Part shown: positions 1 through 64,000 of the stretch, one piece after another
How the letters are laid out: each line of letters opens with the position of its first letter
How positions within the stretch are numbered: the first letter of the stretch is position 1
Assembly: GCA_035358815.1 (NCBI GenBank)
Contig: DAOPQC010000009.1
Span: 2,405 to 66,404, forward strand
Source of the DNA: Thermoanaerobaculales bacterium
GTDB taxonomy: Bacteria; Acidobacteriota; Thermoanaerobaculia; Thermoanaerobaculales; Sulfomarinibacteraceae
Reading direction: 5' to 3'
DNA: 64,000 bases
Notes under the pieces: model-generated
Seen by the model: the letters and a program-made list of their open reading frames with translations, nothing else
Databases searched by the model: none
Told to the model about the DNA's origin: nothing
Made by a program: the position numbers and the translations under genes

Positions 1-1
1 C

Positions 2-1492
2 TACGACCCGCACGCCCCCTACGCTCCGCCGCCGGAGCTCGCCGGCGCGAGCGCGCGCGCGCGCTACCTGGGCGAGGTGGCGTTCGTCGACCGCCAGATC
101 GGCCGCCTCCTCGCGGCGGCCGGCCAGCATGCGCCAGCGCTGCTCGTGGCCGCGGTCGGCGACCACGGCGAGGCGCTCGGCGAGCACGGCGAGCGCGGCC
201 ACGGGATCTTCCTGCATGGCGCGACGATCGAGGTGCCGATGATCCTGGCCGGGCCGGGCGTGCCACGGGGACGGGTGGTCGAGGGGCCGGTCGCGATCCG
301 CCGGCTGGCGGCGACCCTGCTCGCCGCCCTCGGTCAGGACGAGGGCCTGCCCGGCCCGCCGTTGCCGGGCGCCTCCGACGCGCCTGCCCCGCCGCCGCTG
401 CCGGTGTTCAGCGAGGCGACCATGCCGGCCGAGGTCTACGGCTGGGCGCCGCTCGCCGCGGTCACGGACGGGCGCTGGCGCCTCATCGCCGCCCCGCGCC
501 CGGAGCTCTACGACGTCGTGGCGGACCCGGGTGAGACCCGCAACCTGATCACCGACCGTCCCGAGGTGGCGGAGCCGCTGCGCGCCGCGCTGGAGGGGCT
601 GGCTTCCCGGCAGCCGGTCGCCGCTGCGGCGGCGGCGCAGCTCGACCGGGGCACTCGCGCCGCCCTGCTCGCCCTCGGCTACCTGGAGGCGGGGCCGGGC
701 TCGCCCACCGATGCCATCGACCCCAAGGACGGGGTCGGCTTGCTCGAGGACTTCGAGCGCGCCAAGAGCCTGCTGGCAACCGGGCGGGCCGCCGAGGCGA
801 GAGCGATCCTGGCAGGGCTGGTCGACCGCAACCCGTCGAACGTGCCGTTCCTGTCGCGGCTGGCAGAGGCCGCGCTGGCGGTCGGCGACGGCGAGGCGGC
901 GCTCGCCACCTGGGGTCGCGCGTCCGAGCTGCAACCGCGGTCGGAGTTCCTGCGGCTCGCGCAGGCCGACGCCTTGCGGCGGCTGGGGCGGGACGACGAG
1001 GCCCGCCGTGCGCTGCGCGGCGTGCTCGAGGTCGACCGGCGCAACGCCCCGGCGTGGCTCGGGCTCGCCGGCCTCGCCGGGGGCGCGGAGGAGGAGCTCG
1101 CGGTGCTGTCCGAGGCGATCGCGGCCGGGACCGACAGCATCGTGGTGCTGCTCCAGGCGGCGCGGCTCGAAGCCGGCCTCGGGCACGCCGCCGCGGCGAG
1201 CTCTCTGCTCGACCGCGCGGCGACCCTGATGCCCGGCGCCGCCGTGGTCTGGCTCGAGCGGGCGCGGCTCGACCAGGCATCGGGCCAGCTCGACGACGCA
1301 CTGGAGGCCTGCCGGCGCGCCGCCGAGGCCGAGCCGGCCGATCCCGAGACGGCCCTGTGCAGCGGACGGGTCTTCATCGCGCGCGGCGAGCCTTCTCGAG
1401 CGCGGCCCCACCTCCTGCGGGCCCAGGTCCTGGGCCGCGGCACTGCGGCCGAGGTCGAGGCGAAGGCCCTCCTCGAGTCGCTGGCCGAGTGA
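2..1492 (+). CDS. Sulfatase-family hydrolase fused to C-terminal TPR-like repeats (5' end cut by window edge)
   Basis: The frame of ORF 77..1492 stays open back to base 2 (YDPHAPYAPPPEL...). Sulfatase C-terminal core motifs DHGEALGEHGERGHGIFL and VPMILAGPG are present. The last ~240 aa are A/L/R-rich helical TPR-like repeats. Confidence 0.8.
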   Translation, partial: YDPHAPYAPPPELAGASARARYLGEVAFVDRQIGRLLAAAGQHAPALLVAAVGDHGEALGEHGERGHGIFLHGATIEVPMILAGPGVPRGRVVEGPVAIRRLAATLLAALGQDEGLPGPPLPGASDAPAPPPLPVFSEATMPAEVYGWAPLAAVTDGRWRLIAAPRPELYDVVADPGETRNLITDRPEVAEPLRAALEGLASRQPVAAAAAAQLDRGTRAALLALGYLEAGPGSPTDAIDPKDGVGLLEDFERAKSLLATGRAAEARAILAGLVDRNPSNVPFLSRLAEAALAVGDGEAALATWGRASELQPRSEFLRLAQADALRRLGRDDEARRALRGVLEVDRRNAPAWLGLAGLAGGAEEELAVLSEAIAAGTDSIVVLLQAARLEAGLGHAAAASSLLDRAATLMPGAAVVWLERARLDQASGQLDDALEACRRAAEAEPADPETALCSGRVFIARGEPSRARPHLLRAQVLGRGTAAEVEAKALLESLAE

Positions 1493-1647
1493 CGGCGCGC
1501 AGGCCGCGCCCCGACGCTGATCATGGCAGGAAGGGGGCTTCCGACCGCGTGGTACAGTCGGCGGGTGCGGACAGACTCCGGGTCTCGGGGCCCCGCCCAG
1601 GCTGGCCGGCGCGCAGTCTGCATCGACGCAGCTGCGCAGGGGCCGCG

Positions 1648-3258
1648 GTGACCGGCGAGCAGCCTTCGACCGGGTGCCAGAGCCCGGGGTCGAGCGGCGG
1701 CCCGAGCCGGCGCATCGCCGACTGGGTGTTCCTCGCCGCCGTCGTTGCGGTCGCCGCCGTGCTCCGCCTGTACCGGCTGGGTGCGGAGGGGCTGTGGTTC
1801 GACGAGGCCAACACGGCGGTGCTTGCCGGGCTCCCGGTGGGCGAGCTGCTCGAGCGGATCACGGTCGACAACCAGGCCCCCCTGTACTTCCTGCTGGTCA
1901 AGGCCGCCACGAGCATCCTGGGATGCTCCGAGTGGGCCGTCAGGTCGGTGTCGGCGGCATCAGGCATCGCGCTGGTGTGCCTGGCCTACGATGTCGGCCG
2001 CCGGTTGCTGTCGAGGGATGCCGCGCGCTGGGCCGCCATCCTGCTCGCCACCAGCCCGATGGCGATTCACTACAGCCAGGAGGCGCGCCCGTACGCGCTG
2101 TTGATGCTGCTCGTGCTGGCCGGTTTCCAGATCGCATGGAGCTTCGACGCGCGGCCGACGTTCGCTCGTGGGCTCGCTCTGGTGGCGGTGTTCCTGGCGG
2201 CGTGCCTGGCGCACAACATCGGACCGTTCTTCGTCGCCGGGCTCGCCCTGGCCAGTGTCTGCTCCGGGCGGCCCGACGCCCGCCGGCTGCGCGCGTGGGG
2301 CGCGGTCCTCGCGGCGACCGCCGTCGGCTACCTCGTCTGGCTCCCCAACCTGCTTCAGCAGGCCACTGGCATGGCTCACTCGTTCGCCTGGGCCCGCGGC
2401 ATCTGGGGCAGCGAGTTCCCGTACCAGATCCCCAGATCGCTGGCCGCGATGACGCACGGGTCGTTGGCGCCGATCCGCAACCGCGTGCCGGACATCGTGT
2501 GGCAGGCCTGGGTCGCCCTCGCGCTGTCGGGGCTGCTCTGGATCGGCGGCCTGCACCGCCGCGCGAGGCTCGCCGATCGGCGTGCGCCCTTGCTGCTGGC
2601 GCTCGCCGGCGTCACGCCACTGCTCGGCATGTGGCTCTACTCCGTCGTCTCCAGGTCGCCGATCTACCTGGTGGGACGAGTCGACAGCCCGGCTCTGCCG
2701 ATGCTCCTGCTGCTCACCGCGAGCGGCGCCGTGGCGATCAAGCCGGGCTGGAGGTGGCTCGGCCCGGGGGCGCTCATCGGCCTCGCCATCCTGCCGCTTC
2801 GGCTGCACCTGGGAATCGATTTCCGGTCGCAGGAACGGACAATGGCCCGCCTGGTCGAGGCCCAGCGTGGGGAAGGTGAGCCACTGATCACCACTGCATT
2901 CGACTGCAGCCTCGTCTACTACACGGATCTCCGGCACGGCGGCACGCTGGTGCTGTACCCGTCCGCGACCGAGCCCTTCCTGGGCTGGGTCGACTGGAGC
3001 AGGTACGACCCGGCAGCGCTCGAGGCGGACGCGGACGCGGTCGCGCTGCAGGCGATGGACCGGGCCCGTCAGAGCGAGTCTGGGAGGGTCTGGCTGCTGC
3101 TCCATCCCGATCCCAGGTACGCCGCGATCGCGACCGCGCTGGCGCGCCGGATGTCGCTGGCCGGCGAGCTGGACTTCGGGTACCTCGGCATCAAGCTGAT
3201 GGTGTACGAGCCGGCCGCGCCGCCCTCCAGGCGCGACGGCACGCTGCCGCAGCGATGA
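1648..3258 (+). CDS. Membrane glycosyltransferase, GT39/ArnT-PMT-like (GT-C fold)
   Basis: Only the C-terminal 536 aa of ORF 1054..3258 look protein-like. In-frame GTG at 1648. Many TM helices. The first loop LYRLGAEGLWFDEANTA carries the acidic DE motif typical of ArnT/PMT-type enzymes. Start is uncertain. Confidence 0.7.
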   Translation: MTGEQPSTGCQSPGSSGGPSRRIADWVFLAAVVAVAAVLRLYRLGAEGLWFDEANTAVLAGLPVGELLERITVDNQAPLYFLLVKAATSILGCSEWAVRSVSAASGIALVCLAYDVGRRLLSRDAARWAAILLATSPMAIHYSQEARPYALLMLLVLAGFQIAWSFDARPTFARGLALVAVFLAACLAHNIGPFFVAGLALASVCSGRPDARRLRAWGAVLAATAVGYLVWLPNLLQQATGMAHSFAWARGIWGSEFPYQIPRSLAAMTHGSLAPIRNRVPDIVWQAWVALALSGLLWIGGLHRRARLADRRAPLLLALAGVTPLLGMWLYSVVSRSPIYLVGRVDSPALPMLLLLTASGAVAIKPGWRWLGPGALIGLAILPLRLHLGIDFRSQERTMARLVEAQRGEGEPLITTAFDCSLVYYTDLRHGGTLVLYPSATEPFLGWVDWSRYDPAALEADADAVALQAMDRARQSESGRVWLLLHPDPRYAAIATALARRMSLAGELDFGYLGIKLMVYEPAAPPSRRDGTLPQR

Positions 3259-3568
3259 GGTCCTCGGGGGCGCTGGTCGCGGTCTGGGGTGCCCCCCCAG
3301 CGGGGCTTGACCCGGTCCTGTCAACCCACTCCAGGCGATGGTAGACTGAGCGGCGGTGGAGGGGAGGAAATTGAGAATCGGCCCGTGTGGACTTCGGCGT
3401 CCCCGGCACGCGTCTTCACGATCGAGCGCTCCAGCCCGGGTCGGCACGGCGGAGCTTCGGTCTTCTCGATGAGGGTCATCGTTGGCTGATGACGGCGGCG
3501 GGTGAACGGCCGCGCGACCGCGATCGGTCCCGTGGCCGCGAAACGCCAACCTTGAAAGGAGGCAGCAC

Positions 3569-6307
3569 ATGTCCGAGCGTCTCACCCTGGACGGCAGGGA
3601 GGTTCCTTTCCGACCGGGACAGACGGTCCTGGAGGTAGCCCGGGAGAACCACGTCAGGATCCCAGCGCTGTGCTACCACCGCAAGACCGGTCCCGCGGGT
3701 CGGTGCCGGGTCTGCGTGGTCGAGGTCGAGGGCCAGCGCGGCCTGGCCACCTCCTGCAACCTTGCCGCCAGGGCGGGGATGGTCGTCCACACCGCCTCCG
3801 AGCGTGTCCTCGAGGTGCGGCGTATGGTCGTCAACCTGCTGCTCTCGAGCGGCGAGCACAACTGCCTCGCCTGCGAGCAGAACGGCCACTGCGAGCTCCA
3901 GGACGCGGCGTACCAGCTCGGCATCGAGACGCCGGCCTTCGTCCTGTCGGGGCCCAAGGCCGAGGTGGACGACTCGAGCGAGATGATCGTCTTCGACCAC
4001 CGCAAGTGCATCCAGTGCGGCCGCTGCATCGCCGCCTGCAACCACGTGGTGGTGAACGAGGTTCTGGGCATGGCCGAGCGGGGCTTCGAGGCCAGGGTCG
4101 TGTGCGACCTCGACCAGCCGATGTCCCGGTCGACCTGCGTCCAGTGCGGCGAGTGCGTTCAGCTCTGCCCGGTGGGCGCGATCATCGACAAGAAGGCCGT
4201 CGGACGGGGCCGCGCCTGGGAGCTCGAGCAGGTCAACACCACCTGCCCCTACTGCGGGGTCGGCTGCCAGGTCACCCTGCACGTGGACCGCGGCGCGAAC
4301 CGGATCGTCCGGGTCACCGGCCGGGAGGTCCCGCCGAACGACGGCATGCTGTGCGTGAAGGGGCGCTTCGGGTACGAGTTTCCGTCGAGCCCCAAGCGGC
4401 TCACCCAGCCGATGGTCCGCAAGAACGGGAAGCTCGAGCCGGTGTCTTGGGACGAGGCGCTCGACTACACGGCGCAGCGGATCGGCGACATCGTCGCCAA
4501 GCACGGGCCCGACGTCTTCTCGGCCTTCGGGTCGGGGCGCATCACCAACGAGAACAACTACGCGATCGCGAAGTTCACGAGGGCGGTCATCAAGACCAAC
4601 AACGTCGATCACTGCGCTCGAACGTGACACGCCCCCACTGTCGCCGGTCTGGCGACAAGCTTCGGCTCGGGCGCGATGACCAACAGCATCCAGGAGCTCC
4701 AGGACGCTGACCTGATCTTCGTGATCGGCTCCAACATGACCGAGGCCCACCCGGTCATCTCGTACTACGTCAAGCGGGCCGTCAACAAGGGGGCGACCCT
4801 GATCGTGAACGATCCGCGGCGGACCGACCTCTGCCGGTGGGCAGCCCACCATGTCCAGATCAAGGTCGGCTCGGACATCGCGTACATCAACGGCCTGATC
4901 AACGAGATCTTCAAGAACGGGTGGGCGAACGAGGACTTCATCAGGGAGCACACCGAGAACCCGGACGAGATGCGCGCCTGGGCCGAGTCGTACCCCGTGG
5001 AGCGCGCCAGCGAGATCTGCGGCGTGCCGGTGGCCAGGATGAAGGAGATCGCCCGGCTGCTCGGCACGGCCAAGTCGGTGAGCGTCTGCTACACCCTGGG
5101 CATCACCGAGCACATCTGCGGCACCGACAACGTGAAGACGCTCGCCAACCTGCAGATGGTCCTGGGCAACCTCGGCAAGCACGGCGCCGGGCTGAACCCG
5201 CTGCGTGGGCAGAACAACGTCCAGGGAGCCTGCGACATGGGCGCCCTGCCCAACGTGTTCCACAACTACCAGCCGGTCACCGACGCCAAGGCGATCGAGA
5301 AGATGGAGAAGGACTGGGGCGTCACCGGCCTGTCGAGGACCGCCGGCTACAAGATGCCCACCATGCTCCACAAGGCGCTCGACGGCGGCACCAGGGTGCT
5401 CTACTGCGTTGCGGACAACACGGTCCAGACCGAGCCGCACATGGCGCACACGATCAAGGAGCTGCAGGCGCTGGAGCTCCTGGTGGTCACCGACATCTTC
5501 CCGAACCTGACCACCGCCCTGGCGCACGTGGTCTTTCCGGACTACAGCTGGGGCGAGGAGGAGGGCACGTTCTCGAACACCGAGCGGCGCGTGCAGCGCG
5601 TGCGCCGGGCCCTCACCCCGCCCGAGGGCTGCCGGCCGAACTGGTGGATCCTCCAGGAGCTCGGCAAGCGGCTGGGCTACGACCTCGGGTTTACGTCGGC
5701 GCGGGCGATCTGGGAGGACATGCGCCGGACCGCGACCAGCTACGCCGGCATCACTCACGAGCGCATCGAGGACGTGGGCCTGCAGTGGCCGTGCCCGACG
5801 CTCGAGCACCCCGGGACGGCGTTCCTGCACAAGGACGGCAAGTTCTCCCGCGGCAAAGGGCTGTTCTGCAAGACCGACTGGATCCCACCGGCCGAGGTCG
5901 TGGACGAGGAGTACCCGCTGGTGCTGTCGACCGGCCGCCGGCTCTGGCACTACCACTCCGGCACGCAGACCCGGAACTCGGTCGGGCTCGAGAACCTCTT
6001 CCCCGAGGAGCTCCTGGAGATGCACCCGACCGATGCCTCTCCGCTCGGGATCGCGAGCGGCGATCTGGTCAAGGCGGTGAGCCGCCGCGGCGAGGTCACG
6101 CTGCGCGCCTGGGTCAACGAGCGCGCGGCGCCCGGCCTGTGCTGGATGGCCTTCCACTTCGAAGAGGCGTGCGCCAACGTGCTCACCATCGATGCGTTCG
6201 ATCCGGTCACCGAGACGGCCGAGTACAAGGTGTGCGCGATCCGGGTCGAGAAGGTCCGGGACGGCGAGGCCCCGATGGAGGACCTCCGACGCCAGGCCCG
6301 GCCCTGA
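3569..6307 (+). CDS. fdhA: Formate dehydrogenase catalytic (alpha) subunit, selenocysteine-containing, NuoG-like N-terminus (912 aa with UGA=Sec at 4625-4627)
   Basis: ORFs 3569..4627 and 4676..6307 share one frame (both start = 2 mod 3). The peptide across the TGA reads [28 protein letters not shown], the conserved Sec/Cys active-site context of FdhF/FdnG. N-terminal 2Fe-2S (CYHRK..CRVC) and 4Fe-4S motifs (CIQCGRCIAAC, CVQCGECVQLCP, CPYCGVGC) are present. RBS is gaaaggagg, 8 nt upstream of the ATG. Confidence 0.9.
4625..4656 (+). promoter_or_regulatory. UGA(Sec) codon plus bacterial SECIS-like hairpin
   Basis: TGA at 4625-4627. A perfect 6-bp stem, gtcgcc (4640-4645) / ggcgac (4651-4656), starts 12 nt downstream. 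Its apical loop GGUCU is the same loop sequence as in the E. coli fdhF SECIS. Confidence 0.75.
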
Positions 6308-6337
6308 GCCGTGCCGGCGGCGGGAAAGGAGACGAAC

Positions 6338-6796
6338 ATGGCAGGCAACCTCGAAATCAAGTCCGTCCTCGACCTGGCGATCGGCCGCGAGGAGGAGGCG
6401 TTCCGCTTCTACTCCGAGGTCTCGGGGCGGGTGGAGAACCCGGGCGTGAAGGAGATCTTCGACCAGCTCGCCAAGGACGAGCTCGGCCACAAGGTGTTTC
6501 TCCAGGCGTGCCTGAAGGACCCGGAGCTCGCCTCCAAGCTCCCGGTGCCGACCGACTACAAGATCGCCGAGGCCACGGCCGAGCCGAGCCTGTCGATCGA
6601 CATGAAGCCGGCCGATGCCCTGGCCGTGGCGATGAAGAAGGAGCTGGGGGCCGCCGAGTTCTACCAGGACCTGGCGAGGTCGGCCTCCGATGCGACGCTC
6701 ACCGCCATGTTCGAGAACCTGGCCCGCATGGAGCTCGGCCACAAGAGCCGGATCGAGCACATGTTCGTGGACATCGGCTACCCGGAGGTCTTCTGA
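6338..6796 (+). CDS. Ferritin-like diiron protein (rubrerythrin N-domain type, no rubredoxin domain)
   Basis: ATG 6338 is preceded by ggaaaggag. Two E...ExxH half-sites (EEEAFRFYSE...DELGHK and ELGAAEFY...MELGHK) typical of four-helix-bundle diiron carboxylate proteins. Confidence 0.7.
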   Translation: MAGNLEIKSVLDLAIGREEEAFRFYSEVSGRVENPGVKEIFDQLAKDELGHKVFLQACLKDPELASKLPVPTDYKIAEATAEPSLSIDMKPADALAVAMKKELGAAEFYQDLARSASDATLTAMFENLARMELGHKSRIEHMFVDIGYPEVF

Positions 6797-6797
6797 C

Positions 6798-8537
6798 ATG
6801 AATCCCCACGCACGAGAGGCGATCCTGGCCCTGGCGGCCTCCTACCCGGCCCCCAAGGCAGCCCTGCTGGGGGCCCTCGAGATCCTGCAGCGGGAGGAGG
6901 GTGGCCACCTCGACGCCGAGGACCTGTCGAACGTCGCGGCCCTGCTGCGGGTGCCGCTGGCGACCGTCTACGCCACCGCCAGCTACTACACCATGCTCAA
7001 CCTCGAGCCGGTGGGCTCCTACCACCTGCAGGTCGACACCAACATCCCGGCCACCCTGGCCGGTGCCGGGGAGCTGCTCGCCCATCTCGAGCGGTCGCTT
7101 GGCATCGGCGTGGGCGAGACCACGCCCGACGGGCTGTTCACGCTCTCGGCCGTGGAGGACCTCGGGTCGTGCGGCACCTGCCCGGTGATCCAGGTCAATG
7201 ACCGGTACTACGAGAACATCACCCCCAAGAAGGCGGACGAGCTGATCGCGAGCCTCCGGCGGGGCGTGATGCCCGACTGGAAGGTCGACGGCAACTGGGC
7301 GAGCGAGTGCAACATCCTGCTCGCCCGCCGCGGCAAGCGCGGCTCGACCGCGCTGGCGGGGTACGTTGCCGACGGCGGCTACCAGGGGCTCGAGAAGGCG
7401 CTCGCGCTGCCGCCGGCCGAGGTCGCCAAGATGGTCCGGGATGCCGTGCTCCGCGGCCGCGGCGGCGCCGGCTTCCCGGCCGGGGTCAAGTGGGGGTTCA
7501 TCCCCAAGGACAACGCCAAGCCGGTCTACCTGATCGCCAACGCGGACGAGGGCGAGCCCGGGACCTTCAAGGACCGCCAGATCATGGAGTTCGACCCGCA
7601 CCTGCTGCTCGAGGGCATGGCGGTGAGCGGCTACGCGGTCGGCGCCCGGCTCGGCTACATCTACATCCGGGGCGAGTTCGCCTGGATCGCCGAGATCCTG
7701 GAGCGGGCGATCGCCGAGGCGCGCGCGGCGGGCAAGCTCGGGACAAACGTCCTCGGACGGGGCGTGGAGTTCGACGTCCGCGTCGTCCGGGGCGCCGGCG
7801 CCTACGTCTGCGGCGAGGAGACCGGGTTGATCGAGTCGCTCGAGGGCAAGCGCGGCAACCCGCGCCTGCGGCCGCCGTACCCGGCGGTCTCGGGCCTGTT
7901 CGGCTGCCCGACCATCGTCAACAACGTCGAGACCCTCGCCTGCGTGCCGTACATCGTCCGCGAGGGCGTCGAGGCATTCCGCAAGATCGGCACGCCCAAC
8001 AACTTCGGTCCCAAGATCTTCGGCGTGTCCGGGCACGTGGCGCGACCGGGGGCCTACGAGTTCCCGCTCGGCGTGCCCCTGGCCAGGGTGATCGAGGCCG
8101 CGGGTGGCGTCGTGGGCGAGCTCAAGGCGGTCATCGTGGGTGGGCTGTCGACGCCGATCCTGACCGCGGAGGAGTCCAGCGGCCTCCTGCTCGACTACGA
8201 CTCGTGTCTGAAGGCCGGCACGGCGCTCGGGTCGGGCGGCGTCATCGTCATGAACGACACGGTCCGGATGCCCGAGATCGCGCTGCGGACCATTCGCTTC
8301 TACGCCCACGAGTCGTGCGGACAGTGCACGCCGTGCCGCCAGGGGTCCGCGGCCATCGAGCAGATGCTCCACCGCGTGGTCCACGGCGGCGGCGCCCCCG
8401 AGGACCTCGAGAACGTCCTCCACCTGTGCAAGAACATCAGAGGGAACACGCTGTGCCCCACGGGCGATGCCCTCGCGATGCCGATCGAGGCCATGATCAG
8501 CAAGTTCCGGCCCGAGTTCGACGCCCTGGTCCGATAG
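6798..8537 (+). CDS. NuoE-like / NuoF fusion: NAD(H)-binding FMN/Fe-S diaphorase subunit of the formate dehydrogenase
   Basis: ATG 6798 overlaps the stop of the upstream gene region (tgacATG). NuoF motifs present: GRGGAGFPAGVKW (FMN), GAGAYVCGEETGLIESLEG (NADH) and ESCGQCTPCRQG...LCPTGD (4Fe-4S). The N-terminal ~160 aa align to the NuoE thioredoxin-like fold. Confidence 0.9.
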   Translation: MNPHAREAILALAASYPAPKAALLGALEILQREEGGHLDAEDLSNVAALLRVPLATVYATASYYTMLNLEPVGSYHLQVDTNIPATLAGAGELLAHLERSLGIGVGETTPDGLFTLSAVEDLGSCGTCPVIQVNDRYYENITPKKADELIASLRRGVMPDWKVDGNWASECNILLARRGKRGSTALAGYVADGGYQGLEKALALPPAEVAKMVRDAVLRGRGGAGFPAGVKWGFIPKDNAKPVYLIANADEGEPGTFKDRQIMEFDPHLLLEGMAVSGYAVGARLGYIYIRGEFAWIAEILERAIAEARAAGKLGTNVLGRGVEFDVRVVRGAGAYVCGEETGLIESLEGKRGNPRLRPPYPAVSGLFGCPTIVNNVETLACVPYIVREGVEAFRKIGTPNNFGPKIFGVSGHVARPGAYEFPLGVPLARVIEAAGGVVGELKAVIVGGLSTPILTAEESSGLLLDYDSCLKAGTALGSGGVIVMNDTVRMPEIALRTIRFYAHESCGQCTPCRQGSAAIEQMLHRVVHGGGAPEDLENVLHLCKNIRGNTLCPTGDALAMPIEAMISKFRPEFDALVR

Positions 8538-8546
8538 GAGAGCGCC

Positions 8547-8930
8547 ATGCCCAAGAAGATCCTGGTGGTTGATGACGACCCGGACATCCAGGAGTTCTGC
8601 CGCACGATCCTCGAGGCGGCGGGCTATCTGGTGGTGTCGGCCGCGAGTGCCCGCGAAGGGCACCAGCAGGTGACAACCGGGAAGCCCGACCTGGTGGTGC
8701 TGGACGTGATCATGGAGGAGGCCGACTCGGGCTTCAAGGTCGCCCAGGACCTGGCCAAGAGCAACCCCGGCCTGCCCATTCTGATGCTGTCCTCGATCGC
8801 CAGCGCGGCGGAGCAGGTGTTCGACACCAGCACCCTGCCGGTGGCGGCGCTGGTCAGCAAGCCGATCACGCCCAGGGAGCTGCTGCAACAGGTCGAGAGG
8901 CTGCTGGCCGCCGGGAAGCGGCCGGCTTGA
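8547..8930 (+). CDS. Single-domain response regulator (CheY-like receiver)
   Basis: VVDDDPD acidic pocket, phospho-acceptor context DLVVLDVIM, LMLSS, and conserved SKPI lysine. Confidence 0.85.
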   Translation: MPKKILVVDDDPDIQEFCRTILEAAGYLVVSAASAREGHQQVTTGKPDLVVLDVIMEEADSGFKVAQDLAKSNPGLPILMLSSIASAAEQVFDTSTLPVAALVSKPITPRELLQQVERLLAAGKRPA

Positions 8931-8992
8931 AGTCAGCCCGCTCCGGTGGGGGCGGGAGCTTGCCCTTCGTCGTAAAGGAAAGGGGGAGAAAC

Positions 8993-10267
8993 ATGGGAAC
9001 CGAGGCACTGGAGAAGAAGCGCTGGGTGATCGCGATCGCCGCCGTCGTCATGCAGCTGTGCCTGGGCACGGTCTACGCGTGGTCGGTGTTCAAGATCCCG
9101 CTCAAGCAGGCCCATGGCTGGGCCGAGACCCCGACCCAGGTCACCTTCATGATCTGCATCGGCATGATCGGCCTCTCCGCCGCCTTCGGCGGGATGCTGG
9201 TCGACAAGAAGGGGCCGCGGTTCGTGGCCACGCTCGGCGGCATCCTGTTCGGGGTCGGCACGCTGCTGGCGGGCCTGGCCGATCAGGTCGGCAACCTGTG
9301 GCTGCTCTACCTCGGCTTCGGCCTGATCGCCGGCCTGGGCAACGGCTTCGGCTACGTCACGCCGATCGCCACCCTGATCCGCTGGTTCCCGGACAAGCGC
9401 GGCCTGGTGACTGGCCTCGCAGTCATGGGCTTCGGCGCCGGCGCGTTCTTCATGGGCCGCATCGCGCCGCAGATGATCGCCAGCCACCAGGTCAAGGACC
9501 AGGCCGGCGCGGTGATCGCCTCCGGCGTCGCTCCCACCTTCTACATCTGGGGCCTCATCTTCCTGGTGGCGGTGACGGCCGCCGCCCAGCTGTTCAAGAA
9601 CCCGCCCGCCGGCTGGCTGCCGGCCGGCTTCACGCCGCCCGCCAAGACGGTGTCGGCGGCCGACTCGCGCAACCTGGCCGAGGCCGTCCGCACGCCGCAG
9701 TGGTGGATGCTGTGGGCCATGCTGTTCCTCAACATCTCGGCCGGGCTCGGGCTGCTGTCGCAGCTGTCGCCCATGGCCCAGGAGTTGCTCAAGGTCAAGA
9801 TCAGCGACCCGGCCAAGCTCGCGATCGCCGGCGGCACCATCCTCGCCATTGCCTCGATCTTCAACGGCCTCGGCCGGCTGTTCTGGGCCTGGCTGTCCGA
9901 CGGCATCGGCCGCAAGGCGGTGTTCGTGACCATGTTCATCACCCAGGCCATCCTCTACGTGTTCCTGCCCCAGGTGGCCACGGCGACGCTGTTCGCGATC
10001 ATCGCCTGCTACCTGCTGGCCTGCTATGGCGGCGGCTTCGCCACCATGCCGGCCTTTGCCGCGGACAGCTTCGGGCCGGCCTGCATCGGCCGGGTCTACG
10101 GCACCATGCTCACCGCCTGGGGCGTGGCCGGGGTGGTCGGGCCCCTGGTCTTCGCCCAGCTCAAGAAGCAGCAGGCCCTGTACGTGGCCGCCGGCCTGCT
10201 GACCGTCGGCCTGGTGATCGCCATCGCCTATCGCCGTCCGGCGCCCAAGCCGGTTGCGGCGACGTAG
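8993..10267 (+). CDS. MFS transporter, oxalate/formate antiporter (OFA) family
   Basis: ATG 8993 follows aaggaaaggggga. 12 TM-type hydrophobic profile. N-terminal LGTVYAWSVF motif characteristic of OFA-family MFS proteins. Confidence 0.8.
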   Translation: MGTEALEKKRWVIAIAAVVMQLCLGTVYAWSVFKIPLKQAHGWAETPTQVTFMICIGMIGLSAAFGGMLVDKKGPRFVATLGGILFGVGTLLAGLADQVGNLWLLYLGFGLIAGLGNGFGYVTPIATLIRWFPDKRGLVTGLAVMGFGAGAFFMGRIAPQMIASHQVKDQAGAVIASGVAPTFYIWGLIFLVAVTAAAQLFKNPPAGWLPAGFTPPAKTVSAADSRNLAEAVRTPQWWMLWAMLFLNISAGLGLLSQLSPMAQELLKVKISDPAKLAIAGGTILAIASIFNGLGRLFWAWLSDGIGRKAVFVTMFITQAILYVFLPQVATATLFAIIACYLLACYGGGFATMPAFAADSFGPACIGRVYGTMLTAWGVAGVVGPLVFAQLKKQQALYVAAGLLTVGLVIAIAYRRPAPKPVAAT

Positions 10268-11471
10268 CGGCCGGCACGGCAGGCTCGCCGTGCCGTCCGG
10301 CTCATGGTCCGGCCCGGAGCCGCCGCGGCCGGGCCCCGTCGAGCGGGGCGAGCGCCCCGCTCGACGGTTGTTCGGGCCAGGGTGGCTGGTGGTCGGCAGC
10401 CGGCAGGATCGGGCCGAACGGGTGGAGCTGGCGGCCGCGGTCCTGCGCCGCCTGGCACCCGGGCGGCGGATCGCCGGGGTGATGGTGACGACAACGGCCG
10501 CCGACGGCGCCGGCGGCCTGCCGGCCGGCGGCTACTCCCTGCTCGAGGACGAGCAGCCGGAACCGGGAACCGCCCCGTTCGCGATGCGGCAGGCCGGAGC
10601 GCAGCGGGTGCTGTCGCTGCGGTCGCACCCCGACGCGCTCGCCGCCGGCTTCGCCGCGGCGGTGGCGCGCCTCGGACCCGGCGCCCTCGTGGTGGCCGCC
10701 TCCAACGCGCTGCGGCGGGTCGTGGACCCCGACCTGTTCCTCATGGTCGGCCGGCCGGGCGATGCCGCGGCCTGGCCGGCGGCAGGGGAGGTCGCGCACC
10801 TGGTCGACCGTTGGGTGGATCGGCGGGCAGCGGCGGCCGAGCTTGCGCCCGCCGGGCTGGCGGTCGCCGGGGGGCGCTGGATCCTGCCGGAGCCGGCCAC
10901 CGCCATCGTCCTCGCCGGCGGGCAGAGCCGCCGCATGGGCGTCGACAAGCGATTCCTGCGGCTTCATGACCGCCCCCTCCTGGAGCGCGTCGTTGCCACC
11001 CTGCGACCGTTGGTGGGCGAGGTCGTGATCGGCGCCAACGACCCCGAGCTCGGCCGTTCCCTCGGCCTGCGCACGATCGCCGACCGGGTGCCGGGCGAGG
11101 GCCCCCTGATGGCGCTCGCCTCGGCGCTCGAGGCCACCACGAGCGACCGCAACCTGCTGGTCGCGTGCGACCTGCCGGAGATCCCGGCATCGCTGGTGAC
11201 GGCCCTGCTCGCCGCCGCCCTGACCGCCGAGGCGGTGGTGCCGGTCGGCGCGGACGGCCTGCGGGAGCCGCTGCTGGCGGTCTACCGGCGGCGCCTGCTC
11301 GGCGACGCGAATGCCCTGCTCGCGGGCGGCGAGCGCCGGCTGTGGTGGCTCGCCGAGGGCTGCCGCACGGCCTTCCTCGAGCTGTCCCGCTTCGGCATCG
11401 ATCGGCTGCCCAACCTCAACACCCGCGACGATTTCGAGCGGTACCTGGAGGGCGGCGACCCGGCCCGCTGA
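10254..11471 (+). CDS. mobA: Molybdenum cofactor guanylyltransferase MobA with ~200-aa N-terminal extension (possible degenerate MobB-like domain)
   Basis: The C-terminal half has AIVLAGGQSRRMGVDKRFL, GPLMAL and LLVACDLP, which are MobA signature blocks. N-terminal half is of unclear function. Start codon uncertain. Confidence 0.7.
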   Translation: MRRRSGRHGRLAVPSGSWSGPEPPRPGPVERGERPARRLFGPGWLVVGSRQDRAERVELAAAVLRRLAPGRRIAGVMVTTTAADGAGGLPAGGYSLLEDEQPEPGTAPFAMRQAGAQRVLSLRSHPDALAAGFAAAVARLGPGALVVAASNALRRVVDPDLFLMVGRPGDAAAWPAAGEVAHLVDRWVDRRAAAAELAPAGLAVAGGRWILPEPATAIVLAGGQSRRMGVDKRFLRLHDRPLLERVVATLRPLVGEVVIGANDPELGRSLGLRTIADRVPGEGPLMALASALEATTSDRNLLVACDLPEIPASLVTALLAAALTAEAVVPVGADGLREPLLAVYRRRLLGDANALLAGGERRLWWLAEGCRTAFLELSRFGIDRLPNLNTRDDFERYLEGGDPAR

Positions 11472-11537
11472 GGCCGGCGGCCACGCCGCCGAGGATCGCT
11501 GCCACGCGCAGGCGCAGGCCGGGAGGGGGCGCGCCGG

Positions 11538-13538
11538 TCAGTCGGGCGGGCCCGCCGCCGGGGCGGGGAGCTCGACCGTGACCAAGGTGCCGCGGCCCTC
11601 CTCGCTCTGGACCCGGACCTGGCCGCCGTGCTTCTCGACCACGTCCTGGACGATGCGCAGGCCGAGCCCGGTGCCGGGCTCGTCGGACCGGCGGGCATTG
11701 CTGGCGCGGAAGAACTCGCTGAACAGCCGGCCCTGCTCCTCCTTGGGGATGCCGATGCCGGTGTCGCGGACGGTGAGCACCACGCCGCCTGCCGGGCTGC
11801 GGTCCAGCGCCACCTCAACCTCGCCGCCAGCGGGCGTGTACTTGAGGGCGTTCGAGACCAGGTTCTCGAGCACCTGCTCGAGCTGGTGCGGGTCGCCGCT
11901 GACCAGCGGGAGGCCGTCGGCTGCCGTCAGGCGAAGCGTGAGCCGGCGCTCGGCGGCCTGCTCGCGGAAGTGGGCATCGACCCGCGCGGCGAGCTCGCCG
12001 AGATCGAGCGGCTCGTGCCGCGTCGACATCCCGGGGAGGCGGTCGCGGGCAAGGGTCAGGACCTCGCCGACCCCCGTGTCGAGGCCGCGCAGGCGGCGGA
12101 TCACCCGATCGAGGTGGTCGACCTGGCGCTGCGTCAGGCTGTCCAGGTAGCCCTCGCGCAGGAGGTGGAGCATGCTCACTCCGGCCGCCAGCGGCGCCCG
12201 CATGTTGTGGGCGACGCGGAACATGAACTGGAGGCGTTCATCCAGCAGCCGCTGCACCTCGGCGTGCCGGCGGGCGTGGTCGATGGCGATCGCCGACAGC
12301 TCGGCCGCCAGGCGGAGGAAGTCGGCATCGGCCGGGCTGAAGCTGTCGGGCCGGTCGGAGTAGGCGCCGAGAATCCCGGTCACGCGGTTGTGGACCTTGA
12401 GCGGCGCCAGCGTCACCGAGCGGATGCCGAGGCGGGCCAGCGCCTCCTGCTCCTGCGACGGGCTGCCGAACCCGATCTCGCCGGTGACCAGGGTCTCGCC
12501 CTCGATGACGCGCCGGTTGAGCGGGTTGCGGGCGATCTCGACCACCCTCTCCGCGAGGAACTCCTGCGGCAGGCCGTGCACCGCCACGTAGCGCAGCGCC
12601 TTGCCGTCCTCGTCCAGCAGCTTGACCGACACTCCGCGAACCTGCATCACCTCCGCCAGGCTCGAGCTCAAGAGGTCGAGGACGCGGCGCAGGTCGGTCT
12701 CGGAGCCGAGGACCGTCAGCACGGTGTAGGTGCTGCTGAGGCGCTGGTTGAGGGCCGCGATCTCGTCCCGGCTCTCCGCCAGCCCGATCACCCGCTTGCG
12801 CAGCGAGGCCATGATCTGGGCGGCGGCGACCGCGACGATGAGCACGGATGCCGCGAAGAAGGTCAGCTGGGCGGCGACGTGGCCCGGGCTGTCGAGGAAG
12901 TTGACGGTCTGGCCGCGGAACAGCAGCGGGTGCGAGTCGATGAAGCCCATGCCCTCCGCGATCGCCTCCAGGGCCATGCCGCCGGCAGCCACGCCGGCGA
13001 ACAGGTAGGCGGTCGACGCACGGAACAGGATCGCCGCGAACACGACATGGGGCAGGAAGAAGAAGATCAGCGGGCTGGCCGCGCCCCCGGTGAAGTGGAC
13101 CAGCAGGAAGACGGCCGCGTAGTCGAGGGCCACCTGGAGCAGGGCGTAGAGGCGGTCGGGAGACGGGACGTCCTCGCCGACCGCCCGCGCCCGCACCGAG
13201 GCGACCGCGAACGGGATGTTGTAGAGCAGGATGCCGACGGCCACGGTCAGGATCGGCCTGACCTCGACTCTGAAGCCGAGCCACCAGGAGACGGCGAGGG
13301 CGAGGACGATCGCCGGCGGCACCCACCAGCGCAGGCTCACCTGCCACAGCGCGCGCCGCGTCCAGGTGCGGCTGATCAGGCGGTCGCCGTAGAGGAGCTC
13401 CGGCCGGCGGGCGCCGCGGCCCGAGCCCGCGGGCGACCCGGCGCCGGCCGGAGAGCCACCCGTCACCGGCACCGGACCCCTCCCCCGAGCCGCTCTGCCC
13501 GGCAGTCGCGATGCCCGTTCACGCCCCCAGGGTAGCAA
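11538..13538 (-). CDS. Membrane sensor histidine kinase with GAF domain
   Basis: 5-6 N-terminal TM helices and a GAF-like middle region. H-box HNMRAPL, N-box NLVSNALKYT, G1 DTGIGI, G2 GTGLGL. The annotated start is a TTG, so the true start is uncertain. Confidence 0.8.
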   Translation of the reverse strand: MLPWGRERASRLPGRAARGRGPVPVTGGSPAGAGSPAGSGRGARRPELLYGDRLISRTWTRRALWQVSLRWWVPPAIVLALAVSWWLGFRVEVRPILTVAVGILLYNIPFAVASVRARAVGEDVPSPDRLYALLQVALDYAAVFLLVHFTGGAASPLIFFFLPHVVFAAILFRASTAYLFAGVAAGGMALEAIAEGMGFIDSHPLLFRGQTVNFLDSPGHVAAQLTFFAASVLIVAVAAAQIMASLRKRVIGLAESRDEIAALNQRLSSTYTVLTVLGSETDLRRVLDLLSSSLAEVMQVRGVSVKLLDEDGKALRYVAVHGLPQEFLAERVVEIARNPLNRRVIEGETLVTGEIGFGSPSQEQEALARLGIRSVTLAPLKVHNRVTGILGAYSDRPDSFSPADADFLRLAAELSAIAIDHARRHAEVQRLLDERLQFMFRVAHNMRAPLAAGVSMLHLLREGYLDSLTQRQVDHLDRVIRRLRGLDTGVGEVLTLARDRLPGMSTRHEPLDLGELAARVDAHFREQAAERRLTLRLTAADGLPLVSGDPHQLEQVLENLVSNALKYTPAGGEVEVALDRSPAGGVVLTVRDTGIGIPKEEQGRLFSEFFRASNARRSDEPGTGLGLRIVQDVVEKHGGQVRVQSEEGRGTLVTVELPAPAAGPPD

Positions 13539-13725
13539 GTGTGGGGGCTGCCGTCACCGCAAGCTCGCCTGGCGTCGCGAGGAAGGTCCGATTCCTGCGA
13601 CGGCTTCGCCGGTGCTAGACTCTGCACCGGATACGGACACGTCCTGCTCGGCGCTCCCCGGCGATGCGCGGCCAGGCGCGCCGCGGGGGCTCACCGAGGG
13701 GGCGTGGATCGAGGGGGAGGTTGGC

Positions 13726-14838
13726 ATGAGTCATCGCGGGACGGCACGGTGGATGCTGGTTGTGGCGGCGGGACTGATGCTGGGTCTGTTCTCGAGCCGG
13801 GCCCAGGCGCAGTGGCAGGTCGCCTCTGCCGACGGCAGCTCGACGCTCAAGCTGGGCGTGCTGCTGCAGCCGCAGGGGGAGATCATCGAGACCGCGGACG
13901 CCGAGGACCACTCGCAGAACCTCTTTCTGCGGCGGGCCCGCATCCTGCTCGGCGGCACCTACTCCGAGCGGTGGTCGTTCTTCCTCGAGACCGACAGCCC
14001 CAACCTGGGCAAGAGCAAGAGCGACGGCAGCAAGACCACCGACCTCTTCATCCAGGACGTGTTCGTGACCTACTCGACCGGGGACAAGTTCAAGATCGAC
14101 GCCGGCATGATGCTGATGCCGCTCTCCCACAACCACGAGACCTCGGCCGGCATGCTGCTGCCGGTGGACTACGGCCCGTACACCTTCGTCCAGTCGGACC
14201 CGCTGACCGAGAAGGTGGGCCGCGACTACGGCATCCAGGCCCGCGGCTACCTTCTCGACAAGCACTTCGAGTACCGGGTCGGCGCCTTCCAGGGCTACCG
14301 CGGCAGCGACCTGGCCGGCGGCAGCGGCGCCGGCACCGAGCCGTTCCGGGTCACCGCCCGGGCCGTGTGGTACCCGTTCGAGGCGGAGACCGGCTACTTC
14401 TACACCGGCGCGAGCCTCGGGGCGAAGAAGATCCTCGCCGTCGGCGCCACCTACGACGTTCAAAGCTCGTACTCGACGATCGCCGCCGACCTGTTCTACG
14501 ACCAGCCCATCGCCAGCGGCGCGGTGACCTTCCAGGCCGACTGGGCCAGCATCGACGGCGACGACTTCCTGCTGTCGCTGCCCGAGCAGGACACCTGGCT
14601 GATCGAGGCGTCGTACTACCACAAGGAGACGCGGCTCGGGCCCTACCTGCAGCTCGCCTCGCGCAGCTACGCGCTCGAGGACGCGTCCCACGCGGACGAG
14701 GAGCGGATGCAGGCCGGCCTGGCCTGGTGGCTGAGCGGCCACAAGATCAACGTCAAGGGCGCCTGGACCAGGATCACCAAGGACGGCGCCCCGGATCGCG
14801 ACCAGGCGCTGCTCCAGCTGCAGGTGTTCTGGTACTGA
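13726..14838 (+). CDS. Outer-membrane beta-barrel porin (phosphate-selective porin O/P-like)
   Basis: ATG 13726 follows gagggggagg. Signal peptide ...SSRAQAQ. Alternating beta-strand pattern. C-terminal aromatic residues ...LQVFWY. Confidence 0.65.
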   Translation: MSHRGTARWMLVVAAGLMLGLFSSRAQAQWQVASADGSSTLKLGVLLQPQGEIIETADAEDHSQNLFLRRARILLGGTYSERWSFFLETDSPNLGKSKSDGSKTTDLFIQDVFVTYSTGDKFKIDAGMMLMPLSHNHETSAGMLLPVDYGPYTFVQSDPLTEKVGRDYGIQARGYLLDKHFEYRVGAFQGYRGSDLAGGSGAGTEPFRVTARAVWYPFEAETGYFYTGASLGAKKILAVGATYDVQSSYSTIAADLFYDQPIASGAVTFQADWASIDGDDFLLSLPEQDTWLIEASYYHKETRLGPYLQLASRSYALEDASHADEERMQAGLAWWLSGHKINVKGAWTRITKDGAPDRDQALLQLQVFWY

Positions 14839-14843
14839 CGGCG

Positions 14844-15437
14844 ATGCCCCACAACCCGGCGCCTGACGCCGACCGAGCCTGGCAGGAGCTGCTGACCGGC
14901 AACCGTCGCTTCGCGGCGGGCGCCCCCCGGCACCCCCGGCAGTCGGTTGCCCGCCGGGCGGAGATCGTGGCCGGGCAGCACCCGTTCGCGGTCGTGGTCG
15001 GTTGCGCGGACTCGCGGGTGCCGCCGGAGATTCTCTTCGACTGCGGCCTCGGCGACCTGTTCGTGCTGCGGGACGCCGGCAACGTTCTCGACGAGGTCGG
15101 GGAGGCCTCTCTCGAGTACGCGGTCGAGCACCTCGCGGTGCGGCTGGTGGTGGTGCTCGGTCACAGCGGCTGCGGCGCGCTCACCGCCGTCATCGAAGGC
15201 GCTCCGGTCGAGGGCCACCTCGTCCGCCTGGTCGAGCACCTGCGGCCGGCGGTGGAGCGGGCGGCGGCGAAGCCCGGGGATCTCCTGGACAACGCCGTGG
15301 TCGAGAACCTCCACAGCGAGGTCGCCCGGCTGCGGCGGCTCGAACCGGTGCTCGCCGGGCGGGTCGCCTCCGGGCAGGTGCGGATCATCGGCGCCCGCTA
15401 CGACCTGGGCAGCGGCCTGGTGACTCAGATCGTGTGA
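14844..15437 (+). CDS. Beta-class carbonic anhydrase
   Basis: ATG lies 5 nt after the porin stop. Zinc-ligand context VVVGCADSRVPPE ... LGHSGCGA (Cys-Asp-Arg / His-x-x-Cys). Confidence 0.85.
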   Translation: MPHNPAPDADRAWQELLTGNRRFAAGAPRHPRQSVARRAEIVAGQHPFAVVVGCADSRVPPEILFDCGLGDLFVLRDAGNVLDEVGEASLEYAVEHLAVRLVVVLGHSGCGALTAVIEGAPVEGHLVRLVEHLRPAVERAAAKPGDLLDNAVVENLHSEVARLRRLEPVLAGRVASGQVRIIGARYDLGSGLVTQIV

Positions 15438-15509
15438 ACGGCCGGCGCGCCGCCCGGGGGCTGGCCTCGGGCGCGCGGCGGCAGCGTGGCCGCGGCTCCC
15501 CGCGAGCGC

Positions 15510-17033
<1,524 letters not shown>

Positions 17034-17172
17034 CCCTTCGCGGACAGTCAGCTCGCGGTCGCCTTCACCCACATGCAGGTGTGTACCCTTTTCAGGTGTT
17101 CCTGTCAACCATATTTGGGTGCTGTTGTTGTGTGCAAATGCCAAAATATTGAAATGAATGATGTTGCGGACC

Positions 17173-17188
17173 TGGCGTGAGTCTTGCT
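17173..17188 (+). promoter_or_regulatory. Candidate sigma-54 (-24/-12) promoter for the USP gene
   Basis: TGGCGT-gagtc-TTGCT has GG-N10-GC spacing matching TGGCAC-N5-TTGCW. It lies in an unusually AT-rich gap, ~68 nt upstream of ATG 17256 and divergent from a sigma-54 activator. Confidence 0.5.
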
Positions 17189-17255
17189 GAAGGCGAGTGC
17201 TGGGCGAGACGAATGACCATCGGAGCACGGCTCGCCGGCAACCGGGAGGTGCACG

Positions 17256-17744
17256 ATGTACGACACAGCACTCATGCCGTTGACCGAAACCGACCGCGAC
17301 GAGGCGACCCTGGCGCATCTGCAGTCGATGCTCGACCACAGGGGCATCGGGAAGGTGGTCCTGGTCAGGGTGGTGCAGCCGCCGCCGGTCACGGCGGTCG
17401 ACTACGCGCTCGATCCGGCGGTGGTCGCCGGGCTCGAGAAGGACCTGCGCCGACGGGCGGCGTCGTACCTGGAGTCGGTCGCCAGGCGGATCGACTGGCG
17501 GGGTGCCGGGCACGCGATCGAGGTCGTGCTCGGTGAGCCGGCCGAGGAGCTGGCACGGCTCGCCGAAGGCCGCGGGGCCGACCTGATCCTGCTCGCGCCC
17601 GATCCGCCGAGCGGCATCCAGCGCTGGTTCCGCGGCAACCTGCTCGACCGCCTGATGGGTTCGGCCCGGGTTCCGATCACCGTGCTGAGCGGACCGGCCC
17701 CCTGGAGGCGGTCGCAGGCCCGCGCCCCGCGCACCGCGGCGTAG
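17256..17744 (+). CDS. Universal stress protein (UspA) family protein
   Basis: RBS gggagg. USP-like layout: ...VLVRVV..., GEPAEELARLAEGRGADLILL, and GSARVPITVL near the C-terminus. Confidence 0.7.
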   Translation: MYDTALMPLTETDRDEATLAHLQSMLDHRGIGKVVLVRVVQPPPVTAVDYALDPAVVAGLEKDLRRRAASYLESVARRIDWRGAGHAIEVVLGEPAEELARLAEGRGADLILLAPDPPSGIQRWFRGNLLDRLMGSARVPITVLSGPAPWRRSQARAPRTAA

Positions 17745-17807
17745 ACAAAGGAATCGGCGTTCGCGGGCGCACCCGGTCTCGGGCGCGCCCGCGACGCGTT
17801 TCCGTGC

Positions 17808-18164
17808 TCAGAGCGCCACGATCTGCTTGAAGCCGCCCCAGAACATCCGCTTGCCGTCGAACGGCATCTTGGACATGTCCATGTTGGCGAACCGGGGGTC
17901 CTTCATGATCTTGGCGTTGACCTGGTCGCGGTGCTTGCGCGAGCGGTAGACGACGTACGCGAAGACCACGGTCTCGTCGCGCTTGAGCTTGACGCTCTGC
18001 GGGAACGAGGTCAGCTTGCCCGGCTTCACGTCGTCGGCGACGCACTCGACGTACTCGAGCGCCCCGTACTCCTTGCAGACGGCGGCCATCTTGCGGGCGA
18101 GGCGGCGATAGGAGTCCAGCTTCGCCTTCTTGACCGGAACCACGAAACCATCGACGTAGTGCAT
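17808..18164 (-). CDS. DUF1428-family small protein
   Basis: MHYVDGFVVPVKKAKLDSYR...MPFDGKRMFWGGF pattern typical of DUF1428. Ordinary amino-acid composition. Confidence 0.7.
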   Translation of the reverse strand: MHYVDGFVVPVKKAKLDSYRRLARKMAAVCKEYGALEYVECVADDVKPGKLTSFPQSVKLKRDETVVFAYVVYRSRKHRDQVNAKIMKDPRFANMDMSKMPFDGKRMFWGGFKQIVAL

Positions 18165-18256
18165 GTTCCCTCCTGGTCGGGCGCCGGCCGTCGATCTGGC
18201 CGGCGCAGTTCATCGACGTGCTGGCACAACGATGTCTCCACTCCGGCTGAGACGGA

Positions 18257-18817
18257 TCAGGCCGGCCACAGCCAGCCGAAGGTGCCGGCGGTCACCAGGG
18301 CGTAGACCAGCCCGTCGGCGACGTGCTTCCAGGTCGTCGCCCAGGACTGTCCCCGCCAGATCGAGTCGGGAAGCTGGCCGATGCCGTAGGCGAGGAAGCT
18401 CGACGCCCCGACGACTCGGAACACCGCCAGGTAGTCGCTGCCGGGCATCAGCGTGCGGCCCGCCAGGTAGCCGGCGAAGAGGCTGATCACCAGGCAGTAG
18501 ATGAACCACATCACGGGCCCCTTCCCCATCTGCGGCGTGCCGGTGGGAAACACCGACATCACCCCGACCGGCCCGCGCTCGAACTTCGCCTTCATCTCGG
18601 GCGAGGAGCAGTCCTTCATGCTCGCCGCGTTCGGAAACATGTAGTCGCCCTTGGCGACCCTGGCGGCGCGCAGGGCCTCGAGGACGGCGTCCTCGTTCGG
18701 CAGCTTCCTGTAGTCGTTGCGGTGGATGGGCAGCACCATGTGGACGATCGCGCTGACGATGAAGACGAACACCGCCGAGAGCACGATCGGGAGCACCAGG
18801 GACATCAACGGCACCAT
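18257..18817 (-). CDS. Hypothetical integral membrane protein (4 predicted TM helices)
   Basis: Hydrophobic N-terminal helix MVPLMSLVLPIVLSAVFVFIVSAIV plus three more helices. Non-biased composition compared with overlapping frames. Confidence 0.5.
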   Translation of the reverse strand: MVPLMSLVLPIVLSAVFVFIVSAIVHMVLPIHRNDYRKLPNEDAVLEALRAARVAKGDYMFPNAASMKDCSSPEMKAKFERGPVGVMSVFPTGTPQMGKGPVMWFIYCLVISLFAGYLAGRTLMPGSDYLAVFRVVGASSFLAYGIGQLPDSIWRGQSWATTWKHVADGLVYALVTAGTFGWLWPA

Positions 18818-19038
18818 GGACGATCTCCTTTCACGGCCGGCAGCTGCCCAGCGGTCACCGCCGCCGGCTCATCCGCGGCGTTCAGCAGACGCGGGCCTTC
18901 GGGGCTTGGTCATCTCCCTTCGAGAATGCCGAGAAGGTCTCGTGGTATTCCGCCGAAGAAGCGATCCGCTCGGTGGTGACCGGCCACGGTCTCGAGGCGG
19001 CCGGGAACTTCGTTCGCCTGGTCCTGTATATTTGGTGG

Positions 19039-19992
19039 GTGATCCTCCAACCGTGCGGAGCGTGGTGGAGCCGTGCCGGCCTCTCGCTGGTGGCGGCGCT
19101 GGCGGTCGGTGCGGCCTGTTCGTCGGCCGCGGACGAGGTGCCCGCCGCGGCCGCCGTGCCGGCCGCGCGGCCGGCGGACCTCGCCGGCTACCAGTGGCGC
19201 GACGTGGACGGGAAGCCGCTTCCCTTCCAGGACCACGGCGCGATCCTCGAGGCGCTGCGCTCGGCAACCGTCATCAGCCAAGAGAAGATTGGACGCGGGG
19301 TCGGTGGCGCGGAGAAGCTGGTGCTGGAGAGCGGGGGACGCCGCTTCCACGCGGCGTTTCGCAGCGTCGACGTGACCAAGCGGCCGCCGCCGACCGGGGG
19401 CACGACGAAGCCGACGATGAAGTACCGGGACGCGGCCGTTTTCGAGGTCGCGGCCTACGAGCTCAGCGAGCTGCTCGGCATGGGCCGGGTGCCGCCCGCG
19501 GTCGCACGCAGCATCGGCGGCAAGGCCGGCACCGTGCAGATCTGGATGGAGGGCACCACTCCAGAGGTGGTGCTGGTCGAGCGCGAGGAGCTGCAGCCGC
19601 CCGACCAGGTGCGCTGGCGCCGCCAGAAGCAGATCATGGTCGTCTTCGACACGCTGATCGCCAACACCGACCGTAACCAGGGAAACCTGCTGATCGACGA
19701 TCGCTGGAACATCTGGCTGATCGACCACACCCGCGCCTTCCGGCGGACTCCGGACCTCCTGTACGTCAAGCGGCTGGACACCTGCGAGCGGCGGCTGTGG
19801 ACCGCGCTCGTCCAGACCGACGAGGACGCGCTCTTGCAGGCCGTCGAGCCGCACCTGGAGCGCGCGGAGATCGTGTCACTGCTGCAGCGCCGGGCGAACC
19901 TGATTCGCCACTTCGAGAGGCTGATCAAGAAGCAGGGCGAAGACGCCGTCCTCTTCGACCTGTCCCCTCCGGGGGTCGGACACGCCGACTGA
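19039..19992 (+). CDS. Exported protein with PI3K/PI4K-like atypical kinase catalytic motifs
   Basis: Signal/lipoprotein-like N-terminus ...RAGLSLVAALAVGAACSS. Catalytic-loop-like NTDRNQGNLLID followed by WLIDHTRAF (DxxxxN ... ID-H/F-x arrangement). Start uncertain (GTG 19039 or ATG 18973). Confidence 0.45.
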   Translation: MILQPCGAWWSRAGLSLVAALAVGAACSSAADEVPAAAAVPAARPADLAGYQWRDVDGKPLPFQDHGAILEALRSATVISQEKIGRGVGGAEKLVLESGGRRFHAAFRSVDVTKRPPPTGGTTKPTMKYRDAAVFEVAAYELSELLGMGRVPPAVARSIGGKAGTVQIWMEGTTPEVVLVEREELQPPDQVRWRRQKQIMVVFDTLIANTDRNQGNLLIDDRWNIWLIDHTRAFRRTPDLLYVKRLDTCERRLWTALVQTDEDALLQAVEPHLERAEIVSLLQRRANLIRHFERLIKKQGEDAVLFDLSPPGVGHAD

Positions 19993-20241
19993 CCGCGCCC
20001 TCGGAGTGGGCGGCCGCTGCGGCAAGGACCCGTTGTGATGGCCATGGAGTCGGCTGATGACTGCTCTGGCACCAAGCAACGTCGAAAGCGTACAGCGTCA
20101 GGGACGCAGCCGACTTCCGGGTCGGCGGTACGTCTTGGGCGCTGTTCGACAGCGCCCATCCGACTGAAAGCGGGCAGGGCAGAGGCCGGCTGAGGAAACC
20201 GGCGTCACGAACGCGCTCAGGGCCCGAATCCCTGACCGCTC

Positions 20242-20760
20242 TCAGTCGGCTGGGTAGCGCTCGTCGTACAGCCGGATGATCGCGTCGGTGATGTTGAGCG
20301 AAGTCGCGAAGTAGGCGACCGGCTGGGCGGCGAGCAGGAAGATCACGTCGAAGTCGTTGGCCTCGGCGTACTCGGTGGCCAGCTTCCCGATCTTGGCGCC
20401 GATGTCGGCGACGATCTTGTCCTGCCTGGCGTTCAGCTCGCGGTTGAAGGCGCGGGCCTGGTCCTCCAGGCCGCGCTGCGCCTGCAGCAGCTCGCGCTCG
20501 AGCGCGGCGAGCGCCTCGGCGGAGGCGACGCTCTGCTGCGTGGCGAGCCGCTGCTTGAGCCCGTTGACCTGCGCCTGCAGCTGCTCGAGCTGGTCGCGGC
20601 GCGGCTTGGCCCAGCTCTCGAGGGCCTGTAGCTGGCTCCTGCCTTCCTGCACCGTCGTGGCCGCACGGTCTCCGTCGAGGAAGCCGATCTTGCCGGCCGT
20701 CGCGGGGACCGCTGCAAGGACCACGATCAGGACCACCGTCAATCGCGCTGCTGCTCGCAC
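20242..20760 (-). CDS. Periplasmic chaperone Skp/OmpH family
   Basis: GTG 20760 follows gggagg. Signal peptide ...AAVPATAG. Long coiled-coil Q/L/A/E-rich arms. Conserved C-terminal block DFDVIF. Confidence 0.7.
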   Translation of the reverse strand: MRAAARLTVVLIVVLAAVPATAGKIGFLDGDRAATTVQEGRSQLQALESWAKPRRDQLEQLQAQVNGLKQRLATQQSVASAEALAALERELLQAQRGLEDQARAFNRELNARQDKIVADIGAKIGKLATEYAEANDFDVIFLLAAQPVAYFATSLNITDAIIRLYDERYPAD

Positions 20761-20983
20761 GGCAACCTCCCAGAAACCCGCGGCAAATTGTAGCGTACGA
20801 GCCAAATGAGGCGCCAGAGCCGGCACCCGGGGAGGGCGGCCAGTGCTGTGGAACCGCCGCCACCGGCAGCCCTTCGGGAACGCCGATCGAGTGGCGCCGC
20901 GCCCGGGGGCTGGACGAAACGCCGTCGCGGATGCAGATTGTCTTTTGAAGACGGCGGTTGGCACGAGACCGAGGAGGTGGGCG

Positions 20984-21691
20984 ATGAAGAAGTTGGCGTT
21001 GATGCTCGCAGCGGCAGTCGCGGCGACGGGCCTCGTCCGCGCCCAGGGAGCGGCTCCCGACGTGGAGGTCACCGGCGCCGACGAGCTGGTCCAGAGGACG
21101 GGTGGGCTGGCATCGACCTGGGTGAGGCCGGATGCCGACATCAGCCGCTACGGCAAGCTCTACCTGTGGGAGCCGGAGTTCTCCTTCCGCGAGGGCGGCG
21201 AGACGACGGCCGGCACGACCGCCAAGCTCGTGCGAGGCGACTCCGGGCCCTACGCCATCCGGCCGGAGGACCAGGAGCGCTTCAAGCAGCTGGTCAGCGA
21301 GCAGTTCGTCGCCGAGCTGGCGCGCGGCAAGCTGTTCGAGGTAGTCAATGAGGTGGGGCCGGGCACCCTGATCGTGCGGGCCGGGTTCCTGGACATCACC
21401 TCCGACGTGCCGCCGAACGTCGAGCGCTACGGCAACGTCCACCTGGCGTCGGTCGGCGAGGCGACGATCGTCTTCGAGCTGATCGACGCCTCGACCGGGG
21501 TCATCCAGGCGCGCGCCGCCGAGCGCCAGGAGATCCAGCCGGAGTTCCGGAAGCGCGGAGTCAACGCCGCGCCGGCCAACTCGGCCACGGTGTGGAGCGA
21601 CGTCGAGCGCTGGGCCCGCGAGCAGGCGCAGGACCTCCGCAAGGCGCTCGAGAAGGCGAAGACGAAGGCGGAGAAGCAGGCGGAGCCATAA
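20984..21691 (+). CDS. Secreted hypothetical protein
   Basis: ATG 20984 follows gaggagg. Signal peptide MKKLALMLAAAVAATGLVRAQG. Balanced composition. Lys/Glu-rich C-terminal tail. Confidence 0.5.
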   Translation: MKKLALMLAAAVAATGLVRAQGAAPDVEVTGADELVQRTGGLASTWVRPDADISRYGKLYLWEPEFSFREGGETTAGTTAKLVRGDSGPYAIRPEDQERFKQLVSEQFVAELARGKLFEVVNEVGPGTLIVRAGFLDITSDVPPNVERYGNVHLASVGEATIVFELIDASTGVIQARAAERQEIQPEFRKRGVNAAPANSATVWSDVERWAREQAQDLRKALEKAKTKAEKQAEP

Positions 21692-21784
21692 GTTTGCGGC
21701 TCGCGCCCCCGGCGCACCGGCGACTTTCGGCAAGAAAAAGGCGGCCCCCGGAGGGGCCGCCCGTCTCAGCCTGCTGGCCGGTGA

Positions 21785-24769
21785 CTAGAAGTCGAAGTGG
21801 ATCGACGCGTGCAGCTGACGGCCGTACGCGTCGTAGAAGCCGTAGAAGCCCGTGCCGTAGTCGTTGTCCTGCATCTCGGTCGCGAACGGCGGCTCCTCGT
21901 CGAGGATGTTGTTGATGCCGAGCACCACCTGGTAGTGGTCGGCGAAGTCCCAGGTCCAGGCGAGGTCGAAGTAGTTGTAGGCGTCAAACTCGTAGACGTC
22001 GTTGATCTGCAGCCAGTCGTCCCCCAGGCTGTTCGAGTTGAGGTCGGGGTCGTCGCTGGTGTCGTCGTTCAAGACGCTCGAGATGTAGCGCCAGCCGAGC
22101 GTGAACACCATGTTGAAGTTGGTCTCCCACGAGATGCGCGCGGTGTGGCGCCACTCGGGGGTGGGGTACGGATCGCACTGCTCGCCGAAGTAGCCGACGC
22201 AGTCGAAGCCGATCAGGGGGTTGTCCAGCGAGTCGGTCAGCATCCAGGTGCCGATCAGCGAGGTGTTGAGGAAGCCGGAGTCGCCGATGCCGATCAGCCA
22301 GGCGTAGTTGAGGTCGACGCCCTCGCCCTCGAGCGTGCCGAGGTTCTGCTGGGTGGTGATGGTGTAGCCGTCGGTGAACAGCCACAGCGTGCCGGCGACG
22401 TCGCGGTGGATCAGGCTGCACAGGCCGGGGTCGCCGTTGGCGATGCACCCGGCGAGCACGCTGTCCGCATCGAAGCTCTGGATGACGTCGTCAATCTGGA
22501 TGTCCCAGTAGTCGACCGCGACCGACAGGCCCGACACCGACGGCGGTGTGATCACGATGCCGGCGGTGATGGTGTCCGCGGTCTCGGGGTCGAGGTTCGG
22601 GTTGCCGCCTTCCCAGGTGTTGTACTGCCCGGCCGGGTTCTCCGGCGAGCTGCCGTACTGGGCGGCGGTCATGCCGGTGAGCAGGCACTGCTCGAGGGTC
22701 GCTGCCGGGTCGGTACCCGCGCACGGGTCGCTGGCGCCATTGAGCCCGAGCCCCTGCGGCCGGTAGAGCTCCTGGACGTTCGGGGCGCGGGTCGCGCTGG
22801 CGATGCCGAGGCGGAGCTTGAAGAGGTCGACCGGCGCCCACGTCGCCTGCGCCTTCCAGGTGTCGGTCCCGCCGACCGAGCTGTAGTCGGAGAAGCGGTA
22901 GCCGAGCTCGAGGCTCAGGTCCTTGAAGCCGGGCGCGTCCTGGACGATCGGCACCAGGCCCTCGAAGTAGTACTCGGCCACGTCGTAGCTGCCGTCCACC
23001 CACACCGTCGGGCCGCCCTGGCCGGAGCCGTTGCCGGCCTCGTAGTTGTCGTCCGGATGGACGTAGAGCATCTCGTTGCGGTAGTCCGCGCCGAGCGCGA
23101 CCTGGATGCCCTCGGTGGCGGTCGGGAACTTGATCCCGTACTCGCCGAGGTCGCCGTTGAGCACGCCGTTGACCATCTCGGTCTTGGTCCCGGAGATCAG
23201 CTCCATGTTGAGCATGATGTAGTCGGCCGCCTCCTGGGTCACGCCGCCGATCTGGAACAGGTTCCAGGGCGCGCAGCCGTCGTTGCCGGAGCGGCACTCC
23301 CAGGTGCTCGGGTCGTCGGGGTCACCGATGACGTCGAGCGCGTCGGTCATCCGGGACACGCTGAGGTCGCCGACGTACATCTGCGGGCTCAGCATCTGGG
23401 CGTACATGGCGTAGACGTCGTAGCTCCAGGCGTCGCTGAGGTCGCCGCGCAGGCCGGCGAGGAAGCGCCACGTGGTGTGGCGCATCTGGCTGGTGCGGGG
23501 CCCGGTCTCGACGCTGCGGCGCCCGATCACCAGGTTCGCGTACTCGTCGGGCTCGAAGCCGTTCTGGGTGCAGATGATGTCGCGCTGCTGCGGCGACATC
23601 ATCGGGTTGTCGCAGTTGATCTGCTGCGTGTTGTTGAAGTTGCCCGAAGGCGCGATCTGGGCGTCGGTGTAGTCGTCCATGAACATCACTTCGGCGTAGA
23701 CGTCGAAGTACTGGTTGAACTCGTAGTTCATGAACGCGCCCGCGGACCACTTCTCGTCCGGCCGCTGCATGAAGTTGTCGGGGGCGTAGTTGTAGACGTC
23801 CCCGGCGCGCGGCCGGAAGGTGTTGCCGGTCGCCTCGTCGAGCACGTAGTCGCCGACCTTGATCCAGTCGCGGTTGAAGACCTGGAAGCGGCCGGTCGGA
23901 ATGGTGCCCGAGCCGCTGCAGGACGGGCCGTCCTCGTTCTGGGCGGTGGCGCAGTTGGTGTAGTCGCGGGCGTCCTTCTTCAGGGCGTCGATGTTGCGGT
24001 AGTCGACGTAGATCGAGGCGTGGCCGCGGCCCTCCCCGAACTTGTGGCCGAGGGCGAGGTTGAAGTTGTACTGCTCGCCGTCGACGCCGCTGCCGGTCGG
24101 GTAGGGGAAGCCGGCGTCCTCGTTGATCCGCGCCGCCAGGCCGTTGTTGTTGTCGTGCTGGTAGCCGTTCCAGGCGAACGTCCCCCGCATGCCCTCGAAG
24201 TCCTCGTCGAGCACGAAGTTGACGACGCCGGTGACGGCGTCCGCGCCGTACACCGACGAGGCGCCGCCGGTCAGCACGTCGACCCGCTTGACCAGCACCG
24301 CCGGGATGAAGTTGAGGTCGGTGGAGGTGCTCCACGCATCACCCGGGGCGGTGCGGCGGCCGTTGATCAGCACCAGGGTGCGGTCCGCGCCCATGTTGCG
24401 CAGGTCGACGGTCGCGGTGCCCGAAGCGCCGTTGGAGATGGTCGAGTTCTGCCCCGAGAAGACCTGCGGCAGCTGCCGGACCACGTCCTCCAGGCGCAGC
24501 GCGCCGGTGTAGGTGATCTCCGTCGGGTCCATCACCGAGACCGGGCTCATGGACTCCAGGGTCGGCCGGGGAATCAGCGATCCGGTGACCGTGATCTCCT
24601 CCTCGAACGACCTCTCCTCGGCCTGCGCGATCGCCTCCTGCTGCTCGGGCGTGAGCTCCGGCTCGGCCTCCTGGGCCAGGGCCGGGGCGCCGTACATGAT
24701 GATCCCTGCGAGGGCGACAAGCATGCCGCCCAACAGGACGATTCGACGCCAGCTCATTGCGTTCGACAT
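21785..24769 (-). CDS. TonB-dependent outer-membrane receptor
   Basis: ATG 24769 follows aaggaggaggaagggg. Signal peptide, plug motifs (ITVTGS, DLRNMGADRTLVLINGRR), and a long beta-barrel ending in the terminal-F motif ...HASIHFDF. Confidence 0.9.
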   Translation of the reverse strand: MSNAMSWRRIVLLGGMLVALAGIIMYGAPALAQEAEPELTPEQQEAIAQAEERSFEEEITVTGSLIPRPTLESMSPVSVMDPTEITYTGALRLEDVVRQLPQVFSGQNSTISNGASGTATVDLRNMGADRTLVLINGRRTAPGDAWSTSTDLNFIPAVLVKRVDVLTGGASSVYGADAVTGVVNFVLDEDFEGMRGTFAWNGYQHDNNNGLAARINEDAGFPYPTGSGVDGEQYNFNLALGHKFGEGRGHASIYVDYRNIDALKKDARDYTNCATAQNEDGPSCSGSGTIPTGRFQVFNRDWIKVGDYVLDEATGNTFRPRAGDVYNYAPDNFMQRPDEKWSAGAFMNYEFNQYFDVYAEVMFMDDYTDAQIAPSGNFNNTQQINCDNPMMSPQQRDIICTQNGFEPDEYANLVIGRRSVETGPRTSQMRHTTWRFLAGLRGDLSDAWSYDVYAMYAQMLSPQMYVGDLSVSRMTDALDVIGDPDDPSTWECRSGNDGCAPWNLFQIGGVTQEAADYIMLNMELISGTKTEMVNGVLNGDLGEYGIKFPTATEGIQVALGADYRNEMLYVHPDDNYEAGNGSGQGGPTVWVDGSYDVAEYYFEGLVPIVQDAPGFKDLSLELGYRFSDYSSVGGTDTWKAQATWAPVDLFKLRLGIASATRAPNVQELYRPQGLGLNGASDPCAGTDPAATLEQCLLTGMTAAQYGSSPENPAGQYNTWEGGNPNLDPETADTITAGIVITPPSVSGLSVAVDYWDIQIDDVIQSFDADSVLAGCIANGDPGLCSLIHRDVAGTLWLFTDGYTITTQQNLGTLEGEGVDLNYAWLIGIGDSGFLNTSLIGTWMLTDSLDNPLIGFDCVGYFGEQCDPYPTPEWRHTARISWETNFNMVFTLGWRYISSVLNDDTSDDPDLNSNSLGDDWLQINDVYEFDAYNYFDLAWTWDFADHYQVVLGINNILDEEPPFATEMQDNDYGTGFYGFYDAYGRQLHASIHFDF

Positions 24770-25482
24770 TTCCCCTTCCTCCTCCTTGTGGTGTTCCCAC
24801 TTCCTCGAACCGGACCGTTCTTTCAGTGAGTCTGATGACACCTCCATCGTGGTCTGCGGCCTCCGAGTTGGTCGACGAAACTGCGACAACGTTGCATTTG
24901 AACTCTCGGAATTGACTGGGTGAAGGCTAGCATCATCGAGTGCCGGCGACAAGCGCCCGCCGCCGGAGACGGCGGCGGCGCGTCGTACTCCGGGGTGCGC
25001 GGGGATTCCGGATGCGGGCTCAAGCTGGCGTTCCGAGTTCAACTGGTGTGACGCAAGATCCGTTCCAGATTGTCGAGGGGGCCGGTTCCGCGGGTGGACG
25101 GGACCGGGAGGCTGCGCGCCCGACCGCCGGCGGCCCGCGACCCTGCGAGCCAAGGCACTGATAAGCCATGTGTTCAAGGGCCGCGCTGCTGACGACTGGG
25201 ACCGCTCATCCCGGCGGCGCGCCCGGGGCGCCACCGGGCGGCGCCTCCCTCACCCGAGAGGGACGCGTTCAAGATTCCGCACATCTTATCCGGCTTCTCG
25301 TAGTCAGGAGTGAAATGCAGTCGCGGAACACCCCACCGCATCGGGACTTCTCAGCTTCGGGCCGGTGCGTCCGGTGGACCACGGAGGCCCGCGGCCTTCC
25401 GGCATCCGTGGGATCCGTGCTGCGCGCAGTCGGCCGCCTCCCCGACGGGCTCCCGGCGCTCGGAGGGCGAACGGCGCCCCGG

Positions 25483-26748
25483 TCAGGGCTTGCTCAGGTA
25501 GTCGAGCAGGTCGCGGGCGGTGGCGGCCTCCGGGCTGCCCGGCGCCAGCGCGAGGAAGCGCTCGAGGTGCGCCATCGCCTCCTCGTTGGCGCCGTCGTTG
25601 ACCGCGATCATGGCCAGCGCGTAGTGGGTCTCCGACTGGTTCGGGTCGACCTCGAGCACCTTGCCGAACAGCTCCTTGGCGCGGACCATGTCGTTGGCGT
25701 CGTAGGCCCCGAAGGCGAGGCGCAGCAGGGTGTCGCGCGCGACGGCGGGCTCGACGACCGCCAGGCCCATCGCCGCCGGCACGAGCACGGCCGGATCGCC
25801 GAGGCCGAGCGCCGCGTTGTAGCGCGCCCGGATCGCCTGCTCGTCGTTTGGATCGTCGTCGAGGATTGCCTCGGCGGCGTCCAGAGCCTCCTGGTAGCGC
25901 TGGAGGTGGAGCCCCTGGGCGGCCACGCCGAGCAGGGCCTCCTCGAGCTGCGGGTCGATGGCGATGGCTTCGTTGAACCTGGCGAAGGCGCCCTCGTGGT
26001 CGCCGGCCTTGGCGAGGGCTACCCCCTCGTTGTACACCTTCCTGGCCTCGGCCGTCGCCCGCCCGGACCGCTCGAGGTCGGCCAGTGCGGCCGCGGTCTT
26101 GGCGTCGTCCCCGAGCTTGCGGTAGGCCTCCCAGCGGCAGCGCAGGGTGGTCTCGTCGGTGGCGCCGAGGGCCATCGCCTTCTCGGCGGCGTCGACCGCC
26201 TCCTGGTAGTGCTCCTGGCCGAGCTCGGCCACGCTCAGGCCGGTCCACGCCGGCCGCAGCTGCGGGTCGTGGGCCGTGGCCTCCTCGAAGGAGGCCTTGG
26301 CTGCCGGGTAGTCCTTGGCGTTGAGGGAGATGACCGCGGCGTTGTAGGCGACGATCGCCGGCTCCGAGCTCGAGGTCGGGACCAGGTCACTGACGGCCAC
26401 CGCCGCTCCACCGGGCTGCATCACGAAGTCGTGGCGGGCCGTGCCCTCCAGGCTCCAGTTCTGCTCGGCGGTGAAGGTCTGGTATCCGGTCTTGTCGAAC
26501 CTGTACTTGTAGGTCACGTTGACGATGTCGAAGTCGAGGATGAAGGTGCCTTTCTTGTCGGTGGTCCTGACCTCGTTGAACGACGAGACCTGGTCCGACG
26601 TGGCGGTGACGGTCACGCCTTCGATCGGGGCCCCCTCCGGGTCGACGACCCGGCCGACGAGCCTGCCCCTCCTCCCGGCGGAGACGAGGCCTGGCACCGC
26701 CACCAGCAGGACCAGGAGCCACAGGATCGCGCGCTGCTTGCTCGACAT
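25483..26748 (-). CDS. CarboxypepD_reg-like domain protein with C-terminal TPR repeats
   Basis: Signal peptide. GRLVGRVVDPEGAPIEGVTVTA...KKGTF (carboxypeptidase-regulatory beta-sandwich). At least 6 TPR-like helical repeats follow. Confidence 0.7.
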   Translation of the reverse strand: MSSKQRAILWLLVLLVAVPGLVSAGRRGRLVGRVVDPEGAPIEGVTVTATSDQVSSFNEVRTTDKKGTFILDFDIVNVTYKYRFDKTGYQTFTAEQNWSLEGTARHDFVMQPGGAAVAVSDLVPTSSSEPAIVAYNAAVISLNAKDYPAAKASFEEATAHDPQLRPAWTGLSVAELGQEHYQEAVDAAEKAMALGATDETTLRCRWEAYRKLGDDAKTAAALADLERSGRATAEARKVYNEGVALAKAGDHEGAFARFNEAIAIDPQLEEALLGVAAQGLHLQRYQEALDAAEAILDDDPNDEQAIRARYNAALGLGDPAVLVPAAMGLAVVEPAVARDTLLRLAFGAYDANDMVRAKELFGKVLEVDPNQSETHYALAMIAVNDGANEEAMAHLERFLALAPGSPEAATARDLLDYLSKP

Positions 26749-26926
26749 CGGGCTGCCTCCCTTGGGTCCCGAGCCGCGCCGCTGCCCCGCATCTGCCGGG
26801 CCACGCAGGCCCGCGCGGCAGCTTCATGCAGGCCGCGGCCGGACATCCGTTGCGCCCGCAAGTATAACGCTGGAGCGGGAAACCGGTTCGCGAACCGGAG
26901 CCCGCGGGCGCGGCGGGCGAGGGTGG

Positions 26927-28075
26927 CTACTCGTGAGGAAGAGGCGGCGCGTCGCTCGCGCCGGTCCACCGGCGCCTGGGGCTGCCGGCGGCGGCCGCCG
27001 CCTGCGCCTTGGCCTGCCAGCGCGCGGCGGCGCGCTCGTTGCCCTTGGCGAGGTAGCAGCGCGCCATCAGCTCGTAGAACCTGTCCTCGTTCCGCTTCCT
27101 GCGGACGGCGAACGTGAGGTGGCTGATCGCTGCGTCCCAGTCGCCGGCCGAGAACGCCTCGCGGGCGCGCTGGTAGCGGTAGTACGGGTTCTGCATGCGG
27201 TGGTCGATCACCCGCTTCCGATAGGCGGCGGCGAGCTTCGGCTCCCCCTGCCGTTCGTAGAGGCCGGCCAGGTTGCTCATCGCGACGACCTCGTCGCGGT
27301 CCGCCTTCAAGGCCTGCAGGTAGGCGGCCTCGGCGTGCTCTGAGCGCCCGTGCCGCATGTAGAGCGTGCCGAGGTTGGTCCAGGCCGGGGCGAAGCCGCG
27401 GTCGTTGTCGGCGATCGCCTTGCGGAAGCAGGCGACGGCAGCCGCCGCGTCCCCCTCCTGCATGCTCTCGACCCCCATGTTGTTGAAGTAGTGGGCCCGC
27501 GCCCGGGTGTCCGGAATCTCGCGCGTGGTGTAGCTCGCCCGGAAGTCGTCGATGTTGAAGTCCACGACGTGGACGCCGAGTCCTCCCAGGTTGACGCGCA
27601 CGTTGACGTGCCGGTTGAGGATGAAGACGTCCCGGTCGAGCGTCCAGTCCGGCGGCAGGTCGACCTCCTGGAAGGACGCGGTGAGGCCGACCTCCCGCGC
27701 CATGGCGATGAACAGGTTGGAGAACGACAGGCAGTTGCCGGTCTGCAGCCGGAAGGCCTCGGCGGCGGTCCGCGTCCGGTCGTTGAAGGTCAGGGAGAAG
27801 CTGTCCTTGGTGATCAGCGCTTCGATCAGCTCGTGCAGCTTGACCTGGTCGGCCGCCTTGCGGTGCACGTGCTGGTCCAGGAAGGCCAGCATCTCGGGGC
27901 TGACGGCCAGGACCTCGGCGTCGCTGATCGGCGCCGACAGCGCGGGCGATGCGCCGAGAGCGGTCCCGGACAGGAGCTCTTCGGGCGAGATGCCGGTGGC
28001 GGCCAGGCTCTCGTGGGCACTCCAGCAGCAGAGTGCGAGGGCCACGATACCGGCGAGGGAGGTGCGGTTCCACAT
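26927..28075 (-). CDS. Transglutaminase-like cysteine peptidase domain protein with TPR repeats
   Basis: Signal peptide. Core Cys context TGNCLSFSNLFIAMAREVG followed by a His/Asp-bearing block (LNRHVNV...VDFN). C-terminal TPR repeats. Confidence 0.7.
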   Translation of the reverse strand: MWNRTSLAGIVALALCCWSAHESLAATGISPEELLSGTALGASPALSAPISDAEVLAVSPEMLAFLDQHVHRKAADQVKLHELIEALITKDSFSLTFNDRTRTAAEAFRLQTGNCLSFSNLFIAMAREVGLTASFQEVDLPPDWTLDRDVFILNRHVNVRVNLGGLGVHVVDFNIDDFRASYTTREIPDTRARAHYFNNMGVESMQEGDAAAAVACFRKAIADNDRGFAPAWTNLGTLYMRHGRSEHAEAAYLQALKADRDEVVAMSNLAGLYERQGEPKLAAAYRKRVIDHRMQNPYYRYQRAREAFSAGDWDAAISHLTFAVRRKRNEDRFYELMARCYLAKGNERAAARWQAKAQAAAAAGSPRRRWTGASDAPPLPHE

Positions 28076-28192
28076 CGTCAGAAGGCCAGTGTTCCCTCCA
28101 AAAGGATCTCACGTCCTCGCGGCTGGCCCCCTGTTGCGGCGGCGGGCCAACGGCATGGTGACCGGCCCGGCAGGCAAGCCGAGCGCGCGGCC

Positions 28193-29020
28193 TCAGTCAG
28201 GTACGTGGGAGACGACGAACGGTTCGTCCCCCTTCATGAAGCTCACCGCCAGCACGGTCATCTGCTCGTCCAGGATCAGGACCTTGGTGGAGAGCTCGCG
28301 GCCGGGAATCGAGACCACGATCCGGTGCTCGCCGGCGGGGACGTGTGAGATGTTCAGGTTCATGGTGGTCTTCTCGCTGGTCTTGCCCAGGAACTTGACG
28401 GTGCAGCGTGAGGGCTTCGAGGTTAACCGCAGCGAGCCCCAGCCCGGGTTGGCGGCCACGATCCTCGCGGTCTTGAGGTTGCCGTGGACCGCGACCGTGG
28501 CCTGGGGCTGGACCGTCACCACCTCGGTCACGGTCTCGTAGCCGGGCTTGGCGAAGCGGACCGTGTGCTCGCCGGCGGCGACCCCGCCGATGGTCAGCTG
28601 CGGGGAGGTCTTGGTGTGGGGCACGCCGTTGACCTCGACGACGCAGTTCTGCGGGGCGGAGGTGACGATCAGGGTGCCGACCGCCTGCGGTGCCTCGGGG
28701 CTCTCGGTCTCGCCGGGGGCGGCGGGCGCGGGCACCGGCACGAACTCGCCGACCGTGACCTCGATCGGGACCTGCCCGACCAGGACCTCGAAGCTCTGCG
28801 GCGCAAAGCCGTCCTTCTCCACCCGCACGGTGTGGAGGCCGCGGGCGACGTCCATCAGGTAGGCGCCGTCGTCCAGCCGGCTCGAGATCCCGGCGAGCTC
28901 GCCGTCGAGGTAGACCCGGAGGCCGGGCTCGCACAGCACCTGGATGTCGCCCGCCACGGCCACCGTGGCTGCCGCCGCGCAGATCATGACGATCAGAGCG
29001 AGCAATCCCCAAGGTCGCAT
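28193..29020 (-). CDS. PEGA-domain protein (three PEGA-like beta-sandwich repeats)
   Basis: Signal peptide MRPWGLLALIVMICAAA. Repeated pattern ...V.VDG...G.TP..L..L..G.H.V...K.GY/F... (for example HTVRVEKDGFAPQSF and HTVRFAKPGYETV). Confidence 0.7.
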   Translation of the reverse strand: MRPWGLLALIVMICAAAATVAVAGDIQVLCEPGLRVYLDGELAGISSRLDDGAYLMDVARGLHTVRVEKDGFAPQSFEVLVGQVPIEVTVGEFVPVPAPAAPGETESPEAPQAVGTLIVTSAPQNCVVEVNGVPHTKTSPQLTIGGVAAGEHTVRFAKPGYETVTEVVTVQPQATVAVHGNLKTARIVAANPGWGSLRLTSKPSRCTVKFLGKTSEKTTMNLNISHVPAGEHRIVVSIPGRELSTKVLILDEQMTVLAVSFMKGDEPFVVSHVPD

Positions 29021-29069
29021 GGGTCCTCCCAAAAGGCGTGGCGCCCCTCAGTGTAGCGCGGCGGCCCCC

Positions 29070-29278
29070 TCGCCCGCACCCGCGTCCGCGCCCGCTTCCG
29101 CGCCCCCGCCGTTGGGATGTCTCTCGTTCCCGTTCCCGTCCCCGTTCCCGTACCCGATGGCCGTTCGGGGTGGATTGAGTTCGTACGTGAAATTTGGAGA
29201 TTGCTGCGACGTCTGGGCGGCGTGCGGCGATCCGGGAACGGGATCGGGGTGGGGCCCTGGACCCTGACCCCGATCCCC
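29070..29278. repeat. Mosaic intergenic repeat locus A (beta C-array, 34-nt alpha module, unique core, G-arm, 11-bp hairpin)
   Basis: CCCGCN-type array at 29070-29110. Alpha module cgttcccgttcccgtccccgttcccgtacccgat at 29125-29158. Inverted partner atccgggaacgggatcggggtgggg at 29230-29254. Perfect hairpin gggatcggggt (29240-29250) / accccgatccc (29267-29277). Confidence 0.85.
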
Positions 29279-29370
29279 CAACTCCTGGTCAGGCGAATGC
29301 GCTGCAGCGACCCGGAAGCCGGAGGGCGACTGACCTCTGAGGATCGTAGACCGCACCGGGAGGGGGCGCG

Positions 29371-31455
29371 CTACTCCTCCTCCTCCTCGCGCTTGCCGGC
29401 GGCGGCGATGATCTTCTCCTGCAGGTGCTTGGGCACCTCGTCGTAGCGGTTGAACTCCATGTGGAAGTCGCCGCGGCCGCCGGTGATCGAACGCAGGGTC
29501 GCCGCGTAGGTCAGCATCTCGGCCAGCGGCACCTGGGCCTTGACGGTGGTGGTGCCGCCTTCGGTGTCCATGCCCTGGACGCGGCCGCGCCGCGAGTTGA
29601 GGTCGCCCATGACGTCGCCCATGCACTCCTCGGGGATGTAGGCCTCGATCTGCATGATCGGCTCGAGCAGGGTCGGGTTGCACTGGGAGGCGCACTCCCG
29701 GAACGCCTTGCGGCCCGCGATCTTGAACGCCATCTCCGAGGAGTCCACCGAGTGCTCCTTGCCGTCGAGCAGGGTGACCTTGAAGTCGACCATCGGGTAG
29801 CCGGCGAGCACGCCGCGCGCCGCGGCCTCCTGGACCCCCTTGTCGACGGCCGGCCGGTAGCCTTGAGAGATCGAGCCGCCGTAGATCTTGTCGACGAACT
29901 CGTAGCCGTTGCCCCGGTTCGGCTCCATGCTGATCCGGCACTCGGCGAACTGGCCCGAGCCGCCGGTCTGCTTCTTGTGGCGCGTCGTCACGTCGGCCGA
30001 GCCGGTGATGGTCTCCCGGTAGGGGACCTTGGGCTGGTGGAGGTTGACGTCCACCTTGTAGCGCTTCTTGAGCCGGCCCACCACCACCTCGACGTGGAGC
30101 TGGCCGGTGCCGGAGATCAGGAGCTCCTTGGTCTGCGGGTCACGGCCGACCGCGATCGTCGGGTCCTCGTCCCGGATCCTGGCCAGCGCGGCCGCCAGCT
30201 TGTCCTCGTCACCCTTCGACTTGGGCTCCAGCGCGAAGCTGATCGAGGCCTCGGGGATCGGCACCGCCGCGACCCGGATCGACTTCTTGGGCGGGCACAG
30301 GGTGTCGCCGGTGTGGGTGTCCTTGAGCTTGGGGACGGCGCCGATGTCGCCGGCCGCGAGCGCCTCCACGTGCTCCAGCTCCTTGCCCTGGACCACCGAC
30401 AGCGCGCCGAGGCGCTCGGAGCCGTCGCGGGTTGCGTTGGCGACGGTGGCGTCGGAGGCGATGCCGCCTGACAGCACCCGCAGCAGCGAGATCCGTCCGG
30501 TGTACGGGTCGGAGATGGTCTTGAAGACGTAGGCGACGAAGGGGGAGTCGGCGGAAACTGCGAGCTCCTGCTCCTCGCCGTCGACGGTGGCGGCGAACCG
30601 GCGCCAGCTCGGGCTCGGCGCGAGGTCGACCAGCGCGTCCATGAGCGGCTGGACGGCGATGTTCTTGCCCCCGGCCAGCGCGAACACCGGACACAGCGCG
30701 CGCGACTCGACGGCCGCCTTCAGCCCCTTGCGGAAGGTCTCCGGTTCGAGGCCGCCGCTCTCGAGGTAGCTCTCCATGAGCGCCTCGTCCTGCTCGGCCA
30801 CCATCTCGAACAGGGCCTCGCGCGCCGCGGCCACGTCGTCGGCCATCGCGGCCGGGATGGCGACCTCGGCGGCCTTGCCGCTCTCGTCGTGCGGCCAGGT
30901 GAAGGCCTTGCCGCTGACCAGGTCGACCACCCCTTCAAACGCTGCCTCCTCGCCGATCGGGAGCTGGACCGGGATCACCTCGCGGCCGTACTTCTGCTGC
31001 AGCGACGCGACCGTGCGCGAGAACGACGCGCGGTCCCGGTCCAGCAGGTTGACGGCGAAGAGCAGCGGCAGCGAGGAGCTGGCGGCCGCCTTCCACAGCT
31101 TGTCGGTCTGGACCTCGGGGCCGGCAACCGCCGACACCAGCATCAGCGCCGCGTCGGCCACCCGCAGCCCCTGCAGCGCGTCGGTGGTGTAGATCCCGTA
31201 CCCGGGCGTGTCGACGAGGTTGACCTTGGTCCCCATGCGGTCGAAGTGGGCGACCGCGGTGTTGATCGTGATCTTGCGCTCCTGCTCGTCCTCGTCGAAG
31301 TCGGTCGTCGTGTTGCCGTCCTCCACCTTGCAGAGCCGATTGACGACGCCCGCGTCGAACAGCATGGCCGACACCAGCGAGGTCTTCCCGGTGTGGGAGT
31401 GCCCGATGACCGCGACGTTGCGGATCGTGTCTGTGGTGTAGGTGTTCGCGCTCAT
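29371..31455 (-). CDS. fusA: Elongation factor G family GTPase (stand-alone paralog, not in an rpsL-rpsG-tuf context)
   Basis: G1 AVIGHSHTGKTS, G3 DTPGY, and EF-G domains II-V throughout (694 aa). Confidence 0.9.
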   Translation of the reverse strand: MSANTYTTDTIRNVAVIGHSHTGKTSLVSAMLFDAGVVNRLCKVEDGNTTTDFDEDEQERKITINTAVAHFDRMGTKVNLVDTPGYGIYTTDALQGLRVADAALMLVSAVAGPEVQTDKLWKAAASSSLPLLFAVNLLDRDRASFSRTVASLQQKYGREVIPVQLPIGEEAAFEGVVDLVSGKAFTWPHDESGKAAEVAIPAAMADDVAAAREALFEMVAEQDEALMESYLESGGLEPETFRKGLKAAVESRALCPVFALAGGKNIAVQPLMDALVDLAPSPSWRRFAATVDGEEQELAVSADSPFVAYVFKTISDPYTGRISLLRVLSGGIASDATVANATRDGSERLGALSVVQGKELEHVEALAAGDIGAVPKLKDTHTGDTLCPPKKSIRVAAVPIPEASISFALEPKSKGDEDKLAAALARIRDEDPTIAVGRDPQTKELLISGTGQLHVEVVVGRLKKRYKVDVNLHQPKVPYRETITGSADVTTRHKKQTGGSGQFAECRISMEPNRGNGYEFVDKIYGGSISQGYRPAVDKGVQEAAARGVLAGYPMVDFKVTLLDGKEHSVDSSEMAFKIAGRKAFRECASQCNPTLLEPIMQIEAYIPEECMGDVMGDLNSRRGRVQGMDTEGGTTTVKAQVPLAEMLTYAATLRSITGGRGDFHMEFNRYDEVPKHLQEKIIAAAGKREEEEE

Positions 31456-31489
31456 GATGTCTCCCTCCGAGAAAGCGATGTCGTCTGGG

Positions 31490-32380
31490 TCAGGTGGCGA
31501 GCTCGATCGAGCTGCCGGTGAGCCGCCGGTACGCCTCGCGGTAGCGCTCGAGGGTCCCGGCGACCACCTCTGCCGGCAGCACCGGCGCCGGCGGCTGCTT
31601 GTTCCAGCCGCTCCTCTCCAGCCAGTCGCGCAGGTACTGCTTGTCGTAGGACGGTTGGCCGCGCCCGGGCTCGTACGAGTCGGCCGGCCAGAAGCGGGAC
31701 GAGTCCGGAGTCAGGGCCTCGTCCATCCACACGATGCGGCCGTCAGGGTCGAGCCCGAACTCGAACTTGGTGTCGGCGATGATGATCCCGCGCTCGAGTG
31801 CATACGCCGCGGCCTCGCGGTAGATCCGCAGGGTCAGGTCGCGCAGCGTCTCGGCAACGCGGCCGCCGACGATGCCGACCATGCTGTCGAAGCCGATGTT
31901 CTGGTCGTGGCCCTCGGTGGCCTTGGTGGCCGGCGTGAAGATCGGCTGCGGGAGCCGCTCCGACTCGCGCAGGCCGGACGGCAGCGCGATGCCGCAGACC
32001 GAGCCGCGCTCACGGTACTCCTGCCATCCCGAGCCCGCGAGGTAGCCCCGGGCGACGCACTCGACCGGGATCGGATCGAGCCGGCGAACCAGCACGCTGC
32101 GGCGGTCGAGCTCGGCGAGGCCGCGAAAGGGCTGCGGGAAGGCCGAGCGCTCGGTCGCCACCAGGTGGTTCGGGACGTCGCCGAACCGGCCGAACCAGAA
32201 GTTCGACAGCTGGGTCAGGATCACGCCGCGTCCGGGGACCCCCGGGGACAGAACGCAGTCGAAGGCGCTGATCCGATCGGTGGCGACCAGCAGCAGGTCG
32301 CCGTCGACGGCGTAGATGTCCCGGACCTTGCCGCGGCTCACCAGCTGTCCCCCCGGGATCGAGGTGGTGAGCAGCGCCAT
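31490..32380 (-). CDS. purC: Phosphoribosylaminoimidazole-succinocarboxamide (SAICAR) synthase
   Basis: GKVRDIY..., LLLVATDRISAFD, and IIADTKFEFG motifs. Confidence 0.9.
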   Translation of the reverse strand: MALLTTSIPGGQLVSRGKVRDIYAVDGDLLLVATDRISAFDCVLSPGVPGRGVILTQLSNFWFGRFGDVPNHLVATERSAFPQPFRGLAELDRRSVLVRRLDPIPVECVARGYLAGSGWQEYRERGSVCGIALPSGLRESERLPQPIFTPATKATEGHDQNIGFDSMVGIVGGRVAETLRDLTLRIYREAAAYALERGIIIADTKFEFGLDPDGRIVWMDEALTPDSSRFWPADSYEPGRGQPSYDKQYLRDWLERSGWNKQPPAPVLPAEVVAGTLERYREAYRRLTGSSIELAT

Positions 32381-32381
32381 T

Positions 32382-32672
32382 TCAGGCTTCCTTGGCCTCG
32401 ATCACCGCCTGGGCCTGCTTGGCCATTCGCGACTTGTAGCGGGAGGCGGTGTTGCGGTGGAGGACGCCCTTCCGCCAGCCGACATCGATGACCGACAGGG
32501 TCGCCGGGAGCAGCGCCTTGACCTGGTCCGCGTCGCCGTCGGCGATTGCGACCCGCATCGCCCGCATCTGCCGCCGCACCCTGGTGCGCACCGACTTGTT
32601 GCGCATGCGCCGCTCGAGTGACTGGCGGTGGTGCTTGCGCGCCTGCCTCTTCGTTCCCTTGATCGTTGCCAT
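32382..32672 (-). CDS. rpsT: 30S ribosomal protein S20
   Basis: Basic 96-aa protein: KRQARKHHRQSLERRMRNKSVRTRVRR...HRNTASRYKSRMAK. Confidence 0.9.
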   Translation of the reverse strand: MATIKGTKRQARKHHRQSLERRMRNKSVRTRVRRQMRAMRVAIADGDADQVKALLPATLSVIDVGWRKGVLHRNTASRYKSRMAKQAQAVIEAKEA

Positions 32673-32758
32673 CTCGGACCTTCTCCTTCAAGCGCCTCCG
32701 GGAGGCGGCACGGGTCGCATATTCTAATCGAAAGTCCGAATCCAGGCTAGTGCCAGGT

Positions 32759-33045
32759 TCAATTCCGGGCTCAATTCCGGGCTCCAGACCCCGTTTCGAT
32801 TCCGGACTCTGGGCCGGTGCCCGTCCCCGCTTCCGCTTCCCCTTCCGCTTCCGCGCCCGGACGGTGCTCAGGACGCGGGAAAGCTGCGGGGGTCTTCGAC
32901 TTGCCACCGTGCTGGGCGGTTCGCTTCCAATGACCTACCCCCCAGGTCATCGGTGACCTTGTCGGCCCACACGGGCCCTGGGGGTGCTCAGAATGACCAC
33001 GGACAGAGTCGGAAGCGGGCGCGGAAGCGGGCGCGGACGCGGGCC
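32759..33045. repeat. Mosaic intergenic repeat locus B (12-nt tandem, C-arm, 150-nt core with hairpin, G-arm)
   Basis: tcaattccgggc x2 at 32759-32782. C-arm CGCTTCC-type at 32818-32858. Core hairpin atgacct/aggtcat at 32930-32950. G-arm at 33011-33045. Its bases 33017-33043 are the exact reverse complement of 29079-29105. Confidence 0.85.
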
Positions 33046-33077
33046 GGTCGGCCGACCCAACCTCCGGCCCCCACGGC

Positions 33078-33908
33078 CTACCGGATGGTCATCCCCAGCG
33101 AGCGCAGCCGCTCCCGAGCGAGGTCGGCCTCGCGGCTGCCCGGGTGCTCGTAGACCACGTACTGCAGGTTGAGCACTCCCTGCCCCTTGTCGCCCAGCTT
33201 GAGGTAGAGCAGGCCCTTCTTGAGCTGGGCGGCGGGCGCCTTGTCGCTCGCCGGGTACTCCTCCAGCACCTGGTCGAAGATCGCGAGCGCCTCCTCGGAC
33301 TTGTCCTGGGCGTCGAGGCACTCGCCGATCCAGTACAGCGCGTTGTCCGACAGCTCGGTCGAGGGCCAGCGCCGCCGGTACTCGCCGAAGCCGTCAGCGG
33401 CGAGGTCGTAGTTGCCGCGCATGTAGTCCTCATAGGCCGCGCGGTAGAGCTCCTCCGGAGATGACGCCGCGGCGGAACCGGCCGCGGCGCCGTCCGGCGG
33501 GACGGCCGCGCCGCCCTCGCCGCCGGGCGCAGGTCCGGCGGCGGTCACCGGCGGCAGGTACTGGCCGGTCGCAGCGGCGGACCGAGCCCTGGCGAGCTCC
33601 TGGGAGATCGCCTCGAGGCGCGTGGTCGTCCGCTCCAGGCTGGCGTCGAGCGCCTCGATCTGCTCCTGGAGCTGCTCGACCCGCATCGCCAGGTCGGCGT
33701 TGGAGCGGGAGGTCTGGGCCGCGCCCTCCTGCAGCTGGCGCTTGATCGCGTCGAGGTCCTGCTTCGCCGGCATCGACTGCGACAGCTGCTCGACCTGAAG
33801 CTGGACGTCGGCGATCTCGCGGTGGAGCAGGGTCATGTCCTCGGACGAGGTGCAGGCTGCAAGCGGCAGCAGCGGGAGAGTCAGGACCAGCGTCCACAGC
33901 ACTCGCAT
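33078..33908 (-). CDS. cpoB: Tol-Pal system protein YbgF/CpoB (coiled coil + TPR)
   Basis: Lipoprotein-like signal LPLLPLAAC. N-terminal coiled coil (QLQVEQLSQ...). C-terminal YbgF TPR block (YRAAYEDYMRGNYDLA...ALYWIGECL). Directly downstream of pal. Confidence 0.8.
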   Translation of the reverse strand: MRVLWTLVLTLPLLPLAACTSSEDMTLLHREIADVQLQVEQLSQSMPAKQDLDAIKRQLQEGAAQTSRSNADLAMRVEQLQEQIEALDASLERTTTRLEAISQELARARSAAATGQYLPPVTAAGPAPGGEGGAAVPPDGAAAGSAAASSPEELYRAAYEDYMRGNYDLAADGFGEYRRRWPSTELSDNALYWIGECLDAQDKSEEALAIFDQVLEEYPASDKAPAAQLKKGLLYLKLGDKGQGVLNLQYVVYEHPGSREADLARERLRSLGMTIR

Positions 33909-33918
33909 CGCGAGCCTC

Positions 33919-34500
33919 CTAGCGCGCGGTGATGACGAAGTGGGCGCGCCGGTTGAGGCGCCACGCCTGTTCGCCGCTGCCGACCTCGAACGGCCTCTCC
34001 TCGCCGTACGAGATCGTGCGCAGGCGCTCGGCCCCGACGCCGAGGAAGATCAGGTAGTCGCGCACCGCCGCCGCCCGGCGCTCACCGAGCGCGAGGTTGT
34101 ACTCGCGTGTGTTGCGTTCGTCGCAGTGGCCCTCGATCAGGATCTGGATCGTGCGGTGCTGCTGCAGCCAGGCCGCGTTGCGGGCCAGCGCATCGCGGTA
34201 CTCGGGCTTGATGTCGTAGAGGTTGGTGTCGAAGAAGATGTCCTCGAGGTAGCCGCCGGCGTTGAGCAGCGCGAGGTCCTCGGGCAGCTCTTCGCGGACC
34301 TCCTCGGAAACCAGGGGCTCGGCAGTCGGCTCGCCGACGATCTCCTCCTCGATGCCCTCGGGCCCCTCACCGGTCCCGGGCGTGGTCGCGGTCGGCGTCG
34401 GAGCGGTCGGGGGCGGCACCTTGGTGCTCTTGCAGGCACCGAGGGTGGCCAGGAGGAGCACGGCGATCAGGGCTGCAGCGAGACGGGAAGTGGGTCTCAT
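33919..34500 (-). CDS. pal: Peptidoglycan-associated lipoprotein Pal (OmpA-like domain)
   Basis: Lipobox LLATLGAC. OmpA-C motifs: IFFDTNLYDIKPEY, IEGHCDERNTREYNLALGERRA, and ISYGEE. Confidence 0.9.
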   Translation of the reverse strand: MRPTSRLAAALIAVLLLATLGACKSTKVPPPTAPTPTATTPGTGEGPEGIEEEIVGEPTAEPLVSEEVREELPEDLALLNAGGYLEDIFFDTNLYDIKPEYRDALARNAAWLQQHRTIQILIEGHCDERNTREYNLALGERRAAAVRDYLIFLGVGAERLRTISYGEERPFEVGSGEQAWRLNRRAHFVITAR

Positions 34501-34627
34501 TCGAGGCCTCCTTGACGGTCACTCTACCAGCCCGGATCCGGGCTCACAAGCTCTTGAGAGCTGGTCTCGGCGGGGCGGTGTGGAATCGACGCGCGATGTG
34601 CCCGATGTCACTGGAGGAGAGGATATA

Positions 34628-34768
34628 GGGGATAGGGAATAGGGGATAGGGGAGAGGGGAGAGGGGAGAGGGAACAGGGGATAGGGGAGAGGGAGTAGGG
34701 GAGAGGGCCTAGCTGCCTTGTGGGGTAGCCATCCTGGCTGCCTTGTGGGGTAGCCATCCTGGCTGCCC
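34628..34768. repeat. Mosaic intergenic repeat locus C (12 G-tracts in GGGGA(T/G)A heptamer array + 25-nt tandem repeat)
   Basis: 34628-34707 holds 12 runs of G3-4 separated by 3-4 nt. 34713-34762 is ctgccttgtggggtagccatcctgg x2 (period 25) plus a partial third unit. Confidence 0.9.
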
Positions 34769-34770
34769 AG

Positions 34771-35358
34771 CTACGGGTTCGCGTCGTCATCCGCGAGGAG
34801 CCCGCCGCCGGGACGGTCGAGCCGGCCGGCCCGGTGGAGCTTGGCGAGGTAGTCGTAGACGACGATCGAGCCGGCCACCGCGAGGTTGAGGGAGGGCACG
34901 AGGCCCCACTGCGGGATCTGGACGACGGTCGCCGCGGTCGCGACCAGCTCCTCGGGGATGCCGCCGAGCTCGGCCCCGACCAGGAAGCACGGGCGATCCG
35001 GGTAGCTCGCCTCGAACAGGCCGACCGCGCGCCGGTGCAGCTCCACCGCCACCAGCTGCCAGCCACGCTGCTCGAGGTGCGACCGGAAGGCGCCGGCGTC
35101 GCGAAGGTGGAGAACGGTGGTGTAGAGCTCGGCGGTGCGCGCGGCCTCGACGTTCCAGTCACGCTCCCCGACCAGCAGCACCTCGGTCGCGGCGGTGGCG
35201 TGGGCGGTGCGCACCAGCGAGCCGACGTTGTGCTCCTTGGAGATGTTCCAGGCCGCGATGGCGAACGGCCGCAGCCCGTCGCGGTAGTCCTGGCGGCGGC
35301 GCTGCCGGCGGTCGGCGCGGCGCGCGGCGGTCCACGCGGCCTTCTTGGGATCCACCAT
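34771..35358 (-). CDS. TrmH/SpoU-family RNA 2'-O-methyltransferase
   Basis: SpoU motifs: NVGSLVRTA, FLVGAELGGIPEE, and IPQWGLVPSLNLAVAGSIVVYD. Confidence 0.75.
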   Translation of the reverse strand: MVDPKKAAWTAARRADRRQRRRQDYRDGLRPFAIAAWNISKEHNVGSLVRTAHATAATEVLLVGERDWNVEAARTAELYTTVLHLRDAGAFRSHLEQRGWQLVAVELHRRAVGLFEASYPDRPCFLVGAELGGIPEELVATAATVVQIPQWGLVPSLNLAVAGSIVVYDYLAKLHRAGRLDRPGGGLLADDDANP

Positions 35359-35398
35359 CGGACCCAGGGTAGAGCATGCGGCCGCCGCCGGGAACCAC

Positions 35399-35434
35399 AG
35401 AAAAAACGAAACCCCGCGCGCGGCGGGATTTCGT
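35399..35434 (-). terminator. Rho-independent terminator
   Basis: The minus strand reads acgaaatcccgcc-gcgc-gcggggtttcgt followed by TTTTTT. That is a ~12-bp GC-rich stem and a 6-T run. Confidence 0.75.
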
Positions 35435-35514
35435 CATGGTGGGTATCCCCACCCGGACTTCTTCAGTGGGTTTCGCGGCCGTAAAGTCCGTTGAACACCC
35501 GCGGTCCGAAGGGA
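35400..35514 (-). ncRNA. Candidate ~115-nt structured RNA or attenuating leader (family unknown)
   Basis: Bracketed by the promoter and terminator above. Internal helices: gtcc/ggac, cggactt/aagtccg (7 bp), and ggtggg-gata-cccacc. No convincing ORF. Confidence 0.35.
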
Positions 35515-35521
35515 CACCTCC

Positions 35522-35550
35522 AATATGTGTGCACGCCGCGGCTGTGTCAA
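35522..35550 (-). promoter_or_regulatory. Candidate sigma-70-type promoter
   Basis: On the minus strand: TTGACA (35550-35545), a 17-nt spacer, then CATATT (35527-22). Located inside the cdd/trmH-like gap. Confidence 0.45.
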
Positions 35551-35652
35551 GGGGGCGTGGGAGCTCGTCTTCGGGAGCGAATCCGACCGCGCCGACGGTG
35601 AGACTCCCGGCCGCTGGATGAGCTTGGCTGCAGGCCTCGATCTGCCCGGGGA

Positions 35653-36063
35653 TCAGCCGCGCTCGAGCGTCCGCCCGTCGAAGGCGTGGGGCAGCAGCTG
35701 GGACACCGAGGTGACGACCCGTTCACCGGCCGGGTTGGCCAGGATGACCGGGAAGTCACCGAACTCCGACAGCACCTGCCGGCAGGCGCCGCACGGCGAG
35801 GCCGGCGGCACGGAGTCCGTGACCACGGCGAGCGCCTGGAAGCGGCGAGCGCCGGCGGCCACGGCCGCCGCCACCGCGTTCCGCTCGGCGCAGACCGAGA
35901 GGCCGAACGAGGCGTTCTCGACGTTGCAGCCGCTGCTCAACCGTCGGTCCGGCAGCAGCAGCGCCGCTCCGACCCGAAACTGCGAGTAGGGGGCGTAGGC
36001 GTGGTCCCGCGCCGCGGTGGCCGCTGCGACCAGGCGGTCGATGTCATCAGAAGAGAAATCCAT
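35653..36063 (-). CDS. cdd: Cytidine deaminase
   Basis: ATG 36063. Zinc motifs CAERNA and PCGACRQ. The upstream 46 codons of the track ORF run through repeat DNA. Confidence 0.85.
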   Translation of the reverse strand: MDFSSDDIDRLVAAATAARDHAYAPYSQFRVGAALLLPDRRLSSGCNVENASFGLSVCAERNAVAAAVAAGARRFQALAVVTDSVPPASPCGACRQVLSEFGDFPVILANPAGERVVTSVSQLLPHAFDGRTLERG

Positions 36064-36125
36064 GGCTCCATGATACCGAGCCGAATGAGGTGCGGAGCGC
36101 CCGTTGTCGATTCTGACCTTCTCTC

Positions 36126-36278
36126 GGGAACGGGAACGGGGACGGGAACGACAGCTGGCCGTTGTGGGGTCGCCATCCTGGCTGCCTTGTGGGGTAGCCA
36201 TCCTGGCTGCCCGGAAGCGGGCGCGGGCGAGGGGGCGGGCGGGGGCCCTACCCCCTATTCCCTACATCCCATCCCCTC
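36126..36278. repeat. Mosaic intergenic repeat locus D (alpha G-array, 25-nt tandem, beta G-array, inverted gamma array)
   Basis: gggaacgggaacggggacgggaac at 36126-36149. 36153-36212 is ~95% identical to 34711-34768. ggaagcgggcgcgggcgagggggcgggcggggg at 36213-36245. C-rich ccctaccccctattccctacatcccatcccctc at 36246-36278. Confidence 0.9.
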
Positions 36279-36281
36279 AAG

Positions 36282-36307
36282 AAAAAGGTGACCGCCCGAA
36301 GGCGGTC
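36282..36307 (-). terminator. Probable Rho-independent terminator of the FecR-like gene
   Basis: The minus strand reads gaccgcc-ttcg-ggcggtc, then acc and TTTTTCTT. It lies 40 nt past the stop at 36347. Confidence 0.55.
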
Positions 36308-36346
36308 GATGGAGACGTGTGATGTCGCTTGAGGATCTGGCTGTCG

Positions 36347-38491
36347 TCACCGCCGGTGAGAACCGGACGACGGTCGCGAGCTCGTCGCCCCGCCGCCGGA
36401 GCTCCCCGCGTGCGATCGGGAGGTCGCGCCGCTCCCGGCCGAGCGGGGCGCTGACGAGGAACCGCGAGCCGAGGCCGTCGGGTTGCGAGGCGCGGGCCGG
36501 CTCGAGCTGACGGTCGGGCCGGTGCGGGACGGCGCGGAGCGCGGCACGATCACCGGGCTCTGCGATCCGCCGCCACCTGCCGGCCCCGGCATCACCCGGC
36601 TGCTCGGCGCTCGGTAGCGGGAGCCCAGGTCGACCGGCTGCCGGGCGAGGCTGCCGCCCCTCAGGTAGGGGGACGCAGCCTGCGCGCCTGACGGGCTCCC
36701 GGCCGACGCCGGCCGTGACCGCGGAACGAAGGGGTTGCTGGCGACGGACCCGCTGTGGACCCGGCTGTTCGTCCCCCCGCCGGTGGACGGGCGAGCCGTG
36801 CCTGCTGCCGGCTGCCCGGAACCCCCGTGCAGGGGCGACGACGGCGACGTGGTCAGCACGCGCCGGTCGGTGGCCGTCTCCGCGGCCCGGGGGGCCGCGG
36901 TCCCGCGCGCCGCGGTTGAGCCGGCCGCCGTCTCGCGAGGCGCGTTGGTGCGGACCGTCGTGCTCCGCGATCCGGCCGAGCGCCGCGTGACCGCCTCGAG
37001 GGTCGTCGGCTCGACGAGCCGCAGCGCGTCCTCGCCGCGCAGGCTCGCGTCGCGCGCCATGACCGGTGTGATGTCGCGGGTGGTGCCGCGCTCGACGTCG
37101 CGGAAGACCCGCTCGAGCTCGGCTGACGGGCGCGCCATCGACGGCGGCGCGGTGGCCAGGGCATCGGACATGACGACGCCCATGGCGTCCTGGCCGCGCA
37201 GCGCGCTCTCGCCCGGCTGCACGAGCCGGGACAGGTGCGGGCTCGCGAAGTCCCGGGTCGAGATGACGTTCCAACCGGCGCGGTCGATCCCGGCCACGCG
37301 CACCCGGCCCTTGAGATCGAGCGCCACCTCGTTCGGCCGGGTGATCGCGGCGCGATGGACGTCTCTCGCGGACCCGCCTTCGCCCCCGCTGCCCGGGCGC
37401 GGAATCGCGTCCCGCCGCGGCGGCTGGCCTCCCCCGCCGCCGGGGTGGCCGGGGTAAGGATCGTAGGGGTAGCCGTAGTAGTAGCCGTAGCTCGGCCAGT
37501 ACCATCCCCAGTAGTAGCCGCACGGGGCCCAGCCGACGTAGCCGGGCCACCAGCACCAGCTCACCCAGGCCGGGCTCCAGTAGGGCTGCCAGCCCCAGAC
37601 CCAGCCGAAGCCGGCAGCGAAGTACCACGAGCCGTAGTGGTACGGCAGCCAGCCCCAGGGCTCGTAGGAGATCCACGACCATCCGGGCTCGGTCCAGTAC
37701 CAGCGCCCGGCGGTGTAGGGACGCCACGAGTCGTCCACGGTCGGCTGCCAGGCCCAGGTGTTGTACTCGGAGACGTAGACCCAGTTGCCGTAGTTGTCGA
37801 GCTGGGCGGCCTGGCGGTCGTAGCGGGCGTCGACGTGGACCGCGCTCTCGCCGCGGATGACCTGCCGGCGCTGCTCGACCCAGCTTGCGAAGTCGTCGCC
37901 GATGTTCAGCACGGACTCGGAGCCGACCACCTCGCCGCCGCTCACCAGGGTCGCTGACTGGGCGCGCACGAGCACGCCGCCCGCGATGGTGGAGGCCTCG
38001 GCGAGCCCTTCCCACACCTCGACCCGGAGGCCCTCGGAGGGCAGCGCCTCCACCCGGTAAAGCCCGGTGTCGTTGAGGTAGACGGTGGCGGACCGGCCAT
38101 CGATGCGGACCGGCTGGTTGGTCAACCGATGGGGGCCGACCTCGACCACGATCGTGCCCTCGCCGAGGAACAGCACGGTCTGCTCGGCGTTGACGTCGCG
38201 GCTGAACGCCACGGCGTCGAGGCTAAGGGTCGTGTACTCGTCGATCCAGACCGCGTTCCCGTCGGCGAGCATGACCTCCATCCGCGCCTCGCGGGCGGTG
38301 TCGATGCGGTCCCCCGGAGCGAGCGGCATGTTGATGACGGCCTCGATGCTGTCCTGCTGGGTCGCCGGCTGGACGGTGGCGTAGCGCTCGAGGTAGGAGA
38401 TGTAGCTCAGCGAGGTCAGCTCGTCCCCTTCGGAGGCCAGCAGCGGCCCCGCGACCCCGGCCAGGAGTGCCGTCAGTAGGAGCTTCCTCAT
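36347..38491 (-). CDS. FecR-like domain protein with extreme W/Y-rich segment and ~330-aa low-complexity tail
   Basis: ATG 38491 follows gggaggtgg. Signal peptide MRKLLLTALLAGVAGPLLA. FecR-like beta-rich N-terminal domain. A W/Y/G-rich block (WYWTEPGWSWISYEPWGWLPYHYGSWY...GYYWGWYWPSYGYYYGYPYDPYPG), then an S/P/R/A-rich tail. Confidence 0.6.
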   Translation of the reverse strand: MRKLLLTALLAGVAGPLLASEGDELTSLSYISYLERYATVQPATQQDSIEAVINMPLAPGDRIDTAREARMEVMLADGNAVWIDEYTTLSLDAVAFSRDVNAEQTVLFLGEGTIVVEVGPHRLTNQPVRIDGRSATVYLNDTGLYRVEALPSEGLRVEVWEGLAEASTIAGGVLVRAQSATLVSGGEVVGSESVLNIGDDFASWVEQRRQVIRGESAVHVDARYDRQAAQLDNYGNWVYVSEYNTWAWQPTVDDSWRPYTAGRWYWTEPGWSWISYEPWGWLPYHYGSWYFAAGFGWVWGWQPYWSPAWVSWCWWPGYVGWAPCGYYWGWYWPSYGYYYGYPYDPYPGHPGGGGGQPPRRDAIPRPGSGGEGGSARDVHRAAITRPNEVALDLKGRVRVAGIDRAGWNVISTRDFASPHLSRLVQPGESALRGQDAMGVVMSDALATAPPSMARPSAELERVFRDVERGTTRDITPVMARDASLRGEDALRLVEPTTLEAVTRRSAGSRSTTVRTNAPRETAAGSTAARGTAAPRAAETATDRRVLTTSPSSPLHGGSGQPAAGTARPSTGGGTNSRVHSGSVASNPFVPRSRPASAGSPSGAQAASPYLRGGSLARQPVDLGSRYRAPSSRVMPGPAGGGGSQSPVIVPRSAPSRTGPTVSSSRPAPRNPTASARGSSSAPRSAGSGATSRSHAGSSGGGATSSRPSSGSHRR

Positions 38492-38564
38492 CGTCCACCT
38501 CCCGTTCCGCCAACAGGCAGTGCAACCGACGTGCCAGCGGGATTTCGGGAACGCGGTGCGTTCA

Positions 38565-38940
38565 CCCGTTTCCGTTTCCGTCTCCGCGCCCCTGCCCGAG
38601 ATGGCGCTCGTGCACCGTGCGGTCTCATCGGGGACGGAGACGGGCACGGAGACGGGCAGGGAGACGGGCAGGGACGCGGGCGGCGGCCATTTGACCTGTC
38701 ACCGGTCACCGATCACTCTCCCGGAGGCGGGAACGGGAACGGGAATCCGGCTTCGCCTTCCGGCTCCGTTCGGCGAACTCCGCCGTGACGAGTCGGCTCC
38801 GCCGTGACAAGCGGGGACGGGCACCCTTCGACTCGCGGCGCTGCGGCGCCGCTCGCTCAGGGCAGGCCCCTCGGGCTCGGAAGCGGAAGCGGGCGGGCGC
38901 CCAATCCCCCAGATCCCAGATCCTGGCCGGGTGGGGGCGG
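38565..38940. repeat. Mosaic intergenic repeat locus E
   Basis: C-arm cccgtttccgtttccgtctccgcgcccctgcccg at 38565-38598. 31-nt core. G-arm (GGAGACGGGCA-type) at 38630-38686. gggaacgggaacgggaat at 38729-38746. ggaagcggaagcgggcgggcgc at 38879-38900. cccagat x2 at 38908-38921. Confidence 0.8.
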
Positions 38941-38941
38941 A

Positions 38942-39646
38942 TCACCGAGGGTGGAGGCGGGAGATCTCGACGAGCTGCTGGGACTGGCGGACCTTGACCA
39001 GGGTGCCGGCGGGGTAGCAGCCGCCGCGCAGGGTCGCGTTGGGGTAGGTCACGCTGCCCGGCCCGAGCAGCACGCCGGGGTTGAGAACGGTGTTGCAGCC
39101 GGTCTTGCAGCCGTCGCCGAGCACCGCGCCGAACTTGCGCAATCCGGTGTGGACGATCTCGCCCCGGTGGTGGAAGGTGACCTCGCGGCCGACGTTCTTG
39201 ACGTTGGACAGGATGGTGCCGGCGCCGAGGTTGACGTCCCGGCCGAGCACCGAGTCGCCGACGTAGTTCTGGTGCGGGGCCTTGGCCCCGGGCAGCAGCA
39301 CCGAGCCCTTGACCTCGGTGTGGGCGCCGACCAGGCTGCCGCTGCCGAGCACCACGTGCTCGCGAACGTAGGCGCCGGTCCGCACCGTCACCCCGGCCTC
39401 GAGGACCGCGGGGCCGACGATGACCGCGCCCGGCTCGATCCGGCAGCCGGCGGCGATCGCGATCCGGTCGCCGAGGAGGTGCACCCCGACCGGCACCTCG
39501 ATCTCGACGTCCCATCGCGACCAGTCTTCGAGATACGCCCGGAGACGGTCGCCGAGGGCGCTCCACACCGGCGCGTCGAGGCCGAACAGGTCGCGGTGCG
39601 GGAATCCCTCGAGGTCGAAGAACTGGCTGGCGCTCAGCTCGTTCAT
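38942..39646 (-). CDS. Left-handed beta-helix (hexapeptide-repeat) transferase, GlmU C-terminal-domain-like
   Basis: Continuous [LIV]-G-x4 hexapeptide periodicity (IEPGAVIVGPAVLEAGVTVRTGAYVREHVVLGSGSLVGAHTEVKGSVLL...). Confidence 0.7.
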   Translation of the reverse strand: MNELSASQFFDLEGFPHRDLFGLDAPVWSALGDRLRAYLEDWSRWDVEIEVPVGVHLLGDRIAIAAGCRIEPGAVIVGPAVLEAGVTVRTGAYVREHVVLGSGSLVGAHTEVKGSVLLPGAKAPHQNYVGDSVLGRDVNLGAGTILSNVKNVGREVTFHHRGEIVHTGLRKFGAVLGDGCKTGCNTVLNPGVLLGPGSVTYPNATLRGGCYPAGTLVKVRQSQQLVEISRLHPR

Positions 39647-40875
39647 GCCGGAGCCTCCTCGAGCTCCTCGGCTCGGCGCTTGACCACGACCACCGTCTGG
39701 TCGTCGGTGGGGTGCGACGTCTGGCTGAACTCTGCGAGATCGGCGATCACCCGCTCGACGATCGCCACCGGGTCGCGCCGGCGCGCCGTGTGCACGACGT
39801 GCAGCAGCCGGTCCTCGCCGTACTCCTCGGTCGACCCTGGAGCCCTGGCCTCGATGACGCCGTCGGTGTACAGGACGAGCAGCTCACCCGGATCGATCTG
39901 GGTGATGCCGATCTCGTAGGTGGCTGACGGCGTCGGGCCGATGATCATGCCGCCCGTCTGCAGCCGGTCGGTGAGCCCGTCGTCGTGGATCAGCAGGGCC
40001 GGCGGGTGCCCGGCGTTGCAGTAGAGCACGGTGCCGTTGGCGTGAAGCTCGGCGAGGAACAGGGAGACGAACTTGGTGGCGAGGCGGCTGCGGTGGATGA
40101 TCGTGTTGAGTCGCTCGACGGTGGCGGTCAGCTTGAACTCCCGCGACAGGCCCATGCGCAGGCCGGTGAAGACGTCGCGAACCTGGAGGGCGGCGGGCAG
40201 GCCGTGGCCGGTGGCGTCGGCGACCACCACCACGAAGAGGTCCTCGGCGAGGGTGATGACGTCGTAGAAGTCGCCGCCGACGACCTCGGCGGTCACGCTG
40301 CGGGCGGCGATCTCGAAATCGCCGGTGCGAGGGAGGTGGCGCGGCAGGATCGAGCTCTGGATGAGCCGGGCCTCCTCCATGACCTCCTGCATTTGCTCGT
40401 CGCGCAGCTTCTGGTTGATCGCGAGGCGGATGATGTTGAGGGTCGCGATCAGGTCGTCGCGGACCTCGATGCCCTGCAGGATGTCGAAGGACAGCACGAA
40501 CCTGCCGTCGGCCACCGACACCGCGGCGAACCAGTCGCGCGTTCCGAGGTCGGCCTCGAGGCGCTGGTCGAGCCGTGCGTCGTCCCGGGACATGACCAGC
40601 GACCCGGTGTCGAGCAGCTGCTCGAAAGGCGGGTAGGTCCGCCAGATCCGCAAGCCGAGCGGCGCCTTGGCGACGTCGCCGAAGGTGGTCACCAGCTCGT
40701 AGCTGCCGTTGTCCTGCGAGTAGATCCGACCGCCGCGGATTCCGAGGTCCTCGGCGAAGACCCGCGCCAGGAGCTGCGCGGTGTCGTGGATGGTCTCGAG
40801 CGGCGTCGAACCCAGCGCGATCGTCTCCAGCGCCTGCTCGATGCGCCGGAAGAGGGAGATGGAACGACGCGGCAT
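39643..40875 (-). CDS. PP2C/SpoIIE-family serine phosphatase with N-terminal GAF-like sensor domain
   Basis: ATG 40875. Motifs GDFYDV, VVADATGHG, and LVLYTDGVIEA...DDQTVVVV. Its stop overlaps the start of the LbH gene by 4 nt. Confidence 0.8.
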   Translation of the reverse strand: MPRRSISLFRRIEQALETIALGSTPLETIHDTAQLLARVFAEDLGIRGGRIYSQDNGSYELVTTFGDVAKAPLGLRIWRTYPPFEQLLDTGSLVMSRDDARLDQRLEADLGTRDWFAAVSVADGRFVLSFDILQGIEVRDDLIATLNIIRLAINQKLRDEQMQEVMEEARLIQSSILPRHLPRTGDFEIAARSVTAEVVGGDFYDVITLAEDLFVVVVADATGHGLPAALQVRDVFTGLRMGLSREFKLTATVERLNTIIHRSRLATKFVSLFLAELHANGTVLYCNAGHPPALLIHDDGLTDRLQTGGMIIGPTPSATYEIGITQIDPGELLVLYTDGVIEARAPGSTEEYGEDRLLHVVHTARRRDPVAIVERVIADLAEFSQTSHPTDDQTVVVVKRRAEELEEAPA

Positions 40876-40942
40876 GACCGGATCATGCCACGGGACCGAG
40901 CGCCAGCACAAGAACGCCGGTCCCCGAGAGCCAGGTGGTATC

Positions 40943-41461
40943 ATGCGCGCCGGCGTTCGCGCCGCAGGAGGTCGAGTGTCGCGAGCTCTGGCGCTCGGTT
41001 CGGTCGTGCTCGTGGTGGCTGTCGCAGCCGGCTGCGGCGGTCGCCGGGACGGCGCGCCGTCCCCGCAGGTCGATCAGGCGGTGACCTCGCACGCCCGCGC
41101 CGAGGTCAAGTGGGAGACCGATTGGAGCCGCGCCTTCGAGCGAGCGCGACGCGAAGGCAAGCCGGTGCTGGTGAACTTCTACGCGGAGTGGTGCGTCTGG
41201 TGCAAGCACCTCGAGACGATCACCTTTCGCGATCAGAAGGTCGCGGCCCTGCTCGCGGAGCGGGTGGTGCCGCTCAGCGTCGACATCGACGGCGACGTCC
41301 AGCAGCTGATCCGCGATCACCGCATCGAGGCCCCGCCGACGATCGTGGTGTTCGACCCGGCCGGGGCGGAGCTGGGGCGCATCCCCGGCTACCTGCCGCC
41401 CACCGGCTTCCTCGGCACCGTCGAGCGGATGCTGGCGGCCCCGCCGCCCGCCTCGAGCTGA
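40943..41461 (+). CDS. Exported thioredoxin-fold protein (CxxC)
   Basis: Lipoprotein-like signal VVAVAAGCGG. Active site FYAEWCVWCK. cis-Pro region APPTIVVFD. Confidence 0.75.
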   Translation: MRAGVRAAGGRVSRALALGSVVLVVAVAAGCGGRRDGAPSPQVDQAVTSHARAEVKWETDWSRAFERARREGKPVLVNFYAEWCVWCKHLETITFRDQKVAALLAERVVPLSVDIDGDVQQLIRDHRIEAPPTIVVFDPAGAELGRIPGYLPPTGFLGTVERMLAAPPPASS

Positions 41462-41596
41462 TCGGCGCCGGCCGAGGCCGCGCCGGGTGCGGGCGCCCGG
41501 CGGCGGCACGAACCGGTCAGAATGCGCGCAGCGCCCTCCGAGCACCGTGCGGGGCCACGCCAGCCACGACGACCCCGCTCGGAGCCCGTCCAGCGG

Positions 41597-44041
41597 CTAA
41601 TCGTCGTCCGATTCGGAGCGCCGGTTCGCGACCTCGACGGCTGCCGGGCTCGGCATCGGCTCTCCGGGCCGCGGCGTGTAGAAGGCGAGCTGGAAGGGCC
41701 ACGGCATCTCGGTAAGGTTCGCCGGCCGCGCGCCGCACTCGCTCGGAGCCGGCTCGGTGCTGTCCAGGAAGGCCTCGAGAACCACGGCGCCGTGGTTCGG
41801 GCACGGCGGGATCGCGCTCTCTCCGGTGGCATAGTCCACCGGGGTGAAGACGATCCCCGAGGGGATCGGAAAGGTCTCGGTCCGGGCGCCGGCGTCGACG
41901 GTTGCGAGGTAGGCCTTGATGAAGTCGTTCCACAGCGGCTGCGCCGCGACCGCGCCGGTCATGTTGCGGCCGATCGGCTGCTTGAGGTCCCTGCCGACCC
42001 AGACCCCGACCGTCAGCCGCGGGGTGAACCCGACGAACCAGGCGTCCGAGAACTTGTCGGTGGTTCCGGTCTTGCCGGCCAGATTGGCCTCGATGGCCTG
42101 CGCCGACACACCGGTGCCGCGGTCGATCACCCCCTCGAGCACGCTCAGGGCGAGGTAGGCGGCAGGCGCCGAGATGGCGCGCTGGCTGCGCGGGAAGAAG
42201 CGCTCGACCTGCCGGCCGTCACGGTCGTAGACCGCGGTGATCGCGTAGGGCTCCGGGACCTCCCCCAGGTTGGCGATCCCGGCGTAGGCACGGACCAGGT
42301 CGACGAGCCGCACCTCGAGGGCGCCGAGGGCGAGTGACGGGAAGGGATGCAGCTCGGTGCTGACGCCGAAGCGCTTGGCCATCGCCACCACCGCATCACC
42401 GCCGACCAGCTGCTGGAGCTTGACCGCCGATGCGTTGTAGCTGTGCTCGAGCGCCCGGCGGAGTGTGGTGACGCCGTAGTACCTGTTGTAGTAGTTCCTC
42501 GGGCAGTAGGCGAGCTGGCCGGTCGAGTCGGGGAGCAGAAACGGTGCGTCGAAGATGGTGTCCGCCGGGGTGAATCCCTGCTCGAACGCGGTCAGATAGA
42601 CGAACGGCTTGAAGGCCGAGCCGCACTGCAGGGTCGACTGGACCGCGCGGTTGAACTCGGAGCGCTCGAAGTCGAAGCCCCCGACCATGGCCAGGATCGC
42701 CCCGGTGCTGTTGTCCATGGCGACGAGCGCGCCCTCGACCTTCGGCTCCTGGAGCAGCTCGACCGGGATCGGCGCCGCCGGGTCCGCCGGAAGCTCCTCC
42801 GGCAGGCCGACCAGCACGAGGCTCCCCGGCCGGAGGATCCGGATCAGCGAGCTGGTGCCGGTCCAGCGGGCGCCGGCGAGGTCCAGCGTCGCCTGCCGGC
42901 CCGCGACTCGCAGGGCCGCCCGGTCGCTCGAGACTCGCTGGACCACGGCACGGACGATGGCGCTCGGCTGCAGCTCGAGGTGGGACCACGAAGGGTCCCG
43001 GTAGGCATCGGGAGACTCCGCGAGGCCCTGGTCGACGACGTTGGGTGGCGTTCGATAGCCGGCCACCCTCTTCTCGAGGTTGACGAGCCCGCGGCGCACG
43101 ACGCGCTCCGCGATCGCCTGCAGCTCCGGGTCCATGGTGACGTGGACCCGTAGGCCGCCGGTGTAGAGCTCGCTGGTGCCGTACCTCTCCCCGACCTCCT
43201 TGCGCACCATCTCGAGGAAGTAGGCGCCGTTCGCGATGTACTCCCGGTGCAGCCCCACGTTGAGCGGCGTCGCGACCGCGGCGGCGTGCTCCTGCCGGTC
43301 GATGAAACCGAGCTCCCGCATCCGGTCGAGCACCTTGTTGCGGCGCTGCAGCGCCGCCTCGGGGCGGGTGAACGGGTTGTAGAGGTTGTTGGCGCTCGGG
43401 ATGATGCCCGCGAGCAGCGCCGCCTCCGGCAGCGTCAGCTCGAGCGCCGGCTTGGCGAAGTAGAGCCGCGCCGCCGCCTCGACCCCGTAGGCGCCGTGCC
43501 CGAAGAAGATCTGGTTGGCGTAGAAGGTCAGGATCTGTTCCTTGGTGTAGCGCTTCTCGATGTCGATCGCGAGCAGCGCCTCCTTGATCTTGCGCTGCAG
43601 GGTGTTCTCCCGCTCCAGGAACAGGTTGAGCGCGAGCTGCTGGGTGAGGGTCGAGCCGCCCTGGGTGATGACCCGGTCGCGCCCGGACACCAGGTTGCGC
43701 AGGATCACGGCCGCCGCCCGGACGATCGCCTTGGGGTCGACGCCCCCGTGATCGAAGAACTCGGCGTCCTCGATGGCGACGATGGCCAGCTTGAGATGCT
43801 CGGGGATCTGGTCGGCGGTGAGCTCGATGCGCTGCTCGATGGCGTAGGAGGCCAGCTTCTGACCGTCCGGCCCGATGACCTCGGTGGTCACCGCCGGACG
43901 GAAGGTGGCGAGCTCATCGACCTGCGGCAGATGCACGAACTGGGCGAGGATCCAGCCCACGACCGCCCCGGCCGCGACCCCGGCAGCGGCCACCGCGGCG
44001 ACCTTCATCAGCAGGGGTTTCGACCGCTCCAGCGCGCCCAC
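41597..44041 (-). CDS. mrcA: Class A penicillin-binding protein 1A (glycosyltransferase + transpeptidase)
   Basis: GT51 motifs EDAEFFDHGGVD, GGSTLTQQ and RKIKEA. Transpeptidase motifs SAFKPF (SxxK) and KTGTT. Confidence 0.9.
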   Translation of the reverse strand: MGALERSKPLLMKVAAVAAAGVAAGAVVGWILAQFVHLPQVDELATFRPAVTTEVIGPDGQKLASYAIEQRIELTADQIPEHLKLAIVAIEDAEFFDHGGVDPKAIVRAAAVILRNLVSGRDRVITQGGSTLTQQLALNLFLERENTLQRKIKEALLAIDIEKRYTKEQILTFYANQIFFGHGAYGVEAAARLYFAKPALELTLPEAALLAGIIPSANNLYNPFTRPEAALQRRNKVLDRMRELGFIDRQEHAAAVATPLNVGLHREYIANGAYFLEMVRKEVGERYGTSELYTGGLRVHVTMDPELQAIAERVVRRGLVNLEKRVAGYRTPPNVVDQGLAESPDAYRDPSWSHLELQPSAIVRAVVQRVSSDRAALRVAGRQATLDLAGARWTGTSSLIRILRPGSLVLVGLPEELPADPAAPIPVELLQEPKVEGALVAMDNSTGAILAMVGGFDFERSEFNRAVQSTLQCGSAFKPFVYLTAFEQGFTPADTIFDAPFLLPDSTGQLAYCPRNYYNRYYGVTTLRRALEHSYNASAVKLQQLVGGDAVVAMAKRFGVSTELHPFPSLALGALEVRLVDLVRAYAGIANLGEVPEPYAITAVYDRDGRQVERFFPRSQRAISAPAAYLALSVLEGVIDRGTGVSAQAIEANLAGKTGTTDKFSDAWFVGFTPRLTVGVWVGRDLKQPIGRNMTGAVAAQPLWNDFIKAYLATVDAGARTETFPIPSGIVFTPVDYATGESAIPPCPNHGAVVLEAFLDSTEPAPSECGARPANLTEMPWPFQLAFYTPRPGEPMPSPAAVEVANRRSESDDD

Positions 44042-44153
44042 GTTGACAGGGTAGCAGAGGAAGCATGACCCGCTCGAGGCACGATCGTGGCGAAGCCGAG
44101 GCGGCGGTCGCTGGGTCGGAGGGGGCGGATCAGGTCGGCTGCATCGTGCTGCC

Positions 44154-45944
44154 TCAGGGGCGCACGAGCCAGCCGGCGGCGGTCCCGTCCTCGAACCCGC
44201 TGCCGAAGATCAGCGAGCCCGGGCCGGAGGGAGTCGGAGTCGGCGGCGGGGTGGGCGTGGCCACCGGCGTGCTGGTCGGCGTGGCGGTGGGCGGTACGGG
44301 CGTCGTCGTCGGAGTCGGGGTGGGAGTGTGGGTCGGCGGCGGCGGGGTGAGTGTGGGTGTGCTGGTCGGCGGCACCGGCGTCGCGGTGTCAGTGGCGGTG
44401 GCAGTGGGTGTCGGGGTGCTGGTCGGCGGCAGCGGCGTCGCCGTGGCGCTTGGGGTCGGCGTGCGGGTCGGTGTGGCGGTCGCGCTGCTGGTCGAGGTCG
44501 GGGTGCGGGTCGGTGTGGCGGTCGGCGGCACCGGCGTCGCTGTGGGGCTCGGCGTCGCCGTGCGGGTGGGCGTCGCCGTGGCGGTCGCGGTGTTGCTCGG
44601 GGTGCGGGTCGGCGTGGGCGTCGCGGTCCGGGTGGGCGTCGGCGTGCTGGTGCGAGTGGGCGTCGCCGTCGGCCCGCTGGTCACCGACAGCTCGAGCCGG
44701 TAGAGCTGGGCGCTGTCGGTGGCGTCGCCGGCGAGCTCGACGAAGTAGGTTCCCGGCCCGCTGGGCAGTGGCACGCTCGGCAGCGCCTCGGGCAGGCCGG
44801 CGCCGTTGGCGTCCGCGAACGCGAGCTCGGTGGTCCCGTTGACGTCGAGCACCCGCAGCGACAGGTCGTGGATGGCGAGCGAGTCGAACGAGCTCCCCGC
44901 GGTGCAGCTGCCGTTCGGGTTCTGGGGGCCGCTCAAGTAGGTCCAGCCGGTCGGCGTGACGGTGATCGAGAGCGAGGCGCCGCTGCCGACGGTGAGGCTG
45001 TAGTCGTCGTAGTCGGAGTCGTCGTCGACCGACAGGTTGTCGATGGTGAGCAGGCCCGTCGGCGTCCCCAGGGGGTACGCCGTGGACGGGTCGTCGTCGT
45101 GCTCGGCGCCGTCGCCGTAGCCGCGGTTGGCGGCCAGGATGTCGTCGTGCTGGGGCCCGTCGAAGGCGCTCGAGTAGTAGGGCTCCATCAGCTTGGTCTG
45201 GTTGACCGGGCAGACATGCTGCAGCCCGAGACCGTGGCCGTGCTCGTGGGCGACCACGTTGCGCAGCCGCAGCGAGTTGCCGGTGGTCACGGAGTAGAAC
45301 GAGTCGCCGGTGTCGATGACCATGTCCCCGACGTCGGGGTAGAAGTTGTAGCCGAGGATGCCGGAGTTGCCGTCGATGGTATGGCCGCCGAAGCGCACGT
45401 CGCCCCGCACGCCGAGTGATCCCGCCGAGTTGACGAAGGCCGCGCCGTCATCGCTCGGCTGGTAGAGGTAGCTGATGCCGGTCAGCTCGCCCCAGCGATC
45501 CAGCACCTGCTGGAGCAGCGCCAGCCAGGTGGCCTCGTCGCCGTAGATCCCGGTCAGGAAGGCGCGCAGGTTGCTTGGCGAGCTCGGCTCACCGGCGTAG
45601 CCGGGGATCGCGGTGCCGTCGGGGACGACGCTCCAGGTCAGGGTGGTGGGGTCGCCCTGGCCGAGCCCGCTGCCGTTGCTGGCCGTGCTCGACCAGCGGT
45701 TGGAGTCCGGGAACTGGTACTCGCCGAGCGGCGGGGCGGAGAGCGAGTGGGTCACCCGGGCCAGGGCGGCCTTCGCGATCGCCTGCTCGACGTACCACTG
45801 CGGGGTGCCGTCCTTGAAGCACAGCGCCGGCGCGGGCGGGGGGCCCGGCTGGGCCGGCGGGCGGTCCGCTGCGGCAGCGCAGGCGGCCGCGAGGAGCATC
45901 GCGATTCCGAGCGCCGCGGGCGCCCCGGGGCGTGCCGTGCTCAT
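44154..45944 (-). CDS. Secreted metzincin (matrixin/M10-like) zinc protease with PPC-like domain and ~150-aa Pro/Thr linker
   Basis: ATG 45944. Signal peptide ...[10 protein letters not shown]. Zinc site [13 protein letters not shown] (HExxHxxGxxH). Pro/Thr repeats. C-terminal tail [19 protein letters not shown]. Confidence 0.8.
44229..44680 (-). repeat. Intragenic low-complexity Pro/Thr (TPTxT) repeat-coding region
   Basis: Encodes [55 protein letters not shown]... The mirror-frame ORF 44065..44703 (GV-rich) is its artefact. Confidence 0.85.
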
Positions 45945-45979
45945 GCGCCCTGTCTCCCCAATGCCGTGCGCCGACGCCC

Positions 45980-47353
45980 TCACGGGCTGGTGACGGACCA
46001 CGCGGTGGTGGTGCCGGACTCGAAGCCGTCGGAGAACAGCGGCTCGCCGCCGCCCTCGAAGATGCAGACGCCGATCGCCTGCGGGACGTAGTTGGTCAGG
46101 ATGTTCTCGATCACCCGGTCGTGGAACTCCATCAGGTTGTCGCCGCAGCCGGCGATGTGGCAGTAGCTCATCACCGTCCCGGGCCCGCCCGGGCACGAGA
46201 TCGGGCCCTGGTAGCAGCCGGCCTCGCCCGAGTAGCACTCGTCGATCGGCGGCTCGTAGCAGTGGGTGTGTCGGGACCCGAAGTTGTGGCCGAGCTCGTG
46301 GCCAACGATGAAGGCGTCGCCGGCGAGGTAGTCGATCTTGAACACCTTGTTGAAGCTGTAGCCGTAGGAGTGCGAGCACAGCCCGCCGAGCCAGGCGATG
46401 CCGGAGGCCGAGTAATCGGACGGCGACTTGCCCGAGAGCATCGCCGCCAGGGCGCGGTCGACGTTGCCGTAGTGGGCGCTCCAGTACGAGGAGAACTCGC
46501 TCAGCTCGGCGGCCGACGCCGCTCCGCCGCTGTTCTGGTTGTAGGGGTCCGATCCGACTCGCAGGATGGTGTCGCCCTGGAGGAGCGTCACGTCGAGGTC
46601 GCGCTCGTACATCACGTTCATCGCCGCCACCAGGTCGGCGATGTAGTCGAGCGCGGCGGCCTGGTTGTTGCCGAACTTGAGCTGCATGAGCTCGGTGTCG
46701 GTGTCGAACGCGATGACGGCCTCGAGGCCGGCGGAGGACACCGCCTCCGCCGGCGCCCGGTCCCCGGGCGGCAACGGCTCGAGTGGGGCCTCGAGCGTCG
46801 CGTCCCCGGCGGAGCAGGTCCACGGCTGCACCGTCCAGCCCTCGGCGGCCAGGCGCTCGGCCGCGGACACGACCAGCAGATCGGCGCCGGCTGGGATCAG
46901 GTCGTAGACCGTGCCGTCGGCGATCACGAACCCGCGCAGGCTGCGGGTGGCCGGATCGAGCGAGAGCAGGATCCGGCCCTCCCCGCCGGCGAGCTCGCCC
47001 CACAGGTGGATGCGGGACGAAGCGGCCAGGGGCGTGACCCCGGCCGGGCTCACCAGGAGCCGGAGCGCCATGAGGTCGACGATCTGGTGGCGGGCGACGA
47101 TGACCGGACGGCGCTGTCCGGGGGCGACCGGCCACGCCTCGATGGTCACCTGCGCGCCCGGGGCTGCCGCCGCGAGCCGGTCGAGCACCGTGGCCGGGAC
47201 GACGACGCGCTCCCGAAGGACGCCGCCGGGCGAGACCTCGAGGCGGCCGGGGATCGCCTCTGCGATCGTGATGCCAGCGGCTGCCGAGGCGCCGCTCAGC
47301 GCCGACAGCAGGACCAGCCAGACCGCGGTCGCGGTACGGCATCGAGATGACAT
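45980..47353 (-). CDS. Secreted reprolysin-like (M12B-like) zinc metalloprotease
   Basis: ATG 47353. Signal peptide ...[11 protein letters not shown]. Zinc site [13 protein letters not shown]. Met-turn region TVMSYC. C-terminal tail [19 protein letters not shown]. Confidence 0.75.
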
Positions 47354-47454
47354 CTCAACGCTGGAGATGCTCCTGGCGATGGGGTCCTCCGTCCTCCGAG
47401 GAACCGGTTCCCGGGGCGGTTGAAGTTCGGAGTGACCCCCCTCACAATCACCCG

Positions 47455-47964
47455 GTGCAGGTGGTTCTCGGCCTCGGCGGCAACCTGGGTGACGTGCCGG
47501 CCGCGCTCGTCGCCGCGCGTGCGCAGCTCGGAGCATGGACGCAGGTGCTGGCCGCGTCGCGGCTCTACCGGACGGCGCCGGTGGGCCCGGTCGCGCAGCC
47601 GCCCTTCCTCAACGCGGCGCTGCTCGTCGGCGTCGACCTCGGCCTCGGCGAGCTGCTCGAGCGGTGTCACGAGCTGGAGGCCGCGGCCGGCCGGAACCGT
47701 GCGGGCGAGCCGCGCTGGGGCCCGCGGCCGCTCGACATCGACCTGCTGGCTGCGCGTGACATCGTCCACCGCGGACCGCGGCTCGAGCTGCCCCACCCCC
47801 GCCTCCACGACCGCGCGTTCGCGCTCGTGCCGGCGGCGGAGGTGGTGGGCGGCTGGATCCACGCGCCGTTCGGCCGGACCCTCGACGCGCTGGCAGCGGA
47901 CGCGCTGGGGCGCGACCCCGCCGCGATCCTCGAGGTCGTCCCGGACGATCGCTGGCGGACCTGA
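47455..47964 (+). CDS. folK: 2-amino-4-hydroxy-6-hydroxymethyldihydropteridine diphosphokinase (HPPK)
   Basis: LGLGGNLGD, SRLYRTAPVG, PRPLDIDLL, and LPHPRLHDRAFAL. GTG start at 47455 (or 47461). Confidence 0.8.
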   Translation: MQVVLGLGGNLGDVPAALVAARAQLGAWTQVLAASRLYRTAPVGPVAQPPFLNAALLVGVDLGLGELLERCHELEAAAGRNRAGEPRWGPRPLDIDLLAARDIVHRGPRLELPHPRLHDRAFALVPAAEVVGGWIHAPFGRTLDALAADALGRDPAAILEVVPDDRWRT

Positions 47965-48046
47965 GCGGCGCCGGCCGAGGCTTGGCAGGTCTCGGGGCGC
48001 GCGCTACACTGCCCGACCGCGGCGACGCGCCGCAGGAGGTTTCGAC

Positions 48047-49621
48047 ATGAGTGCGAAGCGTGGGGGCACCAGGAAGAACGCGAAGGCCACGGCGACGGCT
48101 CTCGACAAGCTGGGGATCGGTCCCCTGCTCGGGCTCCAGCCGGTCAATCAGGGCGCGTGCACCGGGAAGTGGATCTCGTGTGCGGGCGGCCAGGAGCTGA
48201 TCTCGGTCAGCCCGGCGGACGGCTCGCCGATCGCCGCTGTGCGGCAGGCCGACGAGGCCGCGTACGAAAAGGTCGTTGCGGAGGCTGTGGCCGCGTTCCC
48301 GGCCTGGCGGATGACGCCGGCACCGGCGCGCGGCGAGGTCGTCCGCGACCTGGGCAACGAGCTCCGCGCGGTCAAGGAGCCGCTCGGCAAGCTGGTGTCG
48401 CTCGAGATGGGGAAGATCCTCTCCGAAGGGCTCGGCGAGGTCCAGGAGATGATCGACATGTGCGACTTCGCGGTCGGGCTGTCGCGCCAGCTCTCCGGTC
48501 CGACGATGGCCTCCGAGCGCCCGCGCCACCGGATGTACGAGCAGTGGCATCCGCTGGGGGTGGTCGGCATCATCACCGCCTTCAACTTCCCGGTGGCGGT
48601 CTGGGCGTGGAACGCGGCGCTGGCCGCGGTGTGCGGCGACACCATGGTCTGGAAGCCGTCGTCCGACACCCCGCTGACCGCGATCGCGGTCCAGAACATC
48701 TGCAACCGGGTGATGGAGCGGCACAATCTCTCCGGGATCTTCAACCTGGTGATCGGCCCCGGCCGCACCGTTGGCGAGCGGATGATCAACGACCGGCGGG
48801 TGCCGCTGGTCTCGTTCACCGGCTCGACCGCGATGGGCCGGCGCGTGTCCCAGGCCACGGCCACCCGCTTCGGGCGCAGCATCCTCGAGCTCGGCGGCAA
48901 CAACGCGATCCTGGTCGAGCCGGACGCCGATCTCGACCTGACGCTGCGCGCCGTCCTGTTCGCCGCGGTCGGCACCGCCGGCCAGCGCTGCACCTCCCTG
49001 CGCCGGCTGTTCCTGCACAAGAAGATCGCGAAGCAGTTCCTGGCCCGTCTGGTCAAGGCCTACGGCAGCATCACGATCGGCAACCCACTCGAGAAGGGCG
49101 TGCTGATGGGTCCGCTGGTCAACGCGGCCGCGGTCGAGGACTACCTCGCGGCACTCGCCACGGCCCGCAAGCAAGGCGGCAAGATCCTGTACGGTGGCGG
49201 CGTGGTCGACCGGCGTGGATTCTTCGTCGAGCCGGCCATCGTCAAGCTCTCGTCGCAGGTCCCGATCGCCCGCGAGGAGACGTTCGCGCCGATCCTCTAC
49301 GTCATGGAGTACGACGACCTCGAGCAGGCGATCGCGGTCCACAACTCGGTCGACCAGGGCCTGTCCTCCGCGGTCTTCACCTCGAGCATGTACTCGGCGG
49401 AGAAGTTCCTCTCCCACGAGGGCTCGGACTGCGGCATCGCCAACGTCAACATCGGCACCTCCGGTGCCGAGATCGGCGGCGCCTTCGGCGGCGAGAAGGA
49501 GACTGGCGGCGGGCGCGAGGCGGGATCGGACGCCTGGAAGGCCTACATGCGGCGCCAGACCTGCACCATCAACTGGAGCAGTCAGCTGCCGCTCGCGCAG
49601 GGCGTGAAGTTCGACGTCTAG
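48047..49621 (+). CDS. Aldehyde dehydrogenase, ALDH7/alpha-aminoadipic (piperideine-6-carboxylate) semialdehyde dehydrogenase-like
   Basis: FTGSTAMGR, ELGGNNA, and catalytic Cys GTAGQRCTS. ALDH7-type C-terminus: NVNIGTSGAEIGGAFGGEKETGGGREAGSDAWKAYMRR. Confidence 0.85.
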   Translation: MSAKRGGTRKNAKATATALDKLGIGPLLGLQPVNQGACTGKWISCAGGQELISVSPADGSPIAAVRQADEAAYEKVVAEAVAAFPAWRMTPAPARGEVVRDLGNELRAVKEPLGKLVSLEMGKILSEGLGEVQEMIDMCDFAVGLSRQLSGPTMASERPRHRMYEQWHPLGVVGIITAFNFPVAVWAWNAALAAVCGDTMVWKPSSDTPLTAIAVQNICNRVMERHNLSGIFNLVIGPGRTVGERMINDRRVPLVSFTGSTAMGRRVSQATATRFGRSILELGGNNAILVEPDADLDLTLRAVLFAAVGTAGQRCTSLRRLFLHKKIAKQFLARLVKAYGSITIGNPLEKGVLMGPLVNAAAVEDYLAALATARKQGGKILYGGGVVDRRGFFVEPAIVKLSSQVPIAREETFAPILYVMEYDDLEQAIAVHNSVDQGLSSAVFTSSMYSAEKFLSHEGSDCGIANVNIGTSGAEIGGAFGGEKETGGGREAGSDAWKAYMRRQTCTINWSSQLPLAQGVKFDV

Positions 49622-49700
49622 GTGTTCGCGCCGCGTTGGCCTCTTCGGAGCACGGCGTAGCCCGCAGTGCTGGCGATCGGCCTCCGCGGCGCGAACACCT
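49620..49700 (+). other. 16-bp perfect inverted repeat (long stem-loop) abutting the ALDH stop codon
   Basis: aggtgttcgcgccgcg (49620-49635) pairs with cgcggcgcgaacacct (49685-49700). 49-nt loop with internal gcac/gtgc helix. No T-run. Confidence 0.7.
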
Positions 49701-49786
49701 CGGGATGCGCTGCGCGCATCCAATTGCGGTGCGGGGCGGAGGCCGGCGTCAAGCACCTCGACAGCGGGCGCGCATCGGGTTTGGTA

Positions 49787-49924
49787 CGTTCCCGTTCCCG
49801 TGCCCGCTCCCGTACCCGATGGCGGATTCCTGCCCACTATTGCGCGGAGCCGTGGGAGCCAAGCCGGTTTCACCTCCGTCCTCTTCTGCAATCGGGAACG
49901 GGGACGGGAACGGGAGCGGGAACG
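49787..49924. repeat. Mosaic intergenic repeat locus F (34-nt alpha module, 70-nt core, inverted 34-nt alpha module)
   Basis: cgttcccgttcccgtgcccgctcccgtacccgat at 49787-49820 is 32/34 identical to 29125-29158. atcgggaacggggacgggaacgggagcgggaacg at 49891-49924. The arms are ~85% complementary. Confidence 0.9.
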
Positions 49925-50033
49925 ATCAGGAGACAGCCGTCGGGATGAACGGTCGGCGCGGCTGTGGGCGACCTCGTTGATCATGCGGTGGCGGCGTCCG
50001 GCGAGTTTTCATTCGTCGACTGAATTGAATAGT

Positions 50034-51386
50034 ATGGGCGGCATGGAAGGCCGCATTCTGATCGTCGATGACGACGCCTCGGTCCGCACCGTGCTGCGCC
50101 GGATCCTGGGCTCTGCCGGGTACAGCGTGCAGGAGGCGGGTGACGCGTTCCAGGCCCTCGACCTGCTCGATGCCCAGCCCCCGGACGCCGCCCTGCTCGA
50201 CCTCAAGATGCCCGGCATGGACGGGCTCGGGCTGATCGCCAACCTGCGCCAGCGCGGCCTCGAGATCCCGGTCGTGGTGCTGACCGGTCACGGCGACGAG
50301 TTCACCTCCCAGCAGGTGCTCGACGCCGGGGCCGCCGCCTACCTCACCAAGCCGCCCGACCGGGCCGACCTCCTGCTCGCGGTGCGCGGCGCGGTCGCCC
50401 AGGGCCGGGTGGCCCGGGAGCTGGCCGAGGCGGAGGAGCCGCCGCCGCTGCTCGGCACGAGTGTCGCCGTCGAGCTGGTCCGGCAGCAGATCGCCAGGGT
50501 CGCGCCGTCCCACGCCACGGTCCTCATCCAGGGCGAGTCGGGGACCGGCAAGGAGCTGGTGGCCCGCCGCCTGCACCACCTCTCGGAGCGGGCCCGGCGG
50601 CCGTTCGTCCGTGTCAACTGCGCGGCGATCCCGAGCGAGCTCATCGAGTCCGAGCTGTTCGGCCACGAGAAGGGATCGTTCACCGGCGCCCACCGCCGGC
50701 AGATCGGCAAGTTCGTCCAGGCCGACAGCGGCACCATCTTCCTCGACGAGGTCGGCGACATGAGCCTGAGCACCCAGGCCAAGGTGCTGCGGGTGCTGCA
50801 GGACGGCGAGGTCGAGCCGGTCGGCGCCGGCCGTCCGTTCCAGGTCGACGTGCGGGTGGTGGCGGCCACCAACAAGGACCTGCCGGCCAACGTCCGCGAG
50901 GCCACCTTCCGCGAGGACCTCTACTACCGGCTGGCGGTGGTGGTGCTGGTGACCCCGCCGCTGCGCGACCACCTGGACGACATTCCGCTCCTGGTCGACC
51001 ACTTCACCGCCCACTACTGCCGCGAGTACAACCGCCGCCCCAAGCGGTGGAGCCCGGCGGCGCTTGAGCAGCTGCGCCGGCACCGCTGGCCGGGGAACGT
51101 CCGCGAGCTGAAGAACGTCGTCGAGCGGGCCGTCATCATGGAGCTCGAGGACACCATCGACCGGGTCGCGATCGCCGGCGCTCCGGGCGCGGCCGCGGGC
51201 GCCGAGAGCCTGCTCGATGCGTCGACGCTGGCCGCGTTCCAGCAGGCGTCCGAGATCGCCTACCTGCGCCACCAGCTCGACCGCCACGGCTGGAACGTCG
51301 CCGCGACGGCACGGGCCATCGACACCCCGCGCTCGAACCTCTACAAGAAGCTCCAGGCGTATGGGATCAGCCGGGAGGACACGTGA
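50034..51386 (+). CDS. NtrC-family sigma-54-dependent response regulator
   Basis: Receiver domain (ILIVDDD...[11 protein letters not shown]). AAA+ domain with GESGTGKE and [16 protein letters not shown]-terminal Fis-type HTH. Start ATG 50034 or 50043. Confidence 0.9.
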
Positions 51387-51967
51387 TCAACTGCATCACC
51401 CTCGCCGATCTGGCGGTCCATGGCGCCCACCAGAAGGGCCACTTTCGCCTCTCCTCCGGGCTCCACTCGTCCGACTACCTGCAGTGCGCCCTCTACCTCG
51501 CCAACCCGGTGCGCGCCGAGCGCGCCGGCCAGGAGCTGGCGCAGTCGATCACCGCGGCGATGGTCGAGCCGGGTGCGATCGTCGCACCAGCCCTCGGCGG
51601 GCTGATCATCGGGCACGAGACCGCGCGAGCGTTCAGGGTGCCGTTCTTCTTCACCGAGCGGGTGGAGGGGAAGATGGCGCTGCGCCGGGGCTTCGGGGTC
51701 GATCCCAAGCAGGCGATCGTGGTCGTCGAGGACGTGGTGACGACCGGCGGCTCGTCGAACGAGGTCATCGACCTGCTCGAGGGCCTCGGCGCCTGCGTCA
51801 TCGGCGTCGCGTCGCTGGTGAACCGCTCGGACGCTGACAACCCCTTCGACCCTCGGCCCTACACCGCCCTGCTGCGGGCCTCGTTCCCGACCTGGAAGCC
51901 CACCGCATGCCCGCTCTGCCGGCAGGGCAGGCCGCTCGTCAAGCCGGGGTCGAGGCCGGTCAAGTAG
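51383..51967 (+). CDS. pyrE: Orotate phosphoribosyltransferase
   Basis: GHFRLSSGLHS and the PRPP loop VVVVEDVVTTGGS. The GTG start overlaps the stop of the upstream regulator (gtga). Confidence 0.85.
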   Translation: MINCITLADLAVHGAHQKGHFRLSSGLHSSDYLQCALYLANPVRAERAGQELAQSITAAMVEPGAIVAPALGGLIIGHETARAFRVPFFFTERVEGKMALRRGFGVDPKQAIVVVEDVVTTGGSSNEVIDLLEGLGACVIGVASLVNRSDADNPFDPRPYTALLRASFPTWKPTACPLCRQGRPLVKPGSRPVK

Positions 51968-51973
51968 CGCTCA

Positions 51974-52410
51974 GGGGATAGCGATGAGGGGATAGGGGCT
52001 AGGGCCCCTGCCCGCCCGCTGCCGGCTGCACGGACGGCTTCGTTCCCGTTCCCGTTCCCGTGCCCGCGCCGATCCGCCTCCGCGCGCGACGTCGTTCCCG
52101 TTCCCGTTCCCGTTCCCGAACCCGCGCCCGCTTCCGCGCCCGGTTCCGAGCGACGTTTCGCTCCCCTTCCCGTTCCCGTCCCCGTTCCCGATCCCGTGTC
52201 CGCTCCCGCTCGTTCGCTCCGTCCTCGAGAGCGCTTCGCGCCGATTCTCTGGAAGCGCTCCCCGAGGGTGCCACCTTTGGCGATTTCGGGTCCTGAGCAA
52301 TTTGTCAGGAGCATCGTCGTCCCGAAATCGCCAAAGATGGCACGCCCGCGGGAGGCGCTTCCCTCGCTCTCTCCTCGTCCCCGGGGAGCGGAAGCGGGTG
52401 CGGGCGCAGC
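51974..52410. repeat. Mosaic intergenic repeat locus G (gamma G-array, three C-rich hexamer arrays, 113-nt imperfect palindrome, beta G-array)
   Basis: Gamma array at 51974-52004. C-arrays at 52041-52070, 52093-52147 and 52164-52212. Palindrome at 52251-52363 with 23-nt arms (52268-52290 / 52321-52343, 1 mismatch) and apical hairpin tcctga/tcagga. gagcggaagcgggtgcgggcgc at ~52385-52410. Confidence 0.9.
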
Positions 52411-52426
52411 CAGGTTCGCCCTGGCC

Positions 52427-52879
52427 TTACGAATCGTCCTTGCGGCCGCGCGTGAAGACCTCCTGCCACGCGGCGACCTCGCTCGACGACAGCTTGGCCT
52501 CGGCGCGGGCCCTCGGCGGCGTGGGCCGAGGGCGCGTGCTCCACTCGGCCAGCGTACGGACAGTGGCCCCGCGTTCGCGGGCGCGTCCCGCGAGGCCGCG
52601 GTCGTCGGTCACCACGACCCACTCACGGGCCCTCCGCCCGGCCGGGATCCTGCTGATGATCACGTCGTCGGCGGAGGCGGCGCCGGAGTGGACGATGGTC
52701 ACCCGGCCCAGCGCCTCCTGGGCCGGCGCGCCGGCGGCCGGCGGACCGTCGAACACCACCACCACCGACATCCGCTCGTGTCGGGTCGCCTCCAGCACCA
52801 GCGCGCGAACGGCCGGGCGCGACCGGGCCGATCGCGGGAGACTGTGGAGGAGGTTGGTGCCGTCGACGAGGAGCGGCAT
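52427..52879 (-). CDS. NYN/YacP-like (PIN-fold) predicted RNA-binding nuclease domain protein
   Basis: ATG 52879 overlaps the upstream stop (ATGA). MPLLVDGTNLLH..., VVVFDG, and DDVIISRI...VVVTDDRGL resemble the YacP/NYN layout. Confidence 0.6.
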   Translation of the reverse strand: MPLLVDGTNLLHSLPRSARSRPAVRALVLEATRHERMSVVVVFDGPPAAGAPAQEALGRVTIVHSGAASADDVIISRIPAGRRAREWVVVTDDRGLAGRARERGATVRTLAEWSTRPRPTPPRARAEAKLSSSEVAAWQEVFTRGRKDDS

Positions 52880-54432
52880 CAGCCGCGCTGCTGCTGGGCG
52901 CGGCGCAGCAGGCGCTCGAGCTCGCGCTTGCCGGCCAGCTCCTTGTACATCTGCTTGGCGCGCGGGTTGTCGGGATCCGCGGCGAGAGCCTTCTCGAGCG
53001 CCTTGCGCTCGCGCTCCTGGTTGCGGCGGCGGCGCCAGAACAGCGCCAGCTCGAGCCACGCCTCGACGTGCTCGGGGTCGACCTCGATGGCGCGGCGCAT
53101 CGCCGCCAGGGCGCGATTGGTCCACAGCGGGTTGCGGAGCAGGAGCTGGGCCAGCTTCACCAGCTCTGTGGGTCGGGGGTCGAGCTTGCAGGCGTGCTCG
53201 AGGAGCTGGATCGCGAGGTAGAACTCGCCCTCGCGGACCAGCTCGTCGGCCCGCTTGAGGTTGGCCTCGACGACGGCGCTGCGCGCGCCGACGTCGGCGG
53301 CGGCTCGCTGGGCCGGCTCGGCGAGCCGCTCGCGCTCCTTCTGCACCTCCTGGAGGATCTTGTCGTAGCGCTCACGGCTTCGCCAGTCGGACAGCACCTG
53401 GTGCGCCTCCGTGGCGCGCTCGCAGATCGCCTCCAGCTCGGCGCCGAGGTCCTTGAGGTGTCGCTCCGAAACACGGGCCGGCGAGTACCGCTCCTTGATC
53501 CGCTGCAGGGCCCGATTCACCTCGTCGCGGTCGGCGCCGGGCCGGAGCCCGAGCGCTCCGTAGTGGTCGACGCGCCGGCCTTCCTCGGCAAGCCGCCGGA
53601 TGCTCTGCCGTTCCTGGCGCTGGATCTCGGCGAGCGTCTCCTCCTTCACCGACGGGGTCGCGGCCGGCTGCTCGCCCGGTGCCTGCGGCCGCGCCGGGGC
53701 GGCACGCCGGGTCGCGTCACCGACCGAGACCACGCCGGCCGCGATCAGGGGGTAGAGGGTGGCGATCGCCTGCTCGTCGGGCAGCGCCGAGACCTGGAAC
53801 AGGTCCGAGATCGTCCGCGTGCCCTCGAGGCGGCTCAGCAGGAAGCCCTCGGTCGGGGTGAGGTTGAAGTCCTGCAGCAGGAGGTCGAACTCGCGGGAGC
53901 GCCACACCGTGCGTTCGAGGGAGCCGAGCGCCGCGAGCTTCGCTCGATGGTCGTCGCAGGCGCGGGCCGCGATCAGGATGATCTGCGCGGTGAACAGGTC
54001 GGGCAGGGTGTCAGGCTGTCCCGAGCCCTCCTCGGCGACGTACTCGTAGAACAGGGCCGGCTCCGCCGCCGCTCTCCGGATGATCGCCAGCGTCAGCTCC
54101 TGGAGCTCGCGCTGCAGCACCGCCGCTTCGAGGCTGCCGCGCGCCACCAGGAGATGGCCGAGTGGCGGGGCCTCCTCCCCGCCCTGCGAGAGCAGCGACA
54201 GGGCGCGGTCGTCCTCGCTGATGATGCCGCGGTCCACAAGCCACATCCCGAGCTTTTCGTCCTCGATGCTCGAGCGGGCCGCCCGGATCTCTCCCTTGAC
54301 GAACATGATCTCGCGCCGCGTCCGACTGGTGGCGACGGCGAGGATTCCGGTTGCGGCCTCTCTGGCCAGCCGCGCGAGGTGGTCCGGCAGCGCCGTGCTC
54401 AGCTCGAGCCGCACCACGGAGTCGCCGCTCAT
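52879..54432 (-). CDS. DUF4388-like N-domain / J-domain (DnaJ-like) / TPR protein
   Basis: ATG 54432. N-terminal GILAV....REIMFVKGEIRAA (DUF4388/PATAN-like). The J-domain-like helix pair DHYGALGLRPGADRDEVNRALQRIKERYSP lacks a canonical HPD (has YSP). C-terminal TPR helices. Confidence 0.65.
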   Translation of the reverse strand: MSGDSVVRLELSTALPDHLARLAREAATGILAVATSRTRREIMFVKGEIRAARSSIEDEKLGMWLVDRGIISEDDRALSLLSQGGEEAPPLGHLLVARGSLEAAVLQRELQELTLAIIRRAAAEPALFYEYVAEEGSGQPDTLPDLFTAQIILIAARACDDHRAKLAALGSLERTVWRSREFDLLLQDFNLTPTEGFLLSRLEGTRTISDLFQVSALPDEQAIATLYPLIAAGVVSVGDATRRAAPARPQAPGEQPAATPSVKEETLAEIQRQERQSIRRLAEEGRRVDHYGALGLRPGADRDEVNRALQRIKERYSPARVSERHLKDLGAELEAICERATEAHQVLSDWRSRERYDKILQEVQKERERLAEPAQRAAADVGARSAVVEANLKRADELVREGEFYLAIQLLEHACKLDPRPTELVKLAQLLLRNPLWTNRALAAMRRAIEVDPEHVEAWLELALFWRRRRNQERERKALEKALAADPDNPRAKQMYKELAGKRELERLLRRAQQQRG

Positions 54433-54437
54433 CGCCG

Positions 54438-55580
54438 TCAACCCCCTCCGCTGCCCGCCGCCGCGTCCTCGGTGGGCGACAGCTCGACGGGATGGGGCGT
54501 GAAGCCCTCGAGCATCAGGTGCGCGGGGACGCTGGCGACCGCGCGAGCAGCGGCCTCGCGGCTCGGGAAGTGCCCCCAGATCAGCCGCCAGCACGGGCTG
54601 CCCTCGGCCCCCTCGCTGGCCACTGGTCGCAGGACGTCGGGGTACTGTCGCGCCTTGTTGAGGACGCGCTGCAGCTCTTGCGGCTCGCAGCCCATGTCGA
54701 CCACCAGGCCCCAGTCGCCGGCTGTCGAGGGCGCCTGGGCGGCGCGGTTGGAGCGCAGCCACAGCGCGGTCGCCCCGATGACGATCGCGAGCACCGCTGC
54801 CAGGGCGGCGAGCAGGGCCCAAGCCGGGACGCGCCGGCGCCGGCGCTCCGGGGCGGAAGGAAGCGGCTCCCGCTCCTGCTTCCGCACCGGCTCCGGCACC
54901 GCAGGCTCGGCCGGCGACGCCACCGGGGCCGGCTCGAGCATGCCGGCGGCAACCAGGGCCGCGAGCAGGCTGACAACCTCGCCCTGCCCCTGGGGTGAGC
55001 GACCGGCGATCTCGGCGGCGGTGCGCTGGCCGTTGACCTTGGCAACGATCAGGTCCGCCTCCTCCGACAGCCGAAGCGGCGAGTACAGCTCGAGGAAGTC
55101 GGCGGCCCGGCGCAGCCGGATGTCGAGGTCGGGGAGGATTGCCCGCGTCAGCTGCGGGTCCTGGCTCGACAGCACCAGCTCCACGACCGCGTGGGCGGCA
55201 GAGATGGTCGGCGCATCGGTGCCGGCGACCTCCGAGTCGCTGATCTCGAGCCGGTGCTCGGGGTCGAGCAGCCACGCCGCGAGGGCCTCCTGGACGAGCT
55301 CCTTGACGGTCCCGATCGCGACGGTCTGTGACAGGCCCGGGGCGGCGGCGAGCGCAAGGGCTTCCGCGACGAGGTCGGGGCGTCCAACCGGGCGGCAGCC
55401 GAGGCGGCGGGCAAGCAGGGCCGGGTCCGGTCCCTCGACCGACACGATCTTGCCGCGGGCCAGGCGCAGCACGAGCTCGCCGGTCGAGCCGGAGAGCCGG
55501 ACCTCGCCGGCAGGCCGTCGGGCGAGCCATCGCCCGAGGCGCCAGATCAGCTCGGGATCCCGCATGTCGGACTCCATCAT
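54438..55580 (-). CDS. DUF4388-like N-domain membrane protein with C-terminal SPOR-like domain
   Basis: N-terminal GEVRLSGSTGELVLRLARGKIVSV. Single TM helix (WALLAALAAVLAIVIGATALW). C-terminal beta-alpha-beta block WGLVVDMGCEPQELQRVLNKA...WRLIWGHFPSREAAARA. Confidence 0.5.
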   Translation of the reverse strand: MMESDMRDPELIWRLGRWLARRPAGEVRLSGSTGELVLRLARGKIVSVEGPDPALLARRLGCRPVGRPDLVAEALALAAAPGLSQTVAIGTVKELVQEALAAWLLDPEHRLEISDSEVAGTDAPTISAAHAVVELVLSSQDPQLTRAILPDLDIRLRRAADFLELYSPLRLSEEADLIVAKVNGQRTAAEIAGRSPQGQGEVVSLLAALVAAGMLEPAPVASPAEPAVPEPVRKQEREPLPSAPERRRRRVPAWALLAALAAVLAIVIGATALWLRSNRAAQAPSTAGDWGLVVDMGCEPQELQRVLNKARQYPDVLRPVASEGAEGSPCWRLIWGHFPSREAAARAVASVPAHLMLEGFTPHPVELSPTEDAAAGSGGG

Positions 55581-55631
55581 AAACGGTCTAACGGGCAGGA
55601 GGTATTGCCGGCCTCGTGGCCGGGCGCCTCC

Positions 55632-55660
55632 TTGACAGTCTCGGCAAAGCTTTCTACCAT
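55632..55660 (+). promoter_or_regulatory. Candidate sigma-70 promoter for the tRNA-Val/tRNA-Asp pair
   Basis: TTGACA (55632-37), a 17-nt spacer, then TACCAT (55655-60), ~25 nt upstream of tRNA-Val. Confidence 0.5.
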
Positions 55661-55684
55661 GACCTTCCCAACGGCCAGCCGTTC

Positions 55685-55759
55685 GGGAGGTTAGCTCAGG
55701 GGTAGAGCACCTGCCTTACACGCAGGGAGTCGTGGGTTCAAATCCCCCACCTCCCACCA
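55685..55759 (+). tRNA. tRNA-Val (anticodon TAC)
   Basis: Cloverleaf: acceptor gggaggt/acctccc, D-arm gctcaggggtagagc, anticodon stem cctgc/gcagg with loop ctTACac, T-arm gtggg-ttcaaat-cccac region, encoded CCA. Confidence 0.9.
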
Positions 55760-55780
55760 CCCCTGAGACGGCACGATTGC

Positions 55781-55857
55781 GGGGTCGTAGTTCAGCTGGT
55801 TAGAACGCCGGCCTGTCACGCCGGAGGTCGAGGGTTCGAGTCCCTTCGGCCCCGCCA
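55781..55857 (+). tRNA. tRNA-Asp (anticodon GTC)
   Basis: Acceptor ggggtcg/cggcccc, D-arm gttcagctggttagaac, anticodon stem ccggc/gccgg with loop ctGTCac, T-arm gaggg-ttcgagt-ccctt, discriminator G, encoded CCA. Confidence 0.9.
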
Positions 55858-55872
55858 ACCCAGCCAAACCGA

Positions 55873-55900
55873 GCCGCCCTTCGGGCGGCTTTTCGTTTGT
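55873..55900 (+). terminator. Rho-independent terminator after tRNA-Asp
   Basis: gccgccc-ttc(g)-gggcggc followed by ttttcgtttgt. Confidence 0.75.
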
Positions 55901-56006
55901 CTGGTGGCGGGGCCGAAGGGACTCGGTCACCGCGGAGCCAGCGGGCGGACGTACGCCGCCCACCGCCCTCTCCGGCCCGGCTGACGCCGGGCCTGCGACC
56001 CCCACG
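55886..56006. repeat. 121-nt direct repeat, copy 1 (contains inverted copy of tRNA-Asp 3' end)
   Basis: Base-for-base identical to 56234-56354 (checked by eye over all 121 nt). 55905-55925, tggcggggccgaagggactcg, is the reverse complement of tRNA-Asp 55837-55857. Confidence 0.95.
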
Positions 56007-56078
56007 GCTACGTCCGCACTCCGCTGCCTATCGCGGTGTGCAAGTCCCTTCCCTCGTGACCCCGGCGACCCTGGCGGG

Positions 56079-56130
56079 CGGCTGTTTTCGTTCCGTGGCG
56101 GGGCCTTCGGGACTCGCAGCACCGTCACCT
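56079..56130. repeat. Degenerate middle copy of the tRNA-Asp-derived repeat
   Basis: cggctgttttcgttccgtggcggggccttcgggactcg matches the start of the 121-nt unit, with gaag replaced by ttcg and a different continuation. Confidence 0.7.
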
Positions 56131-56233
56131 GCGCGCTGTCACGGGCAGCCCGCGTTGCGGCCTGCCGGTTCCAGCCTGCGCAGCTGCCGGCGGTGTCGAG
56201 CCCTTCCCTCGTGACCCCGGCGACCCTGGCGGT

Positions 56234-56354
56234 CGGCTTTTCGTTTGTCTGGTGGCGGGGCCGAAGGGACTCGGTCACCGCGGAGCCAGCGGGCGGACGT
56301 ACGCCGCCCACCGCCCTCTCCGGCCCGGCTGACGCCGGGCCTGCGACCCCCACG
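56234..56354. repeat. 121-nt direct repeat, copy 2
   Basis: Identical to 55886-56006 at an offset of 348 nt. Preceded by the 32-nt block 56201-56232, identical to 56046-56077. Confidence 0.95.
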
Positions 56355-56579
56355 CCCTCTGAAACTGCGAATGTGTCCATGTCGGCCCCGGCACGCAATT
56401 GGCGCGAAGGCCCCAGCGATCCACAGGGTCAAGAATCACCGGGTGCGCGAACGCGGCGCAGACCTCCGCCCAAGCCTCCGCACGCACGATCGGGGTCCTC
56501 CTCAACTGTCCGTTCACGGTGTGAGGTCGAGATACCTGAGAATCTCACACTTCAGCCAGACACTCCTTCTGGGGGTGCC

Positions 56580-56939
56580 TCAGGGCTCGCGGCGGAGGCC
56601 GAGCTGGATCGAGATCGCGCGGTCGAGGGCTTCGAGCTCGCCGGCTTCGAGGAGGCCAAGGCGCTTGCTGATGCGGTGCCGGGCAACCGTGCGAAGCTGG
56701 TTGGCGACCGCACGGGAGGGCTTGGCGAGGCCGCTCGACGTCGGGCCGACGCGGCTTTCGTAGGGTCGGAGGGGGCGGTCGGGCAGCGATGTCACGGGCA
56801 CGATCTGGAGCACCGCGTCGAGCCGGCAGGCGACGTCGTTCGAGACGACGACCGCCGGGCGGGTCTTCCGGATCTCTCGACCCTCTGCCGGGTCGAAGCG
56901 GACCAGGACGACGTCGCCTCGGCGGAGCTCGGGGGTCAC
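56580..56939 (-). CDS. mazF: Type II toxin, PemK/MazF-family endoribonuclease
   Basis: RGDVVLVRFDPAEGREIRKTRPAVVVS... and the QIVPVTS pattern. The GTG start overlaps the antitoxin stop (GTGA). Confidence 0.8.
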   Translation of the reverse strand: MTPELRRGDVVLVRFDPAEGREIRKTRPAVVVSNDVACRLDAVLQIVPVTSLPDRPLRPYESRVGPTSSGLAKPSRAVANQLRTVARHRISKRLGLLEAGELEALDRAISIQLGLRREP

Positions 56940-57178
56940 TCGTCGACCTCCGCGTCAGCCGCTTCCCACTCGGCGGCCAGCTCTGCCGCTTCGTCCCGGT
57001 CCTCGGTGTACGCCACCTCGAGCTGTCGCTCGAGCAGCCGGGCGCGGTACTCGCGGACCGCCTCGCACACGACGGCACTGGTGTTCGGGACCTCGTACAA
57101 GAACGTCGCCACATCAGGGTCGACCGTCACGGTGATGCGCTTCTTGCCCACTGCCGGATCCTCCGGTGAGATGATCAT
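56936..57178 (-). CDS. Putative MazE-like/RHH antitoxin
   Basis: 80-aa acidic-tailed protein (KKRITVTVDPDVATFLYE... then a DE-rich C-terminus) translationally coupled to mazF. Start ATG 57178 is uncertain. Confidence 0.6.
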   Translation of the reverse strand: MIISPEDPAVGKKRITVTVDPDVATFLYEVPNTSAVVCEAVREYRARLLERQLEVAYTEDRDEAAELAAEWEAADAEVDE

Positions 57179-57343
57179 AGCATACGAAATGTCATATGAA
57201 CAATACGCACACTGCGATTCCAGCGACGCCATCTGTCCGCCGGCGGGATCGAATGTGAATCGTGGCTGAGGTTCGGCCGGACGGTGGAATGGTCCGAGGC
57301 CGGTACAATGGCCGGGTTTCGAGCCCGTCGTATCGGAGAGGAC

Positions 57344-58837
57344 ATGGAGAAGACCGGTTTCCTGCGCTCGTTCCCCCGCACCTTCTGGGTCGCCAACGTC
57401 ATGGAGCTGTTCGAGCGGGCCGCCTACTACGGCCTCAACTCGGTGTTGGCTGTCTACCTCACGTTGAAGGTCGCCGAGGGCGGGCTCGGGTTCGGCCAGC
57501 AGGCGGTCGGCTTCCTGCAGGGGATCGTCTATGCCGCCACTTACGTGCTGCCGATCCTCGGCGGCGCGCTCGCCGACCGTTACGGCTACCGCAAGATGCT
57601 GATCGTCGCCTTCTCCTTGCTGGCGACCGGTTACTTCGCCGCCGGCCACATGTCGAGCTACGCCCTGGTGTTCCTGTCGCTGCTCGTGATGGCGACCGGC
57701 TCGGGACTGTTCAAGCCGATCATCTCGGGGACCATCGCCCGCACCACCAACGAGAAGACGTCCTCGTTCGGGTTCGGCATCTACTACTGGATGATCAACC
57801 TCGGCGCCTTCCTGGCGCCGCTGGTGGTGAGCTGGCTCAAGGGGTTCTCGTGGCGGTACGTGTTCACCGCCTCGGCGGCCTACTGCGCGGCGATGCTGCT
57901 GCCCGCCCTGTTCGTCTACACCGAGCCGCCGAAGCCGGAGAGCCGCAAGACCTTGAAGGAGGTGCTCGGCGGCGCCGCCGAGGTGCTGGGCGATGCCCGC
58001 TTCATGCTCATGATCGTGGTCTACTCCGGGTTCTGGATCCTCTACTTCCAGAACTTCGGGTCGGTGCTGTGGTACCTGCGCGACTTCGTCGACCGCGAGC
58101 CGGTGAGCGCCGCGGTGACCGGGTTGCTCGCCGCGATCGGGCTCGACGTCCGCTTCACCTTTGACGCCGAGCACGTCACCGTCATCAACGCCGGCACCAT
58201 CATCCTGCTCCAGGTGCTGGTGAGCCGCCTGGTCGCCAACCGCAAGGCGCTGCCGACCATGGTGACCGGCATGGCGATGGGAGCCGTGGGCTTCGTTCTG
58301 CTCGCGAGCTCCTTCAACCCGTGGGTGTTCATCCTCGGCATCGCGGTGTTCTCGATCGGCGAGATGACCGCCCACCCCAAGTACTACAGCTTCGTCGGGC
58401 TGGTGGCGCCCGCCGACCGCAAGGCGGTCTACATGGGCTACGCCTTCCTCTACGGCGTGTTCGGCTCGTTGCTCGGCTCGAACCTCGGCGCCTTCCTCTA
58501 CGAGCGGATGCTGGCCCCGGTGGTCGGGACCGAGGCGGCGGCCGGCCGCACCACCCTGTTCTGGACCTTGTTCGCCGTGCTCGACGTGATCGCAGTGGTG
58601 GGGCTGATCCTGTTTGCGCGGGCCTTCGGCGAGGACACCCCCGACACCCGGCGACGGGCGCGCAGCGCCATGTTCGGCGTCTACGGGCTGATCCTGCTGC
58701 TCGGCCTCGCATTCGCAGTCTTCGCCTTCACCTCGGACCCGATCCAGGTCCGCACTGCGGTGCAGTCCCTGATCTTCCTCGCCCTGGGCGGCGGCGGGCT
58801 CGCGGTGAACGCCCGCGGCGGTCGCAGCGCGAGCTGA
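57344..58837 (+). CDS. Proton-dependent oligopeptide transporter (POT/PTR2) family MFS
   Basis: ATG 57344 follows ggagagg. Signature ELFERAAYYG (ExxERFxYY). GGALADRYGYRK. 12-14 TM profile. Confidence 0.85.
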   Translation: MEKTGFLRSFPRTFWVANVMELFERAAYYGLNSVLAVYLTLKVAEGGLGFGQQAVGFLQGIVYAATYVLPILGGALADRYGYRKMLIVAFSLLATGYFAAGHMSSYALVFLSLLVMATGSGLFKPIISGTIARTTNEKTSSFGFGIYYWMINLGAFLAPLVVSWLKGFSWRYVFTASAAYCAAMLLPALFVYTEPPKPESRKTLKEVLGGAAEVLGDARFMLMIVVYSGFWILYFQNFGSVLWYLRDFVDREPVSAAVTGLLAAIGLDVRFTFDAEHVTVINAGTIILLQVLVSRLVANRKALPTMVTGMAMGAVGFVLLASSFNPWVFILGIAVFSIGEMTAHPKYYSFVGLVAPADRKAVYMGYAFLYGVFGSLLGSNLGAFLYERMLAPVVGTEAAAGRTTLFWTLFAVLDVIAVVGLILFARAFGEDTPDTRRRARSAMFGVYGLILLLGLAFAVFAFTSDPIQVRTAVQSLIFLALGGGGLAVNARGGRSAS

Positions 58838-59025
58838 GAGAGCGGGTCACGCGTGCTCACCCGAGCTCGGAACGATGGCGCCCAGCGGGGAGAGCGGCGC
58901 CGCCGGGAATGGCCGGTCGCCGAGGGCTGGTTGAGTGAGCGATGAGAAGTCGTCGCGATCGCCCCGCGTGGTCCGATCCCGACGTCGACCTCCCACCCGC
59001 CCCGGGTGGCCCATCGAGGACGTGA

Positions 59026-59382
59026 ATGGTCGAGCCGCAGCAAACAGCGCACGACGCCCGCCCGGCGCCCCGCCGCCTCGCGCTCCTCGCGCTGGCGGTG
59101 GTGATGGCCGGGCTTGTCGCTGCAGCTCCGTACTGGGGCGCGAGCGCCGCGCACGCGGAGGAAACCGAGGCGACGCCCTGCCCCGACCCGGGGGATGACG
59201 GCTCGCCTTGCGGTCCGAGCTGCCCGTGCGCCTGCTGCCCCGGGCATGCGCCGACTCCGGCGGTGGTGGTCGCGCAGTGCTCGGTCGCCGCCCCGTCGCC
59301 GAGCACGCTCGAGACCACTCCCCACAGGGCCCTGCAGTCGACGGACCTTCGTCTCCGCATCTTCCACCCTCCTCGCACCTGA
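59026..59382 (+). CDS. Small exported Cys-rich protein (possible metal-binding accessory of the czc operon)
   Basis: Signal/TM segment LALLALAVVMAGLVAAA, then CPDPGDDGSPCGPSCPCACCPGH (7 Cys + His in 23 aa). Coding status is not proven. Confidence 0.45.
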   Translation: MVEPQQTAHDARPAPRRLALLALAVVMAGLVAAAPYWGASAAHAEETEATPCPDPGDDGSPCGPSCPCACCPGHAPTPAVVVAQCSVAAPSPSTLETTPHRALQSTDLRLRIFHPPRT

Positions 59383-59487
59383 CCTCGAATCGACAGCTGG
59401 GTTCGGTCCGCTCGCGGCGCGCGAGCTGCCCGAGTTGGCGTTTCTGACGCCCATACATGGGCGTCGTGGGAAGGCAGGTGTTCGACG

Positions 59488-60795
59488 ATGTGGTGCCCTC
59501 GTACGCGCGCCCCTCGCTGGCGGCGCACTCAGATCGCTTTGGTCGCCCTGCTGGTGGCCGGTTCGGTGGCGGCTCGCTCGGTGCCGGCGGAGACCGAGAC
59601 TTCGGCTTCAGGGAAGGGACTGCCGGCCGGCCAGGTGATCAGGGTGAGCTGGCCGGAGCTGGTCCGCCTAGTCGACCAGCACCCGCTGGTCGCCGCCGGC
59701 GCCTTCGGCATCGACGCCGCCCGCGGAGCGGTCACCGCCGCCGGCGCCGCCCCCAACCCCTCGCTCGCGGCAACCGCCGGCCGGGGAGAGGCGGTGGTCG
59801 GGGACGAGTCCGACGACGAGTGGGCGCTGGAGCTGGAGCTTCCGCTCGGCTGGCTCGCCCTGCGCGGCTCGCGGGTGGCGGCCGCCGAGGCCGATCTCGA
59901 GGCCACCGAGGCCGAGAGCGAGCTGCTGCGGCGGGAGGTCCTGCTCGAGCTCAGGACCCTGTTCTGGAGCCTGGTCTCCGAGCAGGAGCGGGTCGCCGCG
60001 CTCGAGGCGCTCGAGCAGCAGACCGCGGCGCTGGTGGCCACGGTCCGGAAGCGGGTCGAGGTCGGCGAGGTCCGGCCGGTGGACGGCCCGCGGTCGGAGA
60101 TCGAGCTCGAGAAGGTCGCCGCCGAGCTCGCGGCGGCGCACGTCGCGCTCGGGGCGCGCCAGGCGCAGCTCGCGCTGTGGCTGGCTCCCCCGGCGGAGGG
60201 CACCATCGTGGCGGTGGGAGATCTCGGCGCGCTGCCGCATGCGATCGACCTCGACGCCGCGCGAGCGAGGCTGCGCGCCTCTCACCCGGCGCCGGCGGCC
60301 GCCCAGGCGCGTATCCGCTCGCTCGAGGCCACGCTCGCGACCGAGAAGCGGGCGCGGATCCCGGACTTCTCGCTGGCCGCGTTCCAGTCCCACGAGCTCG
60401 ACCGGGACGCATACGGTATCGGCCTCACCGTGGGTCTGCCGCTCCTGAGCTGGAACGGCGGCCGGATTGCGCAGGCCGAGGCCGAGCTCGAGGCCGGCCG
60501 GCTCGAGGCCGAGGCCGTGAGCCGGGAGCTCGAATCCAGGGTCATCGAGGCCGAAGCGGCGTGCCGCGCCGCGGTCGAGACCGCGGCCCGCTTCGGCAGC
60601 GCCGTGGTCCCGCGCTCCGAGGCCGCGGCCGCGACCATGGAGCGGACCTACGAGCTCGGCGAGGCCAGCCTGCTCGAGCTGATCGACGCCCGCCGCACCC
60701 TGCTCGACACGCGCCGGCTGCACCTCGGCGCGCTCGCCGCGGCCCAGATCGAGTGCAGTCGTCTCGGCAGCCTGGTCGGAGAGGAGATCCCATGA
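59488..60795 (+). CDS. czcC: TolC-like outer-membrane efflux protein (CzcC family)
   Basis: Signal peptide. Two OEP-type coiled-coil repeats. Directly coupled (ATGA overlap) to the adaptor gene. Confidence 0.75.
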   Translation: MWCPRTRAPRWRRTQIALVALLVAGSVAARSVPAETETSASGKGLPAGQVIRVSWPELVRLVDQHPLVAAGAFGIDAARGAVTAAGAAPNPSLAATAGRGEAVVGDESDDEWALELELPLGWLALRGSRVAAAEADLEATEAESELLRREVLLELRTLFWSLVSEQERVAALEALEQQTAALVATVRKRVEVGEVRPVDGPRSEIELEKVAAELAAAHVALGARQAQLALWLAPPAEGTIVAVGDLGALPHAIDLDAARARLRASHPAPAAAQARIRSLEATLATEKRARIPDFSLAAFQSHELDRDAYGIGLTVGLPLLSWNGGRIAQAEAELEAGRLEAEAVSRELESRVIEAEAACRAAVETAARFGSAVVPRSEAAAATMERTYELGEASLLELIDARRTLLDTRRLHLGALAAAQIECSRLGSLVGEEIP

Positions 60796-62141
60796 GCAGC
60801 CACAGCATCCTTCGCGCCCTCGCGGTCCTGGCCCTGACCCTCGCCTGGGCGGCATGCGGCAGGGGCGAGTCGCAGGCGCCCGGGGCCGCAGCCCAGGCGC
60901 CGCCGGTCGAGCAGGCACTCGCCGGGCGCGGCGCCGCCGCAGGCGTCGAGCACGAGGCCGAACCCGAGGAGCCCTCTGACCTCGACCGGCCGGTCGACGA
61001 GCTGTTCCGCGCGGCCTGCGAGCACGGACGGCAGACCTTCGCCTGCGACGAGTGCCGCTGGGAGGTCGGGGTCGTCCGGGTGCCGGCGAGCCTGGTCGAC
61101 GGCGGGCTCGTCGAGACCGCCGGGGTGGGACGCCGGGCGATCGCGGTCCCCCTGACCCTGACCGGCGAGGTCCGCTTCGACGAGCGCCGGGTCGCTCACT
61201 GCAGCTCCCAGGTCGAGGGGATCATCCGCGCGGTGCACGTCGCGCCCGGCGACATGGTCCGGCGCGGGCAGCCCCTGCTCGAGATCGAGTCGGTGGTGGT
61301 CGGCGAGGCGCAGGCAGCCTACCTCGAGGCCCGCGGCCTGCTCGACATCGCGCGCCGCAACTTCGAGCGGGTGTCGGCGCTCAAGCAGGAGGCCATCGCC
61401 TCGGAGAAGGAGTACCTGCAGGCGAGACAGGAGCTGGAGGCGGCCGAGATCCGGTCGGAGGGCGCGCTGGGCACGCTTTCGCGGCTCGGCGCGGGCGCCG
61501 GCGAGGCGGGCCCCAACGCTGGCGGCAACGCCCGCGGCCGTTTCGTGCTGCGCGCCCCGGCGTCGGGCACCGTGCTCACGATGCACGCGGTCCCGGGCGA
61601 GGTGGCCAGGACCGAGGAGTCGCTGGTGACGGTCGGCGACAGCTCGACGGTCTGGGTGTGGGCCGACCTCTACGAGCGCGACATCGCCGCGGTCAGCCGG
61701 GCGCACGCGGCGCAGCCGCTCGCCGCCGCCGTCGCCGTGAAGGCGTACCCCGGCGAGCAGTTCCCGGGCGTCGTCGACCTGATCAGCCCGGCGATGGACG
61801 AGTCCTCGCGAACGGTGAAGGTGCGGGTCGCGGTCGCGAACCCCGATCGCCGGCTGCTGGCCGGGATGTTCGCCTCGGTCGAGGTTTTCCTGCCGGGCTC
61901 GCAGGAGGTGCTCGCCGTCCCGCGGGAGGCGCTGCTCGAGGACGAGGGGCGGTCGTTCGTCTTCGTCCACCATCACGACGACTACTTCGTGCGCCGCCCG
62001 GTCGAGGCGGGACGCACCTGGGACCGGTGGATCGAGGTGACTTCGGGGCTCGAGGCGGGCCAGACCGTGGTCGCCGAGGGCGCCTTTCTCCTGAAGTCGG
62101 ACGTGCTGCGCTCGAAGATGGGCGCCGGGTGCGCGGACTGA
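60792..62141 (+). CDS. czcB: RND efflux periplasmic adaptor (HlyD/CzcB family)
   Basis: Lipoprotein signal LTLAWAACG. Lipoyl/beta-barrel motifs (GIIRAVHVAPGDMVRRGQPLLEIES, FVLRAPASGTV, VKVRVAVANPDRRLLAGMF). N-terminal CxxxxxxxCxxC motif. Confidence 0.8.
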   Translation: MSSHSILRALAVLALTLAWAACGRGESQAPGAAAQAPPVEQALAGRGAAAGVEHEAEPEEPSDLDRPVDELFRAACEHGRQTFACDECRWEVGVVRVPASLVDGGLVETAGVGRRAIAVPLTLTGEVRFDERRVAHCSSQVEGIIRAVHVAPGDMVRRGQPLLEIESVVVGEAQAAYLEARGLLDIARRNFERVSALKQEAIASEKEYLQARQELEAAEIRSEGALGTLSRLGAGAGEAGPNAGGNARGRFVLRAPASGTVLTMHAVPGEVARTEESLVTVGDSSTVWVWADLYERDIAAVSRAHAAQPLAAAVAVKAYPGEQFPGVVDLISPAMDESSRTVKVRVAVANPDRRLLAGMFASVEVFLPGSQEVLAVPREALLEDEGRSFVFVHHHDDYFVRRPVEAGRTWDRWIEVTSGLEAGQTVVAEGAFLLKSDVLRSKMGAGCAD

Positions 62142-62155
62142 AAGGGGAGGACGCC

Positions 62156-64000
62156 ATGAAGCTCGCGACCTTCCTGCTCGGCAACCGCTTTCTCGTGCTG
62201 CTCGCCTCGGCGATGCTGATCGCGGGCGGCGTCGTCGCGTGGCTGCACCTGCCGATCGACGCCTTCCCCGATGTGACCAACACCCAGGTCATGATCCTCT
62301 CGACCGCGCCCGGCCTCGCCGCCGTCGACGTCGAGCAGCGGGTGAGCTACCCGATCGAGCAGGTGATGCGCGGCCTGCCCCGGGTGACGGAGGTGCGCTC
62401 ACTGTCGAGGGCCGGCCTGTCCCAGGTCGTCATCGTCTTCGAGGACGGCGCCGACACCTACTGGACGCGGCAGGTGGTGTTCGAGCGCCTCGCCATGGCC
62501 CGGGAGCAGCTCCCGCCCGGCGTCGAGCCCGAGCTCGGCCCGATCTCGACCGGCCTCGGGGAGATCTTCCAGTACACCCTGGAAGGGGACGGCGCGAGCG
62601 CGATGGAGCTGCGGACCATCCAGGACTGGCTCGTCGCCCCGCTGCTCGAGCCGATCCCGGGGGTCAACGAGGTCAACAGCTTCGGCGGCGAGGTCAAGCA
62701 GTACCAGGTGCTGGTGTCACCGGAGAAGCTCGTCAAGTACGGCCTCAACGTCAACGACGTCGTCGAGGCGGTCGAGCAGGGCAACGCCAACGCCGGGGGT
62801 GGCGTGGTGGTGCGCGGATGGGAGCAGCTCTACCTGCGCGGCGTCGGCCTGCTCGAGGACATCCCGGACATCGAGCGCATCGTGCTCCGGGCCGAGGACG
62901 GCGCGCCGATCTACCTGCGCGACGTCGCCGAGGTCGTCATCGGCGCCGAGCCGCGCCAGGGCGCGGTGAGCCGCGACGGCAGCGGCGAGGTCGTGGCCGG
63001 CATGATCATCATGCTCAAGGGCGAAAACTCGAAGGAGGTGGTCAGCCGGGTCAAGGAGGCGATCGAGAGGATCCGCTCGATCCTCCCGGAGGGGGTCCGG
63101 ATCAACGTCTTCTACGACCGCACCTCGCTGATCGAGGCCTGCATCTCAACCGTGGTCAACGCCCTGCTCGAGGGCGGGATCTTCGTCATCCTGGTGCTGT
63201 TCCTGTTCGTCGCCGAGCTGCGGACCTCGCTGATCGTGGTCTTCTCGCTGCCGTTCACCTTCCTGGTCAGCTTCATCGTCATGGGCGCGACGGGGTTGAC
63301 GTCGAACCTGATGAGCGTCGGCGGCCTCGCGTTCTCGGTCGGCATGGTGGTCGACGCGTCGATCGTGGTGGTCGAGAACATCCGGCGCCACCTCGCGCAG
63401 CGGCCCGCGGGCGAGCACCGGCGCCGCATCGTGGCCGACGCCCTGGCCGAGGTGGCGAGGCCGGTCGGCTTCTCGGTGGTCATCATCGCCATCATCCTGG
63501 TGCCGCTGTTCACGCTGCAGGGGATCGAGGGCAAGATGTTCGCGCCGCTCGCCGCGACCATGCTGATCGCGCTCCTGGTCTCGCTGGTCGTGGCGCTGAC
63601 CGTCGTGCCGGTGCTGTCGGAGATGTTCCTGAAGGAGGGCCCCGAGAAGGAGTTCTCCTTCATCCGGCGCTTCCACCGCGGCTACCTGCGGCTCCTCGAC
63701 CGCGCCGTCCGCCGGCCGGGCGTGACCCTCGGCCTCTCGGGCGCCGTGCTGGTGGCGTCGCTGGCGCTGCTGCCCCTGGTCGGCACCGAGTTCATGCCGC
63801 CGCTCGACGAGGGCTCGATCGCGATCAACGTCGTACGCCTGCCCAACGCCTCCCTCGACGGCTCGGTGAAGGTCGCGACGTTCATCGAGGAGCGCCTGCG
63901 CGCGTTCCCGGAGGTCGGGACCGTGGTCAGCAAGACCGGCCGCGCCGAGATCTCCGAGGACCCGATGGGCCCCGAGCAGACCGACGTCTTCATCATGCTC
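62156..64000 (+). CDS. czcA: Heavy-metal-efflux RND inner-membrane pump (CzcA/CusA family), 3' end beyond the window
   Basis: Not in the ORF track because there is no stop before the window end. ATG 62156 follows aaggggagg. MKLATFLLGNRFLVLLASAMLIAGGVVAWLHLPIDAFPDVTNTQVMILS... The frame is open for 615 codons to base 64000. Confidence 0.85.
   Translation, partial: MKLATFLLGNRFLVLLASAMLIAGGVVAWLHLPIDAFPDVTNTQVMILSTAPGLAAVDVEQRVSYPIEQVMRGLPRVTEVRSLSRAGLSQVVIVFEDGADTYWTRQVVFERLAMAREQLPPGVEPELGPISTGLGEIFQYTLEGDGASAMELRTIQDWLVAPLLEPIPGVNEVNSFGGEVKQYQVLVSPEKLVKYGLNVNDVVEAVEQGNANAGGGVVVRGWEQLYLRGVGLLEDIPDIERIVLRAEDGAPIYLRDVAEVVIGAEPRQGAVSRDGSGEVVAGMIIMLKGENSKEVVSRVKEAIERIRSILPEGVRINVFYDRTSLIEACISTVVNALLEGGIFVILVLFLFVAELRTSLIVVFSLPFTFLVSFIVMGATGLTSNLMSVGGLAFSVGMVVDASIVVVENIRRHLAQRPAGEHRRRIVADALAEVARPVGFSVVIIAIILVPLFTLQGIEGKMFAPLAATMLIALLVSLVVALTVVPVLSEMFLKEGPEKEFSFIRRFHRGYLRLLDRAVRRPGVTLGLSGAVLVASLALLPLVGTEFMPPLDEGSIAINVVRLPNASLDGSVKVATFIEERLRAFPEVGTVVSKTGRAEISEDPMGPEQTDVFIML

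Follow-up and report, generated by a model that had tools for sequence, protein, structure and literature searches.

An inverted pair of hexamer arrays upstream of ntrX and its intergenic relatives

The aldh–ntrX spacer and the anatomy of element F

The window, i.e., the whole 64,000-nt stretch of DNA analyzed here, has a G+C content of about 70%. Pfam assigned approximately 45 of its open reading frames to housekeeping, envelope, transport and regulatory genes. For the EF-G encoded in the window, named homologues were 76–79% identical and came from Thermoanaerobaculales and Candidatus Sulfomarinibacteraceae (Acidobacteriota), and the nearest homologues were found on metagenome contigs (85–93%).

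The spacer that contains element F measures 421 nt and separates an aldehyde dehydrogenase gene (aldh, stop at 49621) from ntrX. A preliminary description of this DNA had placed F in front of an NtrC-type regulator gene. This is borne out by the Pfam domains of the downstream product, i.e., Response_reg, Sigma54_activat, AAA_lid_14 and HTH_8, a Fis-type HTH, and close homologues carry the JGI name NtrX. The window encodes a second sigma-54 activator with GAF and AAA+ domains (15510–17807, minus strand), whose AAA+ region is 70% identical in DNA to that of ntrX (15777–16397 versus 51137–50517). Features of the spacer and of two related loci are listed in Table 1.

Table 1. Features of the aldh–ntrX spacer and of sister loci A and G in the window
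Feature	Position	Strand	Description
Locus A	29125–29254	+	F-like left arm and inner junction, unrelated 70-nt spacer, right arm GGGAACGGGATCGGGGTGGGG
aldh 3′ hairpin	49620–49700	+	About 77 nt, directly after the aldehyde dehydrogenase stop; outside element F (inverted-repeat search)
Small palindrome	49703–49721		GGATGCGC-TGC-GCGCATCC, 3′ of the aldh hairpin; read from the sequence
F left arm	49787–49820	+	C-rich array (CGTTCC)x5.3, CCCGAT at its end (TRF, inverted-repeat search)
F core	49821–49890		70-nt spacer between the arms
F right arm	49891–49924	+	G-rich array (CGGGAA)x5.3, ATCGGG at its start (TRF)
ntrX-proximal block	50006–50042	+	TTCAAT/TTCATT, 16–17 nt, TAGTAT, about 7 nt, ATG; ortholog-spacer alignment
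ntrX	50043–51386	+	NtrX/NtrC-type sigma-54 activator response regulator; start 118 nt downstream of F
Locus G composite	52039–52404	+	Several C-rich hexamer arrays, module M, central hairpin, degenerate M′, G-rich array

Both ends of the spacer are conserved. The aldh 3′ hairpin shows three compensatory base pairs among five relatives, and the 7-bp helix of the small palindrome GGATGCGC-N3-GCGCATCC was kept in all five sequences compared; a second copy of this palindrome is present across the spacer in L212, L215 and L001. The aldh hairpin and the ntrX-proximal block, which covers about 37 nt before the ATG, are maintained in relatives with or without the doublet. Judged from its sequence, the ntrX-proximal block might be a core promoter; it gave no match at threshold in a consensus promoter scan. 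Since F is located between these two conserved blocks, we conclude that it is dispensable for both genes. The evidence at the locus argues against F being part of ntrX control.

Element F comprises 138 nt (49787–49924), with two inverted hexamer arrays, (CGTTCC)n and (GGGAAC)n, flanking the spacer. Inverted 34-nt arms around a 70-nt core had been described before, and an inverted-repeat search recovered them as 49787–49826 and 49885–49924, i.e., arms of 40 nt each that are 83% complementary and 58 nt apart. The core length depends on the arm definition, as 34-nt arms leave a core of 70 nt and 40-nt arms leave 58 nt between them. Both arms are degenerate hexamer microsatellites of about five units and of the G3N3 type, predicted to form G-quadruplexes. 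With regular expressions, the five C3 tracts of the left arm gave a G-quadruplex-type (G4) motif on the minus strand, and the right arm, with five G3+ tracts and 3-nt loops, matched at 49894–49920. The same search found just 18 G3N3-type G4/C4 motifs in the 64-kb window, most of them inside hexamer-array loci. Because the arms are tandem hexamer arrays, the similarity between arms and between loci is largely microsatellite similarity.

When folded as single-stranded RNA, the 138 nt were predicted to pair arm to arm with −81.7 kcal/mol (z = −6.6). In register, the variable dinucleotides of one arm do not match those of the other, and the stem is therefore built from CCCG/CGGG blocks with small internal loops. 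An arm-paired fold was likewise predicted for the copies in L212, L086, L085, locus A and L208. Folded singly as DNA, the arms reached only −0.1 (left) and −1.9 kcal/mol (right) and were no better than shuffles. The core alone was unremarkable in structure (z = +0.68), and neither the inverted-repeat search nor the fold gave any self-complementarity for it.

Scans for promoters, terminators and sigma-54 sites found none in or beside F. No intrinsic terminator was detected between 49400 and 50200; the F hairpin would have a loop of 58–70 nt, and no T run follows 49924. At gathering score, Rfam matched only tRNAs in the window, and in E-value mode 49600–50060 returned only miRNA-hairpin noise far under threshold.

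We made two further observations in the window. A 125-nt direct repeat (55882–56006 and 56230–56354, 99% identical) adjoins tRNA-Val and tRNA-Asp, each copy including, in inverted orientation, a fragment of the 3′ end of tRNA-Asp; the repeats could be remains of an integration at the tRNA gene. A formate-dehydrogenase-like gene (3506–6307, plus strand) contains an in-frame TGA at 4625–4627 in the context ART-TGA-HAPTV, and the Molybdopterin domain runs across this stop. The hairpin tgtcgcc-ggtc-tggcgaca follows immediately 3′, and the TGA is probably a selenocysteine codon with a SECIS element.

The orthologous spacer in related contigs

Contigs with 80–93% NtrX identity share with the window the gene order metalloprotease, HPPK, aldh, ntrX, phosphoribosyltransferase, NYN. 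Further spacers were collected from metagenomes via a DNA pattern at the ntrX start, which yielded seven loci, too few for population statistics. The hexamer doublet occurs in 4 of 13 orthologous or related aldh–ntrX spacers, i.e., in the window and in L212 (384 nt), L086 (295 nt) and L085 (285 nt), and a fifth lineage has a (CCCGAT)n version. This is L208, with rearranged synteny, where (CCCGAT)4, 82 nt and (ATCGGG)4 end 45 nt upstream of ntrX. The preliminary description had proposed to look for empty sites in related genomes, and these were found. The spacer has no element in L084, which is the same as L209 (60 nt), L002 (60 nt), L211 (76 nt), L001 (139 nt) and L207 (37 nt), and in L210, L213 and L215 it measures about 250 nt and contains other filler, with arrays absent.

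The longest spacer, of about 1,360 nt, was found in L003, an 81% relative. Here a gene for a 23S_rRNA_IVP four-helix-bundle protein lies between aldh and ntrX (8650–10000), flanked by inverted short tandem repeats of other 6–7-nt units, i.e., AACGTT, AATTCG, GAGTCCC, GACATTC and CATTTCT. Another contig, L214 (1–236), is near-identical to L212 over the 65 nt before ntrX and unrelated further left. Its breakpoint is 22 nt right of the position of the G-rich arm in L212, and could mean that the element was the site of a rearrangement or insertion, or of a chimeric assembly.

In the four occupied spacers the arms are 82–94% identical and the cores measure 70, 71, 73 and 72 nt. For the right arm, identity between F and either L212 or L086 is 91%. 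The left arm varies in copy number, with 5.3 units in the window versus 7.5 in L212, and this length variation is a signature of slippage. Core identity to F declines from 80% in L212, where the core has the same orientation, to unrecognizable in L085.

Compared with the window and L212, L086 carries its core in the opposite orientation, with both flanks collinear. In reverse orientation, the F core aligned locally to L086 with a score of 39, compared with a maximum of 28 in shuffles, and the L212 and L086 cores are 84% identical in this orientation. BLAST of the window against L086 matched 49781–49919 to 208–62 on the minus strand and 49891–50042 to 170–320 on the plus strand. The L086 core is thus a real flip of the spacer between inverted arms. 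We also considered differential decay of a longer palindrome instead of a core inversion. For F this was rejected, as the core aligns in reverse over its whole length and is not self-complementary. For locus G compared with L001, differential decay is possible.

Array pairs elsewhere in the window and in the lineage

Copies with the same termini as F, proposed in the preliminary description as a further check, are present in the window as locus A, and related arms occur in locus G. The reported match of the left arm to 29125–29158 of locus A holds, with 32 of 34 positions identical and GG next in both; BLAST extended it to 35 of 37 (29125–29161 versus 49787–49823). The arm pattern had three matches in the window, with none expected from shuffles. 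Beyond the pure repeat, A and F also agree in their inner junction, CCCGTACCCGATGGC, and in a spacing of 70 nt. Their cores show no similarity above shuffled controls, in agreement with the earlier reading.

Similar arrays occupy the window spacers 29064–29280, 32814–33044, 34616–34767, 36125–36276, 38560–38925 and 51965–52404. All array loci of the window lie between co-directional or convergent genes and none between divergent genes, and within array pairs the unit types of the arms match. At 34616–34767 and 36125–36276, two copies of a 25-mer tandem, 98% identical over 51 nt, flank a segment of about 1.4 kb with SpoU methylase and cytidine deaminase genes. On their outer sides the tandems are bordered by (GGGGATA)n at one end of the segment and by the C-rich complement of this repeat at the other end, and the whole could be a larger repeat-bounded cassette. 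A perfect sigma-54 promoter consensus, TGGCACGTCGGTTGCA, lies at 38521–38536 on the minus strand, just upstream of a FecR/DUF6600 gene. Because this consensus is immediately downstream of the arrays of locus E, these arrays occupy the usual position of an enhancer.

We counted neighboring arrays of opposite type that were at most 350 nt apart, with a single regular expression across all data sets. In 217 kb of DNA from this lineage, a C-rich array was followed by a G-rich one 14 times, at no fewer than nine independent loci, and the reverse order was not found. Loci of NtrX paralogues from other phyla (1.3 Mb; ≤53% identity among the matches listed), which served as an unintended control, contained no pair in either order. 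Viral contigs selected for (CCCGTT)n (1.09 Mb) had two pairs of each order, one of the C-then-G pairs overlapping another array. In a separate search of the viral contigs, only 2 of 125 (CCCGTT)n sites had an inverted partner within 400 nt, i.e., the repeat is widespread there and almost never paired. From these counts we conclude that pairing and polarity are properties of the lineage and not of the microsatellite as such.

Relatives carry G-tract-free units (GGTGATA, AACGTT, AATTCG) in equivalent positions. G4 capacity is therefore probably not the conserved property. Right after the phosphoribosyltransferase stop, a heptamer array is conserved in position (window 51965–52004, L001 5397–5417, L209 4536–4601, L213 1763–1807), with 3 to 9.5 copies of GGGGATA in the window and of GGTGATA elsewhere. 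As the heptamer unit differs among relatives, G-quadruplex potential is not conserved at this site.

The family as a whole disperses. The composite 52181–52398 between the phosphoribosyltransferase and NYN genes, with C-rich array, module M, central hairpin and G-rich array, recurs at a non-orthologous site in L217 (3908–4124), directly after EF-G, with 83% identity over 218 nt. We hence conclude that some copying mechanism exists in the family. Module N (38812–38891) was also found in three more spacers (L217, L218 and L001), and the elements in the spacer after EF-G differ between the window, L216, L217 and L218, each having its own set. Modules M and N, the central hairpin and the 25-mer thus recur in varied combinations beside hexamer arrays, a mosaic behavior that resembles BIMEs and NIMEs. 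The F core had only orthologous-site matches (L212, L086) within the 217 kb of lineage DNA; with no second copy of its core in these data, mobility of F itself lacks support. The plasmid collection gave no match. In the viral contigs module M was absent, and gapped doublet patterns of both polarities matched only unrelated coding repeats; the 14-mer junction was too short for a specific search there.

Interpretation and comparison with known systems

The family unit has a C-rich (CGTTCC)n arm 5′ and a G-rich (GGGAAC)n arm 3′, on either strand, with a spacer of about 70 nt whose sequence drifts. Nothing marks F as a classical transposon or as a specific ntrX switch. Our preferred reading, which we give about an even chance, is that F belongs to a lineage-specific family of intergenic repeats that are non-coding and form hairpins, with microsatellite arms and constrained spacing, similar to REPINs, BIMEs or NIMEs. 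Such a unit would act via its structure and not as a sequence-specific ntrX signal. On single-stranded DNA or read-through RNA the arms are predicted to pair into a long imperfect stem (about −82 kcal/mol). As the C-rich arm would be made first, it could capture the emerging G-rich arm, and a hairpin would then form in preference to a G-quadruplex or an R-loop. This account rationalizes the polarity and is not a test of it, and by analogy the Xanthomonas pairs, which have the opposite polarity, speak against it. Selection for perfect pairing is not evident, since the arm dinucleotides are not complementary in register and arm lengths differ in L212. Between the aldh 3′ hairpin and the ntrX-proximal block, F most likely behaves as a REP/BIME/REPIN-type element, i.e., as a tolerated and possibly weakly useful spacer structure that may bound transcripts or supercoiling domains. 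Its spread or exchange would probably proceed by a copying or recombination process with the arrays as ends.

Some loci may have arisen by independent in-place growth of microsatellites. In an alternative reading, F is not a unit: two G4-type microsatellites of the kind known from Xanthomonas and Nostoc grew independently, would send G4 or i-motif signals in DNA or RNA if they were active at all, and left the inversion as a by-product. We regard this as unlikely. Each arm does contain four or more G3 or C3 tracts separated by 3-nt loops, arm copy number differs among relatives, and the intergenic location and gene orientation fit the repeats described by Rehm et al. 2015 (PMC4692102). However, independent growth does not account for a polarity of 14 in 14, for unit types that agree within pairs, for the inner junction common to A and F, for a spacing of 70–73 nt in A, F and the F orthologues, or for the units without G tracts at equivalent positions in relatives.

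F had been called MITE-like in the preliminary description. As a classical MITE, it would be an old insertion with a decayed interior, and the arrays would be terminal inverted repeats for a transposase encoded elsewhere. The 138-nt size, which is in the MITE range of about 50–500 bp, the inverted ends and the presence or absence among orthologous spacers agree with this, as do locus A with the same arm, inner junction and 70-nt spacing and the hexamer-armed composite at non-orthologous loci. In contrast, the ends are degenerate microsatellites of variable length, the interiors of A and F are unrelated, F has no second copy of its core in the 217 kb of lineage DNA and not one copy of the element has a target-site duplication. 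Within ±6 nt of each boundary, no abutting direct repeat of at least 4 nt was found at F or A, and the element boundaries in L212 and L086 showed just trivial 4–5-mer direct repeats. Two candidate duplications were discarded. A 287-nt insertion relative to L001 with a duplication of GCGCGCATC was rejected when two ancestral copies of the small palindrome were seen in more orthologues, and a 12–14-nt direct repeat in L212 also turned out to be the two palindrome copies, which are present in hexamer-less relatives. The search for a mobilizing enzyme, proposed together with that for duplications, was negative as well: Pfam gave no transposase, RAYT, integrase or reverse transcriptase among the approximately 45 window ORFs, no transposase was found among the called genes of L003, L207, L208 and L216, and Y1_Tnp had no match in the window ORFs or in the relatives' called genes. 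The MITE reading is thus partly supported, at the level of the family and not for F itself, and for F we consider it unlikely.

More speculatively, and in our view improbably, the hexamer doublets might be the ends of an undescribed copying system, with short cassettes capped at either end by G-strand repeats, their 3′ ends pointing outward in a telomere-like polarity. This could work by two routes. The cassettes could be made or moved by an enzyme that recognizes or synthesizes the arrays, or homologous recombination anchored in the arrays could swap them between spacers. Either route, if true, would account for the strictness of the polarity, for a spacer of fixed length, for cores that are unrelated and for the composite at non-orthologous loci.

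Very little speaks for an inverton, in which the core would carry a promoter or another oriented signal and flip via the inverted arms to alter ntrX expression. The inverted L086 core between collinear flanks and the position upstream of a regulator gene would fit, whereas a single inversion among three diverged lineages with about 80% core identity gives no sign of ongoing switching, and a spacer bounded by inverted repeats is known to flip passively. Moreover, the core has no promoter-like or sigma-54-like site, the window has no recombinase gene, eight relatives lack such an element, and the ntrX-proximal block is kept all the same. Just as improbable is a protein-binding array, for example one that serves as an upstream activating or architectural site and is recognized through its CGGGAA/TTCCCG units by an enhancer-binding or nucleoid protein: short repeated units do occur upstream of ntrX in five lineages, and those of locus E just upstream of the perfect sigma-54 consensus, but a period of 6 bp is out of step with the helical repeat, units vary by locus and lineage, arrays also lie between convergent genes (locus G) and most close orthologues are without the element.

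Returning to F as a member of a hairpin-forming repeat family, modular intergenic repeats of this kind are known from E. coli as BIMEs and from Neisseria as NIMEs, i.e., dRS3 repeats around varied RS cores. In both, short common end modules are joined to different interior modules in intergenic spacers. The lineage modules M and N, the central hairpin and the 25-mer show the same kind of variable combination. Unlike in BIMEs and NIMEs, the common modules are tandem hexamer arrays and not fixed sequences of 20–35 nt, and F has only its arms in common with other loci.

REPINs are REP doublets that form hairpins and are mobilized by RAYT transposases (Bertels & Rainey 2011, PMC3116915). Like these, F has two conserved inverted modules around a less conserved spacer, with length and hairpin capacity as the apparent constraints; it is an inverted doublet with conserved spacer length (70 nt in F, 70 nt in A and 71, 73 and 72 nt in the orthologues) and with stems predicted for all copies. 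Total lengths of about 100–140 nt, an extragenic location and persistence within a lineage are further similarities. In contrast to REP, which is itself palindromic, the arms of F are not palindromic. They are microsatellites of variable length, and no RAYT accompanies them in the window ORFs or in the relatives' called genes.

The closest described relatives of F are the inverted GGGAATC repeats of Xanthomonas. (GGGAATC)n in Xanthomonas and (GGGGAYT)n in Nostoc are G-quadruplex-forming simple sequence repeats that include inverted pairs (Rehm et al. 2015, PLoS One, PMC4692102). Like the arrays described here, they consist of about four or more short units with G3 or G4 tracts. They are strongly intergenic, mostly between co-directional or convergent genes, form many inverted pairs with tens of bases between, differ in length and sequence among close relatives and show no association with insertion sequences. 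F has the features of this class, i.e., at least four G tracts, a G-rich tandem unit and a position between aligned or convergent ORFs, its G4 being a prediction. It differs in its unit, which is the hexamer GGGAAC and not a heptamer (GGGNATC), and in polarity. In the seven Xanthomonas pairs of part 1 of S2 Table A in PMC4692102, the G-rich array always comes first on the plus strand, opposite to the C-rich array that comes first in all 14 pairs found here. Also, the F spacer is about 70 nt, compared with 21–67 nt in the Xanthomonas pairs, and the F arrays are not hard against neighboring ORFs, unlike those of Xanthomonas and Nostoc; the phylum is a different one.

Other lineage-wide tandem repeats of 6–7 nt that are concentrated between genes are the STRR heptanucleotide repeats in cyanobacteria and, in Beggiatoaceae, the TAACTGA direct repeats (MacGregor 2015, PMC4679880). 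Unlike F, which is an inverted doublet with a fixed spacer, they are mostly single direct arrays near start codons.

For annotation, these loci are a warning, as in high-GC uncultured genomes they yield spurious ORFs and MITE calls. Inverted pairs of G-rich microsatellites were known, and without an explanation, from Xanthomonas and Nostoc. The arrays described here are a second, independent version in another phylum that differs in unit length and polarity and adds a constant spacer, a spacer inversion and evidence of dispersal. Two contrasting systems make the question more tractable whether such doublets are replicators, structural punctuation or mutational by-products.

Follow-up and report, generated by a model that had tools for sequence, protein, structure and literature searches.

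The locus and its genes

The stretch of DNA analyzed here (hereafter, the window) is 64,000 nt long and derives from an organism labeled by NCBI as a Thermoanaerobaculales bacterium (Acidobacteriota). It contains a long imperfect palindrome, bordered by short tandem arrays, in the gap between a pyrE-like gene and a gene for a YacP-like NYN-domain protein (Table 1). The convergent arrangement of these two genes, as given in the first-pass annotation, is borne out by Pfam domains, source names, and strands. Across related genomes, the order of genes (a sigma-54 regulator, pyrE, the NYN gene on the minus strand, and a PatA_N/TPR gene) is conserved, and the pyrE–NYN pair remains syntenic with or without the repeat, for which reason a functional link between the palindrome and the NYN nuclease was rejected. 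The gap between the two genes measures 459 nt in the window versus 20 nt in the nearest relative found (L228, whose pyrE is 90% identical), and the window's palindrome sits in DNA that is absent from this relative. The NYN open reading frame (ORF) of L228 runs into a short array. In more distant relatives, the gap is occupied by other short tandem arrays.

Table 1. Features in and around the pyrE–NYN gap (positions are those of the 64,000-nt window)
Position	Strand	Feature	Remarks
51383..51967	+	Orotate phosphoribosyltransferase (pyrE-like) gene	Pfam Pribosyltran; source name [quoted passage not shown]; outside the repeat
51968..52021	+	G-rich heptamer-like module (GGGGATA-type), then CCCCTGCCCGCCCGC	Homologous to the short pyrE–NYN gap of L228
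52041..52204	+	Three C-rich hexamer arrays (CCCGTT-type), short spacers between	The third (about 52160-52204) serves as the unit's left array
52205..52267	+	Left flank of the conserved unit, CCCGCTCGTTCGCTCCGTCCTCGAGAGCGCTTCGCGCCGATTCTCTGGAAGCGCTCCCCGAGG	Two AGCGCT motifs; alignments of 88 and 76 copies; nhmmer
52268..52290	+	Left inner arm, GTGCCACCTTTGGCGATTTCGGG	Inverted-repeat search, alignments
52291..52320	+	Loop, 30 nt	Most variable part of the family; cap hairpin at 52291-52310, in a register specific to the window copy
52321..52343	+	Right inner arm, CCCGAAATCGCCAAAGATGGCAC	Holds the family-conserved A of the C·A mismatch
52344..52383	+	Right flank of the conserved unit, GCCCGCGGGAGGCGCTTCCCTCGCTCTCTCCTCGTCCCCG	Includes the family-conserved CG bulge
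52384..52404	+	G-rich hexamer array, GGGAGCGGAAGCGGGTGCGGG	Forms the unit's right end; complements the left arrays; pairs in the DNA fold
52405..52426	.	Short hairpin GCCAGG-TTCGC-CCTGGC	Directly after the NYN stop codon; outside the family unit; read from the sequence
52427..52879	-	YacP-like NYN-domain gene	150 aa as called in related contigs; syntenic in related genomes whether or not the repeat is present

Structure of the palindrome

The two inner arms are complementary save for one mismatch, just as the first-pass annotation had them, and they form the sole such pair in the 64-kb window (no pair arises in 100 shuffles). The proposed outward extension of the helix is also present, and an inverted-repeat search lengthens the arms to 31 nt (52260-52290 and 52321-52351) at 87% complementarity. 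On the plus strand, the 161-nt stretch folds at -86.2 kcal/mol (z, -7.05), and on the minus strand, it folds at -92.6 kcal/mol (z, -7.39), values that 0 of 200 shuffles equal in either case. Region 52160-52410 folded as DNA reaches -71.3 kcal/mol (z, -6.4) in a fold that pairs the hexamer arrays too; when single stranded, the whole region, arrays included, is predicted to snap back on itself. Both arrays are confirmed, the C-rich hexamers spanning 52041-52208 and the G-rich stretch 52384-52404.

Two finer features of the fold had been singled out from the sequence. The TCCTGA/TCAGGA cap does form part of the minimum-energy fold of the window copy; as a conserved feature of the repeat, the cap/loop hairpin was rejected, its register differing among copies. 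A switch-like arrangement had been read from alternative pairing between GAGCGCTTC (52229-52237) and GAAGCGCTC (52252-52260). These segments are indeed exact complements over 9 nt, but the pairing arises largely because the self-complementary hexamer AGCGCT occurs twice, and we found no evidence of a switch.

A dispersed family of repeats

When one genome per prokaryotic species was scanned for a 20-mer taken from the arm, 97 genome blocks matched, 93 of them from three metagenome-assembled genomes (MAGs) labeled Holophagae (FeB_10, MFD00032.bin.2.196, and MFD00709.bin.2.175). A full copy also occurs on a contig of 70.6% GC content that is binned as Bacteroidales (L070), probably a binning error, and the remaining 3 of the 97 blocks are chance matches in low-GC or unrelated genomes. 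The same 20-mer is present in at least 118 metagenome stretches and mostly appears as an inverted pair spaced 50 to 51 nt apart, as in the window. Viral contigs contain no match to it (and only single chance matches in a 15-mer scan); a phage origin was accordingly dropped.

Over positions 52160-52405 or thereabouts, the window copy shares 82 to 87% identity with the Holophagae and metagenome copies. BLAST matches of the Holophagae copies begin at 52155-52205, and the BLAST ends concentrate at 52395-52409. A profile built on 76 copies recovers 233 strong copies in 1.3 Mb of fetched DNA (the loci of the three Holophagae MAGs plus many metagenomes) and exactly one in the window, with an nhmmer score of 194.9 over 52206-52402. 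Because loci were fetched through exact matches to the arm 20-mer, the sample is partly biased with respect to the arms. Copies are intergenic and scattered across megabase contigs; for the window's own species, only one copy is visible.

The window organism and the "Holophagae" MAGs have several intergenic modules in common (25-nt tandem repeats, a 49-nt module, and heptamer and hexamer arrays), and because these modules are shared, we take the genomes to represent one lineage. A tblastx comparison of the window with the Holophagae loci was swamped by the repeat and returned no informative orthologues. The palindrome belongs to a family dispersed in hundreds of copies through the intergenic DNA of Thermoanaerobaculales/"Holophagae"-type Acidobacteriota. 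Searches of the literature on repeats in Holophagae, Acidobacteria, and Thermoanaerobaculia turned up no description of the family, which is apparently an as yet undescribed hairpin-forming repeat of ~200 to 250 bp.

The first-pass annotation had made its case hinge on homologous palindromes elsewhere, and these number in the hundreds. Their abundance shifts the reading of the locus to a dispersed repeat family: the feature is real and nonrandom, and such a family was not among the explanations that annotation offered. A palindrome arising by chance, or a purely local one without relatives, is refuted both by the shuffled sequences, none of the 200 folding as well, and by the hundreds of homologous copies, leaving it a probability of practically nil.

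Anatomy and conservation of the unit

Alignments of 88 and 76 copies delimit a conserved unit of ~200 nt (52205-52404 in the window), or ~245 nt with its arrays. From left to right, it consists of a C-rich (CCCGNN)n array, a left flank, a near-invariant arm, a variable 30-nt loop, the complementary arm, a right flank, and a G-rich (NNCGGG)n array, with the terminal hexamer arrays varying in length among copies. The inner arms are near invariant, as are the adjoining outer-arm segments (left, GCGCTCCCCGAGG; right, GATGGCACGCCCGCAGGACGC), both of which lie outside the 20-mer used for fetching. In total, ~60 nt of arm and outer arm are 96 to 100% conserved, flanks are 81 to 89% identical, and the loop shows 64% identity among copies not ascertained through the arms. 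The C·A mismatch recurs in 144 of 156 copies, and the extra CG that bulges from the right arm is family-wide; the view that mismatch and bulge reflect decay of a once-perfect palindrome in the window was rejected, both being features of the family as a whole.

Protein-recognized hairpins, such as those of REP/RAYT systems, attC sites, and IS200/IS605 ends, typically have conserved bulges and mismatches. The copies might, by this analogy, be sequence-specific binding sites for a nucleoid-organizing protein, a recombinase, or a regulator, maintained by selection as a genomic signal beneficial to the host, with the fixed, asymmetric mismatch and bulge as a putative recognition surface. The contrast between the conserved arms and the more variable loop and flanks is compatible with such sites. 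However, the same pattern is expected from a mobilizing enzyme that reads the arms, from young copies, or from homogenization by gene conversion, and arm conservation derives in part from the manner in which loci were fetched. A second arm variant occurs within the same flanks, presence or absence of the element varies between near-identical genomes (both described below), and no candidate protein was found. We consider host-serving binding sites unlikely.

The second arm variant ("family 2"; left, GCCACCGCTGGCACTTTCGGG; right, CCGAAAGTGTCACCAGTGGC) retains the outer flanks, has three to four base pairs altered on both sides, and is found as tandem dimers. Across 156 copies, double changes that retain Watson-Crick pairing occupy 20 cells at 4 to 5 arm positions. 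We take these double changes as limited evidence for selection on the helix, limited because one arm of an inverted repeat can correct the other. In L002, which represents another strain of the window's species, a cluster of three differences moves the right arm closer to perfect complementarity with the left at every one of them, and a further copy (L033) displays a concerted G>A/C>T change. Within the loop, one pair is A-T in some copies and G-C in others. From 76 copies, RNAalifold retrieved nothing beyond the invariant inner arms and so no usable covariation, and mutual information between alignment columns mostly mirrors the subfamilies. The loop of one copy (L101) is flipped with respect to its flanks, an outcome expected of recombination between the arms.

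The unit is itself part of a mosaic. In ~14% of copies, a second, highly structured element of ~100 to 140 nt lies immediately outside the left arm, at the same position each time; this element is polymorphic at an orthologous pair of loci (L024 and L050), with AGGT/ACCT on both sides. More generally, intergenic regions combine, in an order that differs from case to case, the palindromic core with heptamer arrays, hexamer arrays, 25-nt tandem repeats, the 49-nt module, and the nested ~100-nt element. Heptamer modules resembling the one beside pyrE (Table 1) also border other copies.

Gain, loss, and replacement of copies

The two best-sampled MAGs, whose flanking DNA is 90 to 96% identical, allow orthologous sites to be compared: the element is common to both at 12 of 17 testable sites and absent from the partner at the other 5. 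One comparison (L099 versus L063) reveals a clean presence/absence of 245 nt beside a preexisting hexamer stretch, with nothing but CGCG microhomology at the junction. At the three sites where one partner lacks the element and the arrays can be compared (L079/L043, L068/L285, and L337/L094), both genomes carry the inverted hexamer arrays and differ only in the sequence between them, which is the 200-nt unit in one genome and a short core of unrelated sequence in the other. In these three cases, the unit lies at the center of a preexisting pair of inverted arrays. Another orthologous locus contains, depending on the genome, only 25-nt repeats, one family 1 copy, or two tandem family 2 copies, and orthologous intergenic regions differ in length by -343 to +429 nt. 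As judged from such genome comparisons, copies come and go between closely related genomes.

Relation to transcription

Bidirectional termination was among the functions first suggested for the palindrome. Its hairpin is followed by G-rich hexamers and has no T-run, as already observed in the first-pass annotation, and scans for sigma-70 promoters and intrinsic terminators across 51800-52600 returned 0 terminator-like sites and no promoter-like site. Among 96 copies, for which gene strands were inferred from GC3 phase rather than annotation (two simple ORF-based gene finders having missed known genes), 29 lie in convergent, 18 in divergent, and 49 in tandem gaps, no different from a 25/25/50 distribution. 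Canonical terminators exist in this lineage: in one case (L038), the element lies between two hairpin-plus-T-run terminators, and in the window, one follows the tRNA-Asp gene. On these grounds (gap types near chance, divergent gaps included; the missing T-run; and canonical terminators elsewhere), the proposal of a dedicated terminator is unsupported.

A weaker version holds that the element has been exapted as a bidirectional barrier that stops read-through between genes without a U-tract. A C-rich, G-poor array (possibly Rho-loading, as we infer from its composition only), a long hairpin that causes pausing, and a G-rich array that pairs back or forms a quadruplex would act in succession. 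The structure is very stable on both strands, the succession of C-rich array, hairpin, and G-rich array is the same in either reading direction, and the window copy does occupy a convergent gap. Moreover, the left side of the element is directed toward the 3′ end of a gene in 61 of the 96 copies (P = 0.01), which hints at an orientation-dependent effect on transcripts. Against such a barrier are the lack of any intrinsic-terminator consensus, the absence of enrichment in convergent gaps together with the 18 copies in divergent ones, the redundancy of the element where two canonical terminators already flank it, the availability of a canonical terminator in the window itself, and the nearest relative found, which manages with a 20-nt gap. 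An exapted barrier seems an unlikely explanation; the hairpin at the pyrE/NYN site may impede read-through incidentally, which would be a side effect and not the reason for its presence.

The suggestion of a structured RNA fares no better. If each copy were a gene for a noncoding hairpin RNA of ~110 to 200 nt, acting as a regulator or as a guide for an enzyme, the strong fold (z, about -7), the pairing-preserving double changes (including those of family 2), and the alternating loop pair would find an explanation. Yet Rfam returns no match at an E value of ≤1 on either strand of 49000-54000, promoter-like sites are lacking at the locus, copies occur in either orientation relative to genes, and the arms are too invariant for a covariation test. 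Paired changes can also result from templated correction in quasipalindromes, as in L002 and L033. Nor do the noncanonical pairs favor one strand consistently (the C·A mismatch corresponds to G·U on the minus strand, whereas the G·T of family 2 favors the plus strand), which argues against a strand-specific RNA. We regard a multicopy RNA gene as very improbable. Altogether, the palindrome is most likely not a terminator or RNA switch built for the pyrE/NYN pair but selfish or recombining repeat DNA.

Comparison with known repeat systems

The family is kin to the interspersed palindromic and mosaic repeats of bacteria and is unusual in its tandem-hexamer termini, its occupancy of array centers, and its Russian-doll nesting. 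REPINs are inverted doublets of REP sequences mobilized by RAYT tyrosine transposases (Bertels and Rainey; PMC3337134 and PMC3733652). Like these, the repeats described here are extragenic, noncoding, and present in hundreds of copies; have inverted, conserved arms around a variable spacer that together form one long hairpin; and possess fixed mismatches and distinct arm variants that exist side by side. Unlike REP sequences, which form GC-rich hairpins with a GTAG or CGTC tag, each 23- to 31-nt arm forms only a weak 4-bp GCCA/TGGC stem; the family consensus has no GTAG; and a CGTCG motif, located where the loop ends on its 3′ side, is not constant (CGCCG and CGTGG also occur). The unit is also larger than a REPIN, ends in hexamer arrays, and exhibits no bias against divergent gaps, and the fetched loci revealed no RAYT/TIRYT gene bounded by the arms. 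Other Acidobacteria harbor Y1 transposases with associated families of inverted repeats (Di Nocera et al.; PMC3733652), which we consider a lead, not a match.

Miniature inverted-repeat transposable elements (MITEs) that fold into hairpins are known from bacteria as ERIC/IRU, Correia/NEMIS, and RUP (PMC3733652 and PMC3184786). Shared with these are a length in the range of 70 to 300 bp, noncoding content, intergenic location, multiple copies, an imperfect palindrome over the whole length, and insertion polymorphism. The termini, however, are tandem hexamers of variable length rather than defined terminal inverted repeats with target-site duplications of fixed length, and some filled/empty pairs display replacement of the core between retained arrays. 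On the features compared (termini, duplication, GTAG/CGTC-tagged hairpin, and ORF), neither a classical MITE nor a REPIN is matched. The palindrome also lacks the architecture of an intrinsic terminator, i.e., a GC-rich hairpin with a U/T-run directly attached, which canonical terminators of this lineage do have.

Intergenic repeats of the BIME/NIME type are mosaics of several modules in variable combinations, and this description applies to the family. Escherichia coli BIMEs and the neisserial mosaic elements, in which dRS3 sequences flank RS cores, have nested modules and interchangeable cores and act as hot spots of exchange between strains. Compared by their general description, these elements have no known sequence relation to the family; the brackets here are inverted tandem hexamer arrays (with heptamer arrays outside) instead of 20-bp dRS3 or REP sequences, and the hosts are Acidobacteriota. 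The eukaryotic Foldback (FB) transposons, with long inverted termini composed of short tandem repeats in variable number, hairpin snap-back, and mostly no genes, have the same layout, but they differ in domain of life and in size (kilobases versus 0.25 kb), with no sign of a shared mechanism. IS1397 and ISKpn1, which encode transposases and produce duplications, insert into the loops of REP/BIME palindromes. This behavior has parallels in the family unit, which occupies the center of inverted arrays, and in the second element, which is always placed at the same point of the arm, except that both inserts are noncoding. In integrons, attC sites are defined by R″/R′ core sites (RYYYAAC ... GTTRRRY) at cassette boundaries, arrayed beside an integrase; copies of the present family are scattered rather than gathered in one array, and by inspection, the consensus has no GTTRRRY core.

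Mobility and the best explanation

None of about 230 copies contains an ORF between or beside the arms, i.e., there is no autonomous or REPtron-like copy among them. A tblastn search of the 1.3 Mb of fetched DNA with approximate sequences of IS200 TnpA and E. coli RAYT, a weak test, gave a best E value of 0.36, and the ORF at that match has no Pfam domain. No related insertion sequence with the same ends occurs among the loci fetched through the arm sequence, and no clear target-site duplication is apparent at the filled/empty pairs compared.

We assign a probability of about 0.7 to the reading in which a noncoding, nonautonomous foldback repeat, specific to this lineage and centered in inverted hexamer arrays, has the palindrome as the core of a single copy; such a repeat, with its rapid turnover, would spread by means of a trans-acting enzyme or array-mediated gene conversion and be mainly selfish or neutral DNA. 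Under the first route, an enzyme supplied in trans would recognize the invariant, asymmetric arms or the hairpin, in the manner of REPINs or MITEs. Under the second, ectopic recombination or gene conversion would proceed through the hexamer arrays and conserved flanks, which would serve as portable homology; such a route would agree with the absence of duplications, with arrays that vary in length, with cores that have been swapped, and with the fact that no copy bearing a transposase was found. By either route, copies would persist mainly as selfish or neutral DNA. As a counterpoint to selfishness, the strong conservation of about 60 nt of the arms could mean a host function, such as protein binding.

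More tentatively, the genome comparisons allow for an exchange of cassettes that involves no transposase. Inverted G/C-tract arrays (CCCGNN hexamers, with GGGGNTA heptamers outside, both potential formers of i-motifs or G-quadruplexes) would be standing "landing pads," and palindromic cores would move from pad to pad, or be exchanged between them, through array-mediated recombination or a hairpin-specific enzyme, resulting in nested, Russian-doll palindromes. We give this possibility a small share of our confidence; if true, it would represent a mode of repeat propagation and of intergenic organization undescribed in bacteria.

Implications

Copies of this repeat have practical consequences for genomics: repeats of this kind break short-read assemblies, and many copies are situated at contig ends; they are open to misbinning, as in the contig assigned to Bacteroidales; and their arrays can inflate ORF calls, as in the NYN ORF of the nearest relative found. 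What appeared as an isolated palindrome now belongs to a family whose consensus, boundaries, subfamilies, and host range are defined. Its hosts are poorly known, uncultured Acidobacteriota that are common in sludge, wetland, and sediment metagenomes, and it offers a tractable case for the study of how nonautonomous palindromic repeats spread and of whether G/C-tract arrays guide recombination.

Array-bounded gaps and dispersed palindromes

The layout of the foldback locus, in which a C-rich hexamer array leads into a core that is followed by an inverted G-rich hexamer array, recurs in further intergenic gaps of the window (see table). The cores of these other gaps have no second occurrence in the DNA sampled, each being unique, and two of them, at 49.8 kb and 29.1 kb, share the start GTACCCGATGGC. 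Short motifs recur as well: a 49-nt palindromic module (CCCTTCGACTCGCGGCGCTGCGGCGCCGCTCGCTCAGGGCAGGC), present in 28 fetched loci and in some of them adjoining the foldback element; a further motif, CGCCGTGACAAG/CGCCGTGACGAG; and a REP-like, short perfect palindrome, GGATGCGCnsnGCGCATCC, scattered through these genomes and present in 26 of the 349 fetched loci.

Window coordinates (unless a locus is named) and further occurrences of the repeat features
Feature	Position	Also in
Array-core-array gap	29067-29250	
Array-core-array gap	32827-33044	
Array-core-array gap	38560-38681	
Array-core-array gap	38723-38746 with 38870-38900	
Array-core-array gap	49787-49924	
49-nt palindromic module	38810-38860	
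GGATGCGCnsnGCGCATCC palindrome	49697-49722	L017, L028, L044, L057, L059, L101 and ~20 other loci
Second element (CGCGGCCGGCGGCCGCGGTGACCAGCCGTCACCAGCGGGTGGCC)	L050:2576-2674	L011, L018, L021, L025, L046, L072, L074, L078, L082, L087, L102
(GGGGATA/GGGGAGA)n heptamer arrays and 25-nt tandem repeats	34616-34767; 36125-36290	
Mirrored C-rich heptamers	36245-36290	
Dense tandem repeats	44239-44671	
38-nt imperfect inverted repeat	49620-49700	L251, L253, L311 (in part)
tRNA-Val/tRNA-Asp locus	55685-55980	
Inverted tRNA-Asp 3' end	55905-55925	
99-nt direct repeat	55882-55980; 56230-56328	
Gap tandem arrays, distant relatives	L229:3586-3800; L230:3583-3660; L231:3586-3660 and 4380-4450	

A second element within the foldback repeat

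The foldback repeat has a single site at which a second small, non-coding and highly structured element (...CGCGGCCGGCGGCCGCGGTGACCAGCCGTCACCAGCGGGTGGCC...) is inserted, bordered on both sides by ACCT/AGGT. This element is polymorphic between orthologous sites (L050 versus L024) and is also found alone, as a similar sequence, in the pyrE-NYN region of a more distant relative (L231:4200-4270).

Other repeats in the window

The gene block at 34.8-36.1 kb is flanked on both sides by heptamer arrays and likewise by 25-nt tandem repeats (TTGTGGGGTAGCCATCCTGGCTGCC), a related form of which (GCAGGCTGGAAGCCTGCGCTACAAG) is carried by the copy-rich Holophagae MAGs; heptamers of the C-rich type occur there in mirrored orientation. 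Elsewhere, tandem repeats with periods of 12, 18, 24, 42, 57, and 99 nt are densely packed. The stop codon of the aldehyde dehydrogenase gene directly precedes a 38-nt inverted repeat that is imperfect (76% complementarity, loop of 5 nt) and partly conserved in other loci.

At the tRNA locus, a canonical hairpin-plus-T-run terminator (GCCGCCCTTCGGGCGGCTTTTCGTTTG) comes after tRNA-Val and tRNA-Asp, and beyond it the 3' end of tRNA-Asp reappears as a perfect inverted copy; together with the 99-nt direct repeat, this copy could be the trace of an integration site.

Variation of the foldback repeat and its gap among relatives

In another strain of the window's own species (L002:3578-4051), the right arm differs from window positions 52330-52352 by A>G, the loss of CG, and G>T, and all three of these changes are towards a perfect complement of the left arm, a pattern that resembles templated quasipalindrome correction. 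Contig CAVSYN010000005.1 (70.6% GC), labelled as an uncultured Bacteroidales MAG, also bears a complete copy of the foldback repeat; this contig is probably acidobacterial and assigned to the wrong bin.

In more distant relatives (L229, L230, and L231), the pyrE-NYN gap is occupied by different short tandem arrays (TTCCGAA, GTTGAAC/G, and GGAACAA) that have CCCCGCCCGCCC-type motifs at their boundaries, once more in inverted pairs. In the nearest relative found (L228), six additional codons lengthen the NYN open reading frame, which there reads across a (GGGGTTA)2 stretch as well as a short hexamer array (L228:2930-3000); array DNA can therefore turn into coding sequence at the 3' end of a gene.

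Follow-up and report, generated by a model that had tools for sequence, protein, structure and literature searches.

Why should a tRNA gene be followed, on the opposite strand, by an exact copy of its own 3' end? The question is raised by a 64,000-nt stretch of Thermoanaerobaculales DNA (hereafter the window), which carries a tRNA-Val/tRNA-Asp pair on its plus strand. The first gene, tRNA-Val(TAC), was located by ARAGORN at 55685-55759 (Rfam tRNA, 67.9 bits) and has a promoter-like sequence ahead of it (TTGACA-17-TACCAT at 55632-55660); the second, tRNA-Asp(GTC), with its CCA encoded, lies at 55781-55857 (ARAGORN; Rfam tRNA, 71.3 bits). The final 21 nt of tRNA-Asp, from C56 in the T loop to A76 of the CCA (55837-55857; CGAGTCCCTTCGGCCCCGCCA), are complementary to 55905-55925 at 21 of 21 positions, and 47 nt separate the two arms, exactly as an initial reading of the sequence alone had reported. 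That reading had also placed an intrinsic terminator between the arms, and our terminator scan agrees: a stem-loop at 55871-55891 is followed by a T tract to about 55901, which is good in the tRNA direction only. This terminator of the tRNA operon occupies a spacer (55858-55904, plus strand) that was delimited by the scan and by the fold of 55781-55935. Because the 47-nt spacer is itself imperfectly palindromic, 55835-55930 folds as a single hairpin of about 95 nt (-98.3 kcal/mol; z = -7.4). The 21-mer occurs four times in the window when up to three mismatches are allowed (0.01 expected from shuffles). Another inverted copy, at 56253-56273, is perfect, and a third, at 56096-56116, has three mismatches (TTC in place of GAA). 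These additional copies, the palindromic spacer and a 125-nt direct repeat (55882-56006 and 56230-56354; 100% identity over 121 nt) had all been missed by the sequence-only reading.

On its tRNA-proximal side, a non-coding hairpin repeat of the minus strand, here called element E, terminates in the inverted 21-mer. Its core measures about 130 nt, or about 165 nt including the tRNA-derived arms, and lengths range from 105 to 165 nt across copies. The window holds a tandem array of three copies (55905-56354), all on the minus strand and convergent with tRNA-Asp. Copy a (55927-56054) is a long form identified by our covariance model R1 (120.1 bits; E = 4e-26), by an nhmmer match and by its structure and covariation; in the minus-strand reading, the 21-mer at 55905-55925 forms its 3'-terminal arm. 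It is composed of an outer stem (S1), a CAGCGG/CCGCTG helix, a GCGGACGTAGCC/GGCGTACGTCCGC helix, a G-rich internal loop (GGGGGTCGCAG ... CCGGAGAGGG) and an apical hairpin (P1). The outer arm of copy a, at 56038-56068, is a degenerate direct copy of the tRNA-Asp 3' end (GTGCAAGTCCCTTC[CCTCGTGA]CCCCGGCGA, plus strand; repeats D8, I7 and I8 and the fold of the whole unit) that pairs with 55905-55925, and the equivalent arm of a related locus (L020) is a perfect 21-mer. Next comes the remnant of a second terminator (56069-56095, plus strand), recognized by reading the sequence, which has lost all but its right half and the T tract and lies within repeat D3 (56046-56086, similar to 56201-56241).

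Copy b (56096-56210, minus strand) is degenerate: it consists of the TTC-variant inverted end (56096-56116) and a diverged, partly deleted body (56117-56210; R1 18.3 bits, E = 0.035). The same TTC variant is the tRNA-proximal copy at two other loci (L028 and L074). This second unit also has a degenerate direct tRNA-end copy (56196-56224) and a third terminator-like remnant (together 56196-56252, plus strand; repeat D3, with a terminator-like site at 56221-56235). Copy c (56253-56354, minus strand) is a short form lacking the upstream arm, made of the perfect inverted 21-mer at 56253-56273 and the core (R1 42.6 bits; nhmmer model positions 72-171). It falls inside the 125-nt direct repeat, and this identity indicates that it arose recently, by local duplication of copy a, and not from an older insertion. 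The distal direct tRNA-end copies of the window are decaying. Scanning the entire window with R1 revealed E at this locus only. Directly past the array is a pair of mazE-like and mazF toxin-antitoxin genes (56580-57170, minus strand), which form its context and are not part of E; the pair was recognized by a PemK/MazF Pfam match (56580-56939; E = 9e-23), an antitoxin-like ORF and an AT-rich upstream region. An island boundary past these genes was considered and rejected, since 56400-64000 contains no further tRNA-Asp-end copy even at 4 mismatches in 17.

We then analyzed the structure of E across the copies collected. The element is a long hairpin spanning almost the entire unit, no ORF fits in the units of 180-350 nt, and its helices do not vary in length by multiples of three. 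Across 76 distinct copies, 88% of the cells are paired, relative to 34-40% with slid partners; 27 of the 46 pairs show changes on both sides, and compensatory cells number 272 against 82 in shuffles. The nucleotides of the internal loop are highly conserved and the helices very variable. Two measures distinguish the strands: G-U exceeds A-C on the element strand (112 vs 47), and this strand folds better than the opposite one by about 5-20 kcal/mol in 18 of 19 units.

The identity of this structure was sought among known RNAs. Rfam scans at E values up to 1 returned no match on the element strand in the window or at six other loci, and a known RNA family was thus rejected. ARAGORN detected no tRNA or tmRNA at the locus beyond tRNA-Val and tRNA-Asp. 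A tRNA pseudogene, a tmRNA and a Y-RNA-like identity were likewise discarded, as no model matched and no 5' strand covaries with the 3' acceptor strand. A tRNA-like fold lacking the D arm (acceptor GGGGTCG/CGGCCCC, with a hairpin inserted in the T loop) was attractive in the window and with RNAalifold. However, GGGGGTCGCAG remains constant beside tRNA-Leu, -Ala, -Pro, -Arg and -Lys despite their differing acceptor strands, and is therefore not an acceptor-strand mimic; the tRNA-like fold was rejected for this reason and because its pairing is broken in two Asp-linked copies (L043 and L009). Descent of the apical part from tRNA-Asp was rejected as well: local alignments do not exceed shuffles (P = 0.03-0.56) and the best match is usually another tRNA.

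The sequence-only reading had proposed comparing the regions downstream of tRNA-Asp in relatives, and the complementarity indeed recurs. An inverted copy (≤5 mismatches) is found 38-52 nt past tRNA-Asp at 19 of 23 high-GC, Acidobacteriota-type loci, ten of them with a perfect copy, and at 0 of 29 low-GC loci of other lineages that share the identical tRNA end. The layout of arms and terminator is kept in relatives with a different sequence, and the same conserved E body always comes after the inverted copy. In about half of the species the inverted copy has 1-5 mismatches and the tRNA shows no compensating change; in several species the encoded CCA is mutated. The inverted arm is much better kept at these loci than the distal direct copy, and the Asp-type antisense arm decays freely (scores of 6-10 of 21). 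Most E-carrying genomes are deeply diverged, with a syntenic neighbor protein merely 45-51% identical between them, and the genes on the E side of tRNA-Asp differ between loci. Tandem arrays also occur elsewhere, with at least four copies at L039/L054 and three at L029/L060. As far as sampled, and judging from sequence and assembly labels, the family appears confined to high-GC genomes of Acidobacteriota type (MAGs labelled Thermoanaerobaculia, Holophagae or Acidobacteriota).

The distribution of E extends beyond tRNA-Asp. In metagenomes, with loci L062-L164 coming from wetland and sediment samples, the same core adjoins tRNA-Leu, -Ala, -Pro, -Arg, -Lys and -Val, and each tRNA type has its own E sub-family. 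In all adjacent cases inspected, E is convergent with the tRNA (downstream and antisense). About 180-220 nt downstream, the 3' end of the local tRNA is repeated in direct orientation over 16-24 nt (T loop to CCA(+1)), and this direct copy bounds E at the Leu, Pro, Arg, Ala and Lys loci. All the junctions fall within the T loop (tRNA positions about 53-58), and at Leu-type loci E interrupts a second, partial copy of the tRNA precisely at the T loop (GCGTGGGGGTT, then E, then CGAGTCCCCCCTTTCGCACCA). The Asp, Ala and Pro types alone have the inverted arm, which is missing from the Leu, Arg and Lys versions. At a tRNA-Ala locus (L066) the inverted copy matches at 21 of 21 positions, 41 nt downstream and with a terminator in between, and three tRNA-Pro loci (L117, L138 and L150) present the same geometry as tRNA-Asp. 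Known tRNA 3' ends appear as reverse complements on the 5' flank of 42 of the 109 long-form copies, with TGG and 14-21 nt complementary to the tRNA end.

One sub-family was found on metagenome contigs at no fewer than five different non-tRNA loci, in ordinary intergenic DNA beside unrelated genes. No direct repeats of ≥11 nt flank the non-tRNA copies; possible flanking repeats of 6-8 nt were seen in two or three of the eight aligned, with no clear target duplication. Neither an empty site nor an insertion polymorphism was observed among the loci compared. When E was excised in silico from L140, no complete tRNA was restored, since only a 3' fragment of about 50 nt is present there.

A search for integrase genes had also been recommended, and it gave little. 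No recombinase or transposase lies within 8 kb of E in the window and no integrase was found among the ORFs scanned. The 146 proteins flanking E copies include, in a Pfam scan, two Phage_integrase (PF00589), five PIN and two PemK matches, and no recurring transposase family, reverse transcriptase or RAYT. A conserved partner gene was rejected: all-against-all clustering of these neighbors yielded synteny groups only, besides PIN, PemK and Phage_integrase. A riboswitch or gene-specific leader was rejected because the downstream genes are unrelated (HMG-CoA-synthase-like, CysE, LolE-like, GcvT, TsaB, FumA, NikR and YceI-like, judging by sequence). A phage or plasmid origin was rejected as E has no match in viral contigs or in PLSDB plasmids. 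Finally, we found nothing relevant in the literature on a tRNA-linked repeat like E.

Our favored explanation, to which we give about an even chance, treats E as a non-autonomous insertion element or mini-island whose point of entry is the T loop of tRNA genes or of their displaced 3' fragments. E would be mobilized in trans and in one orientation by a recombinase. The mode would be that of tyrosine-integrase islands, in which the tRNA is regenerated and the displaced 3' fragment left behind. In the Asp, Ala and Pro versions, the tRNA-side flank would have turned into the distal flank's reverse complement; the basal stem of E would thereby have been lengthened by 17-21 bp of tRNA-end sequence and would form, together with the real tRNA end, a palindrome of about 100 nt centered on the terminator. 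This extension is an added assumption, because integrase chemistry does not yield an inverted copy of the tRNA end. The identity of arm and tRNA might be upheld by conversion or template switching within the palindrome or, alternatively, through use of the arm as a site of recombination, and local tandem duplication would account for the growth of arrays.

The 3' ends of tRNA genes are classic landing sites of mobile DNA, and the occupants known to us are kilobase-sized islands with their own integrase. Tyrosine-integrase islands have the tRNA gene at one end and a displaced fragment at the far end, and the crossover sublocations of tRNA integrases are the anticodon loop, the T loop and the T/acceptor junction (PMC4383910). 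E resembles these islands in that the tRNA gene is intact, its junctions fall at an accepted sublocation (the T loop) and a copy of the 3' end from the T loop to CCA is found on the far side; this displaced direct fragment is degenerate in the window and 16-24 nt long in relatives, and the inverted 21-mer itself does not qualify as one. Tandem arrays at a single tRNA and accessory genes just past E (toxin-antitoxin pairs, Cas3) are further similarities. In contrast to islands, the insert is only about 180-350 nt long, without integrase or other gene, it is a conserved structured hairpin common to different tRNA targets, and the copy first noticed is inverted. In addition, the Leu-type E, instead of lying between gene and fragment, interrupts a second, partial copy of the tRNA.

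E also recalls miniature repeats. MITE-like long-hairpin repeats include ERIC/IRU in enterobacteria and Correia/NEMIS in Neisseria. Like them, E is gene-less, about 100-150 nt long, an imperfect palindrome over nearly its full length and intergenic at multiple loci; it has half-length forms, cross-species conservation and no linked transposase, and it shows the terminal inverted repeats and lack of coding capacity of MITEs. Unlike them, it presents no clear short target duplication, strongly prefers the T loop at tRNA 3' ends in a fixed orientation, and has, besides an apical hairpin that covaries freely, a G-rich internal loop that is asymmetric and highly conserved. REP units are palindromes of 20-40 nt tagged GTAG or CGTC that occur as inverted pairs in REPINs (PMC3733652). 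E shares with REP/REPIN/BIME sequences the inverted repeat pairs forming a hairpin, the occurrence as singlets and clusters with alternating orientation and alternating linkers, the long vertical persistence and the absence from plasmids and phages (PMC3733652, PMC8049555). However, its arms (GCAGCGG...GTGGCCGTAGCC and GGCGTACGGCCAC CCGCTGG) pair with each other and are not self-palindromic, its tag varies (GTAG/GTGG/GTTG), no RAYT lies near any copy (146 neighbors), and a tRNA-end link is not among the REP/REPIN features of these two articles.

E is a strongly structured, gene-less element of about 130 nt, absent from Rfam, that recurs behind six or seven tRNA species at least, in the same position at the T loop, forms arrays and carries copies of the adjacent tRNA end while staying intact across deeply diverged Acidobacteriota. 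If mobile, it would represent a new miniature type among tRNA-targeting elements, one that could confuse island-finding software as well as the annotation of tRNA genes; it may also mark hot spots that gather toxin-antitoxin and defense genes. Nevertheless, the sub-families specific to each tRNA and the Asp-linked copy kept intact across deep divergence give the impression of prolonged residence under selection more than of a recent, selfish spread; they would be equally compatible with a host or RNA function.

Indeed, E could function as a structured RNA, either transcribed in its own right from the minus strand or acting in cis as a module of neighboring transcripts, with tRNA-derived ends that matter as RNA. 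We consider this unlikely. It agrees with the strong covariation around a highly conserved internal loop, with the G-U bias and folding energy that favor the element strand, and with the conservation of E between genomes whose neighbor proteins are so divergent. The ends might work as a mimic of the 3' strand of the acceptor and T arms ending in CCA, recognized by tRNA-end enzymes or toxins, and the Asp-type GGGGTCG can pair with CGGCCCC into an acceptor-like stem; yet GGGGGTCGCAG is unchanged whichever tRNA adjoins, and the mutations of the encoded CCA also speak against it. Further points against a functional RNA are that nothing promoter-like was found on the minus strand upstream of any copy in the window, that the upstream flanks of non-tRNA copies have no conserved or AT-rich box, and that the terminator T tract is good only in the tRNA direction.

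Alternatively, the 5' segment antisense to the tRNA 3' end could act as a guide or primer-binding site. The primer-binding site of retroviruses and LTR retroelements starts with TGG and can pair with the final 17-21 nt of a particular tRNA, and the TGG-initial 5' flank of E is of this kind. However, E has no reverse transcriptase, LTRs or other retroelement features and no recurring partner gene, and the complementary arm of the Asp type is free to decay. If E does have a host function as RNA, it would represent a new multi-copy class of non-coding RNA linked to tRNA loci. Since a covariance model and about 100 examples are at hand, the choice between mobility and RNA function is directly testable on genomes and transcriptomes.

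Another explanation gives the inverted arm itself a role in integration. The tRNA end and its inverted copy, placed around a hairpin spacer, would pair into the double-stranded attachment site of a single-stranded circle that has folded on itself, and a gene-less unit of about 200 nt would be integrated repeatedly by a tRNA-specific recombinase; we regard this as quite improbable. The two arms, 38-52 nt apart, match perfectly or nearly so and are far better kept than the distal direct copy, the series of tRNA end, terminator hairpin, inverted end and E hairpin would fold into a rod, the arrays are tandem, and the pairing is biased to a single strand. Folded single-strand attachment sites are found in CTX phage attP(+) and in integron attC. 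E is like them in having two inverted arms and a short spacer predicted to form a duplex site (21-nt arms, 19 of 23 loci), tandem unit arrays and a structure kept by compensation. It is unlike them in lacking R/L boxes and any context of XerCD or IntI, in having arms identical in sequence to the 3' end of a tRNA, and in that only some members have the inverted arm. The absence of this arm from the Leu, Arg and Lys versions, of any linked recombinase and of an observed circular form or empty site argues against such a site, as does the origin of distal copy c, probably a recent local duplicate of copy a. It is also quite improbable that E is a new kind of gene-less mobile unit integrating as a folded single strand, whose paired ends would mimic the 3' end of a tRNA gene between the terminator and E hairpins, whose rod-shaped circle of about 200 nt would parasitize tRNA-specific integrases and pile up in arrays behind tRNA genes, and whose G-rich internal loop would be an enzyme handle.

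The sequence-only reading had considered the inverted copy as a scar of site-specific recombination at the att core of the tRNA 3' end. The direct copies from the T loop to CCA(+1) that bound E at Leu, Pro, Arg, Ala and Lys loci point towards such an origin, but the copy at tRNA-Asp is inverted, which to our knowledge a classical att scar is not, and it is no bare scar but the end of a conserved structured element of about 130 nt. It is very unlikely that the copy is a neutral, functionless residue involving no element, left by a single classical integrase event or by inverted duplication of tRNA-Asp over its terminator: direct-orientation scars of the tRNA-Asp end are known (L011, L035/L038) and the distal direct copies of the window are decaying, but this view is largely refuted by the recurrence of the inverted copy with its attached body at 19 of 23 high-GC loci despite deep divergence, by the compensatory evolution of the body and by the presence of the same body at six other tRNA types and at non-tRNA loci, the similarity of the body to tRNA-Asp being moreover no better than in shuffled controls. 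The same reading had also suggested that the 3' half of the tRNA could be locked in a 21-bp duplex in read-through transcripts, competing with the cloverleaf. This idea, also in a form in which the duplex would create a processing site, is hardly credible: the predicted RNA fold is very stable, but a canonical terminator with a good T tract stands ahead of the inverted arm, the conserved unit exceeds the length required by about 130 nt, mismatches in the arm never go with a compensating change in the tRNA, no such arm exists in the Leu, Arg and Lys versions, and copies of E exist away from tRNAs. E probably plays no role in the expression of tRNA-Asp. As a separate observation, among the direct-orientation scars of the tRNA-Asp end in other genomes, the one at L011 has a 90-nt period.

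The last 21 nt of tRNA-Asp(GTC) (55781-55857, plus strand, following tRNA-Val(TAC) at 55685-55759 on the same strand) run from T-loop C56 through the encoded CCA (55837-55857) and are complementary to 55905-55925 at 21 of 21 positions. The two arms are 47 nt apart, and a terminator scan places a terminator-like hairpin (55871-55891) with a T tract between them. The sequence-only reading had described this correctly but incompletely, overlooking further copies, the spacer being itself an imperfect palindrome, and a direct repeat of 125 nt (55882-56006 with 56230-56354; 121 nt of it 100% identical). Four matches to the 21-mer with at most three mismatches were found in the window versus 0.01 expected: the tRNA itself, perfect copies at 55905-55925 and 56253-56273, and a copy at 56096-56116 with GAA replaced by TTC. 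Taken as the read-through strand, 55781-55935 is predicted to fold at -98.3 kcal/mol (z = -7.4). Variation in the inverted arm (56096-56116 in the window and the loci L028, L074, L025 and L156 of other genomes and metagenomes) is almost confined to the CCA complement and three bases, which read TTC in the tRNA sense with GAA or GGA as variants. Changing TTC to GAA amounts to reverse-complementing the loop of a CC-NNN-GG mini-hairpin.

We then scanned for the 21-mer in one genome per species, which yielded 61 loci. In seven of these, a plus and a minus match lie 38-52 nt apart; all seven come from MAGs with the labels Acidobacteriota, Holophagae or Thermoanaerobaculia, and in each the inverted copy forms the 3' end of one conserved sequence on the strand opposite the tRNA (hereafter, the element). 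Most remaining high-GC loci also carry the inverted copy, as an arm with 1-5 mismatches. When the regions downstream of tRNA-Asp were compared, the inverted arm was present in 19 of 23 distinct high-GC loci (10 perfect) and in none of the 29 low-GC loci of other lineages having the same tRNA end. The syntenic neighbouring protein of the window (380 aa) shares 45-51% identity with its counterparts in most of these genomes (71% in the closest, L028), and terminator and spacer sequences are not the same between them. Because the element is readily alignable despite this divergence (mean column identity of 72%), these comparisons indicate that it is either under constraint or continually renewed. 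At one locus (L144:92-168, plus strand), the usual element follows a tRNA that differs from tRNA-Asp only in its anticodon, GAC in place of GTC, and is called tRNA-Val by ARAGORN; an error of sequencing or assembly could explain it, as could a tRNA-Asp with a mutated anticodon. Classical direct copies of the same tRNA end also occur in other genomes, as an array with a 90-nt period in a Thermoanaerobaculia MAG (L011:1-340) and 262-326 nt apart in two Bacteriovoracaceae MAGs (L035/L038), none of them with the element.

The element is a long hairpin. From base to top, it comprises an outer stem S1/S1' that varies in sequence, a helix CAGCGG/CCGCTG, a bulged helix GTGGCCGTAGCC/GGCGTACGGCCAC, a large G-rich internal loop that is highly conserved (5' side, GGGGGTCGCAG; 3' side, CCGGAGAGGGGG..GGG) and an apical hairpin P1, free in sequence and length. 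Across 76 distinct copies, standard pairs occupy 88.4% of cells relative to 34-40% when partners are slid, both sides have changed at 27 of 46 pairs, and 272 cells are compensatory versus 82 ± 8 in shuffles. The element strand presents 112 G-U/U-G pairs versus 47 A-C/C-A pairs, and in 18 of 19 units its predicted fold is more stable than that of the complement by about 5-20 kcal/mol. Selection thus acts on a single strand, as RNA or single-stranded DNA. No Rfam match to the element was found in the window and six other loci. Both sides of the internal loop contain nearly invariant G runs (GGGGG, GGAGAGGGGG, GGG; e.g., 55968-56003 and 55952-55975 of the window, minus strand, in alignment A2), which could conceivably form a G-quadruplex or a platform for protein binding on the element strand. 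In columns 58/157 of this alignment, co-variation links the base that follows CCGT in the 5' arm (A/G/T) to the bulged position of GGC[N]TAC in the 3' arm (A with G, G with C, T with T). The pattern is not simple Watson-Crick; a non-canonical pair or the ancestry of sub-families may underlie it.

A covariance model built from the 76 copies and run unfiltered over all 64 kb identified three minus-strand copies and no other credible match in the window. Copy a (55927-56054; 120 bits) is full length, copy b (56117-56210; 18.3 bits, E = 0.035) is degenerate, and copy c (56275-56385; 42.6 bits) is a short form without the upstream arm that belongs to the recent 125-nt duplicate. Read along the tRNA strand, unit a consists of the tRNA end, terminator, inverted end and body (the element core); unit b of a degenerate direct tRNA-end copy (56038-68), half a terminator, a variant inverted end and body; and unit c of a degenerate direct copy, a terminator remnant, the inverted end and body. 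Tandem units are found elsewhere (at least four copies at L039+L054, three at L029+L060). More complex arrays (L126:966-1245, L079, L111:484-941, L133) include a second element placed further into the same tRNA-Pro-derived fragment and one tRNA-Leu trailed by three different element sub-families in tandem.

A metagenome scan with the body only, leaving out the tRNA-like end, returned 103 loci, most with the element. In more than 30, no more than 170 nt separate it from a tRNA gene, and the adjoining tRNAs comprise Leu (three isoacceptors), Ala, Pro, Arg, Lys, Val and Asp. In all adjacent cases inspected, the element is downstream of the tRNA and convergent with it. The body is constant whatever the tRNA, and the flanks vary. 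On the far (5') side, the element is flanked by TGG and then by the reverse-complemented 3' end of the local tRNA, i.e., on the tRNA strand, a 16-24 nt direct copy reaching from T loop to CCA(+1) and placed about 180-220 nt downstream; a known tRNA end was matched there by 42 of 109 long-form copies. Two flank configurations were observed. At Leu, Arg and Lys loci, the element splits a second, partial tRNA copy in its T loop: GCGTGGGGGTT and CGAGTCCCCCCTTTCGCACCAA stand before and after the element at L071, 31 nt past the real tRNA-Leu, and at L140 it lies within a tRNA-Leu 3' fragment of about 50 nt with the intact gene absent nearby. At Asp, Ala and Pro loci, the reverse-complemented tRNA end forms the flank that faces the tRNA, and a palindromic terminator spacer lies between it and the real tRNA. 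This is the geometry seen in the window, and L066 likewise presents an inverted tRNA-Ala end (21/21) 41 nt downstream. Further copies adjoin unrelated genes in ordinary intergenic regions, where tRNA-derived flanks and long direct repeats are both absent and an additional 3' hairpin (CCGCGAAGCGG) is frequent. Extra 3' hairpins in many copies (e.g., L091:9612-9722, L064, L112) have GNAG loops (CCGCGAAGCGG, GCGCGCGCAGCGCGCG, GCGGCCGTAGGCCGC) followed by GCGAAC, whose reverse complement GTTCGC resembles a T-loop start.

In position, junction and duplicated end, the element is like tRNA-gene islands, but it has no integrase. Its size, hairpin shape, half-forms, clustering and lack of genes are reminiscent of ERIC/Correia-type MITEs and REPIN/BIME clusters; a target duplication, as expected of MITEs, was not demonstrated, and of the REPIN/BIME features it has neither GTAG-tagged palindromic units nor, among the neighbouring proteins searched, a RAYT. 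Its inverted arms about a short spacer recall the foldback att sites of CTX phage and integrons, but no Xer/IntI context surrounds it. At least one defining feature of each system compared is thus missing or undemonstrated, no description of it was found in Rfam or in the literature searched, and we rate the element as a miniature, structured repeat that targets the 3' ends of tRNAs. For tyrosine integrases that target tRNAs, T loop and T/acceptor junction are established crossover points; the gene is restored, and a displaced 3' fragment stays behind in direct orientation (PMC4383910). The element junctions and direct tRNA-end copies fit this geometry, and a fixed orientation relative to the tRNA is expected from site-specific, orientation-dependent insertion. 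On these grounds, the element is most likely non-autonomous, an insertion element or mini-island that is mobilised in trans and would enter at the T loop of tRNA genes or of their displaced fragments. The inverted arm of Asp, Ala and Pro types would derive from extension of the basal stem into the flank by template switching on the hairpin. This arm is far better conserved than the distal direct copy, consistent with conversion within a palindrome of about 100 nt that includes a selected tRNA end, or with use as a recombination arm. Arrays probably grew by local duplication, copies a and c being spaced 348 nt. No recombinase or transposase was linked to the element among the flanking genes searched, and no empty site was seen among the loci compared.

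A functional RNA or other host role remains a serious rival, since separate sub-families go with the different tRNA types and the copies are both old and intact; a promoter scan of the minus strand of the window found no promoter for the element. A role of the 5' arm as an antisense guide or primer-binding site is weakened by the free decay of this arm in the Asp type (6-10 of 21). Sequestration of the tRNA 3' half in a read-through transcript, as initially proposed, is not needed: it leaves unexplained the 130-nt body, the non-tRNA copies, the versions that lack an inverted arm and the arm mismatches that half of the species carry without compensation. The element is conserved, covaries and recurs beside other tRNAs, which rules out a bare neutral scar, and the unrelated neighbouring genes rule out a gene-specific leader. 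A tRNA-like fold, which we first favoured, is excluded by the constancy of the GGGGGTCGCAG motif across neighbouring tRNAs and by a resemblance to tRNA-Asp that does not exceed that of shuffles.

Directly past the array, the minus strand of the window encodes a PemK/MazF toxin together with a mazE-like antitoxin ORF (56580-57200), preceded by a stretch (~57150-57200) that is unusually AT-rich for a window of 71% GC. In the close relative L028, the array seems to run straight into an MFS/POT transporter gene, so the toxin-antitoxin pair of the window looks like an insertion. Toxin-antitoxin and defence genes recur beside element/tRNA loci (L016, L025 and, among the metagenome loci L062-L164, e.g., L117, L132, L136, L062, L090, L075 and L158), which suggests that accessory DNA preferentially collects at such sites. 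The 146 element-flanking proteins include five PIN and two PemK proteins; L016 carries an apparent nucleotidyltransferase/HEPN-type pair, judged by sequence, and L025 a Cas3-like gene.
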